The notes under the pieces were generated by a model. It saw nothing but the letters and a program-made list of their open reading frames with translations. It had not been told where the DNA came from and did not search any database. A stretch of DNA of 64,000 nt from a virus. Its lineage: Duplodnaviria > Heunggongvirae > Uroviricota > Caudoviricetes. Each line of letters starts with the position of its first letter. Positions within the stretch are counted from its first letter, which is position 1. Below are positions 1 through 64,000 of this stretch, piece by piece. The translations under genes and the position numbers were made by a program. Where the stretch lies: positions 45,443-109,442 of the IMG/VR virus record IMGVR_UViG_2595698871_000001. One strand, given 5' to 3'.

Positions 1-1086
1 AACAAGTCCGTCGCCCTGCCCGGCCCGATCGTCGTCACCGCCCCGACGGGCGTGGGCCGCGTGCCCAGCGCTACCTCGGGCGCGCTCGGCACGATCACGA
101 TCACCAGCACGCCCGAGGCTACGGTCTCGGCCGGGCAGGGTCTGTCGGGTCAGATCGGCACGATCACGATCACCCCGCCCGAGGCGCAAGGCCAGGGCGC
201 GGTCTTCATCCAGGCGACCGACGAACTCGTCGTTCAGACCCTGCCGCCGCAGGCGATCCTCTTCCAGGAAGCCACGGTCATCGTCGGCTTCCCGACGATC
301 TACCTTGTCGCGCCCGAGGCGATCACCTACTCGCTGGCCGAGTTCGCCTCGATCACCCTGCTGCCGCCGGACGCCTATGTGACCGTGCCGCTGCCGCTGG
401 GCAAGAACCGCATCCGCTATCGCCGCAACAACACGGCGGGACATGCGCCCGCGAGCCTGCTGCCCCACGAGATCGCGCTGAACGAGACCGACGGCCTGCT
501 GTTCACCCGCGACGGCGCGGGCGCGGTCAAGTCCACGCCGCTGGGCTTCATGCACGGCGAAGGCCTTCCGCCGCCGGCCACCGACGATGGCAAGGTGCTG
601 TCGGGCGGGATGTCCTGGGAGACGCCGTTCACCCAGTACCTGCTCCCGGTCCGCAACGCCCCGCCGGCCGGCGCGCGCATCGCCCTGGCCGAGGGCGTGG
701 TCGGCACCACGACCTTCACGCCGACGCTCGACGTCACCTACACCCGTCCGTTCTTCGTGGCCAAGACCATCGACATCCAGGCGCTGTCGATCGAGGTCGT
801 GGGCACCGCCGTCTCGACGGCCGAACTGGGCCTGATCGGCTGGTCGCTCACCGGCACGCCGGGCGCGGCGATCGTCACCGGCACGGTCAGCACCAGCACG
901 GCGGGCGTCAAGTCCGCCGCCGGCACGGCCACGGTCTTGACGCCGGGCTGGTACGCCGCCACCTTCAAGGTCACCGGCGCGGCGGGGGCTTCGTTCCGGG
1001 CTCCCACCACCCCGACGGCGATCGCGCCGGACTTCACCACCGCGCCGGGCGCGCCCGCGCCGGTCATGGCGACCCTGGAGACCTAA
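1..1086 (+). CDS. Putative virion structural protein, 5'-truncated by the window edge
   Basis: Frame is open from base 1; T/A/G/P-rich beta-type sequence; fibre-like motif LLPHEIALNETDGLLF. Confidence 0.75.
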   Translation, partial: NKSVALPGPIVVTAPTGVGRVPSATSGALGTITITSTPEATVSAGQGLSGQIGTITITPPEAQGQGAVFIQATDELVVQTLPPQAILFQEATVIVGFPTIYLVAPEAITYSLAEFASITLLPPDAYVTVPLPLGKNRIRYRRNNTAGHAPASLLPHEIALNETDGLLFTRDGAGAVKSTPLGFMHGEGLPPPATDDGKVLSGGMSWETPFTQYLLPVRNAPPAGARIALAEGVVGTTTFTPTLDVTYTRPFFVAKTIDIQALSIEVVGTAVSTAELGLIGWSLTGTPGAAIVTGTVSTSTAGVKSAAGTATVLTPGWYAATFKVTGAAGASFRAPTTPTAIAPDFTTAPGAPAPVMATLET

Positions 1087-1089
1087 GGC

Positions 1090-1758
1090 ATGTCGACCGA
1101 CATCACCATGCCGCCTGACACGACGATCTTCGCGGACGTCAAGCTCAATGGCGGCGCCGGCGCGCCCGTCGATCTGGCCGATGGCGAACTCTACATCGAC
1201 GAGGCTGGACGCAAGCTCTATGTCGAGACCGTGGTCGGCGTCCAGCCGATCCCGCTCGACGTCGGCTACATCCCGCGCCGGCCCAGCGGCACGCCGCTCG
1301 ACCACGTGGTCACCAAGACCGCCACCGGCTCCGAGTGGGGGCCGCTCCAGGGCGGCGCGGGCGGCTCTCCGTTCGACGCGGCTGAGTTCCGCGTGCCGGG
1401 CATCGCGCCCACGGGCCTGGACACGGTCGTTCTGCCGGGCGCGTCCGGTGGCATGGCTCTCTTCGAGATGCCGCTCCAGGACGTCCTCCTGAGCGTGCGT
1501 GTACACGCCTCCGCCGGCGTCGGCGCGGTAACCCTGGGACTCTACCCGTTCAACGGCTCCCTGGGCTCGGAAATCTTCGCCCAGACCCTGACGTTCACCG
1601 CGCCCGAGACCCAACTGGTGCCCGTCTCCCTGGCCTTGACGCCGGGGGTGTACGCCTGGGTGTGGACGGGGGCGTCCTCCGTGACTCTGGACGCGGTCAA
1701 GGGCTCCCTGCCCTGGGCGACGAGCGAGCAGGTCCACCCCGTGGCGATGAAGTTCTAA
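1090..1758 (+). CDS. Putative virion structural protein (222 aa)
   Basis: Tightly packed ORF; motif LADGELYIDEAGRKLY resembles those of both neighbours. Confidence 0.75.
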   Translation: MSTDITMPPDTTIFADVKLNGGAGAPVDLADGELYIDEAGRKLYVETVVGVQPIPLDVGYIPRRPSGTPLDHVVTKTATGSEWGPLQGGAGGSPFDAAEFRVPGIAPTGLDTVVLPGASGGMALFEMPLQDVLLSVRVHASAGVGAVTLGLYPFNGSLGSEIFAQTLTFTAPETQLVPVSLALTPGVYAWVWTGASSVTLDAVKGSLPWATSEQVHPVAMKF

Positions 1759-2534
1759 TGGCTATCCAGAACCCCCACTCCACCACGCCGGGCGTCATGC
1801 CCCACCTGACGCCGGGCGAGATCGGCGTCAACAAGGCCGATGACATCCTCTGGTTCCGGTCCGAGGGCCGCCGCGTGCCGATCATCCTGAGCGATCTGGA
1901 TCGGGCGCCGCCGCTCGACGGCCTGACCGGCGCGCCGCTGACCCTGGAAGGTGGCCAGCCGATCTGGAACGCGCATCTGGCCCCGTCCTCCGTGGTCAAT
2001 GGGCAGGTCAAGGTCGATCTGCCGCCGGCGACGGGCCTGCACGCCATGCCCAGCGTCCTGCTGCAAGGCCTGGGAGCCGATCGCGCCCTGGCGGCCAACG
2101 ATCTGGACCTCTCGCCCTTCTACGTCCGGTCCGACTCCATCACCCTGACCCAGTTGGCGTTCAGCGTCCGCTCGGCGGGCGCGCCGGCCATGCGGGTGGG
2201 GATCGTCGACAGCTTCGGCGTGGTCCAGGCCGACATTCTGGTCGCCGCGCCCGTGGTGGGCGCCAACGTGGTCAACCTCTCGCCGGTGCTGACGCTCCAG
2301 CGCGGCGTCTACCGCACGATCCTGGCAACCACCGGCGCGGTGACGATCGGGGTGGTCACGGGCGCGCGCATGGAGCAGGGCTGGGACATCATCGGGGACA
2401 CGCCCTCCTTCATCCACGGCTACAGCGGCTCGAAGAACACCGGCGGGGGGATCGGCAGTTTGCCGGGCCTGACCGCGCGGCGCTCGGGCGTGCCGGGTCA
2501 GGATCATTCGGTCCTGATGCGCTGGACGGCGTAG
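1758..2534 (+). CDS. Putative virion structural protein (258 aa)
   Basis: TAATG stop/start overlap; motif LTPGEIGVNKADDILWF. Confidence 0.75.
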   Translation: MAIQNPHSTTPGVMPHLTPGEIGVNKADDILWFRSEGRRVPIILSDLDRAPPLDGLTGAPLTLEGGQPIWNAHLAPSSVVNGQVKVDLPPATGLHAMPSVLLQGLGADRALAANDLDLSPFYVRSDSITLTQLAFSVRSAGAPAMRVGIVDSFGVVQADILVAAPVVGANVVNLSPVLTLQRGVYRTILATTGAVTIGVVTGARMEQGWDIIGDTPSFIHGYSGSKNTGGGIGSLPGLTARRSGVPGQDHSVLMRWTA

Positions 2535-2569
2535 TGGGGAGAGCCGGGTGGGGCTTTGTATCGCTGGGG

Positions 2570-2612
2570 GAGCGAGGGACGGGCCGCTCCCCGGCGGCCC
2601 ACCCGCTCTTTA
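2570..2612 (+). terminator. Possible intrinsic terminator
   Basis: GC hairpin GGGCCGC/GCGGCCC, outer GAGCG/CGCTC, followed by TTTA. Confidence 0.45.
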
Positions 2613-2639
2613 TAGACGGCCCTTTCCCGGCCCGCAAGA

Positions 2640-2676
2640 CGTGAATCTTGACATGGTGGAAGATCGGGGTTAACCT
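2640..2676 (+). promoter_or_regulatory. Promoter with GTGAATC element
   Basis: GTGAATC-TTGACA-N17-TAACCT. Confidence 0.7.
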
Positions 2677-2706
2677 GCGCGCTCATCTGGAGTTTCGAGC
2701 GCCACC

Positions 2707-2970
2707 ATGGCTGAGCTTGTCCGCATCTATCACCCTGAGACGAACGAGCCGTTCGACGTGATCCCGTCGACCGCCGAACGTCTGCGCCTGGGTGATGGTC
2801 CCGACGGGCTGGTCTGGCTCTCGCAGCCCTTCGAGCGCGTCGCTGTCGAAGCCGCGCCGGAAGCCCCCAAGGGGCGAGGTCGTAAGCGCGTCAGCGCGCC
2901 CGTCTCGGAAGAAGCCGAAGACGACGGGTGGCGTGACGTGCCGACCGAGGAAGATCGCGAAGCCGCGTAA
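2707..2970 (+). CDS. Hypothetical protein (87 aa)
   Basis: ATG downstream of promoter; phage-like codon usage. Confidence 0.7.
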   Translation: MAELVRIYHPETNEPFDVIPSTAERLRLGDGPDGLVWLSQPFERVAVEAAPEAPKGRGRKRVSAPVSEEAEDDGWRDVPTEEDREAA

Positions 2971-3023
2971 GCCGCGTAAGGCGCTTCGTCTTCCACTCTG
3001 CTGAAATTCGGTCTCAGTCCCAT

Positions 3024-3099
3024 GTCGGTCTAGCTCATGGGGTAGAGCGGCGGTCTCCAAAACCGCGCGTGGCAGGTTCGAGTCCTGCGTCCGGCGCCA
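3024..3099 (+). tRNA. tRNA-Trp(CCA)
   Basis: Cloverleaf; GCGGT-CTCCAAA-ACCGC; CCA end. Confidence 0.92.
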
Positions 3100-3103
3100 T
3101 TTC

Positions 3104-3178
3104 GCATCCGTAGTATATAGGTGATTACAGCGCGTTGCCAACGCGTAGAGTCGGGTTCGAGTCCCGACGGATGCTCCA
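3104..3178 (+). tRNA. tRNA-Gly(GCC)
   Basis: Loop TTGCCAA; GCATCCG/CGGATGC stem; CCA. Confidence 0.9.
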
Positions 3179-3182
3179 TTTC

Positions 3183-3256
3183 GCGGGTATAGCTCAAAGG
3201 GAGAGTTGCTGCCTTCCAAGCAGAAGATGCGAGTTCGAGCCTCGCTATCCGCTCCA
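3183..3256 (+). tRNA. tRNA-Gly(TCC)
   Basis: Loop CTTCCAA; CCA. Confidence 0.9.
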
Positions 3257-3698
3257 ACCTCGTGGTGAGGTGAGAACGCCCTCCTCATGCACCGCTTCGG
3301 CGGTAAAGTAGGCTCCAGCCGAAGAGATGCGGGACCAGGGGACCCCGCCACCACGAACGAAGTGCGCCCCAGGTACGCCTCTGACCGAGAAAGCCCGCTG
3401 GCCGTGGGTGAAGTGTATGGTCAAGCGTCTGGGTCCCCGTCCGCCAGGACCGGCGAAGGCCATATGCGCCGAATTCCTGGACCGGATCGTAGGAGGGGAG
3501 CGTTGGCGCCGGCCCAGCAGGGAAGGGTGAAGAGCCCAGCCGGCAATTTTCTTCAACAACAAGCTTGACAGCCGTCGAGTTTCGTGAGAGCCTCCTCAAC
3601 ATTATGACGCACCTCCTCACCCGTTACGAACGCGAGGCCACCGGCCTCGATACCACCACCGCCTAAAAGCGGTTTTGGTCCGAGGCCTCTTGTGATGT

Positions 3699-3776
3699 GG
3701 CCCGGTCGTCTAGCGGTTTGCAGGATTCCTGACTTTCAATCAGGAGAGCGGAGTTCGAGTCTCCGTCGGGCTTCCA
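3699..3776 (+). tRNA. tRNA-Glu(TTC)
   Basis: CCTGA-CTTTCAA-TCAGG; CCA. Confidence 0.9.
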
Positions 3777-3801
3777 CACCCCCAACTCATCTCTGAGCTT
3801 T

Positions 3802-3876
3802 GGTGCCGTCGTATATGGGTTATTATCACCGGCTGTCTCCCGGTGGAAACGGGTTCGAGTCCCGTCGGCATCGCCA
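3802..3876 (+). tRNA. tRNA-Asp(GTC)
   Basis: ACCGG-CTGTCTC-CCGGT; CCA. Confidence 0.9.
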
Positions 3877-3939
3877 GCCCTCGCAGCAAATCCAGGTTCC
3901 AGCGCGGCTGTTCCGCGCGCCTGCATGCACGAGGCTACC

Positions 3940-4161
3940 ATGTTTTTCGATCCCTCCTCGCAGTCGAGCGACGCGCTCCTGCGCCACGTCTCCACCCAAT
4001 CTCCGTATGCGGAAGCGGCTCGCACCGAGTTGCTGTCCCGAGGCCTCGTTCCGCTCCTGACGCGGTTCAACGGCTGGCGCCTCGCCCCGAGCGCGCCGTT
4101 TCCGCAGCACCTCATCCCGCGCCCCGATCCGCTCGCGAAGTACACGTGGCGGGCGGGATGA
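3940..4161 (+). CDS. Hypothetical protein (73 aa) within tRNA cluster
   Basis: GAGG RBS before ATG 3940; protein-like composition. Confidence 0.6.
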   Translation: MFFDPSSQSSDALLRHVSTQSPYAEAARTELLSRGLVPLLTRFNGWRLAPSAPFPQHLIPRPDPLAKYTWRAG

Positions 4162-4504
4162 AAAATATTCACCACGACGCTTGACATCCGTCGGGAGTTG
4201 TGAGAGCTTATGGACTGTCACGGATCACGACACTCCTCGGAGTGCAAAAGCGTGATCCTTCGTTTTTCACGGCCGCCAGCGGGTGGCCAGTCGAGAGTTG
4301 TCATGTTCGCCTTGTCGCATCTCAGCCTGAGCACGAAAGCCGCCTCCCCGGCGACGCTTTCGCTTGCCCTGCTGGCGACGGCCGCGAAGCCCTCGACCAA
4401 GCCGACCACCTCGGCCTCGCACTCGACGGAGACCCACTAGGGCTCTCGTCTCGGGTGCAGGCCTTGGAGCCGCACCCGCTACCTACATCCTGTAGACCTA
4501 GCGC

Positions 4505-4542
4505 AAGGCGGCTCCTCACCAGGGAGACCGCCTTTTCTTTTT
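4505..4542 (+). terminator. Intrinsic terminator
   Basis: AAGGCGG/CCGCCTT hairpin followed by TTCTTTT. Confidence 0.7.
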
Positions 4543-4554
4543 CGCGTTGATCAT

Positions 4555-4630
4555 CGGGGTGTAGCTCAGTCGGTAGAGCGCTCGGTTCGGGACCGAGAGG
4601 CCGTGGGTTCGAGTCCCGCCACCCAGACCA
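4555..4630 (+). tRNA. tRNA-Pro(CGG)
   Basis: CTCGG-TTCGGGA-CCGAG; CCA. Confidence 0.92.
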
Positions 4631-4637
4631 ACGCCAT

Positions 4638-4714
4638 CGGGATGTAGCTCAGTTTGGGAGAGCGCGCGGCTGGGGGCCGCGAGGCCGCAGGTTCAAGTCC
4701 TGCCACCCCGACCA
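4638..4714 (+). tRNA. tRNA-Pro(GGG)
   Basis: CGCGG-CTGGGGG-CCGCG; CCA. Confidence 0.92.
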
Positions 4715-4719
4715 ACAAC

Positions 4720-4792
4720 GCTGTTGCGCGTGGCTTCGCGCCCACCCCTTGGTATGGGGCGGTAGAAGGTTCAATTCCTTCCAGCAGCACCA
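4720..4792 (+). tRNA. Atypical tRNA-Thr(GGT), miniature D-arm
   Basis: 7-bp acceptor, CGCG-TGGCTT-CGCG, loop TTGGTAT, canonical T-arm, CCA. Confidence 0.65.
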
Positions 4793-4797
4793 ACAAC

Positions 4798-4867
4798 GCC
4801 GATGCCTCTGGGAGGACGCGCCTTTCGTAAGGGTGCGAGGTGGGTTCAATCCCCACTTTCGGCTCCA
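4798..4867 (+). tRNA. Atypical tRNA-Thr(CGT), miniature D-arm
   Basis: CCTC-TGG-GAGG, 6-bp anticodon stem with loop TTCGTAA, T-arm, CCA. Confidence 0.65.
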
Positions 4868-4922
4868 TCAAACAGCCTGCGGGCTATATCGGAGATCAAG
4901 TTTCATAGCCTCCAGGCTATAT

Positions 4923-5009
4923 GGATGTGTCACCTCAGTGGCGAGAGGAACGGGCTCTTAATCCGTCAGCGCAAGCTCACCGTGGGTTCGAGTCCCACCA
5001 CATCCTCCA
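4923..5009 (+). tRNA. tRNA-Lys(CTT) with long variable arm
   Basis: ACGGG-CTCTTAA-TCCGT; variable arm AGC-GCAA-GCT; CCA. Confidence 0.85.
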
Positions 5010-5014
5010 ACAAT

Positions 5015-5104
5015 GCACAAGTGACCCGAGCGGCGAAGGGCGTCGACTTTTAATCGACTAGGCGTCCAGCCTCACCGAGGGTTCGAGTCCCTCCTTGTGC
5101 TCCA
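5015..5104 (+). tRNA. tRNA-Lys(TTT) with long variable arm
   Basis: GTCGA-CTTTTAA-TCGAC; variable arm AGGC-GTCCA-GCCT; CCA. Confidence 0.85.
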
Positions 5105-5107
5105 TGT

Positions 5108-5194
5108 GCGAATGTGGCGGAACTGGTAGACGCGCCGGCCTCAGGTGCCGGTGCCCTTCGGGGCGTGTGGGTTCGAGTCCCACCTTTCGTACCA
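5108..5194 (+). tRNA. tRNA-Leu(CAG)
   Basis: CCGGC-CTCAGGT-GCCGG; class II; CCA. Confidence 0.92.
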
Positions 5195-5201
5195 ACGACA
5201 T

Positions 5202-5289
5202 GCCTTGCTGGCGGAAGTGGTAGACGCACTGTTCTCAAAAAGCAGGCCGGGCGACCGGGCTCTGGGTTCGATCCCCAGGTGAGGCACCA
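5202..5289 (+). tRNA. tRNA-Leu(CAA)
   Basis: Loop CTCAAAA; class II; CCA. Confidence 0.9.
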
Positions 5290-5296
5290 AGACTGA

Positions 5297-5384
5297 TGCG
5301 AAGTGGCGGAAACTGGTAGACGCACCGGCATGAGAGGCCGGCGCCCTTCGGGGCGTGAGGGTTCGAGTCCCTTCTTCGCGACCA
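5297..5384 (+). tRNA. tRNA-Leu(GAG)
   Basis: CCGGC-ATGAGAG-GCCGG; class II; CCA. Confidence 0.9.
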
Positions 5385-5387
5385 ATG

Positions 5388-5450
5388 TCCCGATCGGGAA
5401 GATTCCAGGCGGCGCGGCGCTCGCGACACCCGGATTTTCCCGATCGGGAA
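5388..5450. repeat. Two copies of palindrome TCCCGATCGGGA
   Basis: 5388-5399 and 5437-5450 (TTCCCGATCGGGAA), 50 nt apart. Confidence 0.8.
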
Positions 5451-5464
5451 GACGACGAGATTAT

Positions 5465-5535
5465 GCTGATCGCCGCTGGGCGGGGAGCGGGTTGTGTCCC
5501 CGCTAGGCACGGTTCGATCCCGTGGGTCAGTACCA
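5465..5535 (+). tRNA. Atypical tRNA-His(GTG), miniature D-arm
   Basis: CCGC-TGG-GCGG; AGCGGG-TTGTGTC-CCCGCT; T-arm; A73; CCA. Confidence 0.6.
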
Positions 5536-5540
5536 GATAC

Positions 5541-5611
5541 GGGGTATGCGCAGGGCGCAGGCATCCTTTGCAAGGAAGTCGGGGTGGGTTCGAGTCCCAC
5601 ATACTCCACCA
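5541..5611 (+). tRNA. Atypical tRNA-Ala(TGC), miniature D-arm
   Basis: G3.U70 pair; GCGC-AGG-GCGC; loop TTTGCAA; T-arm; CCA. Confidence 0.75.
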
Positions 5612-5615
5612 ACAT

Positions 5616-5705
5616 GGAAGGTCAACCGGACAGGCGCGCCGGGACTGCCTCGAAAGCAGATCGCACTCTCCGGGGTGTGGGGATCGAGACCTCGGCCTTC
5701 CTCCA
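5616..5705 (+). tRNA. tRNA-Ser(CGA)
   Basis: Loop CTCGAAA; long variable arm; T-loop ATCGAGA; CCA. Confidence 0.8.
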
Positions 5706-5709
5706 ATAT

Positions 5710-5799
5710 GGTGAGCGAACGGGACAGGCGTGCCCGGTCCGCCTGGAAAGCGCGACGCACTCTCCGGGGTGTGGGATTCGAGTTCTCCGCTCACCGCCA
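5710..5799 (+). tRNA. tRNA-Ser(GGA)
   Basis: Loop CTGGAAA; long variable arm; G73; CCA. Confidence 0.85.
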
Positions 5800-5803
5800 A
5801 CAG

Positions 5804-5894
5804 GGTAGGCGAACCGGACAGGCGCGCCGGCGCCGTTTGCTAAACGAGCGGCACTCTCCGGGGGTGTGGGATTCAAGCTCTCCGCCTACCGCCA
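5804..5894 (+). tRNA. tRNA-Ser(GCT)
   Basis: Loop TTGCTAA; long variable arm; G73; CCA. Confidence 0.85.
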
Positions 5895-6170
5895 TTTTGA
5901 TGTTGACGCCGGCCAGCACCGATGTCATACGTCACGACAGAGCCAACGCCCTCGGCCGGGTTGGTGGATGTGCCGGTTGCATCGCGCCCCGTCGAGCCCT
6001 AGTAGCTCTTGCCGTGGAGTTTTCCGCCTCCCTCCCAGACAAGGAGGCGGACCCCTACATCGCGATCCAGTGATCGTCGGCGACGGGCGCCGTCAGAGCC
6101 CCTTGCGCGCGGGAACGCTGCGGAGGGGATCGTCCCGACCACATTTTTCGACCCACGTTAACTTTTCTTC

Positions 6171-6199
6171 TTGACCTTCCCGAAAACGTAGTGTAGCTT
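6171..6199 (+). promoter_or_regulatory. Sigma70-type promoter
   Basis: TTGACC-N17-TAGCTT. Confidence 0.6.
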
Positions 6200-6328
6200 T
6201 CCCGTCATGAGCAAGTCGTACCGTCAATTCGTGCAGATTCAGGTCGTCCGGAATTTCCGGGCGGGCCGTTCGCGCATGGATGATGGCGGGACCTTTATCT
6301 AGGTCCAGACACCTCAACCCAATTCGCG

Positions 6329-6368
6329 AAAGGCCCGCCTGGACACCCAGGCGGGCCTTTTTCTTTTT
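6329..6368 (+). terminator. Intrinsic terminator
   Basis: 14-bp perfect stem AAAGGCCCGCCTGG/CCAGGCGGGCCTTT plus T-run. Confidence 0.85.
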
Positions 6369-6425
6369 CCGTTTCGCTGATCCGCAGGAGATCGCAGATG
6401 AACAACGGGGGCTAGTCCTCCACAT

Positions 6426-6510
6426 GGATGCTTAAAGCTGGAGGGCTCCAGCCGGGGGCTGTAAACCCCCTCTCTTCGGAGGAGTGGTTCGATCCCACAA
6501 GCATCCACCA
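6426..6510 (+). tRNA. tRNA-Tyr(GTA), unusual 6-bp D-stem
   Basis: GGGGG-CTGTAAA-CCCCC; variable arm CTC-TTCG-GAG; CCA. Confidence 0.8.
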
Positions 6511-6515
6511 ATCAT

Positions 6516-6591
6516 GGACTCGTAGCTCAGCAGGTAGAGCGCCGGCTTGAAACCCCGGAGGTCGGAGGTTCGATTCCTCCCGTTTCCACCA
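6516..6591 (+). tRNA. tRNA-Phe(GAA)
   Basis: Loop TTGAAAC; CCA. Confidence 0.9.
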
Positions 6592-6596
6592 ACAAC

Positions 6597-6672
6597 GCCC
6601 GATGAGCCAGATGGGAAGGCACCGCTTTGACATGGCGGCATTGAGAAGGTTCGATTCCTTCATCAGGCACCA
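6597..6672 (+). tRNA. tRNA-Val(GAC)
   Basis: CCGCT-TTGACAT-GGCGG; CCA. Confidence 0.85.
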
Positions 6673-6677
6673 ACCAC

Positions 6678-6753
6678 GCAAGTGTAGCTCAGTTGGTAGA
6701 GCAGCGGACCGATAATCCGCCCGTCCCTGGTTCGAGTCCAGGCATTTGCACCA
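6678..6753 (+). tRNA. tRNA-Ile(GAT), C33
   Basis: GCGGA-CCGATAA-TCCGC; CCA. Confidence 0.88.
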
Positions 6754-6760
6754 TTTCTGA

Positions 6761-6836
6761 TGTGGCATAGCTCAGGGGTCAGAGCGCGCGCTTGATAAGC
6801 GTGAGGTCGGTGGTTCGAGACCACCTGTCACTACCA
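6761..6836 (+). tRNA. tRNA-Ile(GAT)
   Basis: CGCGC-TTGATAA-GCGTG; CCA. Confidence 0.9.
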
Positions 6837-6870
6837 ATTCCCAGGCCCGGTGGAGATGCGCCGGTTCTGT

Positions 6871-6944
6871 AGGCGATTAGCTCAATGGTAGAGCAGGGGT
6901 GCCACATACCTCGGTCGTAGGTTCGATTCCTACATCGCCCACCA
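6871..6944 (+). tRNA. tRNA-Val(CAC), G32/C33
   Basis: GGGGT-GCCACAT-ACCTC; CCA. Confidence 0.8.
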
Positions 6945-6950
6945 ACATGT

Positions 6951-7024
6951 TGAGGGTTCGTCTAACGGTAGGACGCCTGGGTCTGGTCCAGGTAATCTAG
7001 GTTCGAGTCCTAGCCCCTCATCCA
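6951..7024 (+). tRNA. tRNA-Gln(CTG)
   Basis: CCTGG-GTCTGGT-CCAGG; U1-A72; CCA. Confidence 0.9.
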
Positions 7025-7030
7025 AGTTGT

Positions 7031-7104
7031 TCTCGGGTCGTCTAATGGTAAGACATCTGGTTTTGGTCCAGAGGATTGGGGTTCGATTCCTTGGCCGAGA
7101 GCCA
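7031..7104 (+). tRNA. tRNA-Gln(TTG)
   Basis: TCTGG-TTTTGGT-CCAGA; U1-A72; CCA. Confidence 0.9.
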
Positions 7105-7121
7105 ACTGCTTTAGAGTTCAT

Positions 7122-7196
7122 TCCAGTCAATGCACAAGGTGTGCAGCGGCACTGTTAATGCCTGTGAGCCCGGTTCGATTCCGGGGTCTGGAGCCA
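7122..7196 (+). tRNA. tRNA-Asn(GTT)
   Basis: Loop CTGTTAA; U1-A72; 5-bp D-stem; CCA. Confidence 0.85.
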
Positions 7197-7221
7197 ACAC
7201 GCCGGCCAAGGCCGGTCATGC

Positions 7222-7304
7222 GCCCTGGTAACCGAGGGGGATTACGAATCCCTTAGTCGTAGCAGGAGTTGAAAAGGGTGGTTCGAATCCACTCCAGGGT
7301 GCCA
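7222..7304 (+). tRNA. Atypical tRNA-Arg(ACG)-like, no D-arm
   Basis: 7-bp acceptor; GGGGA-TTACGAA-TCCCT; T-arm; CCA; only 8 nt where the D-arm should be. Confidence 0.55.
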
Positions 7305-7311
7305 AATCTAT

Positions 7312-7394
7312 AGCGCGCAGGCCGATCAGGATCATCGTCAGGCGTCGCCCTCCGAAGGCGAAGAGGCCCGGTTCGAGTCCGGGGCGCGCTGCCA
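7312..7394 (+). tRNA. tRNA-Arg(CCG), enlarged D-loop
   Basis: TCGCC-CTCCGAA-GGCGA; CCA. Confidence 0.85.
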
Positions 7395-7397
7395 ACT

Positions 7398-7475
7398 GCG
7401 CGGGTAGCTCAACGGAACCAGAGCAGCCGTCTTCTACACGGTGGGTTGGGGGTTCGAGTCCCTCCCCGTGCGCCA
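7398..7475 (+). tRNA. tRNA-Arg(TCT)
   Basis: GCCGT-CTTCTAC-ACGGT; CCA. Confidence 0.9.
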
Positions 7476-7812
7476 AAACTTGACGGGCAATGCCGAATCG
7501 CCCAACTTCGACCCTGGCTCTCGGTGGGCCACGATTGCACGCCGTCGGTGCCCTGGCCGTACACCCAGGGAGCAGCCCGGCGGCGTTCCAACACGGTTTC
7601 TGGACGATCTTCGAACGCGGCTTGCCGTGGAGGGGTGCTGGATAGGGCCGAGGTAGGAGGAACCATCGAGCATCTCCTAATCCCGGCCTGGGCCTCCTGG
7701 GGGCTCCGCTGGGTCGATCAGGGCCTGACCCGACCCCGGAGATGCGCCGACCTAGATCACCCAGGATCGCTGGGTCGGTTGAAAGGGTCTGAAATTTTCT
7801 GGCTCCTATGTG

Positions 7813-7841
7813 TTGACACGCATTTCGGAGCCGGCTACAAC
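7813..7841 (+). promoter_or_regulatory. Sigma70-type promoter
   Basis: TTGACA-N17-TACAAC. Confidence 0.6.
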
Positions 7842-7982
7842 CCTCCTCGTAGAGCGGCGCTGGGGCCTGAAGGCCCCAATCGTTGAGCCTCTGCGTTGTC
7901 GTCAGAAACGGCCCGCCGGCATCCCGCCGCGCGGGCCGTTTCGTCATGGGCGTCATGCGACCTTGAGTCCACCGTGGGTAGT

Positions 7983-8021
7983 GTCGTGAATCTTGACTTT
8001 CGACCACCTTTCCGGTAGCTT
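7983..8021 (+). promoter_or_regulatory. Promoter with GTCGTGAATC element
   Basis: GTCGTGAATC-TTGACT-N17-TAGCTT. Confidence 0.7.
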
Positions 8022-8066
8022 CCCCTTCATCACCAACGCTCATAAGTCGGGGACTAGAGAGCCGAT

Positions 8067-8465
8067 ATGTCGCAAGACCACACCGGCTCCGCAACGCAGA
8101 GCCAAGAACACATCTTTCGTAAGCTGGATGAGCTTGGCGCAATGCACATGCGTACCCGCGAGGACATGGCCGAAGTCAAGGAGAAGGTGAAGACCATCGC
8201 CTCCTCTCAGGAGCGCTTTGAGCGCGACGTTTGGCGCGAGATGGACATTCGCCACGCCGAGACCAAGGAGCAACTGGCCGCCATCAAGAATCAAACCGCC
8301 GATCGGATCGACGAGATCGAGGCCAAGGTGAACACCATTCGCGAGGAGCGGATCGCCGAAAAAGCCCAGTGGCGTGGCCCCGAGAAGGTCATTGCCGGCA
8401 TCGTCGCCCTGGCGGGCGGCGTCACCGCGATCGGCGTTCTCTGGAGCATCTTCAAACCCCACTAA
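8067..8465 (+). CDS. Coiled-coil protein with C-terminal transmembrane helix (132 aa)
   Basis: Heptad-rich body; hydrophobic VIAGIVALAGGVTAIGVLWSIF. Confidence 0.8.
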   Translation: MSQDHTGSATQSQEHIFRKLDELGAMHMRTREDMAEVKEKVKTIASSQERFERDVWREMDIRHAETKEQLAAIKNQTADRIDEIEAKVNTIREERIAEKAQWRGPEKVIAGIVALAGGVTAIGVLWSIFKPH

Positions 8466-8570
8466 GCCTACAGTCAAGCTTGTTCGCCTGCGGCCAGAAG
8501 TCGCGGTTCTTGACACCCCCCAGCGGCCCGAGCTAACCATAGGGTCATCTGTTCCTGGGGAGTTTCCTAG

Positions 8571-8792
8571 ATGGCTGCTGCGCTTACCCTCGTCTCCTGC
8601 GAGACGAACTTTTCGACCACCACGGACACCGATCCGGACGCGGCGCACGAGCGCCTCATTCTGGTCCTCAACACCGCCTCAGAAGCGGGCCTTGGTGAAA
8701 TGACGTTGGAAGTCAAAGAAGAGATCGAGGCCCTGCTCAAGCAGGCGTCTATCGAACTCTCGAACTGCCGGATCGTGGGGGGAGTTCCTTAA
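8571..8792 (+). CDS. Hypothetical protein (73 aa)
   Basis: ATG after promoter-like TTGACA..GCTAACC near 8510-8540. Confidence 0.6.
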   Translation: MAAALTLVSCETNFSTTTDTDPDAAHERLILVLNTASEAGLGEMTLEVKEEIEALLKQASIELSNCRIVGGVP

Positions 8793-8814
8793 TCGCCATC
8801 CCAGAGGGAGCGAC

Positions 8815-9681
8815 GTGTCCGAGTCTTCCGAATTCAACCCGCTCGACCAATCCCAGTTCCCTCCTCGCCTCACCAAGGCTGCTGCGCGTCAGGCGCGGCG
8901 CCAGGAGCGCAGCCAGAAAAAGGACCCCACGGCGAACAAGCCCAACTACAAGGCGCTCGAAGCCAAGACTGAACGCCAGAAGCGCTACATCCAGGCGCTG
9001 AAGGCCGGCGAGAGCGCCATCGCCATCGGCGGGGCCGGCACGGGGAAGACCTACATCCCGTCCCGGCTCTTCGCCAAGAAGCTGATCGAAGGCAAGACCG
9101 AACGCCTGATCATCGCCCGCGTCACCGCCTCGCGGGCCAAGCACGCCCTGGGCTTCCTGCCCGGCAAGCTCGAAGCCAAGCTGGCCCCGTGGCTGGTGCC
9201 GGTGATCGAGGGCGTCAAGGCGGAAATGAACGCCCAGACCTATACGCAGTTGCAGGAGGCCGGCAAGATCGAGTTCGCCTCCTTCGAGCACATGCGCGGC
9301 CGGACCTTCGGCGAGTGCTGCGTCCTGCTGGACGAGGCCCAGAACGCCGACTACAAGGACCTGAAGATGGTCCTGACCCGTTGGGGTGAGAACGCCCAGT
9401 ACGCGGTCACCGGCGACGTCGACCAGATCGACGTGGACGACTCCGGGCTGGACACGGTCATCGACATCGTCGAGGCCAACGACATCCCCATCCACGTCAT
9501 CGAGTTCACCGACGAAGACGTCGTGCGCTCGCCCATGGCCAAGGCCTGGGTCAAGGCCTTCTCCGCCCACGAGGGCAAGGACGGCCGGCCCCGGCGCTTC
9601 CACCGCCCGGCTGTCAGGAATCTTGACGCTTTGCCGGCGTTCATCGATAATGGCCATGTCACGAAACCCGTGGCATCGTGA
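8815..9681 (+). CDS. phoH: PhoH-like ATPase
   Basis: Walker A GGAGTGKT, FEHMRGRTF, LLDEAQN, TGDVDQID motifs. Confidence 0.92.
   Translation: MSESSEFNPLDQSQFPPRLTKAAARQARRQERSQKKDPTANKPNYKALEAKTERQKRYIQALKAGESAIAIGGAGTGKTYIPSRLFAKKLIEGKTERLIIARVTASRAKHALGFLPGKLEAKLAPWLVPVIEGVKAEMNAQTYTQLQEAGKIEFASFEHMRGRTFGECCVLLDEAQNADYKDLKMVLTRWGENAQYAVTGDVDQIDVDDSGLDTVIDIVEANDIPIHVIEFTDEDVVRSPMAKAWVKAFSAHEGKDGRPRRFHRPAVRNLDALPAFIDNGHVTKPVAS
9613..9651 (+). promoter_or_regulatory. Internal promoter for neck genes
   Basis: GTCAGGAATC-TTGACG-N17-GATAAT inside the 3' end of phoH. Confidence 0.6.
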
Positions 9682-9698
9682 CAAAGACGTAGAGCACC

Positions 9699-10220
9699 AT
9701 GGCCTTCACCTTCGTTGTTGAGACCGGCGCCGGCGACCCGGCCGCGAACTCGTACTGCGACGTGCAGTTCGCGGACGACTACATCTACGCCAACGTCTAC
9801 TCGAACACCGCCTGGGCCGCCTTGGAGGACGAGGACAAGGAACGCTTCCTGGTCCGCGCCTCCAAGTACCTGGACCGGACGGTGCAATGGGCGGGGGAGA
9901 AGATCGAGGAGGACTCCGGCCTGCGCTGGCCGCGCGCCGGGGTCTATGACGTCGACGGCTTCCTGATCCCCAGCGACGCCATCCCGCAGCAGTTGATGGA
10001 GGCCACCGCCGAAATGGCGGCGGCGCTCCTCAACAACGACTGGACCTCGCCGCAGACCACGCGCGGCATGAAGGAAATCCAGGTCGACGTCATCGAACTG
10101 AAGTTCGACACCGAGGTCCAGCGCGGCTCGATGCCGGACATCGTCATGCAAATCCTGGAGGGCCTGGGCGTGGTCAAGACCGGCCAGCGCCCGGCCTTCA
10201 AGAAGATCATCCGGCACTAA
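9699..10220 (+). CDS. Head-tail adaptor (DnaT-like phage family)
   Basis: ANSY..V..AD.Y, RASKYLD, L.WPR motifs; position before tail genes. Confidence 0.7.
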   Translation: MAFTFVVETGAGDPAANSYCDVQFADDYIYANVYSNTAWAALEDEDKERFLVRASKYLDRTVQWAGEKIEEDSGLRWPRAGVYDVDGFLIPSDAIPQQLMEATAEMAAALLNNDWTSPQTTRGMKEIQVDVIELKFDTEVQRGSMPDIVMQILEGLGVVKTGQRPAFKKIIRH

Positions 10221-10612
10221 TGGCGCTCGAAGCGTTCATCCAGTCGCAGGTCCTGGTTGCCTTCAACCAGCTTGACGACCTCTGCAAGCGCTGGACCTAT
10301 GTCCAGCGTTCGGGGACTGGCGTGCGCGACGTCGAGAGCGGCAAGACCGTCTACCCCACGACCGAGATCGACATCCCCAAGGCCGTGCGGGTGCGCTTCA
10401 AGAAGGACGAGAAGGACAAGACCGGGCAGGTCCTGGTCGGCGAGAAGCTCCTCTTCCCGCGCGTCTACCTGCCCAAGGGCTTCGAGACCAAGACGTCCGA
10501 CTACCTCATCGACGAGGCGGACGTGATCTGGGAGATCATGAGCGACCTGTCGGACCCGGCCAAGGCCGTGGCGATCCTCCAGGTGCGCACCTCCCGGATC
10601 GTGACGCCGTGA
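10220..10612 (+). CDS. Putative head-closure protein
   Basis: Synteny; stop/start overlap. Confidence 0.6.
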   Translation: MALEAFIQSQVLVAFNQLDDLCKRWTYVQRSGTGVRDVESGKTVYPTTEIDIPKAVRVRFKKDEKDKTGQVLVGEKLLFPRVYLPKGFETKTSDYLIDEADVIWEIMSDLSDPAKAVAILQVRTSRIVTP

Positions 10613-11082
10613 AGGTAGGCGGCGCCAAGCTCAACTTCTACACCGACGGGAACCTGGAGGCGGCGTTCAAGCGCTTCTTCGCCACCGCCGAGAAGCGTTA
10701 CGACGAGCGCGCCGACCGGTTGCTGATCCGGCTGAACGAACTGATCCTCTCGCGCACCCCGGTGTGGGAGGGCGACACGATCCACAACTGGCGCTGGTCG
10801 ACCCGCGCGCCGGACATGCGTCACGAAGACCCGATCGGCGGCGTCGACCCTGGCCGCACCAACGACATGCCCCTGGGCGTGGAGCCCCGGCGCCGCGCCA
10901 ACGAGGCCCGCCCCCGCCAGTCGCTGGCCGGCGCGCTGCGGGCCAAGGAGCCGATCGACATCTACCTGACCAACACCGCCGAGAGCGCGGTCGATCTCGA
11001 ATACGGGCTGCTGCCGACCAAGGCCCAGAGCCGTAACAGCATGGGGATGGTCCGAATCTCGGTTAAAGAGGTGTTCGGGTGA
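10609..11082 (+). CDS. Putative neck/tail completion protein (HK97 gp10-like)
   Basis: RTPV..G....NW motif; LEYG; synteny. Confidence 0.65.
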   Translation: MKVGGAKLNFYTDGNLEAAFKRFFATAEKRYDERADRLLIRLNELILSRTPVWEGDTIHNWRWSTRAPDMRHEDPIGGVDPGRTNDMPLGVEPRRRANEARPRQSLAGALRAKEPIDIYLTNTAESAVDLEYGLLPTKAQSRNSMGMVRISVKEVFG

Positions 11083-11153
11083 TCCCCGCGTTCATCATTC
11101 TGCCGCGCGTCTATCTCGCGGCGTGGGTTTCGTTCTGGCTCGGGGAGGACTAG

Positions 11154-11609
11154 ATGCTCGAACACGACATGCTCCGTCAAGTCCTGGAACAGCAGGCGCT
11201 CGCCGCCGCCGTCCTGGCCAACCTCGACCTGAAGTTCGACAACTCCCAGTTCGTCCAGCCGACCGACGGACGCCACTGGGCGGAGTTCTGGCACAAGACC
11301 GGCGCGACCAAGGCCTGCGAGGTCGCTGGGCCGAAGGGCTATGAGAAGACCGCTGGGCTGCTGCAATTCACCCTCAAGGCCCCCGAGGAGGAAGGCAACG
11401 GCGCGATCATCCGCGCCGGCGGTCTCGTCAAGCGGGCGCTGAACCGCAAGCAGTTGGTGATCCCGCCCGACGGCTGGGTCACGCTCGATCCGATCTCGGT
11501 CGACATGCACGGCAAGCCGATCGACGGCTTCTTCAACGTCATCGTCTGGGCGACGTTCGACTTCTACCACCGCGATCCCGACGCGCCCGATCACTGGCTC
11601 CGGGGTTGA
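11154..11609 (+). CDS. Putative tail terminator
   Basis: Directly upstream of tail tube; size and G.LQF motif. Confidence 0.6.
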   Translation: MLEHDMLRQVLEQQALAAAVLANLDLKFDNSQFVQPTDGRHWAEFWHKTGATKACEVAGPKGYEKTAGLLQFTLKAPEEEGNGAIIRAGGLVKRALNRKQLVIPPDGWVTLDPISVDMHGKPIDGFFNVIVWATFDFYHRDPDAPDHWLRG

Positions 11610-11633
11610 CGGCGGAGCTTCACGGCTGCTATA

Positions 11634-11672
11634 GTCGTGAATCTTGACATTCCGCGAAGTCTAGGGTAGGTT
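11634..11672 (+). promoter_or_regulatory. Promoter with GTCGTGAATC element
   Basis: GTCGTGAATC-TTGACA-N17-TAGGTT. Confidence 0.75.
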
Positions 11673-11754
11673 CACCACACTTGCGATGCAGGGCCGGGTC
11701 GGCGCGCTCGCTACCCTTCCTTTTGTCACAAAACCCTGGATTGGTGACCTGCAC

Positions 11755-13587
11755 ATGGCTGCATCGTTCTTCGCCGACTCCAACCGCGCGCGGATGCGCT
11801 ACATCAAGGAAAACAACGTCATCTGGGGTGTCACCCCGGCGACGGGCGTTTCCCGCGAACTGCGGTACACCGGCTCCACCGTCAACGCCCAGAAGGACAC
11901 GACCCTCTCGGAAGAAATCCGTGCTGACCGCATGGTGTCCGAGATCGTCGAGGTCGCTGCGCGCACCACTGGCGAAATCAACGTCGAATTCTCGGCTGGC
12001 TCGCACGACGACCTGCTCGAAGCCTTCATGTACGGCGCGTGGACGCGCCCGATGACCTTCGACTCGGTCCAGGGCGTCTCGCTCGAATGGTCCGACACCG
12101 ACACCCTGTACGTCAAGGGCAAGGACGTCACCCCCTACTTCTTCGCGGGCCGCCGCGTCCGCACGCAGGGCTTCATCAACGTCGCGAACAACGGCTACTG
12201 GCAGATCGCCACGATCACGTTCAACGCCGGCGCCAACCGCACCGAGATCAACATGTCCGCGTCGACGGCTGTCGCCGAGCGCGGCACCGCCTACTCGGCG
12301 ATGTATGACGCCAACGACGTCATCGTCCTGAACAACGTCGCGATCCGCGCGGGCACCTCGGGCGAAGCTGCGTTCGACTCCAACGGCACCAACGCCTTCG
12401 CCGCCGCGATCGCTGCCGGCCAACTGCTGGTCGGTCAGAAGATTTTCGTCGAGGGCCTGGGCTTCGAGACGGGCACCGTCACCCTGGCTGATCTGCCGGC
12501 GGCTGGCGCGCGCGTCAAGATCGCCGACGGCGCCAAGGACGTCACCTTCCAATTCGGCGGCAGCGCCTCCCAGCCGATCGTCGTCGTGCCCCTGGGCACC
12601 GACGAAATCGACACCGCCCAGAACCTCGCTGACGCCATCAACAAGCTGCGCGTCCGCAAGCAACTGGAAGTGGGGGCCTCGGCCGCTGCCGGCGTCGTGA
12701 CGCTGCGCAACCTGCTGGTGACGGGCGGCTCGGTCACCGAGACCGTCGCCGACGCCAACGTGACCGTCGCCAACTTCTCGGGCGGCAACGCCACGGTGCG
12801 CGGCATCTTCACCATCGAGTCGCTGACCGATGACAAGATCGGCGTCAACCCGGCTCCGACCACGCTGAACAACTCGACGGCCAAGGTCAACATCAAGGCC
12901 TCGACCCTGCGCAACCCGTCCGACCCGGACGTCATCACCGCGCAGTCGTTCACCTTCGAGACCGGCTTCGAAGACGTCGACCAATACTACCTCGCCGACG
13001 GCATGCGGATCGGTACGATCGGCCTGAACATCGCGGCCAACTCGATCCTGACGGGCTCCTACGGCCTGCAAGGTCGCGCCTCGACCCGCCAGAACGAGAC
13101 CAAGCTGGGCGCTTCGCCCTACGTTGCGCTCCAGACGACCGCGACCCCGGTGGCCAACGCCACGGTCAACGTCGGCAAGATCGCGATGAACGGCGAGGAA
13201 CTCTCGACGGCCGTCCAGTCGATCGCCATCAACGGCACGAACAACCTGCGCGACCAGATGGCCGTGGGCTACAAGTTCCCCGCCGGCATCGGCGCGGGCC
13301 GGATGGAAATCTCGGGCTCGCTGGTCGCCTACTTCGCTGATGGCAACCTGTGGGACAAGTTCATCAACCACGAGACCGTCTCGGTGAGCTTCCCGCTGAC
13401 CGACGTGCTGGGCAACCACTACGAGTTCACGATCCCGGCGGCGAACTTCTCGACCGACACCGTGAACCCGGCCGGCGGCAACCAGGACATCATGGAGAAC
13501 CTGGAGTACACCGCCAAGCGCGACCCGGTCACCGACTGCCAGTTCCAGATCGACCGCTACTCCTCGATCTTCGCGAACACGAACTAA
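11755..13587 (+). CDS. Major tail tube protein (610 aa)
   Basis: S.EIRADRMV..., GRMEISGSL.AYF motifs; precedes chaperone and tape measure. Confidence 0.85.
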   Translation: MAASFFADSNRARMRYIKENNVIWGVTPATGVSRELRYTGSTVNAQKDTTLSEEIRADRMVSEIVEVAARTTGEINVEFSAGSHDDLLEAFMYGAWTRPMTFDSVQGVSLEWSDTDTLYVKGKDVTPYFFAGRRVRTQGFINVANNGYWQIATITFNAGANRTEINMSASTAVAERGTAYSAMYDANDVIVLNNVAIRAGTSGEAAFDSNGTNAFAAAIAAGQLLVGQKIFVEGLGFETGTVTLADLPAAGARVKIADGAKDVTFQFGGSASQPIVVVPLGTDEIDTAQNLADAINKLRVRKQLEVGASAAAGVVTLRNLLVTGGSVTETVADANVTVANFSGGNATVRGIFTIESLTDDKIGVNPAPTTLNNSTAKVNIKASTLRNPSDPDVITAQSFTFETGFEDVDQYYLADGMRIGTIGLNIAANSILTGSYGLQGRASTRQNETKLGASPYVALQTTATPVANATVNVGKIAMNGEELSTAVQSIAINGTNNLRDQMAVGYKFPAGIGAGRMEISGSLVAYFADGNLWDKFINHETVSVSFPLTDVLGNHYEFTIPAANFSTDTVNPAGGNQDIMENLEYTAKRDPVTDCQFQIDRYSSIFANTN

Positions 13588-13726
13588 GGGCTATGTCACG
13601 ATTCCCCCGGATCGTGACAGCCCCCTCCAGCTTCCCCCGATAGACGAACGTCCACAGGACAGTTGTCTCAGCGCTGAGCACGGGCCGCCCGGAAATCGGG
13701 GCCGGGCGGCCCACCCTCCCCGATAC

Positions 13727-14170
13727 ATGGACTCCCCGAAAATGACCGACAAGATCAAGATCGACATGCTGGACCTCTTCTCGACCGACCGCGAGTCGGA
13801 AGAAGCCGGCACCTGGATTTTCCTGGACGAGGCCGAGGAAGTCGGCTTCAAGATTCGCGCTCTGGGCGCCAAGGCCGTCCTGGACCTGCGCGACGACCTG
13901 ACCAAGAAGTACCAGTCCCTGCTCCGGGCCGGCGGCAAGCTGCCCGACGAGAAGGTCGAAGAAATCAACCTGAAGGTCATCGCCGGCGGCGTGCTGGCGG
14001 ACTGGAAGGGCATCGTGGTCGGTGGGGAGGAAGTTCCCTACAGCCCCGACAACGCCTATGCGGTCCTGAGCAACCCGAAGCTGGGCAAGATGGCCGGCTT
14101 CATCGCCCAGCACTCGACGGACGCCCAGAACTATCGTGACGGCACCCGCGAGGACGCCGCAAAAAACTAA
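13727..14170 (+). CDS. Tail assembly chaperone G (alternative start 13742)
   Basis: Between tube and tape measure; ends GCA AAA AAC TAA. Confidence 0.85.
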   Translation: MDSPKMTDKIKIDMLDLFSTDRESEEAGTWIFLDEAEEVGFKIRALGAKAVLDLRDDLTKKYQSLLRAGGKLPDEKVEEINLKVIAGGVLADWKGIVVGGEEVPYSPDNAYAVLSNPKLGKMAGFIAQHSTDAQNYRDGTREDAAKN

Positions 14171-14622
14171 CGGCGGCTCTTGAGTTCGCGCTGAACCAGA
14201 AGCAGGGCGGGAGCGGCCGAGTCAAATCGGCCGCCAAGTCCAACGAGTCCACCGACGATTGGCTCGCCCGCTTCAAGCAGCAGAAGGCTTCGGTCCCTGA
14301 CCCCGAGGATGAAGCCGAGGACTCCGAGCCGCAGGGGGTCCAGCCCTATCCCGACCTGATGTGGGTCTGGGACGGCTTCTGGCGCCTCTCCAACAAACGC
14401 CCTCAAGGCATGGCCGGCCCGGCGCGGATTCCCACCTCGGAGATCGAGGCTTTCACCCGCATCCGCCGCTGGGGCTACGCCAAAAGCAACGAGTTCCTCT
14501 ACTTCGTTGACCTGATGGATGAGGTCTACATGGCCTACGTCGCAAAGGTCCTCGAAGAGCAGGAGCGGCAACGAGAAACCGCCAGCCAGAAGCCCCAGAC
14601 CCATAGACGGGGCCGCCGATAG
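13727..14622 (+). CDS. Tail assembly chaperone G-T, -1 frameshift fusion
   Basis: Slippery A AAA AAC at 14161-14167; -1 frame is open through ORF 14359-14622. Confidence 0.8.
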
Positions 14623-14627
14623 GATCA

Positions 14628-17600
14628 ATGGACAGCGAAGCCCTCAAGCTTAAGATCGACTCTTCGCAGGCGCGCCAGGACCTGGATGCGCTTGCGCGGA
14701 GCCTCGACCGTGCTTCCAAGGCCGCCGGCTCCATGCAGTCGAACCTCGCCAAGGGGGTCGACAAGTCCAACGACGCGCTGGTGCGCGGCGCCAAGAACAT
14801 CGAGAAGTTCGCCCGCGTCACCGCCGAACTCTCGAAGGTCAAGCTCTCGGGCGATCCCGCCAAGCAGTTGACCGAATTCGCCAACGCCGTCTCGGCCGTG
14901 GCGCGCGCGCGGGAAATCTCCGCCGCCAAGCTGACCGGCCTGTCGAAGTTTGTCCAGGTCGGCGCCCAAATCTCCAAGCTCAAGTTCAGCGCCGAGTCGT
15001 TCTCGGGGCTGCGCGCCTTCACCCAGGCGATGGACGAGGCCGGCCGCGCGCGCGCCGTCTCGGGCGCCAAGCTGAAGGCCTGGGTCGATTTCATCGACGT
15101 CTCGGCGCGCGCCTCGCGCCTGCGCTTCCCCTCTCAGACCACCTCGTCGATCAAGGCGCTGGCCGAGGCCATGGACGCCATCGCCAAGGTGCGCACGCTC
15201 AGCCCCTCGCGGCTGGCCTCGATCAAGGAAATGTTCACCGTCCTGGCTTCGGCCAAGGGCATCAACGGCGCCAACGGCATCGCTCGGGACCTCGACGCCA
15301 TCGCCGGCGCGGCGACGCGCGCGGCCAAGGCGATGAACGAACTGAAGGGCGCGCGCTCGGGCATGGGCGGCGCGCGCGGCTCGGGTGGTGGAAGTGGCGG
15401 GATCAGCGCCGGCTCGGCCGCGACCGTCAAGCGCTTCAACGAAGAGGTCGCCAAGACCTCCCAGCACACCGCCACCGCCAAGAAGGGCCTCACGGGTCTG
15501 GGCGAGGGCCTGACGGGTCTGTCGGGCCGGTTCAACCTCGCCTATCAGGCCGGGACGCTGTTCAGCGCCATGTTCTCCTCGTTCACCTTCGGCGGGCTGA
15601 TCAAGGGCATCTACGACACCTCGGTCTCGTTCCAGAAGCTGAACAAGGCCATGCTGTTCGTCACCGGCACCTATGACGGCGCCAAGAAGGCGTCGCAGGA
15701 CTTCATCGACATCTCGGTGCAACTGGGCGCATCCGTCGAGGACAACGCCGACGCCTACTCGCGCTTCGCCATCTCGTCGGCCGCCGCCGGCCTGAAGCTG
15801 AACGACGTCAACAAGATTTACAAGTCGACCCAACTCGCCCTGACCGCCGTCGGCGCGAATAGCGAACAGGTCGGCTACGCCTTCTACGGCCTGTCGCAAG
15901 CCATGGCCAAGGGCAAGATTTCGTCCGAAGAGTTCAACCGCCAGATCGGCGAGCAAATCCCCGGCAACGCCCAGGCGGGTGCGCGCGCCCTGTCGAAGCT
16001 GACGGGCCAGCAGAAGTCGGTCGCCGACCTCTTCGACGAGATGCGCAAGGGCACGCTCCAGTCCGCGCCGTTCCTGAAGGCCTGGGCCGATGAAGTCAGC
16101 CGCATGTTCGCGCCGCTGCTGCCGGAAGCTGAGAAGCGCCCCGACTTCCAACTGAACAAGGTCAAGACCGCCTTCTCCCTGTGGAAGAAGGAAGTGGGCC
16201 AGTCGCAGTTCATCGGCGCCCTCACCACGCAGTTCAAGCGCCTGTCGGACATGCTCATCGTGGTCAAGGGCGACCACTACGTCCTGACCGATCGCGGCAA
16301 GAAGCTGGCTGACTCGTTCGGCAAGGGTCTGGCCCAGGCCGTCAACATCCTGGGCAACGCCCTGGCGTGGCTGGCGGACAACATGGACAAGGTCGTGTCG
16401 GTGATCAAGGTCATCGGCGCCCTGGCGATCGGCAATGAGTTCGCCAAGTGGGGCTCCCAGGTCGCCAAGTTCGCCGACAACATGCTGGGCGTGAAGAAGG
16501 CGATCGAGGAAGTCTCGGCCGCTGAGTCGACCGCCCAGGCCAAGCGCGCCGTCGTCAACAAGTCCGGCGCGGTCAACACCGCCGCGTCGCTGGCGACCGA
16601 TCGCATGGCGATGGCGACCAACCGCAGCCGTGACGCCGTCATGGGCGGCACCTTCGTGGGCTCGGCCGCCGCGCCGGCCGTGCGTCAGGCTCCGGCCTTC
16701 TCGCAACTGTCCTACCTGACCGGCGCTCCGACGGAGGCTGCGCGCGGACGCGCGACCTTCGGCCAGCGCCAGCCCTTCACCGGCAACTCCACCTTCGACG
16801 CGCGCCCGGCCGCGCGCGGTAACATGCTGGGCGGCCTGATGGGCGCGGCAAGCGCCGGCGCTGCCACGGCGGCGACCACCGCGTTCAGCGGCCTGCGTAA
16901 GGTCATCAACCTCCTGCCCGGCGTTGCGCTGACGGCGGCCGTTGCCCTGGCGATCTTCGGCAACAGCATGACCAAGCTGAACGACAAGGCCGTCTCCTAC
17001 AACAACATCGCCGCCGGCGCCCTGGGCACGGCAGGCGATCAGGTTGGCATGGGCCTGACCGGGCTGTTCAACGGCATCCGGGGCCTGCTGGGCGCCCAGC
17101 AGAAGGCCGCCGGCACCGGCGACTGGCTGGTCGACATCTCCGCCTCGCTGATCGTCTTCGGCAAGACCATCTTCACCCTGGCCTCGACCCTGGGCAAAAT
17201 CCTCGGCACGATGATGTCCAACATCATCATCCCCTGGATCGACCTGGGTCAGAAGCTGTCCTCGGGCGACCTGAAGGGCGCTGCGGCGGCCTCGGGTGAA
17301 ATCCTGCTGGGTCAGTTCGGCAAGGAGAGCCGCAAGCGCTGGGGTGACCTGGGCAAGGAACTGGGTCAGGACTGGGGCAAGGCCCTGGACTACGCGGGCA
17401 CGCGCAAGTCGATCGTCGACGGCGCCCTGAAGTCGGCCGCCGGCGACACGGCCGCCACGCAAGGCGCCAACGCCGCCCAGAAGATGACGGAAGCGGCCCT
17501 CGCCCAGATGAAGGCCGCCGACGATCAGGCCCTGGCTGCGGCTGACCTGAAGGACGCCACGGCGAACTTCAAGAAGGACCTCGCGCCGCTCAACTTCAAC

Positions 17601-20600
17601 GACCTCTTCAAGCGCGCCCAGGCCCTGGCCGACGGCACCTTCCAGCGCACGGCCGCCGCCTCCAAGCCGGGCAGCGCGCTGATGGCTCCGTCGCCGGCGC
17701 AGACCCAGGCCAATGCCGCTGCCGTCAAGGCGACCATCGCCTCGATGGGCGATCGCGTGTACGCGACGGCTGGCCAGCACATGGGGCAGACCGCCGCCAA
17801 GGACGGCGCCTCGCTGCAAGCCTACTTCAAGGCCAACGGCGTCACCATCGACCCCAAGAAGTTGTCCTGGTGCGCGGCCTTCGTCAACGCGGTCCTGGCT
17901 CAAAACGGTCTCTCGGGCACGGGCTCGCTCGCGGCGTCGTCGTTCAAGGACTACGGCTCGGAAGTCAGCCGCGCCGACGCCAAGAAGGGCGACATCGTCG
18001 TCCTCAAGCCGCAGGACAAGCTCAAGCGCACGACGGGTCACGTTGGCTTCCTGGACGGCTTCAACAGCGACGGCAGCGTCCGCCTGCTGGGCGGTAACCA
18101 GGGCGGCGGCGTCAAGGTCTCGAACTTCAAGGCCGATCAGGTCGTCTCCTTCCGCCGCACCGGCACGGGCGGTGCTTCGGGCGCTGATCCCAGCTTCCTG
18201 GGCGGCGCGATCAAGGACGGCCAGGGCGAAGAGGGAGGCTCGCGCTACGAGCGCCGCATGAACGCCTTCAAGGCCCTGGGCACCATCACCGGCCAATCCT
18301 CGCCGGCCGCCGACGCCCTGTCCGACTACCAGGGCAACCTCGAAAAGCTGCGCGACATCATCGTCTCGGAAGAGAAGCTGATGACCGACGTCGGCTCCGA
18401 CGGGCAGTCGTTCTTCAACAAGACCAACCTCGAAGCCCTGGCGGCCACCCAGAAGAAGTGGAACCGCTCGATCGTCGAGGCGCTGAACCCGATCGCCAAG
18501 GAAGCGCGTCTGCTGTCGGAAGGCAACGACGTGCTGGAACTGCGCGCCAAGGGTCTGTCGCAGGAGGCCGACTGGCAAGAGCGCCTGACCAACATGCGCA
18601 ACGACGGCCTGAACGTCGACCTGATGCAGGACGAGGCCAAGTGGACCCAGTACCTGAACGAGTTGAAGAAGCAGGGCCTGGAGATCGACGTCAAGGCGCT
18701 GATGATGAAGCCGGACGAACTGCGCTACCAGCAGGGCCGTCAGGAAGCGCTCCAGACTGAACTCGACCTGACCAAGGCGCTGAACGACGCCAAGCAGGCG
18801 CAGATCGCGCGCACCGGCTCCAGCTACGACCGTACCCTGTCGGGCCTGATCGCGGGCAAGGGCAAGGAAGGCGAGAGCCTGACCCAGACCCAAGACCGTC
18901 TCGCCGGCTCGGTGGGTCCCAACGGCCGCAACGCCCTGGAGGCTCTGCAAGAGACCGCCGGGGTGATGGAAAGCTCGCGCTTGGCCGACGCCAAGGCCAG
19001 CATGCAGTCCCAGCTTCAGATCATGCGCGAGAGCGCACGCCTGAACAACACCCAGCGCGGCGTCTACGAGGAGTACCGCAACATCCTGGGCGAACTGCTC
19101 AACAAGCAGGGCGCCTCGCTGAAGGAACTGCTCGACTCGGCTGACGAGCAGACCAAGCAGCTTGCCCAGTCGTTCGTCAAGGCCAAGCAGGACTTCGAGA
19201 ACCCGCCGGGCTTCCAGAAGTGGGCTGACGCCCTGGAGCCGCTGGACAAGCGCCTCCAGGACATCAAGTCGCAGTTCATGGATGACCTGGGCGGCGGCAT
19301 CACCGACGCGCTGCTCGGCGAAGACGTCGACTGGCGTGAGATGCTGCACAACACCTTCAAGAAGCAGCTTCGCGCCCAGGTCGACGAAGGGCTCAAGAAC
19401 GTCACCTACTGGCTGACCGGTCAGGACCCCAACGCCCAGGCCGCCGCCAAGACGCCGGAAGCCCAGGCCCTGGTCTCGGCCGCCGACGTCCAGAAGCAGG
19501 CCGGCGACACCCTCCAGCAGGCCGCCAACAGCCTGCTCCAGGTCGCGCAGGGCGGTGTCCCCGGCGCGCCGGGCATGATGCCGGGCGCCCAGGGTCCGAT
19601 GGGTCCGATGTCGACGGCTGTCCAGCCGGGCATGACCCCGATGCAGGGCCTCGCCGCCCAGGGCATCAACAGCGCTGTGCAGGGCGTGGGCTCGCTGATC
19701 GGCGGCGATCCTACCCAGCACACCGGCGCGCGCAGCTTCGGCCAGCGCGTCGGCGGCATCCTGTCGAGCGTCGGCAGCATGTTCGGCTTCGGCGGCAATC
19801 GCGGCACGGCGATCGCGCCGGGCGGCCTGGGCGCCATCGGTCAAACCAAGACCTCGGGTGGCCTGCTCGGTGTCCTGGGTGCGATGAACGGCGTCACCGG
19901 TCTCCAGAAGACCTCGACCATGGTCGGCGGCACCTCGGCGGCCGGCGGCTCGACGGCGATCTCCGACGCCCTGACCATGGGCGGCGATCTGTCGCGTAAT
20001 GCCGGCATGACCAACGCCATGCAGATCGGCAGCGCCACCATCTCGATCGGCAACGCCACGATCAATGGAGGCGGCGCGGGTGGCGGCGGTGGAGCCCCTG
20101 GCGGCGCGCCGGGCGCCGGCGGCATGGGCGCGATGGGTGGCGGCGGCCTGGGCGGTCTGCTGGGCAACCTCAACACCAGCACCGTGGGCGTCGGCGACAA
20201 CATGCTGAGCCAGTTCACCATGGACGGCTCGGGCGGCCCCGGCTTCATGCCGGCCGGCTCGGGCCTGATGAACCTGTTCGGCGGCGGCGACGGCGGCTTT
20301 GGCGGCGGCGCGGACCTGTCGGGCCTGACCAACAACGCCGTGGGCCTGCCTGACATGCTGAGCGCCTTCACCATGGACGGTTCGGGCGGTCCGGGCTTCC
20401 AGGCGGCGGGCTCGGCGCTGCAAGGCCTCAACATCACGCCGTTCGGCGGTGGCGGCGGCCTGGGCGGCTTCTTCTCGGCGATCGGTCCGATGATGCAGGG
20501 CGCGATGAGCTTTGCCGGCCCGCTGATTGGCGCCCTGATGACCGGCGGCAAGAAGCGCAACAACGCGCCCGACACCTACCGCACGCCCAACGGTGTCTTC

Positions 20601-21122
20601 GGACAGGCCAGCCAGAACACCGTCACCGGTCGCCTGCTGGGTCCGCGCAAGAACGTCTTCGGCGAGATCGCCAACCTCGCCATGCAGTTCTTCACCGGCG
20701 GCATGGGCGGCGGCGGCCCGATGAGCATGATGAGCATGTTCGGCGGTGGCGGCGGCATGGGTGGCTTCCCCGGCTTCAAGGAAGGCGGCTACACCAACGC
20801 GCCGGTCAACCACTACTCGACCGCGTCGCTGTTCTCGGGCGCGCCGCATTACGCCGAAGGCACGCCCAACACCAGCCTCGCCAATGGGGGCATGCCCGCG
20901 ATCGTCCACCCGGACGAAGCGGTCATCCCGCTGTCGCGCGGCCGGAACATCCCGGTCGAACTGAACGGCGCCGGCGGCGGCCACTCCACGACGGTGATCT
21001 CGCCGATCACGGTCTACGCCAACGACGCCGACAGCTTCCGCCCGGCCCAGGCTCAGATCGCCCGCAAGCAGAACAAGACCCTGCGCCGGGCGGCTCTGCG
21101 CAACGCCACCATGGCGGCCTAA
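14628..21122 (+). CDS. Tape measure protein (2164 aa)
   Basis: Ala-rich helical; SQAMAKGKISSEEFNRQIGE tape-measure motif. Confidence 0.92.
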   Translation: MDSEALKLKIDSSQARQDLDALARSLDRASKAAGSMQSNLAKGVDKSNDALVRGAKNIEKFARVTAELSKVKLSGDPAKQLTEFANAVSAVARAREISAAKLTGLSKFVQVGAQISKLKFSAESFSGLRAFTQAMDEAGRARAVSGAKLKAWVDFIDVSARASRLRFPSQTTSSIKALAEAMDAIAKVRTLSPSRLASIKEMFTVLASAKGINGANGIARDLDAIAGAATRAAKAMNELKGARSGMGGARGSGGGSGGISAGSAATVKRFNEEVAKTSQHTATAKKGLTGLGEGLTGLSGRFNLAYQAGTLFSAMFSSFTFGGLIKGIYDTSVSFQKLNKAMLFVTGTYDGAKKASQDFIDISVQLGASVEDNADAYSRFAISSAAAGLKLNDVNKIYKSTQLALTAVGANSEQVGYAFYGLSQAMAKGKISSEEFNRQIGEQIPGNAQAGARALSKLTGQQKSVADLFDEMRKGTLQSAPFLKAWADEVSRMFAPLLPEAEKRPDFQLNKVKTAFSLWKKEVGQSQFIGALTTQFKRLSDMLIVVKGDHYVLTDRGKKLADSFGKGLAQAVNILGNALAWLADNMDKVVSVIKVIGALAIGNEFAKWGSQVAKFADNMLGVKKAIEEVSAAESTAQAKRAVVNKSGAVNTAASLATDRMAMATNRSRDAVMGGTFVGSAAAPAVRQAPAFSQLSYLTGAPTEAARGRATFGQRQPFTGNSTFDARPAARGNMLGGLMGAASAGAATAATTAFSGLRKVINLLPGVALTAAVALAIFGNSMTKLNDKAVSYNNIAAGALGTAGDQVGMGLTGLFNGIRGLLGAQQKAAGTGDWLVDISASLIVFGKTIFTLASTLGKILGTMMSNIIIPWIDLGQKLSSGDLKGAAAASGEILLGQFGKESRKRWGDLGKELGQDWGKALDYAGTRKSIVDGALKSAAGDTAATQGANAAQKMTEAALAQMKAADDQALAAADLKDATANFKKDLAPLNFNDLFKRAQALADGTFQRTAAASKPGSALMAPSPAQTQANAAAVKATIASMGDRVYATAGQHMGQTAAKDGASLQAYFKANGVTIDPKKLSWCAAFVNAVLAQNGLSGTGSLAASSFKDYGSEVSRADAKKGDIVVLKPQDKLKRTTGHVGFLDGFNSDGSVRLLGGNQGGGVKVSNFKADQVVSFRRTGTGGASGADPSFLGGAIKDGQGEEGGSRYERRMNAFKALGTITGQSSPAADALSDYQGNLEKLRDIIVSEEKLMTDVGSDGQSFFNKTNLEALAATQKKWNRSIVEALNPIAKEARLLSEGNDVLELRAKGLSQEADWQERLTNMRNDGLNVDLMQDEAKWTQYLNELKKQGLEIDVKALMMKPDELRYQQGRQEALQTELDLTKALNDAKQAQIARTGSSYDRTLSGLIAGKGKEGESLTQTQDRLAGSVGPNGRNALEALQETAGVMESSRLADAKASMQSQLQIMRESARLNNTQRGVYEEYRNILGELLNKQGASLKELLDSADEQTKQLAQSFVKAKQDFENPPGFQKWADALEPLDKRLQDIKSQFMDDLGGGITDALLGEDVDWREMLHNTFKKQLRAQVDEGLKNVTYWLTGQDPNAQAAAKTPEAQALVSAADVQKQAGDTLQQAANSLLQVAQGGVPGAPGMMPGAQGPMGPMSTAVQPGMTPMQGLAAQGINSAVQGVGSLIGGDPTQHTGARSFGQRVGGILSSVGSMFGFGGNRGTAIAPGGLGAIGQTKTSGGLLGVLGAMNGVTGLQKTSTMVGGTSAAGGSTAISDALTMGGDLSRNAGMTNAMQIGSATISIGNATINGGGAGGGGGAPGGAPGAGGMGAMGGGGLGGLLGNLNTSTVGVGDNMLSQFTMDGSGGPGFMPAGSGLMNLFGGGDGGFGGGADLSGLTNNAVGLPDMLSAFTMDGSGGPGFQAAGSALQGLNITPFGGGGGLGGFFSAIGPMMQGAMSFAGPLIGALMTGGKKRNNAPDTYRTPNGVFGQASQNTVTGRLLGPRKNVFGEIANLAMQFFTGGMGGGGPMSMMSMFGGGGGMGGFPGFKEGGYTNAPVNHYSTASLFSGAPHYAEGTPNTSLANGGMPAIVHPDEAVIPLSRGRNIPVELNGAGGGHSTTVISPITVYANDADSFRPAQAQIARKQNKTLRRAALRNATMAA

Positions 21123-21139
21123 CGACATCACCCACGACT

Positions 21140-21202
21140 GTCGTGAATCTTGACGTCCCTGGATGGTCGTGGCATCCAGGGACTCCCTTCTCGCATGGTT
21201 AA
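21140..21202 (+). promoter_or_regulatory. Promoter with GTCGTGAATC element and TTAACCAT site
   Basis: GTCGTGAATC-TTGACG-N17-CATCCA; ATGGTTAA at 21195-21202. Confidence 0.6.
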
Positions 21203-21206
21203 CGTG

Positions 21207-21863
21207 ATGCCGAACTACAGCTTCCACGACGTGCTGTTCCCCGAGACCATCAGCTACGGCTCGTCGGGCGGTCCGAAGTTCAAGACCACGATCTTCCAGG
21301 CCGACTCGGGCTACGAGCAACGCAACAAGGACTGGAGCGACGTGCGGCACGAGTACGACGTCGCCCAGTCGATCCGCTCGACCGAGGACATGGAAGAACT
21401 GCGCGCCTTCTTCATGGCCCGCAACGGCCGCGCCCACGGCTTCCGCTACAAGGACTGGGGTGACTTCCGCCTGAAGAACCAGTTGATCGGCGTCGGCGAC
21501 GGCGTCACCAAGACCTTCCAGATCGTCAAGACCTACACCAGCACCGGACACGACGGCACCGACTACACCTACACTCGCAACATCCGCAAGCCCAAGTGGG
21601 ACTCGATCGCCGGCGTCAAGGTCGGGCCGGTCGTCCAGGTGGCCCCGACCAACTACGAGGTCGACTATTCGACCGGCCTGATGACCTTCGTCAACGCGCC
21701 CGCCCCCGACGCCCCGGTCACCATCGGCTTGGGCGAGTTCCACGTCCCCGTCCGCTTCGACACGGACATGATGGACGTGACCCAGGAATTCTGGATGCGC
21801 GAGACGTGGCCCAACATCGCCATCGTCGAAATCCGCGACTATCAGGAGATCATCCTCCCGTGA
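21207..21863 (+). CDS. Distal tail protein, DUF2460-like
   Basis: FPE.ISYGSSGGP.F.T.I, GRAHGFRYKDW, FHVPVRFDTD motifs. Confidence 0.85.
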   Translation: MPNYSFHDVLFPETISYGSSGGPKFKTTIFQADSGYEQRNKDWSDVRHEYDVAQSIRSTEDMEELRAFFMARNGRAHGFRYKDWGDFRLKNQLIGVGDGVTKTFQIVKTYTSTGHDGTDYTYTRNIRKPKWDSIAGVKVGPVVQVAPTNYEVDYSTGLMTFVNAPAPDAPVTIGLGEFHVPVRFDTDMMDVTQEFWMRETWPNIAIVEIRDYQEIILP

Positions 21864-23485
21864 AATCCGTCCCGCCGCTCCTGATGGAGCACATCCAGCA
21901 GGAGGTGACGACGCTGGCGACCTGCATCACGATCGTGCGGCAGGACGGCAAGGCCTTCTTCCTGACCGACCACGACCGGCCGATCCTGTTCGAGAACCAG
22001 CACTTCGTCCCCTACGACTCCTACCAGCGCACGTCGATCCTGATGTCGTCGGAACTCGAAGTCGATACGGCCGACATCACCGCCTTCCTGACCTCCGACG
22101 GCGTCACGCGCGATGACGTGGCCTCGGGCCTGTTCGACTATGCCGCGATCAAGGTGCAGTTGCTCAACTACACCAGCCCGCAGGACGGCGCGATCCTGCT
22201 GCGCAAGGGCACCTTCGGCGAAGTGGTGATGAACCAGGACGAGACGTTCACGGCCGAAATCCGTGGCCTGACCCAGGTCCTGACCTATCGGGTCGGCGAG
22301 TCCTATGCGCCCGAGTGCCGCGCGGACCTGGGCGATCGCCGCTGCAAGATCGGCCTGATGCCCGAGGAATGGCAGGGCAACACCTATTACGCCACCAGCA
22401 CCTGCGTGCTGGGCGAGGTCTCGGCCGCGAACTCCTTCGTCAACCTTGACGTCATCAACTGGAGCTTCGAGTCCGGCGACCTCAACACCGTCGTCACCGC
22501 GCCGGCCGGCTGGGTGGCCTACGGCGATCCGACCAGCCGCTGGGTCTACAAGCACGACTGGTACAACCTCTCGCGCCCGCAACTGGGCGACAAGTTCATC
22601 GCTGCGACCCGCACGTCGATCGACGACAAGCAGGAGATCGCCGGCATGTTCCAGGACATCAGCCTCCTCAGTGCTGGCGTCTCCGAAGAGGACCTCGACT
22701 CGGGCCTCTGCCGCGTCCGCTACAAGTCGTTCGTGGCGTGTCTCAACAACCGCGCCCAGTCGCGCGAGCGCCTGACCTGCATCAAGGCCGACGGGTCGGT
22801 CGAGACGATCTGGGACACCGGCGAGAAGAAGTACCCCGAGGACCGCTGGGTCGCCGTCAACGCCGACGACGTCCTGATCCCGGCCGGCACCCGCACCCTG
22901 CGCATCGACCTGTGGTCCAAGAAGCGCAACGTCCACGAAGAGGGCGTGGCCTACGACGGCATCAAGGCCTCGATCAACCTGCCCGACGGCACGGCCGGCA
23001 ACGCCGACGTCTACGGCGGGGTGATGTTCAAGTGCATCCAGGCGGGCGTCAGCGGCGACACCCCGCCCGAATGGACCAACGAGATCGGCGCCACCTTCAA
23101 CGACGGCACCGTCATCTGGCAGTGCGTGACCAACTACAAGCGCGTGGGCACGGTCGACGCGGTCGACTCCAACAAGTCCTTCACCCCCGAAGGCATTGGC
23201 GAGCAGGGCGGCTTCTACGACGGTGGCGTGCTCTACTGGGAGACCGGCCGCAACGCCGGCCGCGCCCAGGAGATCAAGCTCTGGTCGGGCGGCGTCTTCA
23301 CGCTCTTCCAGCGCACCTACTACCCGATCACCGAGGGTGACCGCTTCGTGGTCTATCCCGGCTGCGACAAGCGCCGCAGCACCTGCGGCGACAAGTTCAA
23401 CAACATCCTCAACTTCCGCGCCGAGCCCGACGTGCCCGGCCAGGACATCTACTATCGCACGCCCAACGCGCCGGAGCAGGAATGA
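21860..23485 (+). CDS. Tail hub protein, DUF2163/BR0599-like, with central insertion
   Basis: LTDHD, CRADLGD.RC, GCDK...TC..KF.N..NFR motifs. Confidence 0.85.
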   Translation: MKSVPPLLMEHIQQEVTTLATCITIVRQDGKAFFLTDHDRPILFENQHFVPYDSYQRTSILMSSELEVDTADITAFLTSDGVTRDDVASGLFDYAAIKVQLLNYTSPQDGAILLRKGTFGEVVMNQDETFTAEIRGLTQVLTYRVGESYAPECRADLGDRRCKIGLMPEEWQGNTYYATSTCVLGEVSAANSFVNLDVINWSFESGDLNTVVTAPAGWVAYGDPTSRWVYKHDWYNLSRPQLGDKFIAATRTSIDDKQEIAGMFQDISLLSAGVSEEDLDSGLCRVRYKSFVACLNNRAQSRERLTCIKADGSVETIWDTGEKKYPEDRWVAVNADDVLIPAGTRTLRIDLWSKKRNVHEEGVAYDGIKASINLPDGTAGNADVYGGVMFKCIQAGVSGDTPPEWTNEIGATFNDGTVIWQCVTNYKRVGTVDAVDSNKSFTPEGIGEQGGFYDGGVLYWETGRNAGRAQEIKLWSGGVFTLFQRTYYPITEGDRFVVYPGCDKRRSTCGDKFNNILNFRAEPDVPGQDIYYRTPNAPEQE

Positions 23486-23907
23486 CCCGCGACGACATCG
23501 TGACCGAAGCGCGCCGCTATGTGGCGCTCCAAACCCCCTGGCGTCACCGGGGCCGCACCGAGCGCGGCCTCGACTGCATCGGGCTGGCCGTGATGATCTT
23601 CGAGAAATACAACCTGGAATACATGGACCAGGATGGCTACGCGCGCACGCCCGACGGCGAGCGGTTCGTCGACGTGATCAAGGCCCACATGACCCTGGCC
23701 GACCCCACCGACCTCAAGCCCGGCATGCTCGTCCTGTTCAACGACGACGCCCGGCCCTGCCATGTGGGCATCCTGGCCCAGAAGCACGGGGTCATGACCC
23801 TGATCCACGCGACCGCCGACAAGAAGCGCACGGTCGAAGAAATCTATGATCGCCGCTACGCCGCCCGGTTCCGGATGGCGTTCGATTTCCCCGGCGTTGA
23901 GGACTAA
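23482..23907 (+). CDS. NlpC/P60 family tail-tip peptidase
   Basis: PW.H.GR...GLDC.GL and HVGI motifs. Confidence 0.88.
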   Translation: MTRDDIVTEARRYVALQTPWRHRGRTERGLDCIGLAVMIFEKYNLEYMDQDGYARTPDGERFVDVIKAHMTLADPTDLKPGMLVLFNDDARPCHVGILAQKHGVMTLIHATADKKRTVEEIYDRRYAARFRMAFDFPGVED

Positions 23908-23909
23908 GC

Positions 23910-26900
23910 ATGGGCGCAGCTATTGCTCTTCCGATCGTCTCGGCCATTGTCAGCACGGCGATCAGCTACATCTTCCCGGACGAAGGTCCGCGCCTGCGCG
24001 ACACCAAGGTCTCGGCCTCGACCTACGGCAACGTGATCCCCGAAATCTTCGGGACCGCGCGCGTGGCCGGTAACATGATCTGGTCCAAGCCCTTCACCGA
24101 GAAGAAGAAGAAGAAGCGCGCCGGCAAGGGCGGCTCCTACTACAACCAGTACACCTACTTCTGCGACTTCGCGATGGGCTTCTGCAAGGGTCCGGTCAAG
24201 GAGGTGCGGCGTATCTGGGCCGACGGCAAGGTGATCTATGACACCACCGGCGGCTCGGAGGTGGTCGACAACAACAAGTACCGCTTCCGCTTCTACTCCG
24301 GGGACGAAGAGCAGCTTCCCGACAGCCTCGTCTCGGAAGACAAGGGCCTGGACTACGCCCCGGCCTATCGGGGCCTTTGCTACGTCGTGTTCGACGACTT
24401 CGCCCTGGCTGACTTCGGCAACCGCATCCCGCAGATCATGGCCGAGGTCTATGCCGGCGACGAGGGCGGCACGGCGATCACCGACGTCACCTCGCTGGGC
24501 GATGACACGGAGCAGCCCGGCGGCTCCTTCCAGCTTGACCAGTGCATCATCGACACCGATCGCGGCTACTTCTACCTCGTCGACAGCACCTCGGACCCGC
24601 GCGGCGGCGTCCTGCGGCGCTTCCTGCTGTCGAACGGCAAGGAAGACCGGCGCGAGCTTGTCCAGGTCGCCCCGACCACGCCGCCGTCGGTCTATGACAG
24701 CCCGTCCCTGACCTCCGTGCGTGGCCTGACGTCGAAGGGCGAACTGCTCTGCGTGTTCGGCGGCGTCAACAACTACATGCGGATCGAGAAGCTCGATCCC
24801 TATTCCTGGACCTCGCTGGGAACGGTGGGGCGCAGCTTCCCCTTCGAAACCAGCCCCGAACGGAGCCTGGAGTTCTCTAACGCCGACTTCAAGACTTCGC
24901 GCGACGACAAGGGCAACTACCTGACCCTGACGCTGGGTGTCTTCGGCGAGTACAACATCTTCGATCCGTCCAGCATGACCTACATGTCCAAGGGGCACAT
25001 GGCCGGCTGGAACGGCCCTGGCACGCCGATGTTCATCACCGCCCGCCAGGGCGGCTCGCCCAATGCGCGCCGCTTCTACCACGTCACCTACGACGGCGGC
25101 CCGACCCTGTCGGTGTGCAGCCTGGGCGAGACCCTCTATCATCACCCGTTGCCGCATCCTGGCGCGGCCGGCGCCACCGGCTGGTGTTTCTGGGACGAAG
25201 GCGATCCGGGCGTGGTCTTCTTCTACACCGACGGCAACCAGGATCGCTATCTGGCCAAGTGGTCGGAGACGACCGGCGCCCTGGCGTGGCAGACCCAACT
25301 CCGCAACAGCGACCCGATCTGCGGCTATCCGGTCTGGGGCATGGACGCGCGGATCAAGGACAACGAACTCCACTGGGTCTATAGGGACCACCTGTTCTCG
25401 ATCAACACCTCGACGGGCAAGTGGATCGACCGCACGTTCGACCAGGACTTCTACAAGACCAAGAACGACAAGACCGCCGATCAGGTCAATGACGGCGATC
25501 GCGGGCAGTTGCTGTCGCGTGAGGTCGCCTCCGACCACGTCATCTACGACCCGCGCCGCAACATCGTCATCGGCCTGGGGTCTCCCCAGATCACCAACGG
25601 CATCGTCCATGTCGGGGCCTACACCGGGCAGAAGACCAATGTCGGCCGCATCGTCGAGCAGTTGCTGGTCACCACCGGGCAGTTGACCTCCAACGACTAC
25701 GACCTGACGCCGCTCTATGAAATCCCCGTGCGCGGCTACGGCTACGCGACCTCGACCGACGTCAAGTCGATCATCTCCGAACTGCGCAACCTGTTCATGT
25801 TCGATCTGGTCGAAAGCGACGGCAAGCTGGTGGCGCGCGTGCGCGGCGACCAGGAGGCGGACGCCGAGGTCCCCTGGCAGCTTCTCGGCTCCCAGAGCGG
25901 CCCCAGCGACGACAAGGCCGAATACTGGAAGGAGACGCGGATGTCGGAGTCCGACCTCCCGTCCGCGATCGACCTGACCTACATGAACATCGACGACGAC
26001 TACAACCCGTCGACGGCCAAGTCCAAGCGCATCTCCTCGCCGGTGGCGACCATGATGTCGCGCCAGCAGGTCAAGACCGAGTGCAACCTCGTCATGGACG
26101 CGACCGAGGCCAAGAACCGCGTCAACATCATGCTCTACACCCAGTGGGACGAGCGCACCCAGCACAACACCGCCCTGCCCTGGGCGTTCGCGCACCTGGA
26201 TGCCTCGGACCTCATCTCGGTGACCATGGAGGACGGCCGCAACTACTTCGACCGCATCGGCTCGATCGAGTTCGGCGCCGACTTCTCCTCGCGCCTGGAG
26301 ACCTATGGCACCGACAGCGGCGCCTACCTGTCTGAGAAGGTCGGTGACGGCGGCGGCGCGGGCCGGCCGACCGTGGTCCACGCGCCCAAGCCGGTCGTGG
26401 GCTTCATCATGAACCTGCCGTTGCTGCGCGACACCCACGACACCGGCGCCAACTTCTCCAACTGGTACAGCGCCATCGGTCAGGGCGCGCCGGGCACCTT
26501 CTATGGCGGGACGATGTTCAAGTCCGCCAACAGCCAGGACTATGTCGATCTCTACCAGGAGACCGAGAGCGCCGAGTGGGGCACCGTCAAGGGGATCGTC
26601 CCGCCGGCCTCGCGCGGCTGGTTCGCGCTGGACTGGGAGACCAAGATCACCATCGTCCCGGCGGTCGAGTTCTTCGAACTGGAGTCGATCACCGACGACG
26701 AACTTTGGGAAGGCCAGAACGGCTTCGTGGTCGGCAACGAGGTCATGCAGTTCCGCGACGCGGTCGAGAACGCCGACGGCACCTGGACGATCTGGAACCT
26801 GCTGCGCGGTCGGCGCGGGACGCAGTACGCCTGCGACACCCACGTCGCGGGCGAGAAGTTCATCTTCCTGGACGAGCGCTCGCTCGAACTCCAGGCCGAG

Positions 26901-27386
26901 AACCTCGACACCGCCGGGCAGAACCGCTGGTACAAGGCCGTTGGCTCGGGCATGTCGCTGTTCGAGACCGACGCCACCCAGATCAACTACCAGCCGCGCG
27001 ACCTCATGCCCTACCGGCCGTCGGACATCCGCCGCGCGGTCGCGGGCGGGGACGTGACGGTGACCTGGAAGCGCCGCACGCGCTTCACGGCCACCATGAA
27101 GGACGGCACGGGCGTGGTTCCGGTCAACGAGGGCAGCGAAGCCTACGAGGCCTATGTGCTGGCCACGGCGTTCACGGGCGACCATTCGCGCCAGGACGCG
27201 CCGGCGGCTTTCGTGCGGAAATACGACCTCACGAGCCCCACTTTCACCTACACGGCGGCCGAGCAGACGGCTGACGGATTTGACGTGAATCTTGACACTC
27301 TCCACGTCGTGATCTATCAGTTGAGTTCGGCTGTTGGTCGGGGTTTCCCCGGCGCTCGCTCGATCGAGTCCTGGCAGGACTTCTAA
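23910..27386 (+). CDS. Central tail fibre / tip attachment protein (J-like, 1158 aa)
   Basis: YG..IP..FGT.RVAGN.IW, APAYRGLCYVVF, NLLRGRRGT motifs. Confidence 0.85.
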   Translation: MGAAIALPIVSAIVSTAISYIFPDEGPRLRDTKVSASTYGNVIPEIFGTARVAGNMIWSKPFTEKKKKKRAGKGGSYYNQYTYFCDFAMGFCKGPVKEVRRIWADGKVIYDTTGGSEVVDNNKYRFRFYSGDEEQLPDSLVSEDKGLDYAPAYRGLCYVVFDDFALADFGNRIPQIMAEVYAGDEGGTAITDVTSLGDDTEQPGGSFQLDQCIIDTDRGYFYLVDSTSDPRGGVLRRFLLSNGKEDRRELVQVAPTTPPSVYDSPSLTSVRGLTSKGELLCVFGGVNNYMRIEKLDPYSWTSLGTVGRSFPFETSPERSLEFSNADFKTSRDDKGNYLTLTLGVFGEYNIFDPSSMTYMSKGHMAGWNGPGTPMFITARQGGSPNARRFYHVTYDGGPTLSVCSLGETLYHHPLPHPGAAGATGWCFWDEGDPGVVFFYTDGNQDRYLAKWSETTGALAWQTQLRNSDPICGYPVWGMDARIKDNELHWVYRDHLFSINTSTGKWIDRTFDQDFYKTKNDKTADQVNDGDRGQLLSREVASDHVIYDPRRNIVIGLGSPQITNGIVHVGAYTGQKTNVGRIVEQLLVTTGQLTSNDYDLTPLYEIPVRGYGYATSTDVKSIISELRNLFMFDLVESDGKLVARVRGDQEADAEVPWQLLGSQSGPSDDKAEYWKETRMSESDLPSAIDLTYMNIDDDYNPSTAKSKRISSPVATMMSRQQVKTECNLVMDATEAKNRVNIMLYTQWDERTQHNTALPWAFAHLDASDLISVTMEDGRNYFDRIGSIEFGADFSSRLETYGTDSGAYLSEKVGDGGGAGRPTVVHAPKPVVGFIMNLPLLRDTHDTGANFSNWYSAIGQGAPGTFYGGTMFKSANSQDYVDLYQETESAEWGTVKGIVPPASRGWFALDWETKITIVPAVEFFELESITDDELWEGQNGFVVGNEVMQFRDAVENADGTWTIWNLLRGRRGTQYACDTHVAGEKFIFLDERSLELQAENLDTAGQNRWYKAVGSGMSLFETDATQINYQPRDLMPYRPSDIRRAVAGGDVTVTWKRRTRFTATMKDGTGVVPVNEGSEAYEAYVLATAFTGDHSRQDAPAAFVRKYDLTSPTFTYTAAEQTADGFDVNLDTLHVVIYQLSSAVGRGFPGARSIESWQDF
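27282..27320 (+). promoter_or_regulatory. Internal promoter for tail fibre genes
   Basis: GACGTGAATC-TTGACA-N17-TATCAG inside the 3' end of the upstream CDS. Confidence 0.6.
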
Positions 27387-27457
27387 GCTCCCCTTCCACA
27401 ATCCCATCGATCCCGGAGCGATCCGGGATCGGTCCTTGTCATAAAAGCCGTGGAACG

Positions 27458-28303
27458 ATGACCGACTACACGCCGATCCTGAAAATCCCCGAAGTCGCGC
27501 CCAACCAGAACCAAAAAGAAGACACGATCAACACCGGCTTCGCGATCCTGGAGGCCGCGCAGAACGACGACGTGCAGATCACCGTGACGTCGGGCAACTA
27601 CAACGTCACCGCCGACCAGTTCACCAAGGCCTTCGTGCATCGCTACTCGGGCCACGCCGACGCCACCGTGGTCGCGGTCATCCCCACCTCCGCCCGCTGG
27701 TTTGCTCTGGCCAACGAGGGCGGGTTCGCCATGGGGCTGAAGGTCTTCGGGCAGGTTCCCGTCGTGACCATCCAGCCGGGCAAGATCGTGCTCTTCCAGT
27801 CGGACGGCACCACCCTGCGCGCGGTTTCCGAAGGCGTCAGCCGCATCTTCGATCTCTCCGACGTCGACGGCTCCGACACGCCCTCGAACGGACAGACCCT
27901 GGTGTGGAATTCCACGACCAGCCGGTTCGAGCCGGCCGACCTGCCGGCCGATGCCGACTTCTGGACGAACGGCACGACGGGCAACAACGGCGTCGTCCTG
28001 CGTAAGCTCTTCCTGCGCCCGGTGCGCTTCCTGGCCGACTTCCTGGGCTCGATCGCCAAGGCCGGCGTCGCCGCCACCGGCACCGCCGTCTTCACGGTCA
28101 AGAAGACCACGGGCGTGACGACCACCACCGTCGGCACCATCACCTTCACCGGGACCACCGCCACCTTCTCGACCGACGTCGGGGCCGGCTCGGTCACCGT
28201 CAATTTCGGGGCCGGCGACATCATGACCATCACCGGTCCCGCCACCTCCAACGCCACCCTCGCTGACATCGTCGCTTCCCTCAAGGGCGTCATCCTGCAA
28301 TGA
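27458..28303 (+). CDS. Tail fibre-associated protein (DUF2793-like N-terminus)
   Basis: MTDYTPILKIPEVAPNQNQKEDTIN N-terminus. Confidence 0.75.
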   Translation: MTDYTPILKIPEVAPNQNQKEDTINTGFAILEAAQNDDVQITVTSGNYNVTADQFTKAFVHRYSGHADATVVAVIPTSARWFALANEGGFAMGLKVFGQVPVVTIQPGKIVLFQSDGTTLRAVSEGVSRIFDLSDVDGSDTPSNGQTLVWNSTTSRFEPADLPADADFWTNGTTGNNGVVLRKLFLRPVRFLADFLGSIAKAGVAATGTAVFTVKKTTGVTTTTVGTITFTGTTATFSTDVGAGSVTVNFGAGDIMTITGPATSNATLADIVASLKGVILQ

Positions 28304-31300
28304 CCGACTATACGCCGATCCTGAAGCTGCCTGAGGTCGCGCCGAACCAGAACCAGAAGGAAGACACGATCAACACCGCGCTCGCCATCCTGGAGAGCGC
28401 GATGAACAACGTGAAGCCCTATACCCTGACGGGCGCGGGGCCGTTCGCCCTGACCGACGACGACTTCACCCGCTACTTCCTGCACCGCTTCTCGGGCCAG
28501 ACCGCCGCCTACGAGATCACCGTCCCCGCCGGCCAGCCGCGCTGGTTCGCCGTGGAGAACGGCGGCAGCTTCGCCATCACCGTGCGTTGCGCCGGCGTCT
28601 CGGGCGGCCTGCCGTTCGAGGTTCCCTCCGGCAAGATCGGCCTCGTGGTCTCCGATGGCGCGGACCTGCGCACCGTCGTGCCGCAGGCGGGCATGGGTCT
28701 GCTCCAGGACCTTTCCGACGTCTCGGGCGTGCCCACCGACAAGCAGGTCCTGCGCTATGATGCGCCGTCGAACCTGTGGAAGCCCTCGACCTTCCTGCTC
28801 TCGTTCGGCGAACTAACCGACACGCCCAACAACTACTTCGGCGCCAACGGCAAGATCGTCGCGGTCAACGCTGCCGGCGATGGCCTGGAGTTCGTCTCCT
28901 CGGCCGCCAACGTCAACTCCTTCGTCGACCTGGACGACACGCCCAGCAGCTACTCGGGCGCGGCCGGCCTGACCGTCAAGGTCTCGCCCGGCGGCACGGG
29001 CCTGATCTTCGCCGCGCCGACCTTCCTGGAAGCCTCCGACACGCCCAACACCTATGGCGGGCAGGCCAAGAAGTTCCCGCGCGTCAAGGCCGACATGTCG
29101 GGACTGGAGTTCGACAGCGTCCGCCTGACGGACCTGTCGGACGGTCCGGGGTCCTACGCCGGCGCGGCCGGCATGTTCGTGCGCGTCAAGAACGACGGCA
29201 CGGGGTTTGAGTTCAACACCGGCTCGGGCGGCCCCGACAACTTCCTGGACCTGACCGACACGCCTGACGCGTACACGGGTCAGGGCAGCAAGGCCGTGCG
29301 CGTCAAGTCCGACGTCAGTGGCCTGGAGTTCTACACCCCCACGCTCCTGGGCCTGGGCGACACGCCGGCCAACTACACGGGCGCGGCCAACAAGGTGCTG
29401 CGCGTCAATAGCTCGGGCAATGCCGTGGTGTTCAGCACCCTGGCCTTTGGCGACCTGTCGAACGTCCCGCTGCCGGAGGCCAACAAGTGGCTGCGCTGGA
29501 GCCCGACGGGCACGGCGATCGTCAACGACACGCCCACCTTCCTGGGCCTGCTCGACACGCCCAATGCCTACGCGGGCAACGAGGGCAAGTACGTCTACGT
29601 CAAGGGCGATGGCTCGGGCCTGGGCTTTGCGGCCTCCTCGGTCAACCTGTCGTTCCTGGAACTGAACGACGCGATCGACACCTCCTACGATAGCAAGACC
29701 GACATGGTGCCGATCGTCACGATCGTCACCGGCACGCCCGTGCTTAAGCTGGGCTACTATGCCTTCAGCAAGCTGGCGGGCATCAGCCTGTCCTCGCCCA
29801 CCGAAGGGCAAATCCTCGGCTACGACGCCGACCTGGGCCTGTGGACCAACATCGACGCTCCCGAGGGCGGCGGTGGCGGCTCGATCGGCGTGCCCTCCTA
29901 CGGCGAACACGCCTACTGGCGCCTGCTGCTGCACACCACCGACGGCAGCACCAGCCAGTACGGCATCCAGGAAATCCAGTTCAAGCACTCCAAGACCGGC
30001 GCGGACTTGGCCAATGGCGGCACGCCCTCGGCCAGCAGCGACCAGTTCGGCACGGTCGCCGGAGCGTTCGACAACGTCATCTCCGGCGCGTGGTTCTCCA
30101 ACACGCCCAACGACGGCGAGTGGATCGCCTACCACTTCACCACGCCGGCCGACGTCCGCTATGTGACCCTCCAGGGCTCGCAGTCCCAGCCCGATACCTC
30201 GCCGCGCTCGTTCTCGGTCCAGTACAGCGACGACGGCGTCGCCTACACCACCGCCTGGGAAGTCACCGGGCAGAACGGCTGGGCGCCGGGCCAGACCCGC
30301 GAGTTCCACGCCCCGATCGACCTCTTCTTCACCGATCTGGCCGACGCCCCGCCCAGCTATATCGGTCAGGCGCTGAAGGTCCTGCGGGTCAACGCCGGCG
30401 AGACCGCGCTCGAACTCTTCACCCTGCCCTCGGTCCCGACCAAGCTCGACGACCTGACCGACGTTCAGGTCACCGGCACGCCGACCGACGGGCAGGTCCT
30501 GGCCTGGGACGACGCGACCGGGGTCTTCAAACCCACCTCGGTGCCGGGCATCACCCCGACGGCGTTCACGGACCTGACCGACGCGCCCACCTCCTATGCG
30601 GGCGAGGGCGGCAACGCCGTGCGCGTCAAGATGACTGAGGACGGTCTGGAATTCTACACCCCCGGCACGGGTGGTGGCGGCGGGGGTGGCAGCTATCGCG
30701 GGGCCTGGGCCTCGGGTTCCGAGCAGGTCATTCTCAACTTCGAGAACGGCAGTCTCAATCCGGCCTTCACCTATGATGCGGCCGGCTTCAACGTCGTCAT
30801 CCAGCCGGACACGGTCTCGGGCACCACCCTGGCCCTGAAGTTCCGTCCGATCGGCAATGGAGCGACCTGCTATTGCGACCTGCCGGTCGAGGACGTGGTT
30901 GGGATCGCCAACTTCAAGGTCCGCTACAAGGTCTCCTCCGAAGGTCCGGACTTCTTCCGGGTCATCCAGGACGGTACGACCACGCTGCTGACCGACAGCG
31001 GCAACACCGGGCTGTACGAGGAAGGGTCTTTCCCGGTCACCGGCGACCACACCCTGCGGTTCCAGTACAGCAAGGACGGCTCGCTGGCGGTCGGCGACGA
31101 CACCGTCTACATCTCGCAGATCACCTACTTCAAGACGCTGACCAACCCCTACGTCTACGGGGACACGATCACCTATGCCGGGTCCTATTGGCTCTGCCGC
31201 GTCGGTGGAACCTCCGAAGAGCCGGGCGTTGGCGACGACTGGATCAAGCTGCCTGATACCCTGGCGCAACTGGATGACGTCGACCTGACCTCGTCGCCGC

Positions 31301-33039
31301 CCTCGAACGGTCAAGCCCTGGTCTTTGATGGCGCGACCAACAAGTTCAAGCCGGGAACCGTGGCCGGCGGCTCGGGTGGTGGTAACAAGTACAACATCGG
31401 CGTGACGCCGCGCACGCGTCTGCACCGCGCGGCTATCCAGTCGATCCCGACTTCGACCTGGACGGCGGTCCAGTGGGACACCGAGGCCGAAGACGCCGCC
31501 AACGCCTTCACCAGCGGTGCCAACACGCGGGTCACCATTCCGGCGGGCGTCAAGGCCGCGCGCGTGACGGCCTATGCCAACTGGGTGACGCCGGTCACCA
31601 CCTCGATCGTGGGCTTGGCCCTGCGTCGCAATGGCGTCGAGATCGGCTCTACCGGCGGCTCGCCCGTCGCGGCCTCGCGCGCGGGCCTCTACCAGTCGCA
31701 TCTCAATTTCACGTCTGAGTGGTTCCCGGTCACGCAAGGGGACTACTACGAGTTGTTCGTCTATCACGACTCGGGCTCCAACCGGGACCTGAACGGTCCG
31801 GTCACCAACTTCGGCGAGAACACCTACCTCCAGTTCGAGTGGGATGAAGGCATCTCGCCCTCGGCGGTCGAGGCCGGAGACTTCCACGGCCCCCACCAGG
31901 GCTGGCGGATGCTGACCATCGACAGCCAGACGGGAACCTATGCCACGTTTGGGGAACTGAAGTTCTTCGACCGTAGCGGCGTCCAGATCGCCACCACCGG
32001 CGGGAAGCTCTTCGACACCTACTCCCACCCCTCTTACCCTGTCCAGCAGGCCTTCGACGGCAACAACACGACCTACTGGTCCTCGCTCCAACAGACCTCG
32101 ACCGGTCAGCTTGCCGGCCCCGGCTACATCTTCGCCGCGCCCGTCGATGTCGGCTCGATCAAGCTGACCTCGACGTCGACCGACTTCAACAGCACCAACT
32201 CGCCCAAGAACTTCGCGATCCAGTACACCGATGACGGTGGCGCGTCGTGGTTCACCTACGTCACCTTCAGCAACCAGACCGGCTGGGGCGACCGGGAGGA
32301 GCGCACGTTCGTCCTGCCGACGAGCGGCATCGCCCGCGTCGGGGGCGCCCGCGCGCTCGACGAACTCAAGGACGTCACGATCGGCACGCCCAAGAACGGC
32401 GACCTGCTGACCTATGACGCGACGACCTCGACCTGGAAGCAGAAGTCCCGCTGGGGCTATGCGCCGCCCGTGGCGGCCGATTTCCCCACGGCCGTGGGCA
32501 CCGTGCCCCTGACCCTGACCTATGACGACGAGGTCGGGCTGATGATCGACTGCGGGGCCAGCGCCTCAGGGGACGTGCAGCGCGCCGTCCTCAAGGCGCT
32601 GCCGACGGGGGACTGGAACCTGACGGTGAAGATCACCGACCATCTGGCGCCGGTCTACTACAACGCCGTCGGGGTCGTGATGCGCGAGTCCTCGACGGGT
32701 AAGATCGTGCTGTTCGGGTGCGAGATCGCCGGATCGAGCTTCTCGGTTCCGATGCGTCAGGTCCGCTACTCGCGTCTGCCGGGCCTCTCGGGCTTCACGG
32801 CCAACGACTACGCCCGGCCCTCGCCGTCGCTGCCCCAGTGGTATCGCCTCTCCCTGGTGGGCAGCACCCTCAAGGCCGAGGTGTCGGCCGACGGCAAGTT
32901 CTGGCGCACCGTGGTCTCGCAGGCGGTGACCACCGGGTTCACGACCAAGCCCGACCAGATCGGGCTCGGCTGCTCGCTCAACTACACCGACACCCAGAGC
33001 GCGATGCTCTCCGTGTCCTACTGGAGCCAGTCCTGGTAG
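28300..33039 (+). CDS. Long tail fibre / receptor-binding protein (1579 aa)
   Basis: Same N-terminus as upstream gene; repeated F.DL.DTP..Y.G...K.VRV..D..GLEF units; discoidin-like regions; lectin-like C-terminus. Confidence 0.85.
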   Translation: MTDYTPILKLPEVAPNQNQKEDTINTALAILESAMNNVKPYTLTGAGPFALTDDDFTRYFLHRFSGQTAAYEITVPAGQPRWFAVENGGSFAITVRCAGVSGGLPFEVPSGKIGLVVSDGADLRTVVPQAGMGLLQDLSDVSGVPTDKQVLRYDAPSNLWKPSTFLLSFGELTDTPNNYFGANGKIVAVNAAGDGLEFVSSAANVNSFVDLDDTPSSYSGAAGLTVKVSPGGTGLIFAAPTFLEASDTPNTYGGQAKKFPRVKADMSGLEFDSVRLTDLSDGPGSYAGAAGMFVRVKNDGTGFEFNTGSGGPDNFLDLTDTPDAYTGQGSKAVRVKSDVSGLEFYTPTLLGLGDTPANYTGAANKVLRVNSSGNAVVFSTLAFGDLSNVPLPEANKWLRWSPTGTAIVNDTPTFLGLLDTPNAYAGNEGKYVYVKGDGSGLGFAASSVNLSFLELNDAIDTSYDSKTDMVPIVTIVTGTPVLKLGYYAFSKLAGISLSSPTEGQILGYDADLGLWTNIDAPEGGGGGSIGVPSYGEHAYWRLLLHTTDGSTSQYGIQEIQFKHSKTGADLANGGTPSASSDQFGTVAGAFDNVISGAWFSNTPNDGEWIAYHFTTPADVRYVTLQGSQSQPDTSPRSFSVQYSDDGVAYTTAWEVTGQNGWAPGQTREFHAPIDLFFTDLADAPPSYIGQALKVLRVNAGETALELFTLPSVPTKLDDLTDVQVTGTPTDGQVLAWDDATGVFKPTSVPGITPTAFTDLTDAPTSYAGEGGNAVRVKMTEDGLEFYTPGTGGGGGGGSYRGAWASGSEQVILNFENGSLNPAFTYDAAGFNVVIQPDTVSGTTLALKFRPIGNGATCYCDLPVEDVVGIANFKVRYKVSSEGPDFFRVIQDGTTTLLTDSGNTGLYEEGSFPVTGDHTLRFQYSKDGSLAVGDDTVYISQITYFKTLTNPYVYGDTITYAGSYWLCRVGGTSEEPGVGDDWIKLPDTLAQLDDVDLTSSPPSNGQALVFDGATNKFKPGTVAGGSGGGNKYNIGVTPRTRLHRAAIQSIPTSTWTAVQWDTEAEDAANAFTSGANTRVTIPAGVKAARVTAYANWVTPVTTSIVGLALRRNGVEIGSTGGSPVAASRAGLYQSHLNFTSEWFPVTQGDYYELFVYHDSGSNRDLNGPVTNFGENTYLQFEWDEGISPSAVEAGDFHGPHQGWRMLTIDSQTGTYATFGELKFFDRSGVQIATTGGKLFDTYSHPSYPVQQAFDGNNTTYWSSLQQTSTGQLAGPGYIFAAPVDVGSIKLTSTSTDFNSTNSPKNFAIQYTDDGGASWFTYVTFSNQTGWGDREERTFVLPTSGIARVGGARALDELKDVTIGTPKNGDLLTYDATTSTWKQKSRWGYAPPVAADFPTAVGTVPLTLTYDDEVGLMIDCGASASGDVQRAVLKALPTGDWNLTVKITDHLAPVYYNAVGVVMRESSTGKIVLFGCEIAGSSFSVPMRQVRYSRLPGLSGFTANDYARPSPSLPQWYRLSLVGSTLKAEVSADGKFWRTVVSQAVTTGFTTKPDQIGLGCSLNYTDTQSAMLSVSYWSQSW

Positions 33040-33062
33040 GCCCTATACGCTTCGCCGTATAT

Positions 33063-33096
33063 CCCGGATTTATACGCGAAAGCGCATAAATCCGGG
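33063..33096. terminator. Hairpin after tail fibre gene
   Basis: CCCGGATTTAT/ATAAATCCGGG 11-bp perfect stem. Confidence 0.55.
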
Positions 33097-33116
33097 CTAT
33101 GCGTTTTCGGGCATAA

Positions 33117-33156
33117 TGTCGTGAATCTTGACATCGGCACAAATCCAGGCCATGGT
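33117..33156 (+). promoter_or_regulatory. Lysis cassette promoter with GTCGTGAATC element
   Basis: TGTCGTGAATC-TTGACA-N17-CATGGT. Confidence 0.75.
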
Positions 33157-33192
33157 CAAGACCTGATTTTCAGCACTCCCGGAATTCCCCAC

Positions 33193-33831
33193 ATGCGTGT
33201 CTCTGACGCCGGCCTGAAGCTTATCCAGGCCTGGGAAGGTCTCGGCGACGGTAACCCCGCCACCGTGGACCTCGAACCCTACATCTGCCCGGCCAAGGTT
33301 TGGACCGTCGGCTGGGGGCACGCCCTGAAGACGCCGACCGGTCAGATCATCGACGTCGACGTCTTCGGCGCGGCCAGGGCCAAGGCCTTGGCCGCCGAAT
33401 CCATGCAGCGCAAGTTCGGCAAGGGCGCCATCACCAAGGCCCAGGCCGTGGACCTCGTGCGCGAGGACGTGACCTACTTCGAGCGGCAGGTCGAGAAGCT
33501 GGTGGCGGGCAATGCGGCCCAGGCCGAGTTCGACGCCCTGGTGTCGTTCGCCTTCAACTGCGGCGTCGCCAACCTCCAGTCCTCGACCCTGCTGCGGATG
33601 CACAACGCCGGCAAGCGCAAGGTCGGCGACGTCTCGCTGTCGGACCTCTGCCAGAAGAGCAAGCTCTCCACGCCGATCGACAACGTCGCCGTGGCCTTCG
33701 TCCGCTGGAACAAGTTCAACGGCAAGTGGGCGCTGGGGCTGTTCCGCCGGCGCCTGTCCGAGGCCCTGGTCTACGGCGGCCACAATCCCGACGAGGCGGT
33801 CAAAGCCGCCCAAGCCTTCAAGGGCTGCTGA
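33193..33831 (+). CDS. Endolysin, GH24 phage lysozyme
   Basis: LIQAWEG...YICPAKVWTVGWGH; FDALVSFAFNCG; GLFRRR..EA. Confidence 0.88.
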   Translation: MRVSDAGLKLIQAWEGLGDGNPATVDLEPYICPAKVWTVGWGHALKTPTGQIIDVDVFGAARAKALAAESMQRKFGKGAITKAQAVDLVREDVTYFERQVEKLVAGNAAQAEFDALVSFAFNCGVANLQSSTLLRMHNAGKRKVGDVSLSDLCQKSKLSTPIDNVAVAFVRWNKFNGKWALGLFRRRLSEALVYGGHNPDEAVKAAQAFKGC

Positions 33832-33832
33832 C

Positions 33833-34321
33833 ATGGGCCTCTTCGCGATCATCGCCCTGGCCGTGAAGTTCCTAATGAACCCGGCCGTCATGGGCGTGCT
33901 GTTCATCACCATCGCCGCCCTGACGGGCCTGTGGTTCCTGGGCGGCCCGGCGCTGTTCTGGAAGGTCCTGCGCGACGCGCGTCTCTGGCTGCTGGTCGCC
34001 GTGGCGGCCGTGGTCTTCGGCTATGCCCATCTCCAGGCCAAGCTCGACAAGACCGAGCAGCGCCTGGAGCAGGTCGAGCAGCAGAAGCAGGCCCACGACG
34101 ACGGCCAGGAGGTCGTCAAGAACAACATCAAAAAGCAGGTCAAGCGCGCCCAGCAGGGGGCCAAGTACCAAGAGGTTATCCACAATGCCCCGACTGGCGA
34201 AAAGCTCGACGCCCTCCTCGACGAGTTCGCGCGCGATCAAGGCGTTCCTGATCCCCGCCCTTCTGCTGCTCAGCCTGTCCCTGACGGCGTGTCAAAGTCT
34301 CCCGGTCGGATTCTCCCCTGA
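33833..34321 (+). CDS. i-spanin (Rz-like)
   Basis: N-terminal transmembrane segments then coiled coil; follows endolysin. Confidence 0.75.
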   Translation: MGLFAIIALAVKFLMNPAVMGVLFITIAALTGLWFLGGPALFWKVLRDARLWLLVAVAAVVFGYAHLQAKLDKTEQRLEQVEQQKQAHDDGQEVVKNNIKKQVKRAQQGAKYQEVIHNAPTGEKLDALLDEFARDQGVPDPRPSAAQPVPDGVSKSPGRILP

Positions 34322-34571
34322 CGACCTCTATCCGAAGGAGCTTCGCACCTGCGCGCCGTCTCCTGCGGTCCCGCCGCGCCCCGCGCCCGGCGCGCCGCGC
34401 TCCGAGGACGCCCAGGCCGGCTACGTCAAGGATGACCACCTCGCCGGCGCCGACTGCCGCGACAAGGTCGAGTCCTGGAACGAGCGCGCCGTCAAGTACG
34501 AGGCCCAGTACAAGGCCATGAACGCCGGGCCGGCGGGCAAGCTGCTCGCCAAGTTCAAGGGGAAGAAGTGA
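34185..34571 (+). CDS. o-spanin lipoprotein (Rz1-like)
   Basis: Overlaps i-spanin in +1 frame; lipobox LSLTAC; Pro-rich. Confidence 0.8.
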   Translation: MPRLAKSSTPSSTSSRAIKAFLIPALLLLSLSLTACQSLPVGFSPDDLYPKELRTCAPSPAVPPRPAPGAPRSEDAQAGYVKDDHLAGADCRDKVESWNERAVKYEAQYKAMNAGPAGKLLAKFKGKK

Positions 34572-35047
34572 TGCCGCCCTGGGCCGCCGCGCCGCTGCGG
34601 GTCTGCGGCAACTTCTTCCGCTGGGTGCGCCTGACGCTGGACAATCTCTGCGATCGTCCGGACCACCTTCAGCGCCTGTCGATCATCGGCTCGGGGATGG
34701 CGGCCTTCCCGCTGATCCTGCTGATCATTCACATCCTCGTCTATTTCGGGCTGCACGGTCCTGACACGGCCGCCGCCCTGGCGGTCATCCCGATCATCGG
34801 CAACATGGGCTATGGGGCCTTGGCGCTCTATGCGCTGTCCCAGGTGGCGCTCCTGGGGATCATCAAGGGCATCCGGATCGCCGCACCCGGCGGCGTCAAC
34901 GTCGCCATCGAGACCACGGCGGGGACCGGCGATGGCCTGTCCGACGACAACGATCATGATCACGACCACGGCCGCTGGCGCGGTCGCGAGCGTGATTGCG
35001 AACCCAATCCCCCTGCCGGCTCTGGCGCCGGCGCTATCACGGAGTAG
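34568..35047 (+). CDS. Putative holin
   Basis: Two hydrophobic segments, charged His/Asp tail, inside lysis cassette. Confidence 0.55.
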   Translation: MMPPWAAAPLRVCGNFFRWVRLTLDNLCDRPDHLQRLSIIGSGMAAFPLILLIIHILVYFGLHGPDTAAALAVIPIIGNMGYGALALYALSQVALLGIIKGIRIAAPGGVNVAIETTAGTGDGLSDDNDHDHDHGRWRGRERDCEPNPPAGSGAGAITE

Positions 35048-35052
35048 GGACC

Positions 35053-35199
35053 ATGCGCGAAGGCTATGGCGGTCTGAAGATCATCGACGGGCTGGTCGGC
35101 GGCATCCTTCCGATCAAGGATGACATCATCCCGGTCAAGGACGACGTGAGCACCGGCTTTCCGGACGGCGACGCCCTCGCCCCGCTCGACTACGGATAG
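35053..35199 (+). CDS. Small hypothetical protein (48 aa)
   Basis: GGAG/AGGGA RBS; phage-like codons. Confidence 0.5.
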   Translation: MREGYGGLKIIDGLVGGILPIKDDIIPVKDDVSTGFPDGDALAPLDYG

Positions 35200-35220
35200 A
35201 CCTGCGACATCCGGTCGCAT

Positions 35221-35259
35221 GTCGTGATCCTTGACATATCGGCGTTCTTGCACTATGGT
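35221..35259 (+). promoter_or_regulatory. Promoter
   Basis: GTCGTGATCC-TTGACA-N17-TATGGT. Confidence 0.75.
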
Positions 35260-35264
35260 CGCGC

Positions 35265-35564
35265 TTCTTCGACGGCATCCCACCGTCCAACATGGCTCGC
35301 GACCCACCGTTCGCAGGGACACGATCGCGACCAAGGCGGTAGCCGGAACGATGCTAGGCCGTAAGGTCAAGCCTCCGGAACACGCAGTAGCCGGCTGGAA
35401 CGCTAGGCTTCTACGTCCCAAACGGGGTACAGGCTTCCTGAGCCTTCGGGCGATAGACCCCACCACCTCGAAAGAGGTTCACGCGTGATGCGGAGAAGGG
35501 CTGAAAAGCCCAAGTGTCTGGAAGTGCAGAAGACCCCGCCGGATTGCTCCGGCGGGGTCTTTTT
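35265..35564 (+). ncRNA. Candidate ~300-nt structured ncRNA
   Basis: Promoter, no convincing ORF, three GNRA-capped and one UUCG-capped hairpin, terminator. Confidence 0.55.
35531..35564. terminator. Bidirectional intrinsic terminator
   Basis: AGACCCCGCCGGA-TTGC-TCCGGCGGGGTCT plus T-run, at strand convergence. Confidence 0.88.
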
Positions 35565-35587
35565 CTGTCTGGAGCGGAGGAGCCCGA

Positions 35588-36379
35588 CTAGGCGCGCGCG
35601 CGGGCCTTGGAGGCGACCGGCAGCGCCGGCGTCAGGGCGCCCACCTTGCCGACCACCTTGCCCAGGATCACGAGCTTGGCGGCGTCGACGTCGATGTGGT
35701 CCTTCAGGTCCGCGTCGTAGATGCGATAGGGGCCGGACTTGCTCGGCCGGGTGACGTGCGCCACCTGCATGGTCTTGTTGAGCCCGTAGACGAACTCGCC
35801 GCCGGCCGCGTTGGGCTCGACGTCGCGGCGGACCACCGCCATGTCGCCCGGATTGAGGCCGGGGGCGAAGTCATGGATCGCCGCCAGGGCCAGATCGGTG
35901 GGCTCGGCCTCGAAGCGCTCGCGCAGCCAGTCCGGATCGAGGTTCCAGGTCCGCAGGCGTTGGAACTCGCCCGTGCGCGGCTTGAAGGTCAGTTCCTCGA
36001 CCGGGTTGGGCGCGCCGACCCCGAAGGTGATGTACTCGGGGGTGGTCTTCAAGACGTGAGCGATCTGCTCCAGCACATCGATGTGCGGCTTGACGCTGTC
36101 GGACTCGTACATGATGTAGGCGGTGCGCGCCAGCGGCCGGCGCTCGCCAGCCTGCTTGGGCTCCCAGCCGGGTTTGGTGCTGACGTCCTTGCGCGAATTG
36201 CTCTGCTGGGTCAGGTAGACCCGCGACGCGACTTGTTCCTGGGTCAGGCCCAGGCCCATGCGGCAGGCGGTAATGCGCTGGCCGATGGTGCGAGGATGCG
36301 CGAGATCGGCATCCTTGTGGATCAGGGAACGAGACCGGTGCGCAGCAACGCCCGGCTTCATCTCGATCACGGTTTGCAT
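35588..36379 (-). CDS. XRE/CI-like regulator: HTH plus S24-like C-terminal domain
   Basis: IGQRI...R...GLTQEQVA HTH; PGD..VV...ILGKVV S24-like fold motifs. Confidence 0.8.
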   Translation of the reverse strand: MQTVIEMKPGVAAHRSRSLIHKDADLAHPRTIGQRITACRMGLGLTQEQVASRVYLTQQSNSRKDVSTKPGWEPKQAGERRPLARTAYIMYESDSVKPHIDVLEQIAHVLKTTPEYITFGVGAPNPVEELTFKPRTGEFQRLRTWNLDPDWLRERFEAEPTDLALAAIHDFAPGLNPGDMAVVRRDVEPNAAGGEFVYGLNKTMQVAHVTRPSKSGPYRIYDADLKDHIDVDAAKLVILGKVVGKVGALTPALPVASKARARA

Positions 36380-36474
36380 ATCGTTCTCCTCCGTCCGTTG
36401 AGAACCGCGTCATTGGGTGTCGTGGTAACCCATGACATTCGCGATGGTTCCCAGACGCAACGTCTGTTTGCCAA

Positions 36475-36512
36475 TGTTGACAAAGAGGGATTTACACCCT
36501 CTTTGGCAACAC
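36475..36512. repeat. 15-bp inverted repeat upstream of the regulator
   Basis: TGTTGACAAAGAGGG-N8-CCCTCTTTGGCAACA (14/15 match). Confidence 0.75.
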
Positions 36513-36565
36513 ATCAAGGCCAGAGAAGAAAAAAGTTGACAGGTCGACTTAAGGGTGCGGCTGCA

Positions 36566-37249
36566 CTAATTCCCGGTGGAGCCGAAACCGCCGGCGCCGC
36601 GCGCGGTCGAGGCGAGGTCATCGACCTCGACGACGGGCACGATCAGGCACTGCTCAAGGATGATCTGGGCGATCCGGTCGCCCGGATTGATCACCACGTT
36701 CTCGCCGTAGAACGGCGCGCCGAAGACGTCGGCCTGCTTGCCGTGGTGGGTCAGGATGACCTTGACCTCGCCGGTGTAGTCCTCGTCCACCACGCCGGCC
36801 AGGACGCCCAGGCCCTTGACGCCCAGGCCCGAGCGGGGCGCGACGCGGGCGTAGGTGCCTTCGGGCGCGGTCATCGCCAGCCCCGTCGACAGGAGCGCGC
36901 GCTCCCCAGGCCGCAGAGTCACCTTCTCGGTCCCGTCATAGTAGACGTCCAGGCCGGCGGCCTTGGGCGAGCCGCGCGTCGGCAGCTTGGCGGTCGGCGT
37001 CAGGCGCTTGACCTTCAGGACGGGCTCGTTGCTGTTCATGCGCGTCATCTCCAGCGCCTCCGACCAGGAGACGAACTTCACGTCGCGCGTGAACCGGCCG
37101 TAGAGTTCGACGTCCTGGCCGCCCCCGACCTTGACCTCCGCCTCGATGCCGGACGCCGCCAGGGTGTCAGCCAGGGCGTAGGCCTGCTCGGCTTGCGCGG
37201 TCCGTTGGTAGAAGACGACAGCTTTGCTGTAAAGGCGGGTCGGGGACAT
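36566..37249 (-). CDS. dut: dUTPase with N-terminal extension
   Basis: AAGLD, PRSGL, GVVDEDYTGEVKV, RIAQ, RGAGGFGSTG. Confidence 0.92.
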   Translation of the reverse strand: MSPTRLYSKAVVFYQRTAQAEQAYALADTLAASGIEAEVKVGGGQDVELYGRFTRDVKFVSWSEALEMTRMNSNEPVLKVKRLTPTAKLPTRGSPKAAGLDVYYDGTEKVTLRPGERALLSTGLAMTAPEGTYARVAPRSGLGVKGLGVLAGVVDEDYTGEVKVILTHHGKQADVFGAPFYGENVVINPGDRIAQIILEQCLIVPVVEVDDLASTARGAGGFGSTGN

Positions 37250-37266
37250 TATTTTCGGGCCTCTGG

Positions 37267-38631
37267 TTAACGGGGAATGTCGAGATGGTCGGCCAGATCA
37301 TCGGCGCCGCCGATGAAGGCTTCTTCGGAGCCGTCGTCCGCGTCGAGCAGGAAGACCATCGGCGAGGAGTTCCAGGCCGGATGGCCCCAGTGGTTGCGCA
37401 CCTCCTCGAACTTGGCGCGGCGGCCGACATCGCTCGGCTGGACCGCCTCGTAGGGGATGCCCAGGTCGTCGAGATAGGCCTTGGCCCGGTCGCAGTGCGG
37501 GCAGTCCTTCTTGGTGTAGACGCGGTACACCGTCACGTCCGGATCGTAGGTCTTGACGGGCGACACCGCCGGGCGCGTGACGCTCCAGTAGCGCAGCGGC
37601 TCGGGCAGTTCGCAAACCCCCTCGTCGGTGCAGCCGCCGGCGGCGTAGGGCGTCCACATCGGACGCTGGAGGAAGGCGAACGCGGTCGGCCAGCCGGCGA
37701 CTTCGCCCTTGCCGTACTCGGTCGAGCGCTGCTCGAAGAAGTTGGCGTGGGTCGGGGCGTTCATGATCCAGTCGAGCCAGTCGAAGGGGTTCTCCTTCTG
37801 GCCGTAGTTGGGCTTCATGCCCAGTTGCAGCCACCGGCGGTCGGCGATGTAGCGGATGTACTTCTTGGTGTCCTCGGGCGTGACGCCGTCGACCTCGCCC
37901 AGGGCGAAGGCTTGGTCGATGAAGGCGTCTTCCAGGTCGACCATCCGGCGGCCGGCGTCGTAGATGCGCTTCTTGGTCTCGTCGTTCCAGGCGCGCGGGT
38001 GCTCCTTGATCAACTCGTGCAGGAGCTTGATCATGCTCTCGACGTGGTGGGTCTCGTCGCGGATCGACCACTCGACGATCGTGGTCATGCCCTTCATCAG
38101 GCCGCGCCGCTGGTAGTTCATCAGCAGGGCGAACGAGGAGAAAAGCTGCATGCCTTCGCCGAAGGCCGAGAACACGGCGATGTCGACGATCAGGTCGGCG
38201 ATCGACGTGCCGCTCTCGCGCTCGAACATGTACTCGTGCTTTTCACGCATCGCCTGATAGTCCAGGAAGGCGCGGAACTCGACCTCGGGCAGGCCCAGGG
38301 TGTCGATCAGGGTGGCGTAGGCGTCGATGTGGTTGGCCTCGGCCGCCATGAACGAGGCCAGCATCATCCGCACCTCCGGGTGCGGGAAGCGCGGGCCGTA
38401 CTTTTCGAAGTAGCCGCGCGCCACATCGACGTCGGCCTGGGTGAAGAAGCGGAAGAGTTGCGTAAGCTGGTTCTTCTCGCTGGGCTTGAGCTTCTCGTTC
38501 CAGTCCTGGATGTCGGTGTCCATCGGCGCCTCGTGGGGGAGCCAGTGGAGCGATTGCATGATCCGGTAGGCGTCGTAGGCCCAGGGGTAGGCGAAGGGCT
38601 TGTAGTAGTCGCGCGGCTTGAGCAGGGACAT
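37267..38631 (-). CDS. nrdB: Ribonucleotide reductase class Ia beta subunit with C-terminal glutaredoxin-like domain
   Basis: FFTQADVDV, EANH, WSIRDETHH; C-terminal YTKKDCPHC. Confidence 0.92.
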   Translation of the reverse strand: MSLLKPRDYYKPFAYPWAYDAYRIMQSLHWLPHEAPMDTDIQDWNEKLKPSEKNQLTQLFRFFTQADVDVARGYFEKYGPRFPHPEVRMMLASFMAAEANHIDAYATLIDTLGLPEVEFRAFLDYQAMREKHEYMFERESGTSIADLIVDIAVFSAFGEGMQLFSSFALLMNYQRRGLMKGMTTIVEWSIRDETHHVESMIKLLHELIKEHPRAWNDETKKRIYDAGRRMVDLEDAFIDQAFALGEVDGVTPEDTKKYIRYIADRRWLQLGMKPNYGQKENPFDWLDWIMNAPTHANFFEQRSTEYGKGEVAGWPTAFAFLQRPMWTPYAAGGCTDEGVCELPEPLRYWSVTRPAVSPVKTYDPDVTVYRVYTKKDCPHCDRAKAYLDDLGIPYEAVQPSDVGRRAKFEEVRNHWGHPAWNSSPMVFLLDADDGSEEAFIGGADDLADHLDIPR

Positions 38632-38684
38632 GTGTGGGAGGTCTCGAAAGGAGGGATGGGGAGGTGAAGGGCGCCGGCGGCGCC

Positions 38685-41498
38685 CTAGCCCTCGCAGGCC
38701 ACGCAGGTGGAGTCCGACGTCGGGTTCAGGGCCAGCAGCGCGGCCTCTTCGGCGGACCCCGTGGTCGGGACCTCCTCGGCGACGTCGATCTGCTTGCGCT
38801 CGACCTTGGTGTTGGTGTTCTCGGCCCGCTTGGGCGTCGTCGACCGCAGGTAGTACATCGACTTGACGCCGTACCCCTCGTTCCAGGCCAGGAAGGTGAC
38901 TTCCGACAGCGTCTCGGCCGTGGCGTCGTGCGGGTGGAAGACGTTCAGGGACTGGCCCTGGCAGATGTCCTCCGTCCGCCCGACGGCCAGCCGCACGACC
39001 CAGCGCTGGTCGAGTTCCATCGCCGTCTTGTAGACGCGCTTCTTGTGGTCCAGGACCGCCGGGTCGACTTCGATGCCCAGGGCCTCGAAGAACTCGACCG
39101 AGAAGTGCTGGATCGAGCCCTCGTTGGCGACGATGGTCTTCCAGACCTCATCGGTGTCGGCGCCCAGGCTCGCCAGCCACGCGCGCAGCCAGCGGTTCTT
39201 GACCTGGAACGAACCCGAGAGGGTCTTGTGCAGGAAGGTGTTGGCGCGGTTGGGCTCGATCGACGGCGAAGCGCCGCCGCAGAGGATCGACGAGGAGGCG
39301 TTGGGGGCCACCGCCAGCTTGTGGGCGAAGCGCTCGCCCGAGCCTTCCATGTCAGGGGCCTCGCCGCGCTCGGCGCCCAGGACCAGCGACGCCGCGTCGG
39401 CCTTGCGGCGCATGTGGCGGAAGATGGTCTTATTGAGCGTCTCGGCCGCCATGCTCTCGAACGGGATGTCGAGCGACTGGAGCAGCGAGTGGAAGCCCAG
39501 CAGGCCCAGGCCCACCGAGCGCTCGCGCACGGCGCTGTAGGAGGCCCGGTGCATCTCGTCCGGCGCGTTGTCGATGAACACCTGGAGGCAGTTGTCCAGC
39601 ATGCGCATCAGGTCTTCGATGAAGGTCGGGTGATCCTTCCATTCGACCCACTTTTCGGCGTTGACGCTCGACAGGCAGCAGACGGCCGTGCGCATCTTGC
39701 CGAACACGTCGCGGCCGGTGCCCAGCATGATCTCCGAGCAGTTGCCCGTCAGGTAGCCGTTGAAGACCAGCCGGTTGCGCTTGGGCTCGGTGGCGCAGAA
39801 GACGTCGGCCTTGTGGGCGAGCGGATGAACGCTGGCGACCGTGGCGGCCAGCTTGGGCGCGACCTCGATCTGGTGGGCCGCGTCGATCTGCTCGGCGGTC
39901 TTGGACAGCACCGCGCCGATCTTCGACAGGTACGCCACGTCCCAGGCCGACAGCGAGAAAGCGCTGACCGTGTCGGTCAGGCGGATGCGCGGGTGCAGGC
40001 CCGTCTCGACGGCCATCAGGCGCATCTCGCGGATCAGGTCCGCGTCGGTCGAGCCGACCGTCAGCCAGCGCACGCCGTCGATCTCGACCCATTCGCCGGC
40101 CGCGTCCAGCGCCCCGCCCAGCCACGCCAGACGGCGGCTCGGGGTGTGATGGAACGGCACGACGCCGGTGGCCAGCGTCAGCGGGTCATAGCGCAGGGTG
40201 GTGCCTGCCTCGTCACCTTCCAGGTTCAGCGACAGCGCCGACAGGGTCTTGAGCACCGCGTCGGGCAGGCCCGCCGGCACGAAGGCCGACAGACGGTTCT
40301 TGTCGCTGAAGCCGGCGAAGGTCGTCCAGCCGGCCGTGTAGGCGACTTCCAGCGGCGGGCTGGCGTCGGTGACGCCCTCGGTGATCGGCACATTGGCCTT
40401 GGCCAACACCGTGCCGTCCTTCAGTTCGCCGGCGCGGACTTCGACGCCCGCCTCGGTGTAGAACTTGTGGTAGGGGGTGCAGTCGACGAAGTCGCCGTCC
40501 TCGAACCAGACGCGGACCAGTTCGGCCTTCTCGTCGGTGGCGTTGGTCTGGTGAATCAGGACGTTGCTGAACTCGACGCCATTCCAGACGTCATGGAAGC
40601 CGCCGGCCAGCGAGGCGATCGGCAGGTGACCGTTGCGGGTCAGGATTTCGGTCTCGCCCGCCACGCAGAGGTTCGACTGGCGAACGCTCAGGCCAAGCTT
40701 CTTCTGCCGGTCCGGGAAGTGGCGGTTGGAGGTGTCGATGAAGTGGATGTAGGGCTCGCCCGTCTGCACGCGCGTCTCGATCAGCAGGCGCCACAGGTCG
40801 CGCGCCCGTTCCATGCGGATCACCTCGCCCGTCTTGGGCGAGCGCAGGGCGAAGTCGGTGTCGTCGCGCACCGCGATCATGAACTCGTCGGTGACGTTGA
40901 CCGCATTGTGCAGGTTGGTGATCTTGCGGTTGTGGTCCCCGCCCGTCGGCTTGCGCGCGGTGATGAACTCGCGGATTTCGGGGTGGTGGATGTCCAGGTA
41001 GACGGCGTTGGAGCCCCGGCGCGTACCGCCCTGGCTGACGGCCAGGATCAGGCGGTCGTCCACCGCCATGAACGGGATGACGCCGGTCGACTGCGAACCC
41101 TTGGAGGTCTTCTCGCCCAGGCCGCGCAGGGCGCCGTAATAGGAGCCGATGCCGCCGCCCATCGACGACAGCCAGATGACCTCGTCATAGTGCTCGGAGA
41201 TCGACTCGCGGCTGTCCTCGATCGCGGTGAGGAAGCAGGAGATCGGCAGGCCACGGGCCGAGCCGCCGTTCGACAGCAGCGGGGTGGCGTACATGAACCA
41301 GAGGTTCGAGACGTATTCGTACAGACGCTGGCCGTGCTCGGCGTCATCCGCAAAGGCCGCACTCGCGCGCGCGAAGGCCTCCTGGGGGGAAGTTTCCCCA
41401 GGCAGCAGATAGCGTTCACGGAGGGTCTGAAGGGTGAAGTCGTCGAGCAGGGCGTCGCGGGTGAGATCGATCTTGATTTCGTGCGTTGCGACAGCCAT
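38685..41498 (-). CDS. nrdA: Ribonucleotide reductase alpha subunit containing an intein
   Basis: ATPLLSNGG, LPISCF, SQGGTRRGS, SNL[intein]CSEI, APNASSS, YYLRS, C-terminal CVAC. Confidence 0.93.
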   Translation of the reverse strand: MAVATHEIKIDLTRDALLDDFTLQTLRERYLLPGETSPQEAFARASAAFADDAEHGQRLYEYVSNLWFMYATPLLSNGGSARGLPISCFLTAIEDSRESISEHYDEVIWLSSMGGGIGSYYGALRGLGEKTSKGSQSTGVIPFMAVDDRLILAVSQGGTRRGSNAVYLDIHHPEIREFITARKPTGGDHNRKITNLHNAVNVTDEFMIAVRDDTDFALRSPKTGEVIRMERARDLWRLLIETRVQTGEPYIHFIDTSNRHFPDRQKKLGLSVRQSNLCVAGETEILTRNGHLPIASLAGGFHDVWNGVEFSNVLIHQTNATDEKAELVRVWFEDGDFVDCTPYHKFYTEAGVEVRAGELKDGTVLAKANVPITEGVTDASPPLEVAYTAGWTTFAGFSDKNRLSAFVPAGLPDAVLKTLSALSLNLEGDEAGTTLRYDPLTLATGVVPFHHTPSRRLAWLGGALDAAGEWVEIDGVRWLTVGSTDADLIREMRLMAVETGLHPRIRLTDTVSAFSLSAWDVAYLSKIGAVLSKTAEQIDAAHQIEVAPKLAATVASVHPLAHKADVFCATEPKRNRLVFNGYLTGNCSEIMLGTGRDVFGKMRTAVCCLSSVNAEKWVEWKDHPTFIEDLMRMLDNCLQVFIDNAPDEMHRASYSAVRERSVGLGLLGFHSLLQSLDIPFESMAAETLNKTIFRHMRRKADAASLVLGAERGEAPDMEGSGERFAHKLAVAPNASSSILCGGASPSIEPNRANTFLHKTLSGSFQVKNRWLRAWLASLGADTDEVWKTIVANEGSIQHFSVEFFEALGIEVDPAVLDHKKRVYKTAMELDQRWVVRLAVGRTEDICQGQSLNVFHPHDATAETLSEVTFLAWNEGYGVKSMYYLRSTTPKRAENTNTKVERKQIDVAEEVPTTGSAEEAALLALNPTSDSTCVACEG
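39741..40667 (-). mobile_element. Intein (309 aa) with degenerate LAGLIDADG-like core
   Basis: Starts CVAGETEILTRNG, ends NGYLTGN, +1 residue Cys; WLGGALDAAG block. Confidence 0.88.
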
Positions 41499-41574
41499 GG
41501 GGTCTCGTTCTCGCGACAAGGCGCGATGCGTTAAAAAGCCCTGAGAAATCAGGGCCTTAAGATGAAAGCAAAGG

Positions 41575-41620
41575 ATGGTTAAGATAGCCTGAGGGGTCCC
41601 GAAAGTCAAGATTCACGACA
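41575..41620 (-). promoter_or_regulatory. nrdA promoter with GTCGTGAATC element and TTAACCAT
   Basis: TGTCGTGAATC-TTGACT-N17-TATCTT, continuing into AACCAT. Confidence 0.75.
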
Positions 41621-41660
41621 GTCGCGAACCCCTCAAAGATTCCTTGACAGACCCTGGGAT

Positions 41661-41912
41661 TTACTCGTCGGCGAACTTCATCCCGGCCGCCTTCAGGATG
41701 TCCTTGGTATTGCAAGGCTTTCCGTCCAGCAGGAAGCAGGTCTTGGTTTCGCGGACCCGGTCGCCCAGCGCCGCCATCGCCCGCTCCAGGATGGTCAGCC
41801 CATCGCCGAGCGGCGCGATCAGGGCGCCGGTTTCGCGGGGAAGGCGAGGACCGCTGGTGCTCGCCTTCTCGGGTTTCTTGGCGCGCTTAGCGGACAACGC
41901 CCTGGACCCCAA
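41661..41912 (-). CDS. Hypothetical protein (start uncertain)
   Basis: Packed minus-strand ORF. Confidence 0.6.
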   Translation of the reverse strand: MGSRALSAKRAKKPEKASTSGPRLPRETGALIAPLGDGLTILERAMAALGDRVRETKTCFLLDGKPCNTKDILKAAGMKFADE

Positions 41913-42237
41913 CGATGCTGCGGAACTTGTCGAGGGCGGCGTCGACGTCTTGGCCGCTGGCGATCTGGGCCGACAGGTCCGAGACGGCGGTGTTGATCTT
42001 GTCGACTTCGGCCTTGAACACGTCGGGCGTGTCCTTCAGGATGTTGACCAGGGCCAGGATCACGATGTCGACCACCGGGATGCGGATGGTCTCGCCGTCG
42101 GCTTCGTTGAACGAGGCCAGCGACAGGCCGATCGTGAAGCCGCCGGGGTTGGTGGGGCTCTCGGTCAGGGCGAGCACCGACTGGGCGGTGATCACCTCTT
42201 CGCGGACCGGGATGAAATCTTCAGTGGGGGAGGTCAT
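41887..42237 (-). CDS. Hypothetical protein (116 aa)
   Basis: AGGA RBS; phage codon usage. Confidence 0.75.
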   Translation of the reverse strand: MTSPTEDFIPVREEVITAQSVLALTESPTNPGGFTIGLSLASFNEADGETIRIPVVDIVILALVNILKDTPDVFKAEVDKINTAVSDLSAQIASGQDVDAALDKFRSIVGVQGVVR

Positions 42238-42520
42238 GGGATTCCTGCTGCATGAGGAGAGCGATGCGGTTGACGGCGTCGACTTCGTTGATCGGGCCGG
42301 CGGCGAGCAGGGCGTCGATCGTGTCGGCGATCACCCCCTGCTGGTCGAGGGTCATGATCGCGAGGCCGTAGAGGAGCGCCTGGGAGGCGTGCCGGCGGAT
42401 GCTCGGCACCGTCTGGTGGATGATGAGGTCGACCTCGCCGCGATCGCCATCGGCCGGCACGTAGGCCGCGAGGGAGAACTGCGGCTCCAGGTCTTCGGGG
42501 ATGGCGAGCGGGGCGTTCAT
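42221..42520 (-). CDS. Hypothetical protein (99 aa)
   Basis: GGAG RBS before ATG 42520; promoter motif at 42559-42575. Confidence 0.7.
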   Translation of the reverse strand: MNAPLAIPEDLEPQFSLAAYVPADGDRGEVDLIIHQTVPSIRRHASQALLYGLAIMTLDQQGVIADTIDALLAAGPINEVDAVNRIALLMQQESHDLPH

Positions 42521-42612
42521 GGGCGGCTCCGGGGGATGTCGTGTCTCCCGACAAGAGATGTCAGGATTCACGACATCGGTCAACGTGGTTAATGCGGGGG
42601 TGCGCGCTTTTG

Positions 42613-43548
42613 TCAGGCGTCCCAGACCGCCTCGCCCGGCACGAACTTGCGGAACTGCTGGAAGCCCCGGAAATTGCCCTGGAACTGGCTGTTGAGCCCC
42701 GCCGGCCGAGCTTGGTGCTCCAGCGGCGAAGCGTGAACCGGCTGGGAGCCGGCCAGCTTCAGGAAGGTGCCGACGTCGCGCTCGACAGTGGCCTTGGAGC
42801 CGTCGAAGTCGCGATAGCTGGCGCGGGCGCTGCGGGCCGCCGAGGAGACGATAAGCAGGCGGTTGACCAGGGTCTCGTTCGGAAGGTTCTTGAACGCGAA
42901 ATCGATCTGATCTTGAAGCTGCTCGAACAGCGCCTGATTGTCGGCGCAGAGGCGGTTGATGGCCTCGACGTCGGCTTCCAGATCGACGAACGGCAGGTGC
43001 CAGTCGCCCTCGCGCAGCAGGCGCGGCTTCTGAGCTTCCAGGTCGGCCTTGATCCGCCGGGCCAGGACCTGGATTTCATCCTGGGCGCCGGCGTCGTCGC
43101 GCAGCGTCAGGAAGTTGATCCAGTCGGTGGCCGAGACCACCACCGAGATGTAGCCGAAGAACTCAGTGGCGCGGTTCACCCACTGCTTGTGGATGTTGAG
43201 ACCGCCCTCGGCGCGCGGCAAGCCCAGCTTGGCGACGCCGGCGCGCACCGCGTCGGCCATCTCCATCCAGATCGCCTCGGCCGCTTCCTGGTCGGCGTTG
43301 GAGAGGTACTCGCCCGGCTGCATGCCCGGCTGGTTCTCGCGGAAGAGCGGGATGTAGGGCGCGTCCAGCAGCATCTTCTTGAGCGGGATGGCCCGGCTCG
43401 AAGAGGCGTTGCGGCTGAACACCCGGTGGGTCATGAAGTCGGCGTGGACCATGCGCGGATAGCGCAGCAGCAGGCTGTCCAGGCGCTTGCCGTCATGGGT
43501 GATCGACGACGCCAGGGGCGTCGTCTGCACAAAGTCGAGAGTGGGCAT
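42613..43548 (-). CDS. thyX: Flavin-dependent thymidylate synthase
   Basis: THRVFSRNASSSRAIP ThyX motif; HASPLEH. Confidence 0.85.
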   Translation of the reverse strand: MPTLDFVQTTPLASSITHDGKRLDSLLLRYPRMVHADFMTHRVFSRNASSSRAIPLKKMLLDAPYIPLFRENQPGMQPGEYLSNADQEAAEAIWMEMADAVRAGVAKLGLPRAEGGLNIHKQWVNRATEFFGYISVVVSATDWINFLTLRDDAGAQDEIQVLARRIKADLEAQKPRLLREGDWHLPFVDLEADVEAINRLCADNQALFEQLQDQIDFAFKNLPNETLVNRLLIVSSAARSARASYRDFDGSKATVERDVGTFLKLAGSQPVHASPLEHQARPAGLNSQFQGNFRGFQQFRKFVPGEAVWDA

Positions 43549-43549
43549 G

Positions 43550-44125
43550 TCAGTCCTTGTCGAAGACGATCATTTCGATCGCGGCGTGGAGGTCGGCGAT
43601 CTCGCGATCGTTGGTGATCGTCCAGTCCGGGACGATCTTGGCCATCTCGGTCTCGGAGGCGTGCTGGGAGGCCGCATCCGTGGCGCGCTTGCGCGGGTCC
43701 TGGACCCGGATGATCACGCCCTTCAGGCGCCGGACCATCTCGGCCTCGTTAAGGAACCGGCAGTCCGAGCAGACCACGCCGGCGACTTCCCGAACGCCGC
43801 CGAAGCCGTTGGTCACCTTGCCATCGAGATAGGCCCTGGCCTTGTTCCCCCAGGCCTGGACCCAGGTGTCGTCGACGTAATGACGGAACATGTCCGTCCC
43901 GATGTGCTGGAGGATTTCGCGGGGGCTCTTGAACGGCCAGCGTTCGAGCTTGGTCTCCTTCAGGACCGGGTCCAGCATCTCCTCCATCGTCACGCCGTAG
44001 GCGATCTTGGCGATCTCCCGCAGCGGGTCGGCGAAGTTGATGTGGACATAGCCCCTGGCTTCCAGGGCGGCGGCGGCCGTGGACTTGCCATGTCCACGGG
44101 GGCCGGTGATGGCGACGATGTTCAT
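43550..44125 (-). CDS. Deoxynucleoside monophosphate kinase
   Basis: ITGPRGHGKST, FADPLR, SPREILQHIGTD, SDCRFLNE. Confidence 0.88.
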   Translation of the reverse strand: MNIVAITGPRGHGKSTAAAALEARGYVHINFADPLREIAKIAYGVTMEEMLDPVLKETKLERWPFKSPREILQHIGTDMFRHYVDDTWVQAWGNKARAYLDGKVTNGFGGVREVAGVVCSDCRFLNEAEMVRRLKGVIIRVQDPRKRATDAASQHASETEMAKIVPDWTITNDREIADLHAAIEMIVFDKD

Positions 44126-44134
44126 CGGGGTCTC

Positions 44135-45469
44135 CTAGCGAAGGACGGTGAGGGTCTCGGCCGCGCGGGTGACGGCCGTGTAGAGCCACTTGTCTTCGTC
44201 GGCGCGGAAGCAGCCGGACTCGTCGATCACGACGACGTCCTTCCACTGCGAGCCCTGCGAGGCGTGGCAGGTGATGGCGTAGGCCCAGTCGGCGACGATC
44301 GAGTTCTTCAGCGCCCGCCACGCCTTCTGCTCGGGCGCGGTGTAGCCCTTTGGCGTGCGCGAGAAGTGCTCCTCGAACATGCCCTGGAACATCATCTTGT
44401 CGTGGTGCTCGACCCCGTTCTCTTCCTGGAACGAGCCCATGAAGGTGGCGTCGCCCTTGGTGAAGCTGACGTCCTTGATCGAGGTGACCTCGGTGCCGTT
44501 GGTCAGGTCGGGATTGTCGCGGACGTTCTTGCGGATCATCAGCGGCTCGCCCTTCTGAGGGCCGACGCGCTCGCCGGGGTACTCGACGAAGCCGAACTCC
44601 GAACGCAGTTGCTGGTTGGTGTTCCAGCGCGTCTTGTTGCGGCCGACGATGAACTGCGGGCGGTCCTCGAAATCGAAGACCTCCTCGTATTCCTGGCGCC
44701 GCATGACCTTCACGCCGCTGCCGTAGTCGCGGTAGGGCAGGTCCTTACCTTCGCGCGCCAGGGTCGACAGGTGGATGATCGGGTTGTCCTTGGCCTGACG
44801 GTGGATTTCCGACAGGAAGAAGTCCGGGTCGTTCGCCAGCAGGCCGGCGGCGTCCTCGACCGGCGGAAGCTGACCAGGATCGCCCATGGCGAAGATCGGC
44901 ACGCCGAATTCCATCAGGTCGTCGGTCATGCGCCGGCCGACCATGGAGGCTTCATCGACCACGATCAGGCTGGCCAGTTGGATGGCGCTGTCGGGGTTGA
45001 GTTGGAAGTTGATCTTGTCCTCGCGGTACGCGGCGCTGAGTTCGGCCTCCAGGCGCGTGATCAGCTTGCGTTGCGTGAAGATGTGCTGATCCTTGTCGGG
45101 ATCGCCGCCGTCCATGGCGCACAGGTACATCGCCTCCGAGAGCGCTTCCCGGTGGTTTTCCAGGTCGGTTTCCAGTTGCGAGATCGGCGCCGGCTTGGCG
45201 CGATAGATCGACGAGTGGATCGTGCCGGCGTTGGTGTTGGGGTAGCCCTGGGCCTTGAGCTTGGTGCGCATGACCTTGGCGGCCTTGCCCGTCGGGGCGA
45301 CGAAGGCCACCGTCTCGGGCGCGATGCCGAGGGTGTCGAGGATGAAGGGCAGGATGGTCGACTTGCCCGAGCCGGCGAAGCCGGTCATGGTCGTCAGAGG
45401 CTGGCCGTCCTTGATCTTCTCAACGACGACCTTGCGGCACTTGTCCTGTTGATCGCTGAGAGTCGTCAT
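44135..45469 (-). CDS. RecD/Dda-like SF1B helicase
   Basis: GFAGSGKS, APTGKAA, VDEASM, GDPGQLPPV, YAITCHASQGS, LYTAVTRA. Confidence 0.9.
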   Translation of the reverse strand: MTTLSDQQDKCRKVVVEKIKDGQPLTTMTGFAGSGKSTILPFILDTLGIAPETVAFVAPTGKAAKVMRTKLKAQGYPNTNAGTIHSSIYRAKPAPISQLETDLENHREALSEAMYLCAMDGGDPDKDQHIFTQRKLITRLEAELSAAYREDKINFQLNPDSAIQLASLIVVDEASMVGRRMTDDLMEFGVPIFAMGDPGQLPPVEDAAGLLANDPDFFLSEIHRQAKDNPIIHLSTLAREGKDLPYRDYGSGVKVMRRQEYEEVFDFEDRPQFIVGRNKTRWNTNQQLRSEFGFVEYPGERVGPQKGEPLMIRKNVRDNPDLTNGTEVTSIKDVSFTKGDATFMGSFQEENGVEHHDKMMFQGMFEEHFSRTPKGYTAPEQKAWRALKNSIVADWAYAITCHASQGSQWKDVVVIDESGCFRADEDKWLYTAVTRAAETLTVLR

Positions 45470-45541
45470 CGGGGTCTTTCGGGCGCGAGCAAGGGAACCC
45501 GCCCGGACAAGCCGGGCGGGTTGGTCGAAGCAGGGAGGTGC

Positions 45542-46684
45542 TTAGAAGCGACCGCGCGCGCGCGGCTTTTCCTCGTCCTTGCCCTTGTCGTCCTCGTCGT
45601 CGCGGCTCGAACGACGGCTCGAACGCTCTTCACGTTCGTCGCGGTCGTCACGATCGTCGTCGCGCGAACGGCGGGCCGGACGCTCGTCCTCGTCGTCGCG
45701 GCTCGAACGACGCGCCGGGCGCTCTTCGTCCTCGTCACGCGAGCGGCGGGCCGGGCGTTCCTCGCGGTCGTCCTTGGCCTTGTCGTCCTCGTCGTCACGG
45801 CTCGAACGACGGCTCGAACGCTCTTCGCGCTCGTCTTCCTTGTCGTCGCGGGCCGAGCGGCGGGTCGAGCGCTCTTCACGATCGTCCTCGTCGTCGCGGC
45901 TCGACCGGCGGGTCGAACGCTCTTCGCGCTCGCTGCGATCGTCACGATCGTCGTCGCGCGAACGGCGGGCCGGACGCTCGTCTTCGTCCTCGCGACCACG
46001 GCGCGAGCCGCGCTTGTCTTCGAGGGCCTTGCCCTTGCCGGCGTCGTAGTCTTCCTGCGAGCCCTCGACGAGGGAGGCGAGGTCCTTCTCCGACATCCAG
46101 TCGACGATCTTGAACTTGGGCGCGTACTTGGTGACCTTACGGCCGCCCTTGGTCTTGCCCTCGAACTCGTTGGAGTCCAGTTCGATGATCGGCAGTTCGC
46201 CGGGGTGGTTGCGGAAGCTGTTGCCGAAGTCCTTCAGGAACGCGGCCAGCGCGCGGCGCTTGGACACGTTGTTGGCCTGGAAGACCATCTCGACGTAGGG
46301 CTCGTCGATCAGACGGAAGTCGATCGTGTACTGCTCGACCGGGCCGTCTTCTTCGCCGTAGGGGCCGTGGTCGGGCAGGCTACCCTTGGTCGGCTGCGGG
46401 CCGTCCGCCAGGGCGACCATTTCTTCGTAGACGACCTTGCCGTCCACCCAGATCACCCAGCCGCGCTTGTAGGAGCGCAGGTTCGCGGCCATCCGCGTCT
46501 TGTTCTTCAGCGGCTCGTCTTCGGCGCCGTAGGAGAACGAGCCGTCGTTGCCGTCGAACTTCATGAAGGCCTTGCCGTCGCCGCCGCCCTTGAGGTTGTT
46601 GGCCTCGGTGGCGATCATGGCGTAGAAATCGTCGTTCGACGTCAGGTAGCCGCCGTTCGAACGGGTGGTCACTTCGTTACCCAT
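45542..46684 (-). CDS. Putative ssDNA-binding protein with Arg/Asp/Glu repeat tail
   Basis: Replication-module context; C-terminal ~155 aa of RRSSRDDEDD-type repeats. Confidence 0.5.
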   Translation of the reverse strand: MGNEVTTRSNGGYLTSNDDFYAMIATEANNLKGGGDGKAFMKFDGNDGSFSYGAEDEPLKNKTRMAANLRSYKRGWVIWVDGKVVYEEMVALADGPQPTKGSLPDHGPYGEEDGPVEQYTIDFRLIDEPYVEMVFQANNVSKRRALAAFLKDFGNSFRNHPGELPIIELDSNEFEGKTKGGRKVTKYAPKFKIVDWMSEKDLASLVEGSQEDYDAGKGKALEDKRGSRRGREDEDERPARRSRDDDRDDRSEREERSTRRSSRDDEDDREERSTRRSARDDKEDEREERSSRRSSRDDEDDKAKDDREERPARRSRDEDEERPARRSSRDDEDERPARRSRDDDRDDRDEREERSSRRSSRDDEDDKGKDEEKPRARGRF

Positions 46685-46795
46685 AGTGCTGATGCCTATT
46701 TTCTGGGAGTTCCCCGGAAGCGAGATTGCCTCCGGGGCTGTTTCTAGGACTAGACTGAGACTAGCTAGGACTGAGAGAAGACAACCGAAGTAGAG

Positions 46796-47932
46796 CTATT
46801 CCTCGTCCGCCTTCTGAGCACCCTTTTCAGAGATGTTCAGGCGGCCGTGGCCTTCGCCTTCCTTCATGTAGTCTTCGATATTGAGACCATGTTCAGCCAG
46901 CGCTTCGCGAACCGCGCCGGTGTCGAGGGTCTTGCGACCCTTGATCCAGGAGATGGAGCCCTTGATCTTGCCGTCCGCAGACTTCGCGACCCGGACCCCA
47001 GTATTCGTGAACCACTGCTTCAGAGCCTCCGAAGCAGCTTTGTGGCCCACTTCGGCCGCCTTTTTCGCAGCCGAGGCGCACCGCTCCTCGACCACAAGGC
47101 GTTCGAACTCAGCCAGGATGGGCAGCGGCGTCTCCTTGGAGTTCGCTTCGCCCTTCGTGGGGGTTGACTTTTTGATGGTCTGCGCGCAGGCGACCTTGTA
47201 GGGGCAGTACGTGCAGGAACTGTCGATCTTGCCCTCGGCCATGATCACCGAGGGGTCTTCGATCTCGAAGACGTCGCGCGCGCGCTGCATGGCGACGTCG
47301 AACGCCTTCTGGTCGTAAGGCACGACGAAGATTTCGATGTCGTCGAAGAAGCTGGCGTCGACGTAGATGATCACCGCGTAGTTCGGCCGCCACGACGAAA
47401 GCTGCCGCGTAAGGCCCATCTGGACGATCGTCTGGCCACGGTGAATCGCCTTCTCCTCCTTGAGGTTCACGCGCGGGTCGACCGACTTGATCTCCAGGTT
47501 GAAGCAGTTGGAGGGATGCTCGACGTCCTTGCGCGAGCCGCCCAGCGAGGCGATCCCGTACTGGGCCAGGGCGTCGTCATCGGCGTAGATCACCAGACCG
47601 TCGGGCGTGGCCGACAGCGGAGCCTCGGGCGAGATGAGGGTCTTCTGGTTGGCGCCGCCCCAGATCAGTTGGGCGTCACGCGTCAGGTTCTCCATGATCC
47701 ACTTGACGCCGGGCTCGACGAAGTGGTTTTCCATCATGTCGCCGCGCTGGAGCGCGCCCCACGATTGCTCGTAGTCGGGGTCCTTGTCGGCGCCATGCTT
47801 GGCATACCAGACCTTGCGCAGGCACCCGAAGGCCTCGGACGCGCCCACGGACTTGGTCCGGTCGTGCTTCCAGACCTTCTGGCGGGAGTTCACCCACTTG
47901 TCGAAGCCGTCTTTGAAATCGATCGCAGCCAT
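46796..47932 (-). CDS. PD-(D/E)XK exonuclease (Cas4/lambda-exonuclease-like)
   Basis: GASE..GC.RK, ATPDG, LEIKS, Q...QM, C.YCPY...C. Confidence 0.8.
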   Translation of the reverse strand: MAAIDFKDGFDKWVNSRQKVWKHDRTKSVGASEAFGCLRKVWYAKHGADKDPDYEQSWGALQRGDMMENHFVEPGVKWIMENLTRDAQLIWGGANQKTLISPEAPLSATPDGLVIYADDDALAQYGIASLGGSRKDVEHPSNCFNLEIKSVDPRVNLKEEKAIHRGQTIVQMGLTRQLSSWRPNYAVIIYVDASFFDDIEIFVVPYDQKAFDVAMQRARDVFEIEDPSVIMAEGKIDSSCTYCPYKVACAQTIKKSTPTKGEANSKETPLPILAEFERLVVEERCASAAKKAAEVGHKAASEALKQWFTNTGVRVAKSADGKIKGSISWIKGRKTLDTGAVREALAEHGLNIEDYMKEGEGHGRLNISEKGAQKADEE

Positions 47933-48007
47933 CTAGCGCACCGCCGTCATAAATTCCTGGTTTCGTGACTAGGGTTCATCCAGGGTCACGGGCCTGGGAC
48001 GCGGGAA

Positions 48008-48091
48008 CTAGGTCCGGTCGAGCCGGTTGCGCAGCCAGATCAGGCCGCAGATCGCGGCGGCGACCAGGAGGGTCAGGATGAAGTCGTTCAC
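48008..48091 (-). CDS. Small membrane peptide (27 aa, GTG start)
   Basis: MNDFILTLLVAAICGLIWLRNRLDRT; overlaps upstream stop. Confidence 0.45.
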   Translation of the reverse strand: MNDFILTLLVAAAICGLIWLRNRLDRT

Positions 48092-48717
48092 GCCGCCTTC
48101 TCCTGGCGCTTGGCCTCCACCATGTCCTGCATGGCGTAGTAGCAGCGGCGCGTGGCCTCGACGTCGGCGATCGCGGTGTGGGCGTCCTCGAAGCCTTCGC
48201 CGGTCAGGTGCTTGTGCAGGTCGATCAGCTTGGGCTTGCGATAGCCGCCCTGACGCGAGGGCAGCTTCATCAGCGGCGTGCCCGCCACGATGGTGTCGAA
48301 CATCGACTTGCCTTCGAACGGATCGGCGTCAGGCCGGCCCAGGACGCGGCGCACCACGTTGGTCACGATCTTGTTGTCGAAGGAGATGTGGTTGTGCCCG
48401 ACGATCACGTCGGCGACGGCGACCATGTCCATGAAGGCTTCGATCGCGATCGCCTCGGTCATGCCGATCTTCTCGGAGATGTCGGGCGAGACGCCGTGGA
48501 TGGCGGCGGCGCCGCCCTTGCCGTCGCGGCCGATCGTCCAATCGCTCAGGACGCTGGACGGGACCGTGCCCAGGCTCAGGATCGTGTCGAGGCGGGCGGC
48601 CTCGCGCCGGTCCGGATAAGCCAGGATCGCACCCAGTTGGACGATGCGGGGCTGCTCATCCAAGGGCTTCTTGCTGTCCGGAAAACCGGTGGTCTCGGTG
48701 TCGTAAAAAAGGATCAT
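48088..48717 (-). CDS. DEDDh 3'-5' exonuclease (DnaQ-like)
   Basis: FYDTETTG, GHN..FD, AHTAIADV. Confidence 0.9.
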   Translation of the reverse strand: MILFYDTETTGFPDSKKPLDEQPRIVQLGAILAYPDRREAARLDTILSLGTVPSSVLSDWTIGRDGKGGAAAIHGVSPDISEKIGMTEAIAIEAFMDMVAVADVIVGHNHISFDNKIVTNVVRRVLGRPDADPFEGKSMFDTIVAGTPLMKLPSRQGGYRKPKLIDLHKHLTGEGFEDAHTAIADVEATRRCYYAMQDMVEAKRQEKAA

Positions 48718-48742
48718 CGGGGCGATCTCGTTCGGGAGTGTC

Positions 48743-48782
48743 TTGTTAACCAAGTTCCGGATGGGTGTCAAGATTCACGACA
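48743..48782 (-). promoter_or_regulatory. Promoter with GTCGTGAATC element
   Basis: TGTCGTGAATC-TTGACA-N17-TAACAA. Confidence 0.75.
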
Positions 48783-48789
48783 TCGAAAG

Positions 48790-49452
48790 TCACGAAGGAT
48801 GACGCACGGCCTTGATGATCTCGTAGATGCGCTGCACCGACAGGCCCAGGTCCGCCGCGATCGACGACACAGGCTCGCCGTCGGCGTAGCGCTTCGCGGT
48901 CCAGGCGTAGTGCGCCTTCTTGGTCTCCTCGCGCTTGGCCTTGGCCTCAGGCGCGTGGCGGTCGATGAAGCGGTAGATCGCGATCCGCGAGACACCGTAC
49001 TGCTGGGCGATGAACGGCACGGGGGCGAAGCTGGTGAATTGCAGGACGATGTCGTCGGCGTGGTCGGCGAGGGCCATGTGGTGCTCCAGGGTGTCGAGGG
49101 CGCGGTCGATCACCACCGCCGCGCGCTTGGAAGGCTGTTTGGTCAGGAAGCCGCAGAGGCGGCCGGCGGCGTAGGGCGGCTCGCACCCTTCGATGAGGTA
49201 TTGCTCGGCGGTCGGGTCCAGCCGCTCGCCGGCCTTGTTCGCCAGCCACCAGTGGGTGCCGCCGTCAGGGTCAGGCGCGACCATGGGCCGCCAGGGGCCG
49301 TCGAGACCGCCGGACAGATGCCAGAGCGCCTCGGAGGCGACATAGCAGTGCCCGGCGGTCGGGTTCGAAGCCGTGTACGCGGAACGATAAGGCTCGCGCA
49401 GAAGCTCGGGTGTGAGGGCGCCCTGCACCGCTCTGAGGGTCTCGATGTCCAT
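48790..49452 (-). CDS. Hypothetical protein: transglutaminase-like N-terminus plus HTH
   Basis: GHCYVASEAL, THWWL, LDPTAEQ; C-terminal VSSIAADLGLSVQRIYEII. Confidence 0.6.
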   Translation of the reverse strand: MDIETLRAVQGALTPELLREPYRSAYTASNPTAGHCYVASEALWHLSGGLDGPWRPMVAPDPDGGTHWWLANKAGERLDPTAEQYLIEGCEPPYAAGRLCGFLTKQPSKRAAVVIDRALDTLEHHMALADHADDIVLQFTSFAPVPFIAQQYGVSRIAIYRFIDRHAPEAKAKREETKKAHYAWTAKRYADGEPVSSIAADLGLSVQRIYEIIKAVRHPS

Positions 49453-51698
49453 CAGTGCGTCTCGGCCCAGGTGCGGCCCCACTTGACGTCCACGTCGACC
49501 GGCAGGCGGAAGTCGAACCGGTGTCCGGCTTCCTTCGCCGCGTCGACGATGTTGCGGCGGCAGATTTCCTTGATCGCCGGGTCGTCGCGCACGGCGACCT
49601 GCATTTCGTCGTGGACCCAGGCCAGCACCGCGTAGTCGCCGTCCCAGCCGTGGACGAGGCCGTCGTCTTCGTTGAAGGTCTCGAAGTTGACGCACCAGCC
49701 CTTGGCGATGGTCGCGCCGGCGCCCTGGAGCTTGGTGTTGAGCGCCGAGTGCTTGGCCCGCACGTAGAGCAGGCGCCCGTCGAGCGCATCGACATAGCCG
49801 CGCTTGGCCTCCCGCTGCACGGCCTTGACGACCTGTTGCAGCGCCGGGATGCGCGTCATAATGCGGCGGCGCATTTCCGAGCCCAGGGCCTTGGCCTTGG
49901 CGACGTTCATCGTCAGGGTCGGATCGACGGTGCAGCCCAGCTTGTAGTCCTGGGCGCCGTAGATCATGGCGTAGATGAAGGTCTTGGCGGTGTCGCGAGA
50001 CTCCATTTCCATGGCGGCTTGGTGGACGCCGTGGACGTCGCCATCCAGAACGATCTTGCCGTACTGCCCGTTGTCGAACTCCGCCATGAAGTGCGCCAGA
50101 CAGCGCAGTTCGATACCCGCTTGGTCGGCGCCCATGAGGACCCAGCCCTCGGGCACGTAGAAGAGGTCGCGGCTATCCCAGCCGTGGTCGCCCTCGCGGC
50201 CCTTCATCAGGACCTTCTTGGTGACCACCTCGCCCTTCTCGTTGAGCGTGAACTCGCCCTCGGGCGTCAGCACCGGCCGGCCACGGATTTGCTTGCCGTC
50301 CGGGCCGAGCAGCGGGACCTTCTTGGCCTCGTCCTTCCACTGCGGCGGCGACTTGAAGACGACGCGCGGGACCTGGGCGATGTTGGGGTTGGAGTGCGAG
50401 GCGCGGTTGGTCACCGTGCCGCCCACGTTGACGCGGCCGTGAATCTTGCCGTCGCCGTTCCATTCCTCGCACTTCGCCAGCCAGCCGTTCTTGCCGTCGA
50501 CCAGTTGCCCCAGGCGCTTCTTGTAGTAGAAGATTTCCGCCAGGGTCTCGCAGATCGGGATGACCAGCTTCTTGGTGTTCTCGTCCTCGGCCTTGGCCAG
50601 ATCGCGCAGCACCTCGTCGTCGACGACGGGGGCGTTGTTCTCGGTGAACTCCTGCGGCTCCCAGCCGTAGACCTTGGTCAGGCGGTCAACGATCTGCTGG
50701 CGCGAGTTGGGGTTGAACTCGGTGATCTTGACCGGGCAGAACGGGGCGCCGGCCGTGCGGTCGCCCTTCATCGGGTCCTTGTACTTGACGTCGCGCGAGG
50801 GCACCGTCACCTCGGCCCAGTGCTCGCGCGTATCGTCCTCGCCAAACTCCGGGCGCGGGCGATAGGAGACCTGATCCTTCTCGGGCTTGCCGGTCTCGGG
50901 CGAGCAGTAGGTGGTCGACTTGTTCTTTCGCAGCCACTTGCCCGGCACCCACCAGGAGCCGAAGTGCTTGATCGCCTCGTCCGACATCTTGGTGTGGGCC
51001 GTGCGCAGTTCGTCTTCGAGACGGCGCGCGCGCTCGCGGTGGAACGGGAAGCCGTTGCGCTGCACCCGCTCCATCATGTCGTGGACCATGTGTTCGAGCG
51101 TGGTCGCGGTCTTGGACCACGGCCGGCTCTCGATCTTGCGCCACAGGGCCTCGGTGACCTCGACGTCCTGGATGGCGTAGTCTTCCATGTCCTGGTTCCA
51201 GGTGCCCCAGACGTAGCGGCTGATCTCCGCCTTGTCCGTGATGCCCTTGGCCTTGGCCTCTTCCTCGGCGACGTCGGCATAGTCGCCCTTCGGGAAGCCC
51301 AGGCGCTGGCCCCAGGCCCCCAGTTCGTGCGAGCCGATGTAGCCGCCGTAGAGGTCGCCGCGCTTCCACATGCGGAAGTCGTCGTCCTTGAGGTCGGCGA
51401 ACAGCATCCGCGTCATCACCAGGGTGTCGCGCAGGATGCCTTGCGGGTTGAACTTGTTGCCGTAGACCTTCTTCAGGGCCTCGCAGTCGAAGCCCACGAT
51501 GTTGTGGCCGATCAACATCTCGGCCTCGTTCAGCATCTTGATGCCTTCGAGGATGTTGTCCTCGCGCTTGTTGCGGTGGAAGACCCACCGCTGGCGCGTG
51601 TCAGCGTCCTTGATCACCAGGATGTGGATGCGCGTGAGTTGCAGCAGCAGCCCATCGGTTTCCAAGTCGAAGAGGAGGCGGCGCTTACGCAGCTTCAT
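49452..51698 (-). CDS. DNA polymerase family A, T7-like
   Basis: FDLETDG exonuclease; DQAGIELR, RDTAKTFIYAMIYG, ALNTKLQGAG, WVHDE. Confidence 0.95.
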   Translation of the reverse strand: MKLRKRRLLFDLETDGLLLQLTRIHILVIKDADTRQRWVFHRNKREDNILEGIKMLNEAEMLIGHNIVGFDCEALKKVYGNKFNPQGILRDTLVMTRMLFADLKDDDFRMWKRGDLYGGYIGSHELGAWGQRLGFPKGDYADVAEEEAKAKGITDKAEISRYVWGTWNQDMEDYAIQDVEVTEALWRKIESRPWSKTATTLEHMVHDMMERVQRNGFPFHRERARRLEDELRTAHTKMSDEAIKHFGSWWVPGKWLRKNKSTTYCSPETGKPEKDQVSYRPRPEFGEDDTREHWAEVTVPSRDVKYKDPMKGDRTAGAPFCPVKITEFNPNSRQQIVDRLTKVYGWEPQEFTENNAPVVDDEVLRDLAKAEDENTKKLVIPICETLAEIFYYKKRLGQLVDGKNGWLAKCEEWNGDGKIHGRVNVGGTVTNRASHSNPNIAQVPRVVFKSPPQWKDEAKKVPLLGPDGKQIRGRPVLTPEGEFTLNEKGEVVTKKVLMKGREGDHGWDSRDLFYVPEGWVLMGADQAGIELRCLAHFMAEFDNGQYGKIVLDGDVHGVHQAAMEMESRDTAKTFIYAMIYGAQDYKLGCTVDPTLTMNVAKAKALGSEMRRRIMTRIPALQQVVKAVQREAKRGYVDALDGRLLYVRAKHSALNTKLQGAGATIAKGWCVNFETFNEDDGLVHGWDGDYAVLAWVHDEMQVAVRDDPAIKEICRRNIVDAAKEAGHRFDFRLPVDVDVKWGRTWAETH

Positions 51699-52758
51699 GG
51701 AGCACCTTGAGAATCTGGTCGCCGATCCAGTCCACCATCGGGACGATCAGGCTGTTGCCGATGATGGTGCGGCGCTCGGTGTCGGAGAGGCCCGGCACGT
51801 CGGTGTGGGTTCCCGACATCCCCATCAGGCGCTCGCACTCGGCCACGGTGTGGTTGCGGATGCGCCAGTCGCCGCGCTCGTGGACCAGGAGCATGCCGAT
51901 GCTGGAGCCGCCCGAGGCGGTGCGCAGGCAGTTGGCGATCTGGCCGCCTTCTTCGATCTGCTGGCCGTCGAAGCCGTTGATCACCCGGCCCCGGACGGCG
52001 ACGGTGCGAGCCCGAAAGACAGGGCGGCCGTCAATTCCGGGGACAACGTCCGCCCCGCTTTCGTAGCGTTGTCCAAGAGCGTCGCACGGCGGGACGGGCT
52101 CATGTACAATGCGGCGGGGATCGATTCCGGAGCGTCGAGTACACGCGATAAGGACAAGCCGCCGGCGGGACTGGGGGACGCCGAACTCGGGGCCGTCGAA
52201 GACCCGCCACGCGATGGCGCGACGGGGTCCCAGCACATAACCACAGTCCGGCCACCGACGCCCTGCCTGGATGTCGACACCGTCGGGCTTTCCGTAGGGG
52301 TGGAGGGCGTCGCGCTCGCCGGCGAGGCGGCCGAGGAACTTTCCAAAGGCGTTTTCCTTGTTGTTGAGGAGCTTGACGACGTTCTCGAAGCAAAAGATCG
52401 GCGGGTCGATCTCGTCGATCACCCGCACGCCCGAGAGCGTCAGCCGGCCGCGAGGATCGCTCAGACCCAGGCCCAGGCCCGCGTCGCTCCACGGCTGGCA
52501 GGGGAACGAGGCCCACAGGACGTCGACCTTGCCCTCGTGGGCCGTGCCGTCGATCTGCTCCAGGTCGCCCAGGTTGGGGACCTCGCCCCAGTGGTGGGCC
52601 AGGAGCTTGATCGGCGCCGAGGCGATTTCGCTGAAGAAGCGGGCCTTGCCGCCCTTCGGCTCCCAGGCGTAGGACGGAATGTCCGCGCCGGAGCAAAGGG
52701 TCGCAAAGGTCCACGGCTGGACGTCGGAGGCGTCCGCCTGGGGAAGGATCGGGGGCAT
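51685..52758 (-). CDS. DNA cytosine C5 methyltransferase
   Basis: LCSG, FPCQPWS, FENV, QSRRR, IGNS. Confidence 0.88.
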   Translation of the reverse strand: MPPILPQADASDVQPWTFATLCSGADIPSYAWEPKGGKARFFSEIASAPIKLLAHHWGEVPNLGDLEQIDGTAHEGKVDVLWASFPCQPWSDAGLGLGLSDPRGRLTLSGVRVIDEIDPPIFCFENVVKLLNNKENAFGKFLGRLAGERDALHPYGKPDGVDIQAGRRWPDCGYVLGPRRAIAWRVFDGPEFGVPQSRRRLVLIACTRRSGIDPRRIVHEPVPPCDALGQRYESGADVVPGIDGRPVFRARTVAVRGRVINGFDGQQIEEGGQIANCLRTASGGSSIGMLLVHERGDWRIRNHTVAECERLMGMSGTHTDVPGLSDTERRTIIGNSLIVPMVDWIGDQILKVLHEAA

Positions 52759-52763
52759 GAGGT

Positions 52764-52793
52764 ATGGTTAACCGATGTCGTGAATCACGTCAA
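52764..52793 (-). promoter_or_regulatory. Promoter; GAATC element in spacer, TTAACCAT over -10
   Basis: TTGACG-TGATTCACGACATCGGT-TAACCA. Confidence 0.7.
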
Positions 52794-52812
52794 GAAATGT
52801 CGTCAGGGACGA

Positions 52813-53571
52813 CTACTTCTGACCGTTGGCGGCGGCGATCTCGGCGTCCGTGAGGAGCCGGCGACCGGTGGTCTTGACCTCGCCGCGCCAGACGCGGTCG
52901 GCCATCTTCAGGAAGGCCTTGGCGACCTTCTGCTTGTTCTCGTGGCCGATGTGGCGCGCCATCGACAGCGGCCAGCGCGGGGGCAGGGCGTAGAAGAACA
53001 TCACCCCCGGCTTGGTGTAGGCGTCGACGACGAAGTCGCCGGCCATCCGCTGGTTGACCGAGAACGACTGGTCACCCAGGATCGCGGTGTTGGTGTCGTC
53101 ATAGTAGCCGATGCCGAGCCTGATCTTGTCGATCGCGCTGTCGTAGGCCAGCCAGATGAGGCGCCCGTCACCCAGGCTGACCTCGTCGACCTTCCAGTCC
53201 TCGGGGTGGCCCCAGACGGCGTCGTGCGCCATCCGGATGGCCTCGGCCAGCAGCGAGGTGACCGACTTCATCTCGCCGCCGGCCACGAACATGTCGTCGG
53301 TCGTGAGGTCGAGGGTCTTGTCGACGCCAAACAGCGGGGCCAGCTTGCCGGCCTTGAACGAGAAGCCCTCGCGCTCGATCTTGTCGGCGACCTCGTAGGC
53401 AAAGCCCGGCTTGAGGTTGAACGTCATCACGTGGGTGACGTTCAGCCCCGAGGCGGACTCGTGCCCGAGCCCAATCTGGATCGACTGGGTCTCATCGGTG
53501 ACCAGGGCGTAGAGGAAGCCGCCTTTCGGGCGCGTCGGGAACGGCACGCGGCGGGAGACGAGAAGGGTCAT
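52813..53571 (-). CDS. Hypothetical protein (252 aa)
   Basis: GAGG RBS; phage codon usage. Confidence 0.8.
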   Translation of the reverse strand: MTLLVSRRVPFPTRPKGGFLYALVTDETQSIQIGLGHESASGLNVTHVMTFNLKPGFAYEVADKIEREGFSFKAGKLAPLFGVDKTLDLTTDDMFVAGGEMKSVTSLLAEAIRMAHDAVWGHPEDWKVDEVSLGDGRLIWLAYDSAIDKIRLGIGYYDDTNTAILGDQSFSVNQRMAGDFVVDAYTKPGVMFFYALPPRWPLSMARHIGHENKQKVAKAFLKMADRVWRGEVKTTGRRLLTDAEIAAANGQK

Positions 53572-53581
53572 CGGGGCCTCG

Positions 53582-55282
53582 TTACAGGTGCCAGCGCGAG
53601 CCGGTGAAGGTGATCAGCGCGCGCTTGCCGTTCGGGTATTGCACGCAGTGGGTGTGCGCCCAGGACGAGGGACCCTTGTTGTAGCCCATGTCGAGCAGGG
53701 AGGTCGTCCCGGTGTTGTAGGCGCTCTCGTAGATGCCCGGCGAATGGGTGTGACCGAACGTCACCTTCGGCCCCAGTTCGGCGAACTGCTTGATGTTGCC
53801 GCGCGAGCCGTTGGTCCCGTTGTGGCCGTGGACCGAGTGCTCGACCTTGCCCTTCATGTGGGATTGGTCCTGGAAGAGGAACTTGACCCCCTCGCAGGCC
53901 CAGGCCGTGAACTTGTTCTGCATGACCCAGGAGAAGATCGAGAACCCGCTCTCGCGCTCGCGGATCGAGCGGTACTTGCGCGCCTGACATTCCAGGAAGA
54001 ACTCGGCGTTGACCGGGTCCTGGCGGTAGTCGGCCGTCTTCAGCCACTTCTCCAGCGCCAGATCGTGATTGCTCTCGACCACCGCGATCTCGGTGTCGGG
54101 GTGCTCGGCCGCCAGGACCGACATGAACATCGCCACCTCGCGAAGCTCTTCCTCGACGCTCTCGGTCCCGTTGATGTAGAGCCAGTAGCGGTCGTGGGGG
54201 TCGGAGATGTTGTGGTGGTTGCGCGCCCGGAAGTCCGAGACGTCGTGCAGGAACACGTTCTCGGGCCGCAGGACGTCGATCATGCTGGGCGTCGCCTGCT
54301 TGACCCAGACGCGGCCGTTCGCCGAGCGCTGCTCGGTGGGGAAGAACCCGAACGTGCCGGCCGAGACTTGAGGGTCGATCTGGGCGACGTGGATGTCGCC
54401 CGGCGTCAGGGCGGTGATCCGGTGGGCCTCGGTGACCTTGCCGTCCTGGACGAAGCGGTCCAGGTCGTAGAACGAGCCGTCCTTGTCGCCCAGCAGGTGG
54501 CGGCAGAAGAACGTGCCGTCCTCGTCGATCTCGACCAGGACAGCCCCGAGTTGGTGGTGGTGCTGGGCCTTCTGGCCCGCCAGCTTGGGAATGTAGTTCG
54601 GCTTGGTGACGGCGCCGGTCGTCATGTTCTGCTTGGACGGCTGGTCCTTCATCGTCGCGATGCTGGCCAGTTGGACCTTGGCGTGCGGGAAGATGCCCCA
54701 GCGCTCACCCGAGTAGGTCTTCAGGCCCGAGATCGGGTTGACGTTGGTCGGCAGGGCGTTGATGTTGCCCAGGAACTCGACGCGGTCGCCCAGTTGGACG
54801 CGATCGACGATCAGGTAGTCCATGACGCGCTCGTGGTAGACCGAGGCGTGCTTGGCGTGATCCTCGAACAGGCGCTTGGAGTAGGTGAAGCCGGCGATCA
54901 TGATGTCGCACGGCGCGTCCTGGCGCAGGTACTCGGCGTAGGCCTCCAGGTTGTCCACGAACTCGTCATGGACGTAGGTGGCGTCCTGGGCCGACGACAG
55001 GATGAAGCGCCGGCGCCCGGTGTCGGGGCCGACCGGGATGACCCGCGCTTCCGGGATCGGGCGGTGCGAGAACGGGTCCTTGCGCATCGCGTAGAGGCGA
55101 TTTTGCAGGGTCGTGCGCTTGACGCTGTACTTGCGGGAGAACGCCCGCTGGCCGCCGGCCTTCTTGACCATCGCCAGCAGTTCGATCGGCTCGACCGAGT
55201 AGATGTCGAAGGGACCGTCCTTGGGCAGGGTCACCTTCATCCGCTTGGCGGCCTTGGAGGCGTGTTCGAACTCAGCCGGCAT
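53582..55282 (-). CDS. Calcineurin-like metallophosphoesterase with N-terminal HTH-like region
   Basis: GDIH, HDVSD, SNHD, HGH, GHTH motifs. Confidence 0.7.
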   Translation of the reverse strand: MPAEFEHASKAAKRMKVTLPKDGPFDIYSVEPIELLAMVKKAGGQRAFSRKYSVKRTTLQNRLYAMRKDPFSHRPIPEARVIPVGPDTGRRRFILSSAQDATYVHDEFVDNLEAYAEYLRQDAPCDIMIAGFTYSKRLFEDHAKHASVYHERVMDYLIVDRVQLGDRVEFLGNINALPTNVNPISGLKTYSGERWGIFPHAKVQLASIATMKDQPSKQNMTTGAVTKPNYIPKLAGQKAQHHHQLGAVLVEIDEDGTFFCRHLLGDKDGSFYDLDRFVQDGKVTEAHRITALTPGDIHVAQIDPQVSAGTFGFFPTEQRSANGRVWVKQATPSMIDVLRPENVFLHDVSDFRARNHHNISDPHDRYWLYINGTESVEEELREVAMFMSVLAAEHPDTEIAVVESNHDLALEKWLKTADYRQDPVNAEFFLECQARKYRSIRERESGFSIFSWVMQNKFTAWACEGVKFLFQDQSHMKGKVEHSVHGHNGTNGSRGNIKQFAELGPKVTFGHTHSPGIYESAYNTGTTSLLDMGYNKGPSSWAHTHCVQYPNGKRALITFTGSRWHL

Positions 55283-55973
55283 AGAGAAGCTCCGGTTTGG
55301 CGCTGACGGGCTTGGACCAGTCCCAGACGAACCACGCGTAGGCGAAGCGCGGTGCGCCCTTGGTCCCCTCGATCCAGCGGGGGCGATGGCGAAGGGTGAC
55401 CTTCGCGGCGAAGGCGGGGTGATCGAAGAGGTCGGCGCGCGAGCGCGCGGCGTCCCATTCGTGGCGGCAGAGGAAGGCGACGAAGCCCTTGTCGGCTTCC
55501 ATCAGCTTCAGGGCATGACGGGCGGCGCGCTCGGCGTCCTTGCCGTAAGGCGGATTGGAGATGATGGCGTCCGGGCGCGCCGGCAGCGGGGTGACCTTGC
55601 GCTCCTTGCCCTCGTCGTCGAGGACCACCGCCGGCCGGGCCTTCAGCGCGCCCAGGCGATCCAGGTCGTCCGGGGTGAGCTTGAAGAAGTCCTCGACCGC
55701 GTCCACGTCGAAGCCTTCGTAGCGACGGATGTCCGTGGAAAGGACCTCCTGCACGTAGGGCCGCAGCGGGTTGGCGATCGCGCCGTTGCCCGCGAAGGGC
55801 TCCCAGGCATAGAAGCCGGCGAACTCGTCGCCCATGGCCTCGATCAGCGCGTCGAACGCGGGACGAGGCGTCGGATAGAAATCCAAGGGGTTCCTGGCAT
55901 AGCCCGAGGCGCCCAGCATGGAGGGGTCTTTGCGACCGGCATCGGAGAGAGACATGGCCAGGAGGGATGTCAT
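55272..55973 (-). CDS. Amino (N6-A/N4-C) DNA methyltransferase-like protein
   Basis: DFYPTP, WEPFAGNG, IISNPPY. Confidence 0.78.
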   Translation of the reverse strand: MTSLLAMSLSDAGRKDPSMLGASGYARNPLDFYPTPRPAFDALIEAMGDEFAGFYAWEPFAGNGAIANPLRPYVQEVLSTDIRRYEGFDVDAVEDFFKLTPDDLDRLGALKARPAVVLDDEGKERKVTPLPARPDAIISNPPYGKDAERAARHALKLMEADKGFVAFLCRHEWDAARSRADLFDHPAFAAKVTLRHRPRWIEGTKGAPRFAYAWFVWDWSKPVSAKPELLYAG

Positions 55974-56032
55974 GGTTAACGAAGGGTGTCAAGATTCACG
56001 ACATTGACTGTCGTGACGCACCACGCTACACA
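55964..56032. promoter_or_regulatory. Back-to-back promoters
   Basis: Minus: TGTCGTGAATC-TTGACA with TTAACCAT in spacer; plus: TTGACT-N17-TACACA (56004-56032). Confidence 0.7.
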
Positions 56033-56038
56033 CCCTCG

Positions 56039-56722
56039 ACGAGGCGGTCTCCTGCTCCTAGCGCGCGCTCTCCAGCCTTTCCGAGGGCGATGCGCCGGAC
56101 CTGCTGAGCAAGGGAATCCAGAGCGAGGCAGCGCTCTGCTCCCCAAAGAGTGGGCCAAGCGGTGCGGGCGGAAAGGCTCGGGGTCCGTGGCTCCATGCAA
56201 TGCGCAGGAGAGACCGTGCTCCTTCTGACGCAGCGGGCGCCCGACGTTGCGGGTCGTGAGGCGAGGCCGGCCGAGATGATCAACGGCCTGGGGCGGGAGG
56301 GGCTTGACCTCTCCCGCATCCGCCTCTAGCGTCACCATCAATCAGGCGCAGCACTGCCTCACGATCGGACCATGTTCGGCTCCCGGTCCTGGAGCTTGGA
56401 AGCCTCACTCTGGAGCAGGACTGCCGCTGCGCCGGGGACGGTTTGGACGACGCACCCGTCCATGAGGCGAACGCCGGCCAAGACATGGCACGAGGCGTGA
56501 CGGGGACCAGAGGTCCCACTCCATTCGCCGCGCCGGCGGCAGCAAAGCTCATTGAGCGGATGGTGGCACGGGCGCGAGCCCGATTTTGAGAGCCAGCGGA
56601 GAGCCACCTTCCTCCCTGGCCCGGCGACGACGAAAGCTGGGTGGCTGTAACCGCTCGTCTGAGGGATGCGTCCCCAAGATCATCAAGACGCAAAAGGCCC
56701 CGATCTCGCGATCGGGGCCTTT
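56039..56722 (+). ncRNA. Candidate large structured ncRNA (~650-680 nt)
   Basis: Own promoter and terminator, no credible ORF, many nested 6-11 bp helices. Confidence 0.6.
56693..56722. terminator. Bidirectional intrinsic terminator
   Basis: AAAGGCCCCGATC-TCGC-GATCGGGGCCTTT. Confidence 0.85.
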
Positions 56723-56729
56723 CAAATTC

Positions 56730-56818
56730 TGGAGCTACGGGAGGGACTCGAACCCTCATAGGTGTCGCCACCAGCAGAGATTTGCAGTCCCGCGCCTAAC
56801 CTCTCGGACCACCGTAGC
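56730..56818 (-). tRNA. tRNA-Cys(GCA) with long variable arm
   Basis: GCTACGG/CCGTAGC; loop CTGCAAA; variable arm GGTG-GCGA-CACC; U73; CCA. Confidence 0.85.
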
Positions 56819-57004
56819 AAAACGGGACTGACGCCCGAAGGCCCAGCCCCGTTCCCGACGACCCAAGGGAGTGCCGTAGCTGTCCCAAGGAGCACCGTGA
56901 CGGCGTGGCAGGCGACTGAAGCCGTCAAGTCGAAGGGCTTCCGGCGCCGGTCACCCTAACCTCCGGGCTCTTGCGAGCGCGAGTGAGGTCCTCCTACGCC
57001 GATC

Positions 57005-57033
57005 CTTATAGCCGAGCCTTCACGCGTCCGCAA
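57005..57033 (-). promoter_or_regulatory. Promoter for tRNA-Cys transcript
   Basis: TTGCGG-N17-TATAAG. Confidence 0.6.
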
Positions 57034-57065
57034 CGAAAAATGTGTCGTGAGCGATGACTTTTTCC

Positions 57066-57095
57066 TTGACACCTTCGATTAGGCTCTGGTAGAGA
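57066..57095 (+). promoter_or_regulatory. tmRNA promoter
   Basis: TTGACA-N18-TAGAGA. Confidence 0.55.
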
Positions 57096-57099
57096 ACAG

Positions 57100-57465
57100 G
57101 CATCGTTGTAATTCGGACAACGGAAACGGCGGCAAGACGGGGGTGCGATTCCCCCCGCCTCCACCACCACGAGCCCCTGGCGCTGGGAGTACGCGACTCC
57201 TGGGCAGGGAGTGTTACCCTGGCGGACCATTGCTGGCCCGAGCCAAAGGTAGCCGGGGGTTCTTGATGCTGGGGGCGATCAGCTTCGATTGGCGCATGTG
57301 ACTGGAAGACGCAACGGTGGGTGACCTCCAGGCCAGCTTGCTGGTGATCGGGTCGAAGCAACAGAAATGTCGCTGCAAATGACAACGCTCCGTTCGCGGT
57401 GCGTGAAGCCATCGCCGCCTAATAAGCGGTAGAGGCGTGTCCCGGCGGACGCGCGTGTCACAAAA
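57100..57465 (+). ncRNA. ssrA: Circularly permuted two-piece tmRNA (outer ends approximate)
   Basis: T-arm plus CGCCTCC-A-CCA ending 57166; GGGGGCG at 57271 giving G3.U70; tag ANDNAPFAVREAIAA at 57375-57422. Confidence 0.92.
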
Positions 57466-57604
57466 AGGCCCTGCATCTACGGACCGGGGCCAGTCCGCCA
57501 CCCACCTTTCGCAGGCGGGGACCTAACTTCGGATGTCTGTCGGGCGATGGATGTTCACCTTGGGTCCCCGTCTTCGAAAGGTGGTCGAAAGACCGTCTAA
57601 AAGA

Positions 57605-57683
57605 CGCGGGGTAGAGGAGTCCGGTTGTCCTCGTCTGGCTCATAACCAGAAGATCAGGGGTTCAAATCCCCTTCCCGCTCCCA
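57605..57683 (+). tRNA. tRNA-Met(CAT), initiator-like
   Basis: CGCGGGG start with C1:U72 mismatch; TCTGG-CTCATAA-CCAGA; CCA. Confidence 0.8.
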
Positions 57684-57941
57684 GGACCTGAACGCCGAGG
57701 GACTCCCAAAGAACGACGGCGTGACACGCTCGGAGAGAACGAGCACTGCAATCCGGGCTATGAGACCGTGATGTAGCGGACGCCGAAGCGAGAGCAGGCG
57801 TGACACCTGGAGAGACGGGACCAGTTTTCCAGGCCGCATGCCCGGCGCACAAGACCGCAGGCTTCGGCCGTAGGGCAGTGTCAGGGGATGAGGCTAGTCC
57901 CCGGCCCAAGGGCTAGGGCATGCGGCTTGGAAAGCTGGTTT

Positions 57942-58028
57942 GGTACGGTGGCTCGACAGGTAAGGCATCGGCCTCATAAGCCGAGGGACTAGCTCCCGAT
58001 CCTGGTTCAAATCCAGGTCGTACCTCCA
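57942..58028 (+). tRNA. tRNA(CAT), Met or Ile2, with long variable arm
   Basis: TCGGC-CTCATAA-GCCGA; variable arm GGGA-CTAGC-TCCC; CCA. Confidence 0.8.
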
Positions 58029-58031
58029 AAA

Positions 58032-58070
58032 AGCAGGCGGCCGTCGGGGCGACCCGGCGGCCGTTTTGCT
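58032..58070 (+). terminator. Intrinsic terminator
   Basis: CGGCCG/CGGCCG hairpin followed by TTTT. Confidence 0.6.
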
Positions 58071-58109
58071 GTCGTGAATCTTGACACTCCGGGTTGAGCT
58101 AGGCATTAT
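58071..58109 (+). promoter_or_regulatory. Promoter with GTCGTGAATC element
   Basis: GTCGTGAATC-TTGACA-N17-CATTAT. Confidence 0.75.
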
Positions 58110-58137
58110 GCCGCTTGACTTTCAGGAGATTTGTGTC

Positions 58138-60831
58138 GTGGCTCGATCCACTCGTTCCGTCGCGTTGGCGCGCGTCGTCACGCCCGCGCAACTGAAGCGC
58201 GACATCCGTATTCGCCGTGCTGACGAACTGGCTGGGCCGAGCGGCCCCAATGGCGTGGTCCTGATCGGGATCACCAACGACCGCGTCATGGAAAACAGCG
58301 CACCCGGCACGCCCGTGGGCGACATCTTCACGATCCCGGCCGGCGCCGACATCGAACTGGTCACCACCGGCGGCAATCGCTTCGACCTCGTCGGCTCGAC
58401 CCTGGTCGTGGGCTCCACGCCCCTGGACCACGAGGCCACGCCCGTCGTCAACGTCCTGGTCCATGCCGAGTACGCGGGATCGACGCTGGAGACCACGCTG
58501 CCGATCACGATCCTCAACGAGACCGAGGTGATCGGCGTCACCCTCTCGGCCAACACCGTGCTGGAGAACTCGGCCGCCGGCGTGACGATCGGGACCCTGA
58601 CGCCCAACCCTGCGGACGCCACGCTCCAGGTCGTCGGCCCCTATGCCGGCTACTTCACGGTCGCGGCCGGCAACATCCTGAAGACCGGGTCGACGCCGAC
58701 CGACTACGAGACCGCGCCCAACCTGACCGATCACTCCTACCCGGTGACGATCGCCGCCACCCGCCAGGGTGAGACGGCCAATTTCACCATCCCGGTCTTC
58801 GTGCTGAACCAAGTCGAGATCACCAACATCACGCTCTCGGCCAACCACATCGCCGAGGGCTCGGGCAGCGGGACGGTGGTGGGCGGCCTGACCTCCACGC
58901 CGTCGGGCGCGACCTTCTCGCTGGTCGACAACGCCGGCTCGCGCTTCGCCCTGGCCGGCAACAACGTCGTCGCCGGCAGCGTCGCCACCAACTACGACAC
59001 CGCCACCCAGCACGACATCACCGTGCGCGGCACGATCGGCAACGAGAGCCTCAACAAGACCTTCACGATCCTGGTCGACAACGTCAACTCGATCAGCGAC
59101 ATCACCCTGACGGGCGCGTCGGTCAACGAGAACACCGCCCCCGGCGTCACCGTCGGGACCTTCGCGACCGTGCCGCCCGGCCTGCCGCTGACCCTCACCG
59201 ACACCGCCGGCAACCGGTTCGCCTTGTCGGGCAACACCCTCCAGACGGGCGCAACGGCGACCAACTACGAGGTTGCCCAGAGCCATCAGGTCACCGCCCA
59301 GGCGACGTTTGGCAGCGACACCCTGTCGAAGAACTTCACGATCAACGTGGTCGACATCGACGAGATCAACGACATCACGCTCTCGGGCAACACGGTGACC
59401 GAGAACACGGCCGCCGGCGTCACCGTCGGGACCCTGGCGTCGGTCCCCACCGGGGCGACCTTCTCGATCATCTCGCAGTCCCCGGCGGGCTCCTATTTCG
59501 TCATCAACGGCAACGCGCTCCAGACGGGGGCGACGCCGACGGACTACGAGAACGCGATCTCCCACACCGTCAACATCCGAGGCACGCGCCAGAGCGAGAC
59601 CTACGATGAGGCGTTCACGATCAACGTGACCAACATCACCGAGATCAGCAGCGTCTCGCTCGACAACCTGTCGATCAACGAGAACTCGCCGCAGGGTACG
59701 ACCGTCGGTAACTTGACGTCGTCGCCGGCCGGGGCCAGCTTCTCGCTCACCGACAATGCGGGCGGGCGGTTCCAGATCAGCGGCGGCGTGCTTCAGGCCG
59801 GATCGGTGGCGACCAACTACGAGGCCGCGACCAGCCATTCGGTCACGGTGCGCGGCACGCGCCTGGGCGAGACCAAGGATCAGCAGTTCACGATCTCCGT
59901 CAACGATCTCGTCGAACTGAGCACCATCAGCCTCTCGGGCTCGTCGATCGACGAGAACTCGGGACCGGGGACTGGCGTCGGAACGCTCTCCTCGTCGCCG
60001 GCCGGCGCGAGCTTCAGCCTCACCAACAGCGCGGGCAACCGTTTTGCGCTGTCGGGCAACACGATTGTCGCCGGTTCGGTCGCCACCGACTACGAAACCG
60101 CGACCAGCCACCAGATCACCGTCCAAGGCACGCGCCTGGGCGAGACCAAGAGCCAAAACTTCACGATCAGCGTCAACGACGTGAACGAAGCCCCGCCCGC
60201 GCCTGATCTGGACAGCTTCGGCCTGTCGGGCTCGTCGATCGACGAGAACTCGGGAGCGGGCACCTTTGTGGGCACCTTCTCCTCGTCGCCGTCGGGCGCC
60301 AGCTATGTCCTGACCAACAGCGCGGGCGGCCGGTTCGCGATCTCTGGTTCCTCCCTGGTCGCTGGCTCGACGCCGACGGACTACGAGACCGCGACCAGCC
60401 ATTCGATCTCGGTCCAGGCGACGCGCGGCGCGACGACGCTCTCCGACAGCTTCACGATCACCGTCAACAACTTGGCCGAAGGCGGTGGCGGAAGCCCGAC
60501 CCTGACCCCTGGGGTGAGCAACGGCAGCTTGACGGTGTTCGCGTCCAATCCTGGGGAGCAGGCGGTCTCGGGTTACGTGACTGTTTCGATCAGCCAAGGC
60601 ACCGGGCCTTATTCGTTCGATTGGGAGCAGGTCAGCGGCTATGCCAACATGTACGTGGCCTACGGCACCGTGAACGGCAAGCCCAACGATTCTGGCTACT
60701 TCTACCTGGACCAGGGCGATCGTCCGTCCGACCGCACCACCATCTGGCGCTGTAAGGTCACCGACTCCGTCGGCAACTACGGGTACACGAACAACGTCAC
60801 GATCCGCCTCGTCCAGTCCAGCCCGACCTAA
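58138..60831 (+). CDS. Cadherin-like repeat protein (~897 aa, 8 repeats)
   Basis: Repeated ITLS...ENS..GT.VGTL...RF...G...TDYE...H.VTV; GGAG RBS before GTG 58138. Confidence 0.85.
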   Translation: MARSTRSVALARVVTPAQLKRDIRIRRADELAGPSGPNGVVLIGITNDRVMENSAPGTPVGDIFTIPAGADIELVTTGGNRFDLVGSTLVVGSTPLDHEATPVVNVLVHAEYAGSTLETTLPITILNETEVIGVTLSANTVLENSAAGVTIGTLTPNPADATLQVVGPYAGYFTVAAGNILKTGSTPTDYETAPNLTDHSYPVTIAATRQGETANFTIPVFVLNQVEITNITLSANHIAEGSGSGTVVGGLTSTPSGATFSLVDNAGSRFALAGNNVVAGSVATNYDTATQHDITVRGTIGNESLNKTFTILVDNVNSISDITLTGASVNENTAPGVTVGTFATVPPGLPLTLTDTAGNRFALSGNTLQTGATATNYEVAQSHQVTAQATFGSDTLSKNFTINVVDIDEINDITLSGNTVTENTAAGVTVGTLASVPTGATFSIISQSPAGSYFVINGNALQTGATPTDYENAISHTVNIRGTRQSETYDEAFTINVTNITEISSVSLDNLSINENSPQGTTVGNLTSSPAGASFSLTDNAGGRFQISGGVLQAGSVATNYEAATSHSVTVRGTRLGETKDQQFTISVNDLVELSTISLSGSSIDENSGPGTGVGTLSSSPAGASFSLTNSAGNRFALSGNTIVAGSVATDYETATSHQITVQGTRLGETKSQNFTISVNDVNEAPPAPDLDSFGLSGSSIDENSGAGTFVGTFSSSPSGASYVLTNSAGGRFAISGSSLVAGSTPTDYETATSHSISVQATRGATTLSDSFTITVNNLAEGGGGSPTLTPGVSNGSLTVFASNPGEQAVSGYVTVSISQGTGPYSFDWEQVSGYANMYVAYGTVNGKPNDSGYFYLDQGDRPSDRTTIWRCKVTDSVGNYGYTNNVTIRLVQSSPT

Positions 60832-60904
60832 CGGCTTGACCACCGCGACCGATCTGCTACCTTCGCCGTGGTAGCGACGCGTCCTTCCTGACAGCAGTCA
60901 AACC

Positions 60905-60935
60905 AAAGCCGCCGGAGCCTAGCTTCGGCGGCTTT
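60905..60935. terminator. Bidirectional terminator between convergent genes
   Basis: AAAGCCGCCGGAGC-CTA-GCTTCGGCGGCTTT. Confidence 0.85.
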
Positions 60936-60936
60936 C

Positions 60937-61299
60937 CTATTCCACGACCCGCAGCTTCCGCGCGGCCTGGGAGCGCTCCATCGCCGCGTAGCGCGACACG
61001 TCCTGGAGGTGGGCCTTGGCGATGAGGTCGGGCGCGCCCACGGCCCGGAACGGTACGGCGGGGGAGAGTTCGACGTAGCGCCGCAGCAGCGGCTCGAACT
61101 CCAGGTCCCGCGCCTTGGCCAGCCGGGAGAGGGCGCCGGCGACGATCGCCACCACAAGGACGGTGGCGGGGGTCTCCTTGGTCAGGTTCCAGACGCCCGG
61201 CAAGGTCTGGCCTGGATGGAGCGGCTGGCGCGCGACATCGTCGGCGGCAGCGCGAAAGATGTTCTCGTAGGGGACGCCATCAATCATGGGTTGGGACAC
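60937..61299 (-). CDS. Hypothetical protein (120 aa)
   Basis: GTG start; phage codon usage. Confidence 0.7.
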   Translation of the reverse strand: MSQPMIDGVPYENIFRAAADDVARQPLHPGQTLPGVWNLTKETPATVLVVAIVAGALSRLAKARDLEFEPLLRRYVELSPAVPFRAVGAPDLIAKAHLQDVSRYAAMERSQAARKLRVVE

Positions 61300-61369
61300 T
61301 TACTCAAACCGAGCAGGCTGTCTACCATCTACCCTTGCTAGTAGAAATGTCGGTTTTACAACACAGACG

Positions 61370-61765
61370 CTAAATCCGCCCACCGTAGTAATCGCGCCAC
61401 ATCCCTTCCCAGTAGGCCTCATGCTCCTCGGTGCAGTGCGGACAGTAGCGGCGATCGCGGTTTGGGTCCTCGCCCTTGCCGTCCCAGTGGTAGCAGGTCA
61501 TCGAGCCGACCATGGCCAGCCGCCAGAACGTGCCGCAATGCTCGCACCCGCCCAGGGCGATGTTCTGCATCAGCCGGTGGCCGTTCCACCATGCCTGGGG
61601 CCGGCGCCAGAGTTCATAGACCAGCGCCGAGCGGATGCTGGGGTACTGGTGGAGCCCGACCTGGACGACCTTGCGCCGGCCCTGGGGCTCGACCTTGCCT
61701 CCGGCCCAGCGGTAGGTCGGCTCGTGGTAGACCTTGATCTTCGGGAGCCAGCGGCGCTTCTTCAC
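61370..61765 (-). CDS. Hypothetical protein with two CxxC pairs (131 aa)
   Basis: GTG overlaps helicase stop; CEHC and CPHC motifs. Confidence 0.7.
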   Translation of the reverse strand: MKKRRWLPKIKVYHEPTYRWAGGKVEPQGRRKVVQVGLHQYPSIRSALVYELWRRPQAWWNGHRLMQNIALGGCEHCGTFWRLAMVGSMTCYHWDGKGEDPNRDRRYCPHCTEEHEAYWEGMWRDYYGGRI

Positions 61766-63708
61766 GTGTCCATGACCTTCGCGATGTTGTCCTCCTTCTC
61801 CTTGGCGGCCTGGGCGATGCGCGCGTCGAGCGAACCGTTGGCCACCAGGAAGAAGCACATGATTTTCTCGGCCGTCTGACCAATCCGGCAGGCGCGGTCC
61901 TCGGCCTGCTCGATCAGGGTCGGCGTCCAGTCCCCCTCGGCGAACGCCACGTCGTGCGCCCGCGTCATGGTGAAGCCTACACCGGCGGCCTGGAGGTTGC
62001 AAACGATGACCCGGCAGGTCTCGTCCTCCTGGAACTTGTCGACCTGAAGCTGGCGCTTGTTGACGGGGGTCCCGCCGTAGATCATCGCCGGATTGTAGTC
62101 GGCCAGGGCCTCGGCGAGCGCCTTGACGACGTCGGAGTGGTAGGCGAACAGGATCAGCTTGTCGCCGCCGTCCAGGAAGTTCTTGACCCACGGGATGATC
62201 GCCGGGAGCTTGGCCATCCCCAGTTCGCGGCGGACGGCGGCGATCTCCTCGAACAGCACCGCCACGGCCGGCGGGGCAAGGCCCAGCACGGCGGCGGCGT
62301 AGTCGAGGTTGAGCGCCCGCGAGTTGGGCTTGTCGGGATCGCCGTCGACGCCCACGGCCTTGTCGAAACCGTAGGCCTGGGCCGTCTCCAGGGCCGCCAG
62401 CCCCAGCCGGATGTCGCGCTGATCCTCGGTCTCGTTGTCGCCGGCCAGGACCGAGGACTCGTAGAGCTTCAGGGCCTGGGTAAGCTCGTCCTCGCGCGCC
62501 ACCACCTCGCGGATTTCCGGGCTGTCGAGGAGCACGACTTGCCGGAACTTCGGGGGAAGCTCGGGCAGCACCTCGCGCTTGTTGCGCCGGACCATGAAGG
62601 TCGAGCGCAGGCGATAGCCTAGCTCCTCCAGGTTCGAGGCGCCGGTGAAGTTGTAGGCCCCGTTCTTGCCGCGCGTGTTGTCGAACCAGCCCTCGCAGTA
62701 GCGATAGCCGTAGTCGTTGTAGCTCTTGCCCAGGCCGTCGGGATCGAAGGCCTTGACGATCGACCACATCTCGATCGGGCGGTTCATCATCGGCGTGCCC
62801 GACAGGAAGACCCGCCGCTTGGCGTCGACCGGGTTGAACCAGATGTCGGCCAGCACCGGCTCGCGGTTCTCGGCCTCGGCCTTCTTGATCTCGGCGGCGT
62901 TGGCCTCCTTGCGCTTCTTGCGCACGGCCGCTTTGGAGCGGGCGTCCATCTGCTCGCCGCCCAGGATGAAGATCGTCCGACCACTGTCGGGGGTCTTGAT
63001 CGCGTGGCACTCGTCGCAGACCAGCAGGTCCCAGGGAGCGTCGTGGATTTCCTTGGAGAAGCGCTCCAGGATGTCGTAGTTGATGATCACCACGTCGGTC
63101 TTGGGCCACCAGCGCGGGTGGACGACCTTCTTGAAGCGCGGCTTGCCGTTCTTGTAGAAGCCGTCGCGCACGGTCTCGCGGTAGCGGGTCTCGGCGATCC
63201 CCACCGTCAGGCCCTTGCTGCACCAGAGCTTCCACTCGCGGCGCCAGTTCTCCTTCAGCGACGCCGGCACCACCACCAGCACGCGGCGGATTTTCTTCAT
63301 CGCGTTGGAGACGCCGACCGCCTGGATCGTCTTGCCCAGGCCGGGCGGATCGGCGATGAGCGTGTCGCGCCGGCCCGGCAGGGTGGCGAAGTCGATCCCC
63401 GCGCGCTGGAATGGCTTGAAGTCCCAGCCCTTGGCCTCGACCGCCTTGGAGATCGGCGGCCAGAAATCGCAGTCGGCCTTGTAGGAAAGCTCGCGGCTGA
63501 TGTTGGCCAGATGCTCGCGCCGCCCGAGTTCGTCGAGCGCGTTGGCCTTCCAGACCACGCCCGCCACCTTGAGGGCGACGGCGGGATTGTGGGTGATCAG
63601 CGCCTTGCGCGGCGGGCTCCAGCTAAAGCCGGCCTCCTGGAACCGCTTGCGGTCTTCCCATTCGGTGACGGCCCAGAAGTAGCCGTCTCGGTAGTCGATA
63701 AATGCCAT
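61762..63708 (-). CDS. SNF2-family helicase/ATPase
   Basis: ADPPGLGKT, CDECH, LSGTP, AGVGFTM, QAEDRACRIGQ. Confidence 0.92.
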   Translation of the reverse strand: MAFIDYRDGYFWAVTEWEDRKRFQEAGFSWSPPRKALITHNPAVALKVAGVVWKANALDELGRREHLANISRELSYKADCDFWPPISKAVEAKGWDFKPFQRAGIDFATLPGRRDTLIADPPGLGKTIQAVGVSNAMKKIRRVLVVVPASLKENWRREWKLWCSKGLTVGIAETRYRETVRDGFYKNGKPRFKKVVHPRWWPKTDVVIINYDILERFSKEIHDAPWDLLVCDECHAIKTPDSGRTIFILGGEQMDARSKAAVRKKRKEANAAEIKKAEAENREPVLADIWFNPVDAKRRVFLSGTPMMNRPIEMWSIVKAFDPDGLGKSYNDYGYRYCEGWFDNTRGKNGAYNFTGASNLEELGYRLRSTFMVRRNKREVLPELPPKFRQVVLLDSPEIREVVAREDELTQALKLYESSVLAGDNETEDQRDIRLGLAALETAQAYGFDKAVGVDGDPDKPNSRALNLDYAAAVLGLAPPAVAVLFEEIAAVRRELGMAKLPAIIPWVKNFLDGGDKLILFAYHSDVVKALAEALADYNPAMIYGGTPVNKRQLQVDKFQEDETCRVIVCNLQAAGVGFTMTRAHDVAFAEGDWTPTLIEQAEDRACRIGQTAEKIMCFFLVANGSLDARIAQAAKEKEDNIAKVMDT

Positions 63709-63719
63709 GGGTCCGCACG

Positions 63720-63803
63720 TGGTTAACGCGCGGCAATGTCGCCCATGACGACGTCACATGTCAAGATTCATGACTTGACCCAAGGCGTTAACCATGGCAC
63801 GGT
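63720..63803. promoter_or_regulatory. Divergent promoter region
   Basis: Minus GTCATGAATC-TTGACA (63759-63774); plus TTGACC with TTAACCAT at 63788-63795. Confidence 0.65.
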
Positions 63804-63846
63804 CGGGGCACGGCTGAGAGATCAGCCGGTCACAAGGAGAACTACC

Positions 63847-64000
63847 ATGACCCTGATCGTCAAGATCATGTCGGACGAGAACCTGCCCGACACCGACCCC
63901 TCCAAGCGCTTCTCGCTTTATGCCGGGGTGAAGTCCTTCCATCCGATCGTCCAGGAGCCCGAGGTGGCGGGTGGCAAGCCCTACTGCTACCTGCGGCTCT
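63847..64000 (+). CDS. Hypothetical protein, 3'-truncated
   Basis: AGGAG RBS, ATG 63847, frame open to the window end. Confidence 0.7.
   Translation, partial: MTLIVKIMSDENLPDTDPSKRFSLYAGVKSFHPIVQEPEVAGGKPYCYLRL

Follow-up and report, generated by a model that had tools for sequence, protein, structure and literature searches.

The pyrrolysine tRNA (tRNAPyl) is an L-shaped molecule with a compact core, in which the connector between acceptor stem and D stem measures 0 nt in Methanomethylophilus alvus (M. alvus) and 1 nt in M. barkeri and D. hafniense (PMC7609411). Its D loop is small (4–5 nt), its anticodon stem consists of 6 bp and may hold an unpaired base, its variable region is 3 nt long, and acceptor and T stems show the 7/5 arrangement. 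It lacks both G18G19 and the T54-Psi55-C56 motif, carries a CUA anticodon and has a dedicated synthetase (PylRS); it is class II-charged and used by ordinary EF-Tu and ribosomes (PMC7609411). Mammalian mitochondrial tRNA-Ser(UCN), a "type I" mt-tRNA, has a one-nucleotide connector, a small D loop, a 6-bp anticodon stem and a 3-nt variable region, keeps G18G19 and T-Psi-C, and folds into an L shape (PMC7609411). It is organellar, has serine identity and is served by a co-evolved mitochondrial SerRS. The engineered "mini HisT" is a synthetic tRNA-His without a D arm, for which a Y shape is predicted; it is unstable, with PNPase as the limiting factor (PMC11551756). The same paper, from 2024, describes all known bacterial tRNAs as canonical (PMC11551756).

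Here we describe four compact-core tRNA genes, Thr(GGU), Thr(CGU), His(GUG) and Ala(UGC), in the window, by which we mean the whole 64,000-nt stretch of DNA analysed. The source is a phiCbK-like Caulobacter phage, probably CcrRogue. Judged from sequence comparison, all four are likely to be working elongator tRNA genes of this phage, built on the compact core. Their positions and helix parse (Table 1) are as first read in an initial annotation of this DNA. A literature search found no description of these compact phage tRNAs.

Table 1. Compact-core tRNA genes and associated features of the window. The parse lists, 5′ to 3′, acceptor strand / connector / D arm / spacer / anticodon arm / variable region / T arm / acceptor strand / discriminator / CCA.
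Feature	Position	Strand	Length	Parse	Remarks
Conserved mini-ORF	4303..4440	+	45 codons		upstream of Pro-Thr-Lys-Leu-His-Ala-Ser tRNA block
Terminator-like hairpin and T-run	4507..4543	+			between mini-ORF and tRNA block; read from sequence
Compact-core tRNA-Thr(GGU)	4720..4792	+	73 nt	7 / 0 / 4-6-4 / 1 / 7-7-7 / 2 / 5-7-5 / 7 / A / CCA	CCA encoded
Compact-core tRNA-Thr(CGU)	4798..4867	+	70 nt	7 / 0 / 4-3-4 / 1 / 7-7-7 / 2 / 5-7-5 / 7 / U / CCA	CCA encoded
Compact-core tRNA-His(GUG)	5465..5535	+	71 nt	7 / 1 / 4-3-4 / 1 / 7-7-7 / 2 / 5-7-5 / 7 / A / CCA	CCA encoded
Compact-core tRNA-Ala(UGC)	5541..5611	+	71 nt	7 / 0 / 4-3-4 / 1 / 7-7-7 / 3 / 5-7-5 / 7 / A / CCA	CCA encoded
Strong terminator	6328..6361	+			15-pair stem, then T-run; closes transcription unit with the four genes

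Like the canonical tRNAs modelled by Rfam RF00005, all four genes have a 7-bp acceptor stem, a discriminator, an encoded CCA, a 7-nt anticodon loop with U33, and a 5-bp T stem with a 7-nt loop of T-Psi-C type (UUCRAnn); like their canonical neighbours they occupy a phage tRNA array whose spacers measure 5 nt, and they carry standard identity elements. In contrast to canonical tRNAs, they lack U8 and N9, have D loops of 3–6 nt instead of 7–11 nt, an extended anticodon stem (6–7 positions) instead of 5 bp, and variable regions of 2–3 nt instead of 4–5 nt. Acceptor pair 7:66 abuts the first D pair in Thr-GGU (D stem CGCG/CGCG, 6-nt loop UGGCUU), Thr-CGU (D arm CCUC-UGG-GAGG) and Ala (GCGC-AGG-GCGC), and a single G intervenes in His (CCGC-UGG-GCGG). 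The D loop thus lies within the small range of about 3–5 nt in three genes; that of Thr-GGU is longer in the window, and orthologue D loops measure 3–4 nt (4 nt in Thr-GGU of phage Domovoi). In His the first D-stem pair covaries (CG to GC); in the other three genes it does not vary, so that their D stem may also be read as 3 bp long behind a 1-nt connector. The sixth anticodon-stem pair changes on both sides in Thr-CGU (pair 21:39, GC to AU) and Ala (GC/CG/GU), and is partly supported in His; in Thr-GGU only four inner pairs and the closing outer C-G are constant, and two inner positions are variable and usually mismatched. The compact cloverleaf lies 1.2–5 kcal/mol above the single-sequence minimum free energy structure.

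The closest known architectures are tRNAPyl of the M. alvus type and mitochondrial tRNA-Ser(UCN). The likeness to the latter had been pointed out in the initial annotation and is correct according to the review cited above (PMC7609411); tRNAPyl is as close or closer. The phage tRNAs resemble tRNAPyl in the connector of 0–1 nt, the small D loop, the short variable region, the 7/5 arrangement and, as predicted, a lengthened anticodon stem and a compact L shape, and we propose that they likewise are class II-charged and used by ordinary EF-Tu and ribosomes. They differ in that they keep G18G19 and the T-loop motif, and in that they serve sense codons (Thr, His and Ala) and carry identity elements of the host type. 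The features of tRNAPyl proper (CUA, G73 with G1:C72, loss of G18G19 and T-Psi-C, PylRS) are absent; because the anticodons are GGU, CGU, GUG and UGC, and GG and UUCRA are kept, the phage genes share the architecture of tRNAPyl without belonging to it, and the comparison gave no sign of common descent. With tRNA-Ser(UCN) they share the reduced connector, the small D loop, the short variable region, both elbow motifs and, as predicted, the longer anticodon stem and the L-shaped fold; they differ in that they mostly lack a connector altogether, have up to 7 anticodon-stem positions, and comprise several identities that would be served by unmodified bacterial synthetases. Mini HisT, which is charged by an alphaproteobacterial G-1-independent HisRS and used by bacterial EF-Tu and ribosomes, resembles the phage His gene in being a tRNA-His whose D region is drastically reduced; the phage tRNAs, in contrast, occur naturally and have kept a D stem of 4 bp together with the GG that the elbow requires.

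The shared architecture was examined with a descriptor (7-bp acceptor stem, connector of 0–1 nt, 4-bp D stem, loop of 3–6 nt with GG, 1 spacer nucleotide, anticodon stem of 6–7 positions, variable region of 2–3 nt, normal T arm, encoded CCA). Run on both strands of the window, it matches four times, precisely at the four genes, and it matches nowhere in 200 dinucleotide shuffles of the window. A relaxed version force-fits canonical tRNAs and gave 4 matches in 30 shuffles (one strand). The descriptor was written because a pooled covariance model (R2), meant for a broad blind search, failed to tell His (36.1 bits) apart from canonical tRNAs (34.3 bits). When a covariance model was made from the Thr-CGU orthologues only, Ala, Thr-GGU and His aligned to it over their full length with 47.1, 42.5 and 33.6 bits, and every other tRNA in the array scored at most 30.2 bits. 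The descriptor and this model both confirm the initial claim of one architecture common to all four genes.

Standard models and the original genome paper missed these genes. The gathering threshold of RF00005 is 29 bits; Ala (23.2 bits) and Thr-CGU (17.6 bits) fall below it, and no match was listed for Thr-GGU and His at E-values up to 10. Scores of 42–65 bits are reached by 20 further tRNAs of this array, and roughly one in three of its tRNA-like genes lies below the threshold. ARAGORN, suggested as a check at the outset, found three of the four (Thr-CGU was absent) and forced their folds into the canonical frame, e.g. by giving Thr-GGU a mispaired acceptor stem starting at 4717; these folds were dropped because covariation supports the compact one. 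An additional tRNA-Ala called by ARAGORN at positions 149330–149403 of the genome is a false positive with poor stems and neither G3:U70 nor a T-loop motif. The published inventory, based on tRNAscan-SE 1.21 and Rfam, lists a His tRNA for Colossus alone and a Thr tRNA for none of the phiCbK-like phages (Gill et al., 2012). The expectation that scanners may miss such genes was thus borne out, with all four lost at the Rfam threshold and one of four by ARAGORN. Thr-CGU orthologues are unannotated in GenBank relatives, except in Colossus, where the label is "tRNA-Pseudo".

This label raises the question of whether the genes are pseudogenes in decay that arose from canonical tRNAs when parts of the D region were deleted, and some stem mismatches and the degenerate T loop of the phiCbK-type His gene would fit such an origin. 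However, the fold is kept in orthologues from Caulobacter and Brevundimonas phages, where 91–98% of cells pair, compared to 34–61% in slid controls. The values are 94.0% for Thr-GGU (slid controls 40–61%), 91.3% for Thr-CGU, 97.8% for His and 94.9% for Ala, with 4, 5, 8 and 6 pairs changed on both sides, respectively; acceptor, D, anticodon and T stems are all represented. These counts are based on only 4–8 distinct sequences per family, from related phages; none of 500 shuffles reached the observed covariation score. Examples of changes on both sides are D-stem pairs 10:19 (CG to UA) and 11:18 (GC to CG or AU) in Thr-GGU and D-stem pair 9:17 in Thr-CGU. RNAalifold independently gives the compact cloverleaf for His. 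Covariance-model alignment was used, with BLAST coordinates for the orthologues of the Thr families; a joint MAFFT alignment of the four families was discarded, because in it His was wrongly aligned and Ala stood one column off. The compact genes do not diverge faster than their canonical neighbours (83–100% and 80–100% identity to phiCbK, respectively), and the Ala gene is 100% identical in phiCbK, BL57, Ccr10, Magneto, Swift, RBC57 and Ccr5. The decay without compensation that the initial annotation had named as refuting its proposal is hence not what the homologue alignment displays, and a pseudogene origin, already disfavoured, is scarcely credible. Since the shape is kept in relatives by compensating mutations, the genes very probably encode working tRNAs.

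The identity elements noted at first reading (G3:U70 in Ala, C2-G71 in Thr, A73 without G-1 in His) are all present. The identity set of bacterial ThrRS comprises G1-C72, C2-G71, G35 and U36. In both Thr families G1-C72, C2-G71 and the anticodons GGU and CGU are invariant. In Ala, which has A73, G3:U70 is found in six of six distinct variants while pairs 5–7 change on both sides, and it is also kept in the Ala gene of an uncultured phage contig from a metagenome (L188). The His gene shows the G-1-less identity set of the Caulobacter type (PMC3064791), with GUG, G1:U72 (four of four variants) and no G-1 (the preceding base is T); A73 is present in the window, BL10 and BL57, and U73 in the phiCbK group. 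Some observations count against function. The anticodon loop of His (UUGUGUC) has an unusual U at position 37, where a purine is nearly universal in tRNA. The His version of phiCbK, Ccr10 and RBC57 combines an off-consensus T loop (AUCGUUA) with U73, the acceptor stem of Thr-CGU contains a U6.U67 mismatch (U.U in four of five variants), and mismatches persist in the anticodon stems of Thr-GGU and of Ala, in which 28:42 is always mismatched. Host tRNA features were taken from the literature, according to which the determinants of Caulobacter HisRS are the anticodon, U72 and A73, and D-loop size (9 nt with U20a) made a difference in a transplant experiment (PMC3064791). The phage His gene lacks this 9-nt D loop with U20a as well as G37 (its D loop measures 3–4 nt), which also counts against its function.

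Non-canonical cores, sub-threshold Rfam scores and U37 in His could likewise be expected of tRNA-shaped RNAs that do not decode, e.g. processing punctuation, regulators or mimics. We regard such a role as quite improbable: the 7-nt anticodon loops with U33 are invariant across phages in all four families while the stems covary, aminoacylation identity elements and CCA are kept, and the anticodons fit both the codon usage and a leader mini-ORF. Apart from the compact genes, the 223,720-bp genome has no tRNA gene for Thr, His or Ala. If the compact genes and the other odd genes are counted, the anticodons of the phage span 19 amino acids, a near-complete set matched to codon usage. Threonine codons of the phage are ACC (65.4%), ACU (2.1%), ACG (31.6%) and ACA (1.0%), so that anticodons GGU and CGU cover 99%. 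On the other side of the balance, GCC makes up 62.6% of the alanine codons, and Ala-UGC does not obviously read it. In the mini-ORF, annotated in relatives as a 138-nt CDS, 42 of the 45 residues are A, L, S, H, T, K or P (P about 1e-13 given a background of 43%), the same seven amino acids as those of the 14 tRNAs behind it. Its codons include 8 for Thr (four ACC, four ACG), 3 for His and 9 for Ala. The phiCbK homologue of the hairpin that follows is annotated as a rho-independent terminator; a simple terminator scan of the window did not list it.

In the compact core, nucleotides 8 and 9 are absent or reduced to one, the D loop is trimmed to little more than G18-G19, the variable region is cut to 2–3 nt, and one or two base pairs would be added atop the anticodon stem. 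We hypothesize the following mechanism. The resulting stack of anticodon stem (7), spacer (1) and D stem (4) would be about as high as the canonical stack of 5, pair 26:44, 4 and two tertiary layers, so that the GG of the tiny D loop could reach the normal T loop and close the L shape, as in tRNAPyl and mitochondrial tRNA-Ser(UCN). The four genes would be transcribed in a single tRNA block (about 4546–6361), excised by host RNase P with 3′ trimming, and charged by host ThrRS, HisRS and AlaRS. In phage mRNAs they may read ACC/ACU, ACG, CAC/CAU and GCA/GCG, possibly more GCN. ThrRS, HisRS and AlaRS belong to class II and recognise the acceptor end and/or the anticodon rather than the D arm. By default we consider the compact core to be structural drift tolerated in tRNAs whose synthetases need no D arm. 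There is precedent: compact-core tRNAPyl functions with the standard translation machinery (PMC7609411), and an alphaproteobacterial HisRS charges a tRNA-His that lacks the D arm altogether, which E. coli EF-Tu and ribosomes also accept (PMC11551756).

A refinement, which does not deny decoding, is that the compact core was selected for. The tRNAs would then be poor substrates for factors that recognise the canonical elbow or D-arm region, e.g. tRNA-targeting nucleases of the host or of rivals, or host-tRNA turnover during infection, and the phage would run on a private, distinct tRNA set; we consider this possible but unlikely. The near-complete, codon-matched set and the share of array genes below the Rfam threshold fit such selection. 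Colossus and CcrPW keep a canonical Ala-UGC beside the compact one, which argues against simple redundancy, and the compact Ala gene is perfectly conserved in phages between which the adjacent tRNAs differ by as much as 20%. However, no nuclease, ligase or tRNA-repair gene was identified near the array in the annotated phiCbK record, and nothing ties Caulobacter defences to Thr, His or Ala tRNAs. Most array tRNAs are canonical, hence the set is not uniformly disguised, and drift tolerated by class II synthetases accounts for the same data. Only tentatively may the core be viewed as an adaptation by which the near-complete and partly re-architected tRNA set of Dolichocephalovirinae keeps working once canonical host tRNAs have been cleaved, depleted or sequestered in infection. 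This doubtful scenario would include natural tRNAs of tRNAPyl-like build for Thr, His and Ala, and for Gly in an uncultured phage, all class II-charged; if true, it would provide natural compact tRNA scaffolds for several sense codons.

Beyond Caulobacter phages, compact Ala occurs in Brevundimonas phages, in an uncultured contig from IMG/VR (L019) and in L188; one of these two contigs also carries compact Gly. The IMG/VR scan with 15-mers from the anticodon arms of Ala and Thr-GGU returned mostly chance or canonical-tRNA matches, with L019 as the only new case, and one of eight matches in the metagenome scan was real (L188). Among 185,579 prokaryote genomes three matches were found, none of them a tRNA, i.e. 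no host or prophage copy by that pattern. A tblastn search with a 513-aa ORF beside the L019 array found nothing in 50,697 phage records, which indicates that this contig is not a close relative of cultured phages. Of the proposal that these genes form a recurrent phage class, what stands is recurrence within Dolichocephalovirinae and, for compact Ala, in the two uncultured phage contigs.

Compact cores have so far been known from pyrrolysine and one mitochondrial serine tRNA; here they appear in sense-codon tRNAs of phages. Because these tRNAs must work with ordinary ThrRS, HisRS, AlaRS, EF-Tu and ribosomes, the limits of tRNA-shape tolerance in bacteria become directly testable. The compact identities seen (Thr, His, Ala, Gly) are all class II, which points to a simple rule governing the kinds of tRNA that may dispense with core nucleotides. 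The compact bodies could also serve as natural scaffolds in orthogonal tRNA engineering. Gene finders and covariance models that were tuned to the canonical cloverleaf count too few tRNAs in phages. The published record of phiCbK-like phages, with no Thr and mostly no His or Ala tRNA, is hereby corrected: all of these phages have genes for Thr(GGU), Thr(CGU) and Ala(UGC), to which the phiCbK/Rogue lineage adds compact His(GUG).

An unusual tRNA architecture with a miniature D arm had been proposed for four elements of the window by the initial annotation, and one common layout parses for each of them at the same coordinates (see table). The acceptor stem of 7 bp is followed directly, or in His after a connector of 1 nt, by a D stem of 4 bp with loops UGG, UGG and AGG, and UGGCUU in Thr-GGU. 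A single spacer nucleotide leads to an anticodon stem of 7 positions and an anticodon loop of 7 nt with U33; a variable region of 2–3 nt, a T stem of 5 bp with loop UUCRAnn, a discriminator and an encoded CCA complete each gene. A descriptor of this layout finds exactly these four genes on both strands of the 64-kb window and none in 200 dinucleotide shuffles of it; in 1.76 Mb of other DNA its matches are orthologues and one further compact tRNA only. A covariance model of Thr-CGU orthologues only aligns the other three end to end (Ala 47.1, Thr-GGU 42.5, His 33.6 bits), with no more than small insertions, of 1 nt in Ala and His and of 3 nt within the D loop of Thr-GGU. Its next-best match is the odd Asn-like gene of the array (30.2 bits), and canonical tRNAs of the array reach at most 29.8 bits.

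Coordinates of compact tRNA genes and further elements of the window and of related sequences
Feature	Sequence	Position	Strand	Remarks
tRNA-Thr(GGU), compact	window	4720-4792	+	family: 94.0% of cells paired, 4 pairs changed on both sides
tRNA-Thr(CGU), compact	window	4798-4867	+	family: 91.3% of cells paired, 5 pairs changed on both sides
tRNA-His(GUG), compact	window	5465-5535	+	family: 97.8% of cells paired, 8 pairs changed on both sides
tRNA-Ala(UGC), compact	window	5541-5611	+	family: 94.9% of cells paired, 6 pairs changed on both sides
Mini-ORF	window	4303-4440	+	45 codons; conserved in BL10, phiCbK, BL57 and Ccr10
Two tRNA-Lys genes (CUU, UUU)	window	4923-5104	+	87-90 nt; long class II-type variable arms; U discriminator
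Spacer 5' of tRNA-His	window	5385-5464	+	80 nt; GC-rich stretch between two copies of CCCGATCGGGAAGA, both with palindromic cores
Three tandem class II tRNA-Ser-like genes	window	5617-5895	+	~90 nt; anticodons CGA, GGA, GCT
Putative tRNA-Asn(GUU)	window	7122-7196	+	ARAGORN call tRNA-Ile(AAU); 6-bp D stem UGCACA/UGUGCA with 3-nt AGG loop; below Rfam threshold; 100% conserved in BL10, BL57 and phiCbK
Two tRNA-like genes, Arg anticodons ACG and CCG	window	7222-7304, 7312-7394	+	83 nt each; abnormal D regions; 99-100% conserved in phiCbK
Weak tRNA-Sec match	window	7221-7301		22.9 bits
'Skipping-rope' RNA match (Rfam RF02924)	window	3260-3356	+	45.8 bits (threshold 36.7); directly 3' of tRNA-Gly(UCC)
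Permuted tmRNA match (two-piece, alphaproteobacterial-type)	window	57104-57422	+	88.2 bits; adjoins tRNA-Cys and two tRNA-Met genes
tRNA-Ala(UGC), canonical	Colossus	4737-4811		75 nt
tRNA-Ala(UGC), compact	Colossus	4817-4889		D loop enlarged by a 2-nt insertion
tRNA-Ala(UGC), canonical	CcrPW	4742-4816		75 nt
tRNA-Ala(UGC), compact	CcrPW	4822-4892
tRNA-Gly(GCC), compact	metagenome contig Ga0326597_10001060 (L188)	1126-1197		found by layout descriptor, missed by ARAGORN; connector of 1 nt, D stem of 4 bp, GG-containing D loop of 4 nt; 7-position anticodon stem with A.A mismatch

By megablast, positions 4500-7500 belong to the large tRNA array of a phiCbK-like Caulobacter phage, with Caulobacter phage CcrBL10 as best relative (93.7% identity) and phiCbK, Magneto, Swift, Karma and Ccr phages at 83–88% identity. 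The phage record, of which the window covers bases 45443-109442, has 223,720 bp with direct terminal repeats and holds no Thr, His or Ala tRNA genes besides the four; an ARAGORN 'Ala' call at genome position 149330 was rejected as a false positive.

All phiCbK-like phages examined have orthologues, as do Colossus, CcrPW and Brevundimonas phages, the last carrying Thr-GGU, Thr-CGU and Ala. The pair counts in the table refer to a hand-given compact cloverleaf and to distinct sequences only; with the 3' partners slid by 1–3 columns, pairing drops to 34–61%. For each family, the observed covariation score exceeds those of all 500 column shuffles, by a measure that, as the tool warns, is inflated by relatedness. 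Changes on both sides affect D-stem pairs in Thr-GGU (CG to UA; GC to CG or AU), Thr-CGU (CG to UA) and His (first pair, CG to GC), as well as the extra, sixth pair of the anticodon stem in Thr-CGU (GC to AU) and Ala (GC, CG and GU), so that the very features defining the odd architecture appear to be supported by covariation. RNAalifold without a supplied structure recovers precisely the compact cloverleaf in the case of His; the cloverleaf that it gives for Thr-GGU has an anticodon stem of 4 bp. Identity to phiCbK is 83–100% for the compact genes versus 80–100% for canonical neighbours; His is more diverged, with no BLAST match in phiCbK, and for the Ala gene identity is 100% across eight phages. 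Decay into pseudogenes, which an alignment of homologues was to reveal, is not tenable in view of the compensatory changes in all four families, the conserved fold, the orthologues and a divergence like that of canonical neighbours.

The fold is not free of irregularities. Each gene's compact cloverleaf lies 1.2–5 kcal/mol from the single-sequence minimum free energy, mainly due to spurious pairing within anticodon loops. Only four pairs and the outer C-G of the Thr-GGU anticodon stem are constant, the two positions between being mismatched in most phages; Ala 28:42 is mismatched in every variant (A.A, A.C or A.G), and U6.U67 is found in four of five Thr-CGU variants. His has U37, and its version in phiCbK, Ccr10 and RBC57 also has an off-consensus T loop and U73. 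Since the first D-stem pair is invariant in three of the four families, a D stem of 3 bp preceded by a 1-nt connector could also apply there.

It had been expected that standard scanners may miss such genes. Indeed, none of the four passes the Rfam tRNA threshold (29 bits), and ARAGORN calls Thr-GGU, His and Ala and misses Thr-CGU. Its drawings are forced into a canonical frame, including 3-bp D stems with mismatches and a mispaired Thr-GGU acceptor stem that begins 3 nt too early. A permissive Rfam search scores Ala at 23.2 bits and Thr-CGU at 17.6 bits, with no tRNA match for Thr-GGU or His. GenBank records annotate Thr-GGU, His and Ala in CcrBL10, Ala alone of the four in Magneto, Swift and Ccr5, and none in phiCbK, BL57, Ccr10 and RBC57; the Colossus record labels its Thr-CGU orthologue 'tRNA-Pseudo'.

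The array holds further odd tRNA-like genes. The gene called tRNA-Ile(AAU) by ARAGORN is probably tRNA-Asn(GUU) with loop CUGUUAA, as indicated by covariance-model alignment and its U1-A72/G73 ends. The Ser-like trio has no ARAGORN call in the window, and none of its members passes the Rfam threshold; records of relatives annotate the first two as tRNA-Ser, and the anticodons fit the dominant Ser codons (TCG 44.7%, AGC 27.2%, TCC 23.2%). Neither gene of the Arg-like pair is called by ARAGORN or reaches the Rfam threshold; CGC and CGU make up 72.6% of phage Arg codons. The published inventory, made with tRNAscan-SE 1.21 and Rfam, lists Asn in Colossus only, Rogue without a Ser tRNA, and no functional RNA besides tRNAs from Rfam (Gill et al., 2012).

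The identity elements named initially persist. Ala G3:U70 is kept in six of six variants with adjoining acceptor pairs replaced, and G1-C72 and C2-G71 are kept in both Thr families. His has G1:U72 in four of four variants, A73 in this phage and, because the base preceding G1 is T, no G-1. Measurements on C. crescentus HisRS gave this same identity set, with activity falling 91- to 1000-fold for anticodon mutants, 91-fold for U72C and 3-fold for A73C; as a caution, D-loop size mattered in a transplant experiment with this enzyme (PMC3064791). An alphaproteobacterial HisRS of this G-1-independent type charges a fully D-armless tRNA-His, and E. coli EF-Tu and ribosomes accept the product (PMC11551756). 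In about 200 high-GC3 ORFs of the phage genome, Thr codons are ACC (65.4%), ACG (31.6%), ACU (2.1%) and ACA (1.0%); GGU and CGU therefore cover 99% of them, and the absent UGU isoacceptor would serve 1%. His codons are fully covered; Ala-UGC covers GCG (30.5%) and GCA (1.8%), and its reading of GCC (62.6% of Ala codons) depends on the state of U34.

Upstream, the mini-ORF sits between a TTGACA-containing stretch (~4181) and a terminator-like hairpin (~4507-4543). In its product, 42 of 45 residues are A, L, S, H, T, K or P (P ~1e-13 versus a 43% background for these seven), exactly the amino acids of the 14 tRNA genes 3' of it (Pro x2, Thr x2, Lys x2, Leu x3, His, Ala, Ser x3); its codons include 8 for Thr (ACC x4, ACG x4), 3 for His and 9 for Ala. 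As this match needs the compact genes to be counted as Thr, His and Ala, the composition, whatever the mechanism, independently supports their assignment and a tie to decoding.

A compact core may be compatible with the common L shape. The 3' half would have canonical length (7 stem plus 3 variable equals 5 stem plus 5 variable), with shortening confined to the 5' half. The compact stack would count about 12 layers, 7 from the anticodon stem, 1 from the spacer and 4 from the D stem. The canonical stack would also count about 12, made up of 5 from the anticodon stem, one at 26:44, 4 from the D stem and two tertiary layers to which nucleotides 8, 14, 15, 21 and 48 contribute; with equal layer counts, the GG of the tiny D loop could still meet Psi55 and C56. 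Such contact at the elbow would follow the logic accepted for mitochondrial tRNA-Ser(UCN) and tRNAPyl, both L-shaped (PMC7609411). The acceptor/T domain would suffice for RNase P and AlaRS, and ThrRS and Caulobacter HisRS would read acceptor end and anticodon. Class II synthetases approach tRNA from the side away from the D arm, and each identity found among the compact tRNAs (Thr, His, Ala, Gly) falls in this class; with four amino acids, about 1 in 16 by chance, a tie between compact core and class II synthetases is suggestive only.

Among known tRNAs, tRNAPyl of M. barkeri combines a connector of 1 nt and a D loop of 5 nt with an anticodon stem of 6 bp and a variable loop of 3 nt, and tRNAPyl of M. 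alvus lacks a connector, its D loop having 4 nt and its 6-bp anticodon stem being broken; mitochondrial tRNA-Ser(UCN) has the same layout with G18G19 and T-Psi-C kept (PMC7609411), in line with the likeness pointed out initially. The phage tRNAs share the junction of the M. alvus type and the retained elbow motifs of tRNA-Ser(UCN). This is shared architecture without family membership, because anticodons, identities and synthetases differ. No paper describing these phage tRNAs was found in a literature search, and they appear to be new to the literature.

The Thr-GGU/Thr-CGU pair and Ala are retained across Caulobacter and Brevundimonas phages. Compact His is limited to the phiCbK/Rogue lineage; Colossus, CcrPW and Brevundimonas phages have a His tRNA of 75–76 nt in its place. 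In Colossus and in CcrPW, canonical and compact tRNA-Ala adjoin each other and share their anticodon. Compact Ala is further present in an IMG/VR contig (L019) with a 31-tRNA array of different gene order, where tblastn with a neighbouring 513-aa ORF gives no match among 50,697 phage records, and in metagenome contig L188, whose array includes the compact Gly. The same sequence pattern yields no tRNA in an exact-pattern search of 185,579 prokaryote genomes. The build, initially termed recurrent, is thus repeated across a set of phage tRNA arrays, and this search did not reveal it in cellular genomes.

Overall, these data support the initial interpretation, and we consider it highly probable, judging from sequence comparison, that the four genes are working compact-core tRNAs. 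Adaptive disguise appears an unlikely reason for the compact core; we favour tolerated drift.

Follow-up and report, generated by a model that had tools for sequence, protein, structure and literature searches.

The DNA analysed here, referred to as the window, is a 64,000-nucleotide stretch of the genome of phage CcrRogue (Rogue) or a near twin of it. The region 56039-56722 belongs to the second RNA island of this phage, where tRNA-Cys, a permuted tmRNA and two tRNA-Met genes were identified by ARAGORN and Rfam (Table 1); the preliminary description correctly placed it beside tRNA and tmRNA genes. It is a conserved, structured, non-coding RNA locus without a match in Rfam. Its sequence is 92.9% identical to that of Caulobacter phage CcrBL10 (BL10) and about 68% identical to those of phiCbK, Karma, Magneto, Swift and Ccr phages. 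BLAST searches with the whole unit yielded matches in 24 phage records, all of them from Caulobacter or Brevundimonas Dolichocephalovirinae. A BLASTN comparison across the phiCbK-like phages showed the region to be conserved in every one of them, together with the stretch of about 2.1 kb that holds it. The paper describing the phiCbK genome does not discuss the region.

The region had been described as devoid of open reading frames of phage codon style. This holds, since frame bias is absent from the codon-position GC plot between approximately 55975 and 58080, GC is flat over the codon positions of the ORFs annotated here, and only two of the 19 indels between Rogue and phiCbK are multiples of three, the reading frames being broken. 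The real genes flanking the region have GC3 of 0.88-0.96. It had also been suggested that the RNA might represent a new class. In agreement with this, cmscan matched 56039-56690 to no Rfam family either at the gathering score or at E<=10, and the same two thresholds applied to the window, a 1.6-kb segment, an 86-nt core and four related loci gave no family for the region; only terminator-like fragments scored. ARAGORN found no tRNA-like element within 56039-56722.

Table 1. Features of the locus, the rest of the window and related sequences. Numbers without a prefix are window positions; the prefix L marks sequences of relatives.
Feature	Position	Strand	Remarks
Promoter P1 (predicted), TTGACT-N17-TACACA	56004-56032	+	predicted start near 56039-56041
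Module A	56039-56317	+	variable structured body and weak motif copy
Motif copy A	56249-56317	+	flank GUGAGGCG; stem P1 56264-68/56285-89; HP2 56293-302/56308-17
Internal promoter P2 (predicted), CTTGAC-N17-TAGCGT	56303-56332	+	predicted start near 56339-56341
Module B	56340-56520	+	conserved RNA of about 180 nt ending in the canonical motif
Canonical motif copy B	56455-56526	+	stem P1 56471-75/56494-98; loop GGCCAAGA...ACGA; HP2 56503-08/56512-17
Module C	56521-56722	+	conserved tail; hairpin 56569-73/56578-82; possible degenerate motif at end
Tentative motif copy C	56652-56728	+	stem P1 56668-72/56687-91; second hairpin is the terminator
Putative intrinsic terminator hairpin	56693-56722		GC stem of 10-13 bp, 98.6% paired in seven phages
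tRNA-Cys	56730-56818	-	ARAGORN / Rfam; long-arm, 87-89 nt
Permuted tmRNA	57104-57422		ARAGORN / Rfam
tRNA-Met, two genes	57605-57683 and 57942-58028		ARAGORN / Rfam
Two short motif copies	57676-57750, 57764-57828	+	14.7 and 14.5 bits with model R1, E ~0.03
CTTGAC-N16-18-TAnnnT sites	2647, 6170, 7992, 11643, 35230, 41581-, 56303, 60835		-10 element often TAGCTT-like
Skipping-rope RNA (Rfam RF02924)	3260-3356	+	45.8 bits; gathering score 36.7
Motif copies abutting tRNA-Cys	L008:2493-2565; L032:4967-5039; L034:377-448		tRNA at 2563, 5033 and 446, respectively
Motif copy abutting tRNA-Met	L032:6931-6995		tRNA at 6997
tRNA-Cys in the opposite orientation	L008:2563-2647	+	compare window 56730-56818 (-)
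Ro60 (TROVE+vWA) genes	L007:1-2000; L045; L067:3856-5241		Gurke; CcrPW; Marchewka
Annotated hypothetical proteins	L001:1589-2161, L002:1581-2162, L004:1609-2121, L005:1609-2199	-	without codon bias; phiCbK gp290, Karma gp130, Magneto gp126, Ccr10 gp126c

Predicted promoters and terminator and proposed modules of the locus

The promoter proposed earlier upstream of the region (promoter P1) is present and conserved: its -35 element and the block upstream of it are identical in seven phages, and the -10 element varies as TA-A-A. Its score is under the threshold of a generic sigma-70 scan; we infer that it is active. The 57-bp block 55960-56016, identical in the seven phages, spans the methyltransferase start codon and promoter P1. 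Within this block a perfect 8-bp inverted repeat (TCACGACA / TGTCGTGA) surrounds the -35 element, and on this ground the repeat may be an operator.

Two features absent from the preliminary description are the repeated motif considered below and an internal predicted promoter (promoter P2), whose -35 element falls within the HP2 loop of motif copy A. All seven phages keep its 17-nt spacing and the pattern TAnnnT (TAGCGT, TAAGCT or TATCAT). Sites of the form CTTGAC-N16-18-TAnnnT occur eight times in the window compared with 0.22 expected, and look like the main promoter class of the phage; two of them precede tRNA genes of the first cluster by a few hundred bases. The site at 56303-56332 agrees with this class in hexamers, spacing and conservation, so the unit has at least two likely start points.

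The GC-rich hairpin proposed as the terminator is likewise present and conserved, with a U-tract of just three U on the plus strand, which is below the scan rule of five T in eight bases. On the minus strand, after tRNA-Cys, the stem is followed by UUUU. In the Karma record a rho-independent terminator is annotated at the homologous position. Since the U-tract is short on the plus strand and longer on the minus strand, the terminator is probably bidirectional and also ends the minus-strand tRNA-Cys transcript.

The 684-nt plus strand folds with -347 kcal/mol and a z-score of -5.35 relative to dinucleotide shuffles, as compared with -3.10 for the minus strand; the RNA thus folds better than shuffled controls, as a structured transcript was expected to. 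The better plus-strand z-score and the many G-U pairs favour the plus strand. Eight local helices are 94.3% paired in seven phages, against 35-44% in slid controls, and contain ten compensatory pairs, so that several helices of the locus are supported by covariation.

The seven helices noted earlier by eye fared unequally. All are complementary in the window, but four are limited to Rogue or to Rogue and BL10: 56045-55/56204-16, 56554-59/56651-56 and 56602-08/56640-46 occur in these two phages only, and 56252-62/56356-66 in Rogue only, so none of them is a general feature. Two others, 56119-25/56132-38 and 56293-302/56308-17, are about 92% paired in seven phages and show compensatory changes. 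The remaining helix, 56074-82/56170-78, is kept in all lineages, each of which builds it from a sequence of its own; it is only 65% paired on the MAFFT alignment, and its duplex z-score outside Rogue and BL10 is a modest -0.6 to -1.5. Variable parts are blurred in the MAFFT alignments, and the full unit is represented by no more than about four independent lineages.

The organization of the locus suggests a tandem of two or three RNA modules (A, B and C in Table 1) rather than one giant RNA. In the variable body of module A the hairpin 56119-25/56132-38 carries two compensatory pairs and is 92% paired; the hairpins of module C are 97-100% paired. Module B contains two boxes, CGCAGCACYGC (56347-56357) and GGACUGC (56418-56424), which are invariant from Rogue to phage CcrPW and the environmental viral contig L032. 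In both of the latter the orthologue of module B is the unit directly upstream of tRNA-Cys and has a promoter at the matching distance. A full secondary structure of module B is not proposed, because the MFE folds disagree across eight phages and RNAalifold on the MAFFT alignment retained invariant pairs only. A complementarity search of the window for antisense targets of the conserved loop and of the 5' box of module B gave nothing interpretable. Since motif copy A scores weakly and copy C falls short of significance, the number of modules may really be two and not three.

The repeated motif and its distribution

In BLAST, the distant Brevundimonas jumbo phages and CcrPW matched the 58-nt core at 56463-56520 with about 90% identity, and a profile search located this core four times in one intergenic region of CcrPW. 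A covariance model (R1) was built from 16 clear copies, copy A not being among them. With this model copy B scored 75.8 bits, and copy A was matched at 56249-56313 with 20.4 bits (E 7.7e-4 in the 64-kb window). Stem P1 of copy A has two compensatory pairs between Rogue and BL10; its HP2 is about 92-93% paired in seven phages with G-U pairs included, and these G-U pairs point to the plus strand. Copy C reached only 5.3 bits (E 0.8) with model R2 and its assignment is therefore tentative; by eye it is similar to a terminator-type copy in phage Gurke (L007:2739-2816). Two short copies lie outside the region originally described, between the two tRNA-Met genes, and have orthologues in BL10, CcrPW, Colossus and L032. 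R1 gave no copies in the 224-kb genome beyond those at 56455, 56249, 57676 and 57764.

The motif consists of a UGAGG-type flank, the 5-bp stem P1, a loop starting with GGCC(G/A)AGA, a short purine linker and the hairpin HP2. In 34 copies stem P1 is 99.4% paired (33-45% in slid controls) and occurs as ACGCC/GGCGU, AGGCC/GGCCU, ACGUC/GACGU and AAGCC/GGCUU; compensatory changes are found at three of its five pairs and at all five pairs of HP2. Among the unpaired positions, approximately 25 hardly vary between genera. A pseudoknot of 2-3 bp between the flank and the loop is possible but thinly supported: one pair is G-C in 31 of 31 copies, the other is C-G in 27, G-C in three and U-G in one, and the pairs vary in only two lineages.

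Relatives carry two to seven copies each (CcrPW 4-5, Colossus 3-4, Gurke and Kikimora 3, Marchewka 3-4, L032 7), all on the strand of the island. BLAST matches to the core were obtained in 32 phage records, again exclusively from Caulobacter or Brevundimonas Dolichocephalovirinae, and the regions under them are annotated as nothing or as 'hypothetical protein'. Scans of viral, metagenome and genome collections with a degenerate core pattern revealed true copies only in phiCbK-like phages, L032 and the metagenome contig L052. Bacterial matches of these scans were discarded, as they scored only over the bases forced by the pattern. With strict filters R1 was not found in 151 sampled alphaproteobacterial genomes, which is to be read as 'not found' and not as 'absent'. 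A protein search with the methyltransferase for more relatives returned only the known phages and distant matches.

In CcrPW, Colossus and the environmental relative, copies of the motif lie between the independent units, small genes and tRNAs. The HP2 of the fourth CcrPW copy ends 6 nt before tRNA-Cys, and the same junction is seen in Colossus; in L032 the distance from HP2 to tRNA-Cys is 2 nt. At a second junction in L032, only 2 nt lie between the end of the copy and tRNA-Met, and about 10 nt between its HP2 and this gene. Still other copies precede a tRNA or a small ORF that has a ribosome-binding site. The tRNA-Cys gene is inverted in the Rogue/phiCbK/BL57 group as compared with CcrPW, Colossus, Gurke and L032. 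The third copy of Colossus has a loop like that of CcrPW copy 3, and its HP2 and tRNA junction are those of CcrPW copy 4; the CcrPW gene gp415 and the next RNA unit are missing from Colossus (L034:377-448 versus L008:1625-1696 and L008:2493-2565). The hybrid copy and the missing gene and unit imply a recombination joint inside the motif.

Interpretation and alternative explanations

The explanation we prefer is that two or three non-coding RNA modules in tandem form part of the tRNA-Cys/tmRNA/tRNA-Met island. Host RNA polymerase would start at promoter P1 (about 56039) and at promoter P2 (about 56340) and would stop at the shared terminator at 56722. Each module would comprise a structured body that varies between lineages, followed by the conserved 3' element of about 60 nt. 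As this element is located 2-10 nt before a tRNA in CcrPW, Colossus and the environmental relative, RNase P cleavage of the tRNA precursor would leave it as the 3' end of the leader, and a leader RNA ending in the motif would be released. By parsimony, module B of the Rogue/phiCbK/BL57 group may once have been a tRNA leader; its retention despite the inversion of tRNA-Cys suggests that it now functions as an independent RNA. Judged from its position alone, the motif would act as a 3' cap that fixes and protects the RNA ends, and probably also as a protein handle. The transcription, processing and stability of these RNAs, and any binding partner, are likewise inferred. We give this account, with its tandem modules, conserved 3' element, dual promoters, shared terminator and cap role, an even chance of being right. 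A cis-regulatory role would fit too, as some copies in L032 and CcrPW are just upstream of small ORFs.

A bolder version is doubtful in our opinion. In it the motif would be dedicated to recognition or processing: either a specific RNA-binding protein (a host factor or the phage's Ro60) would use it as a handle, or it would be a small self-cleaving RNA of a new kind. The tRNA-tmRNA island of Caulobacter and Brevundimonas jumbo phages would then be a production line for a variable set of 'cargo' RNAs that share the same 3' end.

The preliminary description regarded the locus as one large functional RNA of about 650 nt. What stands is a conserved, structured, non-coding locus without an Rfam match; the single molecule is not supported, because the joining helix is not conserved, promoter P2 lies inside, and the modules each end in a motif. 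A structured RNA of about 680 nt in the manner of GOLLD and ROOL, with the motifs as internal domains and promoter P2 as a secondary one, would agree with the z-score of the full-length plus strand (-5.35), with the location next to phage tRNAs, where many GOLLD and ROOL genes are also found, and with promoter P1 and the only clear terminator bracketing the stretch. Moreover, as the canonical copies lack a U-tract, transcription from promoter P1 may run through all modules and give a single RNA of about 680 nt. However, the only proposed link between modules, 56252-62/56356-66, is missing even in BL10, which is 93% identical, and the long-range pairs given by RNAalifold are mostly invariant or changed on one side only. 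Further, no Rfam match of any kind was obtained, the class of promoter P2 is strongly non-random, and in relatives the modules are separate, differ in number and are interrupted by genes or tRNAs. We consider such an RNA unlikely.

We are also sceptical that the motif is mainly a regulatory or recombination cassette, an insulator plus promoter of the PeSL type, with bodies of little function of their own. A (C)TTGAC promoter does come right after copy A of the window, CcrPW copies 1 and 2, Gurke copy b and the copy in L052 (CTTGAC), as does ATTGAC after L032 copy 3. Inserts of several kinds (RNA-like stretches, small ORFs, tRNAs) lie between the copies, and the joint in the hybrid Colossus copy, formed from CcrPW copies 3 and 4, is inside the motif. 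Against this, the nearly invariant unpaired positions, about 25 in number, exceed what a terminator or insulator needs, some copies stand directly before tRNAs with no promoter after them, and the boxes in the body of module B are invariant across distant phages.

Another possibility is that the motif is the binding site of Ro60 (Rsr) and that the modules are tethers similar to Y RNAs, with a constant handle and a variable effector. The string GNCGAAN0-1G has been tied to Rsr binding (Chen et al. 2014, PMC4201824), and this string or a CGAA motif in the Ro60-binding stem is taken as a mark of Y RNAs (PMC4201824, PMC12135203). The sequence GGCGAACG of the canonical copy (56464-56471) fits GNCGAAN0-1G in the context of a bulged helix. 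It is found in copies of Rogue, BL10, BL57-like phages and Gurke, whereas most others have CGCGAACG; the string is short and may occur by chance, and many copies have C, not G, at the first position of the Rsr motif. In Gurke, Kikimora and Marchewka a Ro60 gene with TROVE and vWA domains directly precedes the array and is encoded on its strand, and Ro60 is encoded by CcrPW and Colossus too, but there it is about 25 kb away from the array. Such a same-strand neighbour was seen only in the three former phages. The genomes of Rogue, BL10, phiCbK and BL57 have no Ro60/TROVE homologue and yet keep the motif nearly unchanged. In 55 viral contigs, the Ro60 loci of CcrPW and Colossus included, the motif was not found at a distance of 4 kb or less from Ro60, and the elements that do accompany Ro60 genes in Gurke and CcrPW are sub-threshold YrlA-like ones with different sequences. 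On these grounds the link to Ro60 was mostly rejected, and we assign it a small probability.

Some observations were made in passing on Ro60 in these phages. It is encoded by Colossus-type and Brevundimonas jumbo phages. The YrlA-like elements of Gurke and CcrPW are located just upstream of it on the same strand, and one of those in Gurke overlaps what is annotated as a 'tRNA-Ser' gene of 75 nt.

It is very improbable that the motif is a small RNA with catalytic or ligand-sensing activity, be it a new self-cleaving ribozyme, by which polycistronic RNA/tRNA precursors would be cut into units, or a riboswitch-like sensor. Short covarying helices, numerous unpaired nucleotides that do not vary and a possible H-type pseudoknot would suit such an RNA, as would the multiple copies at unit boundaries beside tRNAs, some of them just upstream of ribosome-binding sites. 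The motif, however, resembles no ribozyme or riboswitch family of Rfam, and the pseudoknot comprises 2-3 pairs, which change in two lineages only. What follows the motif copies (a promoter, a tRNA, a terminator or one of several unrelated small ORFs) belongs to no consistent gene class, and this lack of a common theme downstream disfavours a riboswitch. A hammerhead-like string does not fit, by eye, the hammerhead core. Hammerhead, twister, HDV-like, guanidine-III, ZTP and SRP-like RNAs were all dropped, as their core strings did not fit by eye and there was no support from Rfam.

Finally, we give almost no credence to a protein encoded on the minus strand, although ORFs of 170-196 aa are annotated there in phiCbK (gp290), Karma, Magneto and Ccr10: their GC1/2/3 is flat (about 0.59-0.73) compared with 0.68/0.48/0.90 in neighbouring genes, their starts and lengths vary among phages, BL10 has no annotated ORF and BL57 just one of 42 aa on the opposite strand, the longest minus-strand ORF of the window extends into tRNA-Cys, and the Rogue/phiCbK indels are mostly not multiples of three. 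The gp290 family lacks both codon-position GC bias and frame-preserving indels; annotations of this type over the RNA locus are probably spurious and not genes, and 'hypothetical protein' calls could be corrected in at least nine phage records.

In the tandem-module explanation that we retain, the large-phage subfamily infecting Caulobacter and Brevundimonas keeps extra structured RNAs in its tRNA island; such islands of phages are commonly treated as simple tRNA lists. Recombination at the motif is seen reshaping the island. The motif of 60-75 nt, suitable for biochemistry, and module B of about 180 nt, suitable for genetics, offer a testable new RNA family in a tractable model host. If the motif is a protein handle or a processing element, these phages would make non-tRNA RNAs by means of the tRNA maturation machinery.

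Comparison with known systems

GOLLD and ROOL are structured RNAs without ORFs, often located beside tRNAs in phages or prophages, and we know of no established biochemical function for either. The locus differs from them in having no cmscan match even at E<=10, a modular organization, an internal promoter and no conserved joining helix.

In the tRNA cluster of phage T4, stable non-tRNA RNAs (species 1 and 2, RNA C and D) are co-transcribed with the tRNAs and released by tRNA-processing enzymes. To our knowledge, they have no assigned function, and we know of no repeated 3' motif of about 60 nt in T4.

The PeSL (promoter-early stem-loop) cassettes of T4-type phages consist of a repeated stem-loop with a promoter and flank variable inserts. 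Both PeSL and the motif array bear evidence of recombination between copies. In contrast to PeSL, the motif has many invariant unpaired bases, occurs in copies without a promoter and abuts the 5' ends of tRNAs.

The Y RNAs of bacteria and phages (YrlA, RF02553, and YrlB-type) share with the locus the combination of a constant handle and a variable part; YrlA, with its tRNA-like T and D arms, gave no match in the region of the window.

Skipping-rope RNA (RF02924), which directly follows tRNA-Gly in the first tRNA cluster of Rogue, is also a small structured RNA situated in a tRNA cluster of this phage. It is a closed junction of three hairpins and shows no cross-match to the motif of about 60 nt.
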